A stretch of DNA of 13,381 nucleotides, from positions 1 to 13,381 of the forward strand of contig JBFWVI010000069.1 of NCBI GenBank assembly GCA_050246815.1. The letters are read 5' to 3'. Position 1 is the stretch's first letter; the number at the start of each line of letters is the position of its first letter. Source of the stretch: Bdellovibrionales bacterium (GTDB taxonomy: Bacteria; Bdellovibrionota; Bdellovibrionia; Bdellovibrionales; UBA1609). Position numbers and translations under genes: made by a program. The notes under the pieces were generated by a model, which saw only the letters and a program-made list of their open reading frames with translations, was not told the origin of the DNA and ran no database searches. Shown in pieces: positions 1-13,381 of this stretch.

Positions 1-68
1 CTTAGCCATAGGCCCAACAGAAATGAAACTAAAGTGATTAATAGAATAGGGCGAAGCTTTTGTCGCAT
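1..68 (-). CDS. 5' end of a gene running off the window; N-terminal signal peptide or membrane anchor
   Basis: Manual translation from ATG at 68: MRQKLRPILLITLVSFLLGLWL..., open to the window edge. AAGGG lies just upstream; 46 bp downstream of the co-oriented vWA gene. Not in the ORF track. Confidence 0.65.
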   Translation of the reverse strand, partial: MRQKLRPILLITLVSFLLGLWL

Positions 69-114
69 CGCCCTTGAGTATAGGAATTAACCTTAAGGTT
101 CGGCAATTTGAATT

Positions 115-1215
115 TTATCCACCCAGACTGACGGGGTCAAAGTTCACCGAAATTGAAGAACCCTGTGGTGGCACAGCCGTGCCCTGGAACATAATGCTAT
201 TGGCCACCGCGTTGTAGTACCAGCCGTTACCGGGGCTGGTGGAAACATTCGGTACGTCAACACCATTGATTTTGACCGCGATGGTGGATTCGATCGGGAT
301 GCGGCTTAAGTAAAACTGAGTCGAAAGTTCAAGGATGTTGTCTGCGATCAAAGACAAGCCGGTGGCGAAGTTGCCACAAAGCGAAAAACGGGTACCGCCA
401 GTCAGATCAGCCAACTGATTCACTCGGGTGGCAATGCGACGGCCTGCCCCCAAGGAATCACGGCAAGCCACATCTTGAATGGCGATCGAATGAACATTGT
501 ACCTGCGGCGAGTGTCCGTCGAACCAGTCAGGGTGTCCAAGTGCTGTTTGTAGCTGGCCACGGTATGCAGATTGGTGTTGCTGTACTGGCCATCCAAATA
601 GTTCGTGCCGTCGTGACTGAAATCATCTTCATCGGTCAGAATTATCACCGCCAAAAAGCTTTCTGCGCGTAAAAAGCCAGCATTTAAGGTGCTGTCCAAA
701 GCGACTTTCATGCTTTGGAACATGCGCTCATCACCCAGTCCCGTCACCCCTAATGAAACGTTGGTTAAGAAGGTGCTTGCCAGATTGGGTGTCAGTTCGT
801 TCATCACAAACACACCGGAGTGGCTGGTGTAGCCATCGCGGAATCTGCTCCAGGTATTTTGCGCCTGCGCTTTCAGGTAATGATTAGAGGGCAGACTATT
901 GTAAATAGAAGTCATGGTGGGCAATGCGATGTAGTTGTCGGTGGCGGCTACACCCATTTGAAAATCCAAATTGCGATCGGCGAACCCCTCGATGAAGTTC
1001 GGAAAATTGTTGGCCAAATTGCTTTGAGAAGTGGCCATCGAGCCCGAATTGTCGACCACCCAGAGGATATCAATTTCGGTATTGCTTGATTGTGTGTTTT
1101 GCTGAAAGGTGTCGCCATCGGGTAAAATTGAGAACGAGGCGGTATCTTCGCCGCATCCTGTGGACGCGATCAAGACGGCCAGTAAACATGCGCCCAGCCA
1201 GATTTGAGTCCTCAT
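115..1215 (-). CDS. von Willebrand factor A (MIDAS) domain lipoprotein, putative surface adhesin of the myxobacterial/Bdellovibrio type
   Basis: DILWVVDNSGSM (DxSxS MIDAS motif), FLAVIILTDEDD and a beta-rich C-terminal domain. Lipoprotein signal MRTQIWLGACLLAVLIASTG-C. Start placed at ATG 1215 because AGGAGG (1230-1225) lies 9 nt upstream. Confidence 0.85.
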   Translation of the reverse strand: MRTQIWLGACLLAVLIASTGCGEDTASFSILPDGDTFQQNTQSSNTEIDILWVVDNSGSMATSQSNLANNFPNFIEGFADRNLDFQMGVAATDNYIALPTMTSIYNSLPSNHYLKAQAQNTWSRFRDGYTSHSGVFVMNELTPNLASTFLTNVSLGVTGLGDERMFQSMKVALDSTLNAGFLRAESFLAVIILTDEDDFSHDGTNYLDGQYSNTNLHTVASYKQHLDTLTGSTDTRRRYNVHSIAIQDVACRDSLGAGRRIATRVNQLADLTGGTRFSLCGNFATGLSLIADNILELSTQFYLSRIPIESTIAVKINGVDVPNVSTSPGNGWYYNAVANSIMFQGTAVPPQGSSISVNFDPVSLGG

Positions 1216-1323
1216 ATGAATACCCCTCCTCAAAAAACCTTCGAAAATCAGCATTCTCGAATTCACTTATGAGTCCGCGTAGTCGACGCGGGGCAGGGGA
1301 TACATGCAACACTCACATATAGC

Positions 1324-1350
1324 TTATCGACGTAGGTCGAGTTCAGTAAA
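1324..1350 (-). promoter_or_regulatory. possible sigma28 (FliA)-type promoter for the vWA gene
   Basis: Minus strand reads TTTA-N15-GTCGATAA versus consensus TAAA-N15-GCCGATAA; the -35 match is weak. Confidence 0.3.
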
Positions 1351-1632
1351 GTAAAGACGGGTGCCTGTGGCGGCATACTAAATGCGCTAAGTTGTTGATG
1401 ATTTTGGCTTGATCCAAAATGGTATGGTTTAAATTGTGGTAACGACTTAACAATTTGCAATTTCGAGTTACATAAAATGTTGCTTTACGACCAAAGACTG
1501 AACATTTTTTTGCAAATTCAGAAGAATTTTTAAGGGCAAAGTGCCCAACAACTTATCACCTGTTTCCACAGTGTTGCCCGCCCCTTAGGCCCGATATAAT
1601 AAGCATTTGGGGTGGGCATAAAATAATCGATC

Positions 1633-1661
1633 TGGTCGATTTTGAGATTCGTATCTATACT
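1633..1661 (+). promoter_or_regulatory. putative sigma70 promoter of the small transcript, overlapped by an inverted repeat
   Basis: TGGTCG-N17-TATACT. AATCGA-tctgg-TCGATT (1625-1641) overlaps the -35. The predicted start (~1668-1670) falls just before a small hairpin. Confidence 0.4.
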
Positions 1662-1702
1662 GCTGTTCAATGCCCTCAAGGGCGAGGAAGGAGGTGGTGC
1701 TA

Positions 1703-1750
1703 ATGGTTAAACCAGTAAGTAAACCAATGGCGGAGGTGATCGCCACCTAA
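1703..1750 (+). CDS. 15-aa small ORF MVKPVSKPMAEVIAT
   Basis: AAGGAGGTG (1688-1696) 6 nt before ATG 1703; TAA at 1748-1750. Confidence 0.5.
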   Translation: MVKPVSKPMAEVIAT

Positions 1751-1814
1751 TCTTTATCAGTCTTTGTGATTGATAATTAGAAAAGGTAGGCGAGTCATTT
1801 TCGCCGTAATCCTT

Positions 1815-1850
1815 ACGAGCCAGAGATCACTCTCTGGCTCGTTTCATTTT
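1815..1850 (+). terminator. intrinsic terminator
   Basis: Perfect 12-bp stem ACGAGCCAGAGA-tcac-TCTCTGGCTCGT followed by TTCATTTT on the + strand. It abuts the stop codon of the convergent permease, so it may act in both directions. Confidence 0.8.
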
Positions 1851-4324
1851 GGGGCCCTTGTCCCCAACCAAATCGGCAGACTACACAAGAAAAAGCTGAT
1901 CAACCCAAGCAGCAGGACCAGGCCGTATTCCTGGGGAAGAGTCCAACGATCAAAAACTTGTTTAACAACCACAGTGGAAAGTCCCAGTCCAATCAAGGTT
2001 CCAGTTAAAAGTGCGGAGCCCGCCAACCAAATGTTTTCACGTGTGAAAAGTGATCTTAATTGGCTACGGCTTGCGCCCAACCACATCAATAGGTTTCTTT
2101 CGTCTTGGCGTTCTTGCCACAAATGCGCTGAAAGCAAAGAGACCAGAAGCAACACCACGCCAAGGCCAGTAAGGGATATGGCGGCGATCGGCAAAATTAA
2201 TTTGCTGACGATTTCACTCAAGCGATCAATTGTGGTGGCCAAGTTGAGAAGTGACAGGCTTGGGAATAGTCGGCTTAATCGGCCTTGTGCCGCAAAAATC
2301 TCTTTTTCTGGTAAGCCATAAATAACAGCTATATAAGATTTAGGGAATTCCTCCAAAACCCCACCCGCGAATTGCATGAAAAAATTGGGTTGAAAGGTGT
2401 TCCACTTTACCGTGCGAAGGTTTTGAACTTGAGCGATCAACGGAAGCCCTGAAACCTCAAATTCAACTTCGTCGCCAATCGTGAGATTATTGCGTTTGGC
2501 GAATTCAATTTCGACTGAAATGCCCGGTAGGCCTTGACCATTAAACAGGGCTGGTAGCGCTTGCCCCGCCACGATTCGTTCGGCCGTGGTCAGTTTTTCA
2601 CGAAAAGTTAATCGCACGGGAAAGCGAGAAATCCATCCCTCGCGCACGGGTTCATTGTTAATTTTCAGAAGGCGCGCCAAAATCAAGGGTGAAGGATGGC
2701 GCAGTTCGGCACCCTCTTTGGCGACCGCATTTTTAAATGGTTCAACATCTTCAGGGCGCACGTTGATAGCAAAAAGTTGCGGCAGGTCACGTTCGCGTGG
2801 CGATTTTAATTCATGGCGGGCCTGCGCCAAGAGATCAGGAATCACCGCACACAAGGTCGCGCTCCAGGCTAAAGCCACCCACACCAATGTGGTCAGCAGG
2901 CGTGGACGAGCCAAGCCCAACCAGGCCAATCGATTGAGCCCCGTTTTTTGCGAACGACGTCCTAATTGAGCGGCCCATGCGGGTAAGCCCTGGCTTGCCA
3001 AAGCCACAAAGCCGATCAAGGTGAGGCTGATCACTGTCGCCACTAGCCACGATTGCTGCAACCACGCTGCCACGGTTGAATAGCCGATCATGGCCAGGCT
3101 GTAGGGCAGTAGATCCTCGCGAGGTCGCGCCATAGGCAGGCTGGGGGCAGATTGATTCAGCAAAACGTCTGGCTCAAGTCTGCGAAAACGAAATGCAAAG
3201 GGCAGAGCAAAAATCAGCGTGTTCATCAGCATTAGGCCAAATGCGATCAAGTAAGATTTTGCTCCCAAGAACAAATACGCGCCGGACGTCAACTGCTGCA
3301 CAATTGGGTTTAAAGATGCAAAAACCACGAGCGTTGCGCCGGCGGCAAGGATCCAGGCTGCAAACATCAATGTTAGGATCTGTAGTGCTGCACCGACTTC
3401 AAGCCACAATGGACGAGCGCCAAAAAGCAAACTCAAGGCTAGGGTCAGAGCTCGGCTGCGCAAGTGGATTTGCAAAAGATAAAACCCACTAATGAAGCCA
3501 AGTAACATCAACAATAAGGTGATCAGACTTAAATAGCTTTCGGCGTAGCCGATGCCTCTTTGCACGCCTGTGATGGCATCCTGGGGAGAGCGGATTACCA
3601 ATTCTTCCGGCCAGTCGATCAACCTGTTTTTTAACTTTTCCACGCTAGACAAATCGTCCGGCTGGGTTTGTGATTTAGAAAACAAGATCGTACTTCGATA
3701 CTGCACCTGGCTTCCGGGTTGGATCAAACCTGTCTCTTGCAGGTCGTCAAGTGAGATGTAGGCGCGTGGAGCAAAACCTGTTGCACCTCTTCGCAGACCC
3801 ACATCGGCATTGATCCAGCCGGTGATTTTGAATGTCAAACTGCCAATCCTGACGGCATCTTGGCGATTGAGCTTCATGCTTTGCCGCAGTTCATCGGCCA
3901 GCCAGATTTCACCACGGCGCAAATTTTTAAAGTCCGCTTTTGAATCGTTTTCGAGCAAAACTTGTCCAACCAGCGGAAAACTTTCGGTCACGGCCTTTAG
4001 TTCAACCAGCGTAGCGCCGTCAGTTGCGCGAAGGCTGGCGTGCAAATCTACTTCTGTCGATAATGCCTGAGGTTGGAAGACTTGTTTGAAGTGATTCAGT
4101 TCTTGTTCGGTGGCGGCGCGATTGGCTAAAATTTGCGCGTCTCCTGTCAATAACTCACGAGCTTTCCCTAAGATCAGTGTCTGCTGTGATTCGCGAAGTC
4201 CCAAGGATAAAAAGAGCGCGAAAAAGCCGACTGTCAGAGCGATCAAGGTTACGGATTGGGCTCTTCGAGTTCGCCATAAATCCAAAATATTCAAGCGTAG
4301 CACGGTCCACAGCGGGTGATTCAC
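1844..4324 (-). CDS. ABC transporter permease, FtsX-like / YbbP family
   Basis: 826 aa with two repeats of periplasmic domain plus TM cluster; motifs ARELLTGD, PQLFAINV, VKWNTFQPNFFM and LGASRSQL. GTG start overlaps the ATPase stop (GTGA). Confidence 0.9.
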   Translation of the reverse strand: MNHPLWTVLRLNILDLWRTRRAQSVTLIALTVGFFALFLSLGLRESQQTLILGKARELLTGDAQILANRAATEQELNHFKQVFQPQALSTEVDLHASLRATDGATLVELKAVTESFPLVGQVLLENDSKADFKNLRRGEIWLADELRQSMKLNRQDAVRIGSLTFKITGWINADVGLRRGATGFAPRAYISLDDLQETGLIQPGSQVQYRSTILFSKSQTQPDDLSSVEKLKNRLIDWPEELVIRSPQDAITGVQRGIGYAESYLSLITLLLMLLGFISGFYLLQIHLRSRALTLALSLLFGARPLWLEVGAALQILTLMFAAWILAAGATLVVFASLNPIVQQLTSGAYLFLGAKSYLIAFGLMLMNTLIFALPFAFRFRRLEPDVLLNQSAPSLPMARPREDLLPYSLAMIGYSTVAAWLQQSWLVATVISLTLIGFVALASQGLPAWAAQLGRRSQKTGLNRLAWLGLARPRLLTTLVWVALAWSATLCAVIPDLLAQARHELKSPRERDLPQLFAINVRPEDVEPFKNAVAKEGAELRHPSPLILARLLKINNEPVREGWISRFPVRLTFREKLTTAERIVAGQALPALFNGQGLPGISVEIEFAKRNNLTIGDEVEFEVSGLPLIAQVQNLRTVKWNTFQPNFFMQFAGGVLEEFPKSYIAVIYGLPEKEIFAAQGRLSRLFPSLSLLNLATTIDRLSEIVSKLILPIAAISLTGLGVVLLLVSLLSAHLWQERQDERNLLMWLGASRSQLRSLFTRENIWLAGSALLTGTLIGLGLSTVVVKQVFDRWTLPQEYGLVLLLGLISFFLCSLPIWLGTRAPK

Positions 4325-4995
4325 GGTGCGCTCCGCAGCTGTCCCTCGGTGAAGTGGTAGCGTTGATCGCAGGCCGCCGCCATTTCCTGGTCGTGGGTGA
4401 CAATCACAAGACCGGCCTTTTGGCGGCGACTTAGTTCGATCAGCAGCTTGATAATTTCGCGACCGGTTTGGCGATCCAAGCTAGCGGTGGGCTCATCGGC
4501 CAAGACCAATTTGGGCGACGTCACAAGTACTCGCGCGATGGCCACGCGTTGGCACTCGCCACGGCTCAATTGATTTGGAAAATGATCGGCTCGTGCATCC
4601 AGTCCAACCAGTTGCAGGGCGTGCTTGGCTTTCTGATGGGCCTCGGTGTGGGATATATTTCTAAAATCCAAAGGTAGACGCACATTTTCAAGAGCTGTGA
4701 GGTGAGGGATCAAATGAAACTGTTGAAAGATCACCCCAATATTGGCGGCCCGGTTTTGCGTCAGTTGGTCAGCGGGCAGATGGGTGAGCTCTTCGCCTGA
4801 GAATAAAATCGAACCCTGATCGCTTCGACTTAAACCCGCCAAGCAAGAAATCAAAGTCGACTTTCCGCAGCCGGATGGGCCCATGATAGCGATACATTGT
4901 CCCGCCGCCAGTTGCATGTTGAGGCCTTGCAAAACATGAATCTGGCGATCACCATCACGGTAGCTTTTGCGCAAATCACGAACCTGCAGCATCAC
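4321..4995 (-). CDS. ABC transporter ATP-binding protein, YbbA/LolD-like
   Basis: Walker A GPSGCGKS, IFQQFHL, signature LSRGECQRVAIAR, Walker B LVLADEPT, H-loop VTHD. Confidence 0.95.
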   Translation of the reverse strand: MMLQVRDLRKSYRDGDRQIHVLQGLNMQLAAGQCIAIMGPSGCGKSTLISCLAGLSRSDQGSILFSGEELTHLPADQLTQNRAANIGVIFQQFHLIPHLTALENVRLPLDFRNISHTEAHQKAKHALQLVGLDARADHFPNQLSRGECQRVAIARVLVTSPKLVLADEPTASLDRQTGREIIKLLIELSRRQKAGLVIVTHDQEMAAACDQRYHFTEGQLRSAP

Positions 4996-5600
4996 AGCAA
5001 TTTCTCCAGGTAAGGTTGTAAAAATAGGCTGATTTTTTCATGCCCCTTGGCGTTTGGATGAAAGCCATCACTTTGGTTTAGTTCTGCCACACCAGCTACT
5101 CCGGTCAGAGGGAATGGCAGCAGAACAATTTTATGGTTTCGCGCTAGCCGCGGGTAAAGTTTTTTGAAGGCGTCTGCGTACTCTTTGCCTAAGTTGGGGA
5201 AGATCTGCATTTGCGCCAAAGCCACAGTGGCCCCCGATTTTTTGCCTAAGTCGATTGCCGCAGCTAAGTTTTTTTCAATTTCTTTGATGTCGGTTAATTG
5301 GCGCGCGTCATTGCCTCCAGAGGCGATCACAATCAACTTCGGTTTGAAACGATTAAGAAAAAAATTAAGACGTGAATTCAAGCTCGAGCTTAAAGAACCG
5401 CTTTCGGCGCCATTAATGACTTTGATGTTGGGAGCCTTCGCCTTGAGCCTGATCGAAAGGCGCTCAGGGTAACTTTCCTCCCGACGAACGCCGTAGCCAG
5501 CCGTGAGCGAATCACCTAAAAACAAAATCACGGATTCGGCGGCGAAAAGCGGGCTGCAAAAAAGTATAAAAAGAAGGGGCACAAGGCGCGTTGTTTTCAT
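4992..5600 (-). CDS. tesA: periplasmic arylesterase / acyl-CoA thioesterase I (GDSL/SGNH hydrolase)
   Basis: Signal peptide, FLGDSLTAGYG, GGND and DGFHPN (SGNH blocks); adjacent to ybbA/ybbP-like genes. Start is ATG 5600 or TTG 5609. Confidence 0.9.
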   Translation of the reverse strand: MKTTRLVPLLFILFCSPLFAAESVILFLGDSLTAGYGVRREESYPERLSIRLKAKAPNIKVINGAESGSLSSSLNSRLNFFLNRFKPKLIVIASGGNDARQLTDIKEIEKNLAAAIDLGKKSGATVALAQMQIFPNLGKEYADAFKKLYPRLARNHKIVLLPFPLTGVAGVAELNQSDGFHPNAKGHEKISLFLQPYLEKLL

Positions 5601-5882
5601 GGGGTACAATATCCTGAGCCATGGGTGAGGATGTGGTCAAAAGCTTCCGGCTTAACGCAACATGATATTGGTGAAGGGTCGATGAAGATCTGGACCTGTC
5701 GCAGGTAAAATCGCTGATCATGAACTAATATTTGGGGATTTGTAAATTTTTTAGAAAAAATGTTGCACAACGAAATAAAACACTTACGATTGGTTTTGTG
5801 GGGGGGCGATGTAAGGCAGGAAACCATGTAGAAGCAAGGACGCTTCACATCGCCTTTTTTTAAAAAATTAAATTTAAAAAAA

Positions 5883-7253
5883 TCAACCCACGGCCTGAAT
5901 GCGAATTGCACCCTTCAAAGACACACGATCAGCTGTCATTTCGATAACTCGCTGAATTGAACTCAGCTCAAATAAAATTTGGTTTAAGCGATGTACGGTC
6001 ATGCGCAAGCGATGTAGATGTTCAGGGGAAAAGCCGCTTTGCCAAAGATGACGAATTAAATCATCCACATCGATTTCGCGTTCTGCGCAAAGTTTTTCAA
6101 AAACCGCGCAAAGAGTGCGCCGCTTGCTCATGTCGAGTGCCTTGCCTTGAAAATAAACCGTGCGGGTGTGGCGGTTGAACTCAAAACTCAGGTCATCATT
6201 GAATACGCGAGATTGAATGCGCTTCATCCAGTAAAAGCGTGAGCTTGGGGATAGCGTGCTGAGCAAAATCGAGAGTTTATTGGCCAGTTCGGCCTGGCAC
6301 TTGGGGTCTTGGGCCAGCTGATGATGCAAAGTCAAAAGACGTAAGTGCGAGGCCCAAGAAAGTTCAGGTGCTGCTTGGTTTAAACGGGCCATATTTTCAT
6401 TGCTGTCGGCGGGACGGTTGATCAATGCGGCAACTTCTCTTTCAAAGGCGTCGCCACAAAGCAAGTGAGGCAGCATCTCTTGAGCGGATGGATGTGTATT
6501 AAACCCTCGGCTTGCGGCTTCCGCCAAATAATCTGCCAATAGAAGTCGTCGATCGGGTGGTTGGGTGCGTGGGTCCGCCCACAAAGCCTGTAAGCGTGAC
6601 CATGCGTGCTGGGGGCCGATCAACTCAATTTCAGTTAGCAATAAGGTGTGTTCCCTTTCAACCATCAGGTCAAAAGTGAGATTCAGCGGTGGTTGAGCCA
6701 AAAGTTCACGGTACCATTGCCCCAACTCCGGTCCTCGACTGAAGAGCGCTTCAAGACGTAGCAATTGGATCAAAGACAAATGAGTTAGATCCGCATCTGC
6801 CGTCTGTTTGCAGCGCAGATAGGACTGGTGGTAGGCTTGCATGGCCTCAGCAACCCGACCATCTTCCTCTAAAAATTTACCCAAGGTTATTTTGGTGCGG
6901 GCCCAGCTCGAAACTGACAGCTGATTTTCAATTGCGGCCAACCGGGCTTGAAGTCGCAGCACACATTGGCGCCACTGATGAATTTCGCCAGTTTGATAAT
7001 AAAGACAGGTCAGCTCGGCCAGTAAACCGACGTGTTCGCCGTAATATCTTTCGGCCAAGAGCAGATTGGATTTCGCGCCTTCTAAATCTCCAGCCAAAAT
7101 CTGAGCTTGAGCGCGAAGATGTAACATAATTCTTTGTTCAGACTGATGAATCGGTTTTTCTAACCGATCTAATAAGCCCAACATCTCTGCAAATTTGCCA
7201 GCTAGTAATAATGCTTCTGCCTCTGCCTGCCATGCTGGGGGGGTATAACTCAC
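5883..7253 (-). CDS. TPR-like helical protein with C-terminal OmpR/PhoB-like winged helix; putative transcription regulator
   Basis: TPR-like segments (LRAQAQILAGDLEGAKSNL, LGKFLEEDGRVAEAMQAY). C-terminal DDLIRHLWQ...LRMTVHRLNQIL resembles a trans_reg_C winged helix. No signal peptide; GTG overlaps the upstream stop. Confidence 0.7.
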   Translation of the reverse strand: MSYTPPAWQAEAEALLLAGKFAEMLGLLDRLEKPIHQSEQRIMLHLRAQAQILAGDLEGAKSNLLLAERYYGEHVGLLAELTCLYYQTGEIHQWRQCVLRLQARLAAIENQLSVSSWARTKITLGKFLEEDGRVAEAMQAYHQSYLRCKQTADADLTHLSLIQLLRLEALFSRGPELGQWYRELLAQPPLNLTFDLMVEREHTLLLTEIELIGPQHAWSRLQALWADPRTQPPDRRLLLADYLAEAASRGFNTHPSAQEMLPHLLCGDAFEREVAALINRPADSNENMARLNQAAPELSWASHLRLLTLHHQLAQDPKCQAELANKLSILLSTLSPSSRFYWMKRIQSRVFNDDLSFEFNRHTRTVYFQGKALDMSKRRTLCAVFEKLCAEREIDVDDLIRHLWQSGFSPEHLHRLRMTVHRLNQILFELSSIQRVIEMTADRVSLKGAIRIQAVG

Positions 7254-8557
7254 TTAGTGCCCCATGTGCGTATGCGCGGACGTGGGCCCGCCGCTAAGCC
7301 GATGTTGGCGTCACTGAGTAAAGGGTGAGTGAGGTAGGTCAATAAATCGTATTCTGTTGTAGATTCAACGCCCTCGTCATATTGGGTGACCTGAATGCTT
7401 GCTTCTCGTAGGGTGTTTAAGTCGGCTTTCAGCATCTGCTCCATGGTCTGATTGATTGCCTGATGCATTTCCCTTTCAAGCGGGTCTTGCACCCTGGCAA
7501 TCAGGTTGAGAGCCACCAAGTTGGAATTCATTCGACCAAAAAAGTAGACCGGAAATCGCTCAAGGGCATCGACCAAAGAATCTGGCAATGCCTGATGACT
7601 ACGTTGAGAGCGAAGTATCTCGAGACGCTGAGAGCGGTAATGAGGGCTAAAGGCCAAAAGAGTGGGCTGAAACAAGCTGATCCAACCTTCTTGGTCGGCG
7701 ATAAAATTGCTTAAACATTCCACACGGCAAGGATAGTGCATAAACGGGTAGTCTTGTTGGGAGTAGAGAAGGGGGTCCACTCCAAGAAGACCTCTGTTTA
7801 AAATTTCACGGACCATTAATCTTTCTAATTTGTGAGCCCGTATAAAAGCCAAAACTGTGGCCAAGGTGGGATTGAGAGACGCGTTGATGGTGATCTTTAA
7901 ATCGGCGGACTCGATTCGCGTGCTAGCGAGCTGAGGGATGCTATTCCAGCCAGGGCCTTTGGGCCATGATTTTGCATCAAAATAAATGGCCAGTTCATGG
8001 GCGACAGTTTGAGTTAAGTAACGCAAATTCAAGTCTGAGGAGACAGCTGAATTGTGTAAAAACAATGTGGTTTGATTGGTGTATGCATCTGTCCAGGAAT
8101 CAAGTGGCAGGTCGGGACGATCGGTCACGATAAAGAGATAACGACGTGGCGAGTTCATTCCATTCAAAGTCAGCTTTCGCGGAGTTTGCAGGGGATTGTC
8201 GTAAACGTATGAGGACCTGGAATTGAGTTGAGCACATTGTGTCGCACTCGTCTGTGCGGCCTCGTGCGACATAGCCAAATGATGGGTTAACAATTGCCAA
8301 TCTGCATTGAGAACCTCACGACAAAGGCTGCGACCGACCGAGGTTTGCAGCAATCGATTTGTGACGGTGTCAATGAGGACTTGAAGTGGGGCCGAATCGC
8401 TGACGCGAAAGACGCGATAGCTGTAGCCAGCAGCGTCATGGTAGGTCTCATGACTTTCACCATAGAGCAACTGAACTGCCAGTTCAGGCGAAAGCAGCGC
8501 ATGACTTCGACCACAAAACAGCAAAATGAAAAGGCAAGCCAACAATCGTAGATTCAT
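7250..8557 (-). CDS. secreted protein of unknown function
   Basis: Long ORF. ATG 8557 gives a Sec signal MNLRLLACLFILLFCGRSHA|LL. Internal VAHELAIYFD; basic C-terminus GPRPRIRTWGTK. Confidence 0.75.
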   Translation of the reverse strand: MNLRLLACLFILLFCGRSHALLSPELAVQLLYGESHETYHDAAGYSYRVFRVSDSAPLQVLIDTVTNRLLQTSVGRSLCREVLNADWQLLTHHLAMSHEAAQTSATQCAQLNSRSSYVYDNPLQTPRKLTLNGMNSPRRYLFIVTDRPDLPLDSWTDAYTNQTTLFLHNSAVSSDLNLRYLTQTVAHELAIYFDAKSWPKGPGWNSIPQLASTRIESADLKITINASLNPTLATVLAFIRAHKLERLMVREILNRGLLGVDPLLYSQQDYPFMHYPCRVECLSNFIADQEGWISLFQPTLLAFSPHYRSQRLEILRSQRSHQALPDSLVDALERFPVYFFGRMNSNLVALNLIARVQDPLEREMHQAINQTMEQMLKADLNTLREASIQVTQYDEGVESTTEYDLLTYLTHPLLSDANIGLAAGPRPRIRTWGTK

Positions 8558-8666
8558 CGTTTTGGCAATCTGGCGAGATTGAAGGCAATTTGCAAGCTTA
8601 CGCAATGGTTCGTGAGTATTCGTTCAAGGGCTATAAAAAAACTTCACCTCATGAGCTGCGGCGACT

Positions 8667-8682
8667 GTGAACATTTGTTCAC
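8667..8682. promoter_or_regulatory. palindromic operator, LexA-box-like (GAAC-N4-GTTC core)
   Basis: GTGAACA-tt-TGTTCAC with perfect 7-bp arms, in a divergent intergenic region. Confidence 0.4.
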
Positions 8683-8724
8683 CTTTGTGGGTAGGGGGTT
8701 TGAGGGGCTTGAGGTAGGTTCCAT

Positions 8725-8852
8725 TTCACCTTTTGGTCTTCCTTTCTTGTTTGCAAGGATCGGCCTCTTAAGTGAGGCCCGAGGGGGGTATGCAGAATTA
8801 ACTGCACCGGTTCTTGTTAAAGCCCTCTTCGATAAGAAGGGGGCTTTTTTTT
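8725..8852 (+). ncRNA. candidate small RNA or attenuating leader
   Basis: Consecutive stems (TCCTT/AAGGA, GGCCTC/GAGGCC, TGCAG/CTGCA) ending in a strong terminator, with no credible + strand CDS upstream. The 5' end is uncertain. Confidence 0.45.
8819..8852 (+). terminator. intrinsic terminator (orphan)
   Basis: AAAGCCCTCTTC-gataa-GAAGGGGGCTTT running into an 8-T tract (8845-8852). Confidence 0.8.
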
Positions 8853-8955
8853 GCCCATAAATGTCACTTTTGGCCCTAAAACCGTCTTGGTCCACCCTCT
8901 AAATACCTAATTTTGGTCAGTTTTTGTGGCTTTGTAATTGCAACATAGTCAGCCG

Positions 8956-10647
8956 ATGGTTCGTTTTCGCCGTTTTCTTATTTTAGCTCCTGCTTGCCTA
9001 CTTTTTTTGTTGGCTTGTGACCAGCATCGTCCAAATCCAATTCGTCAGACCGATTTCAGTGACGACGGCTTCGGTGTTAAAGCCGAACCGCCGCCAGAGC
9101 CATTTTTCGAAGGCGAGCGAGATTACAAGCGTTTCACCCCCTATGAAACTCCCGAGATCGTACGCGAGCGCCAAAGGTCTGAAAAACCTGCGGCAAACGA
9201 AGCGGAAAAATCGGAATGCGTTGAAACAGAGGCCTTTCGCATTCATGAACCCAACTTGGTGATCAACGTCGACACTCAGACAATGGATTTTAAGCTGCGC
9301 CTAGAATCCAAGGTGGGTACCGAGGTCGTGCATTTGCGCGGTGCCTTTGATCGTAGCGAAGCCCCTTGGCGATCCGAGTTGTACGCGGTTGATCAAGCTT
9401 TATTGGAAAAGCGTCGGGTTTCGGCGGTGGCGCTTTGTTTGACCGCCCACGTCTGTGATGTGCTTGGTGTGAATATTTATTATGTGATCGACGGTAAATT
9501 GAGTTGCCGCCAACTGCAAAGCGGGGTGCGTGGTCCGCGCGTGGCCATGAGCGGCGACGAAGAAGATGTTGAGCCAGCCAACCCATCAACACCGGTTGGG
9601 GCAAAGCCGCCCGTGGTTCCGTCAACTGAGGATTCCAAGAATCAGCCTCATCATCAAGGTCACGAGCAAGTCGAGGATGAAGGGGAGGGGGAAGATTCCG
9701 ATGCGGATAGTGAAGAGGGTGATGTGACTTCGCCGCCGCCAAAACCACCTCTTAAGGCTGAACCCGTACGGCCAGGACAAACCAAGCCATCTGCAACAAC
9801 GCCGGCTACGACAAGGAAAACAAAAAAGGTGGCTCCTCGTTTGGAAGATTTAACGCCCGACCAACGCAAAAAGGCGACGATCGAATATCAGGGGCCGATC
9901 GAAATCGCGCCTCCGTCCAAAAACCCCTATCGGCTTGAGGGGCTGCCGGAGCCTGTGTCGCAGGAGTCTAAAGGCGTGCTCAGTCAGGCCATTGGTTCGC
10001 ACAATAATGGCTATTTGCGGCAGGGGACCTATCTGCCTTTTGAGGGGCCTGGATTCGTGCGTCAATCGTTCTTGCTGAACCCAAATCTGACTCCAGCTAA
10101 AGACCGTAACTCTTCTTGGGGGACGCTGCGGACACAAGAGTTTATTGAGAATCTAGGGCAAGAGTTCAGTAAACGTGCGCCTGGGGCAAAGTTAATGGTG
10201 ACTTCGGTTTCACAACAAACTGGCGCACTTCGACCCAAAACTTACAAGGGGTCCAGTCATCGCACAGGGCTTGACATCGACATTGCCTACATTCCCAAAA
10301 GCGATAAAAAAGGCAAAAGCTACTACGCGGTCGATAGGAATGGTCGCGTGGATTCAGATTTGGATGTTGCAAAAAGTTGGGAGCTGGCCAAATCCACTTT
10401 ACGCGTCCGGCGTGAGTGGATGATTGTTTTGTTTATGGATAAAGCCATTAAAAAGGCCTTTTGCAAACATGCCAAAGAGGCCGGCGAGCCGATTGATGAT
10501 CCAAATTCTTTGGCCTACCAAACTTTGCGCACGATTACGCACTGGACAGGGCATCGCAGTCATTTTCACGTGCGGCTCTATTGCCCAGGTAATCAAGGTT
10601 GTCAAAACACAATGGTCACCTTACCCAACAGCAATGGCTGCCACTAG
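8956..10647 (+). CDS. lipoprotein with C-terminal penicillin-insensitive murein endopeptidase (MepA-like, peptidase M74) domain
   Basis: Lipobox LLA-C after MVRFRRF. C-terminal AIGSHNNGYL..G, WGT, SHRTGLDIDI (HxxxxxxD) and GHRSHFHVRLYCP...C (HxH). Pro/acidic linker at ~9550-9840. Confidence 0.85.
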   Translation: MVRFRRFLILAPACLLFLLACDQHRPNPIRQTDFSDDGFGVKAEPPPEPFFEGERDYKRFTPYETPEIVRERQRSEKPAANEAEKSECVETEAFRIHEPNLVINVDTQTMDFKLRLESKVGTEVVHLRGAFDRSEAPWRSELYAVDQALLEKRRVSAVALCLTAHVCDVLGVNIYYVIDGKLSCRQLQSGVRGPRVAMSGDEEDVEPANPSTPVGAKPPVVPSTEDSKNQPHHQGHEQVEDEGEGEDSDADSEEGDVTSPPPKPPLKAEPVRPGQTKPSATTPATTRKTKKVAPRLEDLTPDQRKKATIEYQGPIEIAPPSKNPYRLEGLPEPVSQESKGVLSQAIGSHNNGYLRQGTYLPFEGPGFVRQSFLLNPNLTPAKDRNSSWGTLRTQEFIENLGQEFSKRAPGAKLMVTSVSQQTGALRPKTYKGSSHRTGLDIDIAYIPKSDKKGKSYYAVDRNGRVDSDLDVAKSWELAKSTLRVRREWMIVLFMDKAIKKAFCKHAKEAGEPIDDPNSLAYQTLRTITHWTGHRSHFHVRLYCPGNQGCQNTMVTLPNSNGCH

Positions 10648-10693
10648 ACGAATTGATTGACTAAAATCGACGGGACGGGGACGCTTAAAGCAA

Positions 10694-11944
10694 ATGAGCG
10701 ATTCGAACCGTCCCGGCTTTAATTTGATCATGAAGGTCAACCATGACATCACCAAAACCTGGCTGTGGGCCTGCGGTCTATTGCTGGTCATCGCTTTAGG
10801 AGTCGGCAAGTTTTCAAGCTACAGCGGTGGCTTTTTTATGAAAGTGCTGGGCTTTTTTGCCTTTTTGATGATCACCTTTGTTGCCATTTTAATGGGCATT
10901 TATATCTTTCGGCTCTACTTCACCGAACGTAATCGCTTGGAGCTCAACGAAGAAGGGCTTTACGACTTTGGTTCGTTTTGCGAGCTTGGTTTTGTGCCCA
11001 TGACCTCCATTGCCAATATTCGATTTGCCCATTTACTAGGCCAGCAGTTTTTGTTGGTGGATTTTTTCTCGCATGTGAATCCATTAAGAACCAAACAAGG
11101 AGTTTCTGCGGAAGTTTACCGATTGTTGTTTGGCCTTGAGCTTTGGGTGCCGGTGGGGCTTTTTCGTATGTCGCGTATTGATTTAGAGTCTCAGTTGATC
11201 CATTTGGACCATTTGCTTCAAGAAAAGGCGGGTGGCTCTCCATCCACCACAAATTCGGGCAAAATTCGACCTCCGGCCCCCAATGCCAAAGTCAGTCAGA
11301 CCAACCCACTAGCCGGGCTTGCAGGTGCGAACGTGGACCCATTGCCGTCCACCCTCCCCAGTCCACCTGCCTCCATGGCGGGGAGAGCTGCGGCCATGGA
11401 TCAAGCGCCGCCACCGCTCACCCAAGTGCGCCCCGAAAAAGCCAGAGTGCTCGAGAAGATCAATGCCATTAAACAGCAGGTCAAGCAGCGGGGGTTTGAC
11501 GTCAAACTGGCCACCTTGTACTTGGACCAGGTGGCCATGTTTCCAACACTTTATGTGGCTGGCCAGCTGCCTGAGGGTGTGACCAACGTTCAATCTAGCC
11601 AGCAGGGCTCAGACTACGAAGAGGTTCGCTTTCAGTACGCCGGACAATCCTTTAGCTTTGGACTGCGCCGTGACATCGGTTCAAGCGATGAAGCACTTTT
11701 ATCTGTTGGCGTCGGGGATCGGGTGCACCTGAGCTTGCGGGTAAGGGTTGAAATCGGCGAATTGGTACCCATGGATCTAGAAAGCTTTATCCCAGGGGAT
11801 TGGCAGGGGCTTTTAGAGAAGTTAATTCAAGCCATTCAAGAGTCCCAGGTCGTTAAATTGGATATGACACAAAAAATTAGCATGCCCGAGCAGACCAAAA
11901 CCAACCTCGAGGAACTCAAAAACCGCTTTGGAATCAAAGAGTAA
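10694..11944 (+). CDS. hypothetical membrane protein (two N-terminal TM helices, PH-like/STM3941-like segment, Pro-rich linker, C-terminal domain)
   Basis: 416-aa ORF with two hydrophobic helices followed by LELNEEGLYD...GFVPMTSI..I. The start may be ATG 10730. Confidence 0.7.
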   Translation: MSDSNRPGFNLIMKVNHDITKTWLWACGLLLVIALGVGKFSSYSGGFFMKVLGFFAFLMITFVAILMGIYIFRLYFTERNRLELNEEGLYDFGSFCELGFVPMTSIANIRFAHLLGQQFLLVDFFSHVNPLRTKQGVSAEVYRLLFGLELWVPVGLFRMSRIDLESQLIHLDHLLQEKAGGSPSTTNSGKIRPPAPNAKVSQTNPLAGLAGANVDPLPSTLPSPPASMAGRAAAMDQAPPPLTQVRPEKARVLEKINAIKQQVKQRGFDVKLATLYLDQVAMFPTLYVAGQLPEGVTNVQSSQQGSDYEEVRFQYAGQSFSFGLRRDIGSSDEALLSVGVGDRVHLSLRVRVEIGELVPMDLESFIPGDWQGLLEKLIQAIQESQVVKLDMTQKISMPEQTKTNLEELKNRFGIKE

Positions 11945-12059
11945 CTTCAAGCCGCAGAGCGTAAAATTTTTTCAAACACCCTTGCATTTTGACGCCAATC
12001 CGCTAAATCTTCGGTTTTGATTTTTAAGACACTCATCACTTAAAGGTGTATGTAACGCT

Positions 12060-12365
12060 ATGGCAAAACTGAGCAAGATCAATAAGAACAACTACCGTCG
12101 CAAACTTTCGACAAAATACGGCCCTATTCGCGCTGAATTGCGTGCAAAAGCCGTCGATATGAAGCTGTCGGATGAAGAGCGTCAGGCAGCCCGTTTGAAA
12201 TTGCAAAAGATGCCACGTGACACTTCGCCGATTCGCGTGCGTAGTCGATGTGAACTGACAGGGCGCCCTCGCGGCAACCTGCGCAAGTTCGGTTTGAGCC
12301 GCATGAAGTTTCGTCAGCTTGCGCATCGTGGTGCAATCCCTGGCGTGACCAAAGCGAGCTGGTAA
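12060..12365 (+). CDS. rpsN: 30S ribosomal protein S14, long Zn-independent (C-) form
   Basis: MAKLSKI...[48 protein letters not shown]; 101 aa with only one Cys. AAAGGTG upstream. Confidence 0.98.
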
Positions 12366-12387
12366 TTTAACTCTAAAAAATCAAATT

Positions 12388-13381
12388 ATGATGCGCCACC
12401 GCTTCACTGTTGTTCTGGCTTTTGTGGTGTGGGTGGGGATGATTTGTGGTTGCGCTACTTTAGGCCCCAAAGGCAAACGCTTAAATGGTGTTTTGCAAAC
12501 CGCTATTTCCGGCACGCAAGATCCTAAGCAAATTGAATCGGAATTGGACTCACTCTGCGCACAAGCGGCTACAGCCGCTTGTGCGCTGCGCGGCAGATCG
12601 GTCGCGCTGAATCAGCCTTTGGCGATCATTCAAGGGGTGACCACCAGCAAGCAAGCCTTGTTTGCCATACTGGTTCCACGCGGTAAAAGCTTAACGTATC
12701 TGGTTTTGGTCGACGATAAACCCCGGCAACTACTCTCGCCGCTGGTCACTCAAAAAGATTTTTCTGATTGGCAAATGGATCAAGTGCAGGCTGCCAATTT
12801 AAGTATCAATGAAAATTATGAATTGTGGCTGATCGATGATGACGGAGTTTTGTGGGATCGACGCGAGTTTAAAAGTCTTAATACAGAAAAAAGCAAGCCG
12901 CGCTTAATCGTGGCCTCTTGTTTGGATGACAGTTTTGCAAAAGAGCAGGCGGTGGCCTGGGACAAAGTTCGTGAGCGCAAACCGGATGTGATTTTTTTAA
13001 TCGGTGACACATCTCACACCGACAAGTATGCGAATTCGGAAGGGACCAATCCACAGATTTTATGGAACCGCCATGTGGACACACGCAACCTTTTGGCGGT
13101 GTTTCGCTGGCCCAAACTTGTTCCTGTCTTAGCCACCTGGGATGACCATGACTATGGGCTTAATGACGGCGATAGTCGCTATCCCTTTAAAAATGAGAGT
13201 CAGCAGACCTTCACCACTTTTTTTCCCCGCCCTCAATCCGGCGAAGAGTGGCTAGCCGGGCCCGGGGTGGGTGGAATGTGGAATGGATTTTCACAAAGAT
13301 TTCTGTTCTTGGATAACCGTAGTTTTCGATCTCCCAATAATCATGAACAGCGCGGTCAAACTCATTTTGGAGATCAGCAAA
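12388..13381 (+). CDS. alkaline phosphatase D (PhoD)-family lipoprotein, 3' truncated by the window
   Basis: Manual translation is open to the window end: MMRHRFTVVLAFVVWVGMICG-C, then LIVASC, PDVIFLIGD, ATWDDHDYG.ND, FLFLDNRSFRS and HFGDQQ. Absent from the ORF track because there is no stop in the window. Confidence 0.88.
   Translation, partial: MMRHRFTVVLAFVVWVGMICGCATLGPKGKRLNGVLQTAISGTQDPKQIESELDSLCAQAATAACALRGRSVALNQPLAIIQGVTTSKQALFAILVPRGKSLTYLVLVDDKPRQLLSPLVTQKDFSDWQMDQVQAANLSINENYELWLIDDDGVLWDRREFKSLNTEKSKPRLIVASCLDDSFAKEQAVAWDKVRERKPDVIFLIGDTSHTDKYANSEGTNPQILWNRHVDTRNLLAVFRWPKLVPVLATWDDHDYGLNDGDSRYPFKNESQQTFTTFFPRPQSGEEWLAGPGVGGMWNGFSQRFLFLDNRSFRSPNNHEQRGQTHFGDQQ

Follow-up and report, generated by a model that had tools for sequence, protein, structure and literature searches.

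The window, a 13,381-nt stretch of a Bdellovibrionales contig, contains between two minus-strand genes a small plus-strand unit that is real and is conserved across the phylum. Judged by its sequence features, the family to which it belongs is likely a translated mini-mRNA, and on balance the single-copy, phylum-wide layout would act by tethering ribosomes and not through its peptide. An earlier sequence-only reading of the window had proposed a structured small RNA that stands alone, is unannotated and contains a short open reading frame (ORF), which the conserved layout in relatives bears out; it had left the choice between an sRNA and a micropeptide gene, and on that point the findings speak more for the RNA and for its being translated than for the peptide. 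The likely ortholog in Bdellovibrio bacteriovorus HD100 is APsRNA2, which was published as 'non-coding, species-specific' and may have to be reclassified as a likely translated, phylum-wide gene missed by annotation.

Parts of the unit, promoter and fold

The sequence-only reading had described a complete plus-strand unit between two minus-strand genes, and every element that it named was found in place. The unit and its surroundings comprise the following features.

115..1266, minus strand: divergent neighbour encoding a MIDAS-adhesin-like protein, outside the unit
1633..1638, plus strand: -35-like hexamer TGGTCG, 17 nt upstream of the -10 box, a weak, inferred assignment
1656..1661, plus strand: predicted -10 box, TATACT
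1672..1683, plus strand: P1, the 5' hairpin GCCC-TCAA-GGGC, by folding
1686..1698, plus strand: SD1, an extended Shine-Dalgarno (SD) site, 13 contiguous nt against the 16S 3' region (two G-U, 9 Watson-Crick)
1688..1696, plus strand: SD1 core, AAGGAGGTG, by direct reading
1693..1725, plus strand: P2, a weak hairpin by prediction, which takes in the 3' half of SD1 together with the start codon
1703..1750, plus strand: putative 15-codon ORF, MVKPVSKPMAEVIAT and a stop, with its ATG at 1703
1708 and 1720, plus strand: TAAACCA repeat, by direct reading
1727..1807, plus strand: P3, a long predicted hairpin masking SD2 and the end of the ORF (1795-1805 pairs with 1729-1739)
1732..1741, plus strand: SD2, an internal SD site, GGAGGTGATC, 8 nt upstream of the last sense codon
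1815..1850, plus strand: predicted intrinsic terminator, with a 12-bp stem at 1815-1842 and the tail TTCATTTT at 1843-1850
1844..4324, minus strand: convergent neighbour encoding an FtsX-family ABC permease, outside the unit

The TATACT hexamer put forward as a -10 box is present, although a consensus promoter scan of the window returned no sigma-70 site at the unit; the site was missed because the -35 position reads TGGTCG. A TANNNT hexamer stands at the -10 position in 42 of 85 homologs versus 20 in a control window, and the fuller pattern TGGY..TANNNT is present in just 11 of the 85. The promoter of APsRNA2 is TATCAT followed by 7 nt and then +1, with TGG at a -35-like place (PMC3627812, in the part available), and since this homolog has a published start, transcription in the window is inferred to begin at 1669.

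A hairpin resembling P1 (-3 kcal/mol or better) occurs in 84 of the 85 homologs versus 14 of 85 upstream control windows, and both proposed strong SD sites were located in the window. The plus strand of the unit folds with z = -7.4, none of 200 shuffles being equally good. Three back-to-back hairpins, as first described, do exist as local options (-7.3, -8.0 and -7.4 kcal/mol), but the preferred fold is the long hairpin 1727-1807 plus the terminator, and the segment 1726-1806 alone folds at -41.6 kcal/mol. The minus strand of the unit is likewise stable (z = -6.5); the window holds two weak minus-strand terminator-like stems, and no minus-strand promoter was found in it.

The U-tail could be read directly in the sequence, and a script detected a terminator in 76 of 85 homologs. 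In the window this tail overlaps the permease gene's stop codon, yet the same tail is kept in loci L002 and L003 despite different downstream genes. Beyond the element, the contig of the latter (L003:1-1020) carries rpmF and genes of DUF177-like and phosphatase-like type; these look unlike those of Bdellovibrionota, and the contig is possibly chimeric. The ortholog of the adhesin-like neighbour in locus L006 matches NF052240 at 3.7e-21, far below the family cut-off.

With homopolymers excluded, SD1 is unique in the 3.4-Mb genome as a site that precedes a start codon and pairs over at least 12 contiguous nt with the 3' region of the 16S rRNA of this genome; the unit is single-copy and the two-SD layout was found once in the genome. 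Rfam, searched at both gathering and E-value level, gave 0 matches in the window, and the unit matched no tRNA or tmRNA. A 183-aa plus-strand ORF at 1770-2321, antisense to the permease gene, was set aside. Elsewhere in the window, 12060-12365 encodes a stand-alone rpsN (S14) outside the spc operon and without the CxxC zinc motif, which is probably a zinc-independent S14 paralog.

Distribution of the family

A DNA search of 41 relatives yielded two clear homologs and a weak one, all with 15-residue peptides ending in xEVxxx and the stop. When two GGAGGTG motifs were sought with the frame left free, 47 of 401 genomes of the phylum matched versus 5 for the reversed pattern, among the matches listed. 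A short ORF accompanied 43 of these 47 matches, and in 42 of the 43 GAG GTG lay in frame exactly three codons before the stop; the remaining 5 of the 47 were rejected as chance matches, lying in frames that are longer or rich in Gly.

From 45 non-redundant, SD2-containing members a sequence-only model was built. At an E-value of 0.05 or better it matched 74 of the 150 genomes sampled from the phylum, of which 21 were previously found, 41 more have the layout, 8 do not, and 4 fell outside inspection. The layout is thus verified in 62 of the 150 genomes, with one copy per genome, and members from all searches fall in 16 families. Common to them are a 5' hairpin, a 13-nt SD1, an ORF of 12-21 codons, a hairpin and a terminator, usually with SD2. 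A scan of a genome collection, which took only the variant without C before SD2 and, failing to pick up known members such as L203 and L212, is no guide to absence elsewhere, gave 9 matches, 6 of them with the layout and all 6 titled Bdellovibrionota, Bdellovibrionales or Bdellovibrionaceae.

Among 101 genomes of the phylum of a Lachnospiraceae record the model found 4 weak matches, none with the layout. Weak matches in 5 of 32 genomes of family f22 included three that were inspected and held no element, and families f26 (0 of 9 genomes) and f19 (0 of 4) had no model match. In viral contigs a loose pattern found at least 100 stretches, mostly repeats of Gly codons, and a strict pattern found 5 matches, including one look-alike in an actinophage-like contig.

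Several further small-ORF units were noted. The actinophage-like viral contigs L216:1502 and L227:1501 have an SD, an ATG and a frame of 14 codons, in which GGGAGGTG stands three codons ahead of the stop; a hairpin comes next. The metagenome contigs L267:1202, L271 and L289:1202 (62-65% GC) have the two-SD layout, 14-codon ORFs and a hairpin hiding SD2, and one neighbour in L267 resembles Myxococcota proteins; L267 and L289 score 20-27 bits with the model (L271 has no score), barely above the noise from Gly repeats, and a range beyond the phylum is a lead only. Family f25 genomes (L353, L354 and L361) carry another small-ORF family with a strong SD and the motif MKxTxxxxxSHRKAExKL, with several model matches per genome; two of its peptides have a hydrophobic C-terminal stretch, and it looks type I toxin-like and may be multi-copy.

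A full-text literature search, with subscription journals and the supplement of PMC11109978 outside its coverage, returned no description of the family. The main text of PMC11109978, a survey of non-coding RNAs in 50 genomes, makes no mention of 'Bdellovibrio'.

Constraint on the two SD sites and the stop codon

Contiguous pairing of SD1 with 16S rRNA over 13 nt (G-U allowed) is found in 69 of 85 members; the Watson-Crick run has a median of 10 and a maximum of 13 in the family, and the maximum with G-U is 15, all scored against the 16S of the window's genome. The site alternates between GGAGGUG and GGGGGUG and the start codon between AUG and GUG (ATG in 71 and GTG in 14 of 85 homologs), variation that is as expected for a working initiation site. 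ORF length in the 85 homologs ranges from 12 to 21 codons.

SD2 is most often placed 8 nt from the last sense codon, which is the spacing of SD1 to AUG (7-9 nt). With synonymous GAR GTN allowed, all 63 matches (61 elements) read GAG and none GAA, the codon that the window's genome prefers (28,815 versus 16,956 GAG), and the base before this GAG is G in 68 of 69 cases, across nine different codons. Some variants keep SD pairing and alter the peptide, such as GGG GTG in L237 and GGA GGA in another frame in L346, L334 and L339; at this place peptides may read GV, KV, GG or EG, and the ending is sometimes lost. With GAG never replaced by its synonym, and SD pairing retained in variants whose peptide differs, SD2 is conserved as nucleotides.

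An SD-like site 13-24 nt ahead of the end of the stop codon was detected by script in 36 of 40 members that the model had found, compared with 36 of 600 ends of ordinary genes; the former figure leans upward because the model was trained on SD2-containing sequences, and the members are kin. Of the 7 members that the model recognised by its 5' part only, 5 also have SD2. On reading, SD2 is in the main register in 26 of 41 model-found members, one of these being weakened; in 11 others it is displaced by 1-4 nt, and the remaining 4 do not have it. The five that did not pass for SD2 are L331, L347, L351 and L341 (by eye), which have none, and L247, in which it is weakened to GAAGGUG. In family f23 (L341, L347, L351, L348 and L369), 3 of 5 members show loss or weakening of the SD2 near the stop, and the family has a GGUGA/GGUGG motif 31-33 nt before the end of the stop instead, which makes it a natural test case for SD2. 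The idea of SD2 as a second start site was set aside, a start-like triplet following it in just 2 of 85 homologs, counted over the stretch that begins 10 nt ahead of the end of the stop codon and runs 1 nt beyond it. Stop codons in the 85 are UAG (48), UAA (33) and UGA (4); UGA ends 587 of 1916 genes in the genome.

A type I toxin mRNA or a CsrA-sponge RNA, either of which might be suggested by a strong hidden SD and a fold-back structure, is extremely improbable. The genome does encode CsrA and the window copy has two GGA motifs, but SD1 is GGGGGUG in 18 of 40 members, and 17 of 40 have no GGA around it. The family is single-copy, and its peptides are not hydrophobic helices: GRAVY averages 0.04 with a maximum of 1.37 (n = 85) and is 0.57 in the window, in agreement with the initial view that this peptide is unlike a hydrophobic toxin helix.

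The encoded peptide

The ratio pN/pS is 1.01 across 39 nearest-neighbour pairs, and by this measure the peptide shows no extra purifying selection, although a value near 1 can instead reflect RNA structure constraining synonymous sites as much as protein does the others. The two KP dipeptides and the TAAACCA repeat noted at first are present in the window but private to it, with no conservation, and the KP repeat was discarded as a signal.

A micropeptide gene, in which a Ser/Thr-rich peptide of 12-21 residues would be the product and the SD sites would only set its yield, for instance by re-initiation, is regarded as unlikely. The frame is always open, length changes in whole codons, the start codon is always kept and the xEV ending is common, all as such a gene would have it, and the rreB and rreR peptides of Alphaproteobacteria are conserved within clades (PMC5711450, in part). 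Against this, pN/pS is close to 1, EV gives way to GV, KV or GG or disappears, and recurrent motifs such as DIT, PST and SPT are explained by pairing of the middle of the ORF with the spacer/AUG region, with which it covaries by base pairing.

Support for the hairpins

Covariation was assessed by own-versus-swapped duplex tests, with kinship uncorrected. In P1, P2 and P3 the member's own partners pair better than swapped ones (0 of 5000 permutations in both the training and the independent sets), and a control pairing of SD1 versus the 3' part is not significant (419 and 3947 of 5000). RNAalifold found no consensus pair in a MAFFT alignment of the 5' part, probably because P1 shifts by 1-2 nt relative to the SD anchor.

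Around SD1, the predicted mean probability of being unpaired is 0.62-0.81 at positions -4 to -1 and 0.24-0.44 at +3 to +15. SD2 is predicted to be open (P > 0.5) in 3 of 69 homologs and closed in 66. The strand that closes it, the P3 partner, is located anywhere from 0 to more than 40 nt past the stop, and because this position varies so widely, the fixed distance from SD2 to the stop is not a matter of hairpin geometry.

This strand also invites the reading of a trans-acting base-pairing or dual-function sRNA, in which translation would free the C-rich anti-SD strand to block other mRNAs. A CYUYCGCC-like C-rich sequence is indeed the sole recurrent 3' motif, and the RNA is stand-alone with phase-specific expression (PMC3627812, in part), but there is no further conserved 3' seed, and in L191, L194 and L195 the anti-SD strand begins 0-4 nt past the stop and would be inside the ribosome, leaving this reading quite improbable.

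Genomic context and expression

The neighbours of the unit vary and include cheA, aldehyde dehydrogenase, adhesin, HIT, aroB and other genes. In the window the next gene is convergent, as it is in 19 of 69 loci and, in a further count, in 23 of the 36 that could be assigned; where neighbours are co-oriented, they belong to unrelated families.

APsRNA2 was reported as a 134-nt RNA, called non-coding and said to have no homologs outside the species, with a mapped 5' end and no FliA promoter; it reaches 8,869 RPKM in attack phase versus 204 in growth phase, a 43-fold difference, and about 1% of tmRNA by the same figures (Karunker et al. 2013, PMC3627812, in the part available). The APsRNA2 sequence of Fig. 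S1 opens with the 5' hairpin and matches locus L021 by eye. With L021 as query, contigs from public RNA runs were examined; in 2 of 8 runs the locus is covered by a single unbroken contig, which gives no ends. Contigs start at 1479 of L021 in run X4 and at 1475-1478 in X13, from two studies, and at 1501 in X10, and they end at 1597-1614 in X14, X16 and X17; a loose end on one contig is presumably sequencing adapter. These ends are a weak hint only. As a separate observation, APsRNA5, the second most abundant attack-phase 'non-coding' RNA in that study (388,842 RPKM; PMC3627812 Fig. S1, in part), has AAAGGAG followed by a 29-codon ORF ending in GPP and a stop (by eye) and may be a missed small gene.

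The start at 535188 is shared by APsRNA2 and the cheA operon bd0578-580 (PMC3627812, in part), and RNA contigs from the 5' end extend into the next gene in two runs, as might be expected of a ribosome-mediated attenuator leader governing read-through to the next gene (in Bdellovibrio, the cheA operon). The length and layout are also like those of leader peptides, with SD-like sites near stops (cited in PMC5737721, in part). Several results nevertheless make such a leader very improbable. The expression of bd0578 in attack phase is 176 RPKM (PMC3627812, in part) against the 8,869 of APsRNA2, and therefore about 98% of transcripts would stop. Constrained folding (at equilibrium) predicts that a ribosome placed at the stop lowers terminator formation in only 1 of 76 cases, no regulatory codon run is conserved across homologs, and a next gene that is so often convergent or, where co-oriented, unrelated offers no constant target.

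Proposed mechanism

In the favoured ribosome-tethering reading, the unpaired purines of SD1 would give a 30S subunit its first foothold, from which it would open P2; once elongating, the ribosome would pull P3 apart and so lay SD2 bare. When the last codon occupies the P site and UAG or UAA the A site, pairing of SD2 to the tail of the 16S rRNA, in an initiation-like geometry, would delay release of the mRNA after termination, P3 otherwise keeping free 30S subunits away from SD2. The shortest ORF, of 12 codons, would just leave room for two ribosomes, ribosome footprint sizes being the basis of this fit. The RNA would keep its ribosomes, and how long it lasts or how fully it is occupied would serve as a readout of, or a local brake on, the capacity for termination and recycling in attack-phase cells, which do not grow, with a translation-dependent lifetime analogous to the start-codon-dependent turnover of rreB. 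When an SD precedes the stop, the mRNA is released 50-fold more slowly in vitro (Chen et al. 2017, PMC5737721, in part).

We lean towards a role of the RNA in gauging, or locally braking, termination and recycling, its own turnover depending on translation. A more specific and tentative version, which we hold possible if doubtful, is a two-station docking RNA, in which SD1 would hold an initiating ribosome and SD2, unmasked by translation, would clamp a terminating one at an RF1-type stop 11-20 codons downstream, the pair of ribosomes gauging or braking termination and recycling and helping to set the attack phase. If true, it would provide a mechanism, and a tractable model, for the unexplained rre-type mini-mRNAs. 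The proposal is directly testable, since a two-base synonymous change in APsRNA2 would separate the function of the RNA from that of the peptide. Bulk storage of ribosomes is unlikely because APsRNA2 is at about 1% of tmRNA, the window's genome encodes HPF/S30AE genes of its own, and 20-fold overexpression of rreB had no effect on growth (PMC5711450, in part).

Comparison with known systems

The likely orthology of APsRNA2 is drawn from its sequence, which like the window has a 5' hairpin, AAGGAGGTG, 15 codons (MVKNVDITKAEVTSS), GCG GAG GTG, three codons, TAG, an anti-SD strand and a terminator; the window differs in its longer P3 and different neighbours. The published description presents APsRNA2 as non-coding, with ORF, SD and family absent from it (PMC3627812, in the part available). 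The literature search found no link of APsRNA2 to this family and met its name in PMC3627812 alone, the supplement of PMC11109978 being outside coverage.

Short ORFs, hairpins and a terminator are also combined in attenuator leader peptides (trpL, thrL, hisL), and type I toxin mRNAs and dual-function sRNAs share a strong SD, a short ORF, a fold-back structure and a stand-alone gene. Unlike the former, this family has no regulatory codon run, no conserved downstream operon and a terminator predicted to be insensitive to ribosomes; unlike the latter, it has no hydrophobic helix, a single copy and no conserved seed. Attenuator leaders and SD-slowed post-termination complexes share with it the short ORF and an SD-like site before the stop (PMC5737721, in part). 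CsrB/RsmZ sponges were rejected, multiple GGA motifs in hairpin loops not being a feature of the unit, and so was 6S RNA, there being no RF00013 match and the genome having its own 6S on contig C66.

The closest parallel is rreB/rreR of Alphaproteobacteria, a stand-alone RNA of about 165 nt with an RpoD-like promoter, a terminator, an ORF of 14-18 codons, UAA/UAG stops and variable gene context, conserved without known function; rreB co-sediments with 30S subunits, is weakly translated and has start-codon-dependent turnover (Hahn et al. 2016, PMC5711450, in part). Both are stand-alone RNAs with their own promoter and terminator, the 5' end in this family being mapped for the Bdellovibrio homolog only. 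ORF lengths are comparable (15 codons in the window and 12-21 in homologs), UAG or UAA ends 81 of 85 ORFs here, and in rre, as by prediction in this family, the 5' bases of the SD are open and the remainder lies with the start codon in a hairpin. The differences are that rre has 16-17 nt of perfect 16S complementarity reaching a GUG start (ATG in Azospirillum), whereas here the pairing is 13 nt with G-U (9 Watson-Crick in the window) and the start is ATG in the window and GTG in 14 of 85 homologs. RF01867 (CC2171) was over its cut-off in 0 of 4 genomes, with one match at E = 4.3 on the element in G060. Because the 16-nt complementarity and the GUG start do not hold here and the RF01867 match is insignificant, the family is not assigned to rre. 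The rreB ORF (oligonucleotide table, by eye) has no GGAGG or GAGGT before its end, and a second SD is undescribed in the part of PMC5711450 available; the literature search likewise found no prior description of a stop-registered SD2 or of phylum-wide conservation, one supplement being outside its coverage. SD2 is thus a sharply constrained second feature, and it points at termination and recycling. By analogy, the best reading of the family is a ribosome-tethering mini-mRNA like rreB/rreR with an added clamp for the terminating ribosome, and it would tie the rre-type class to an attack-phase-specific RNA in a genetically tractable predator.
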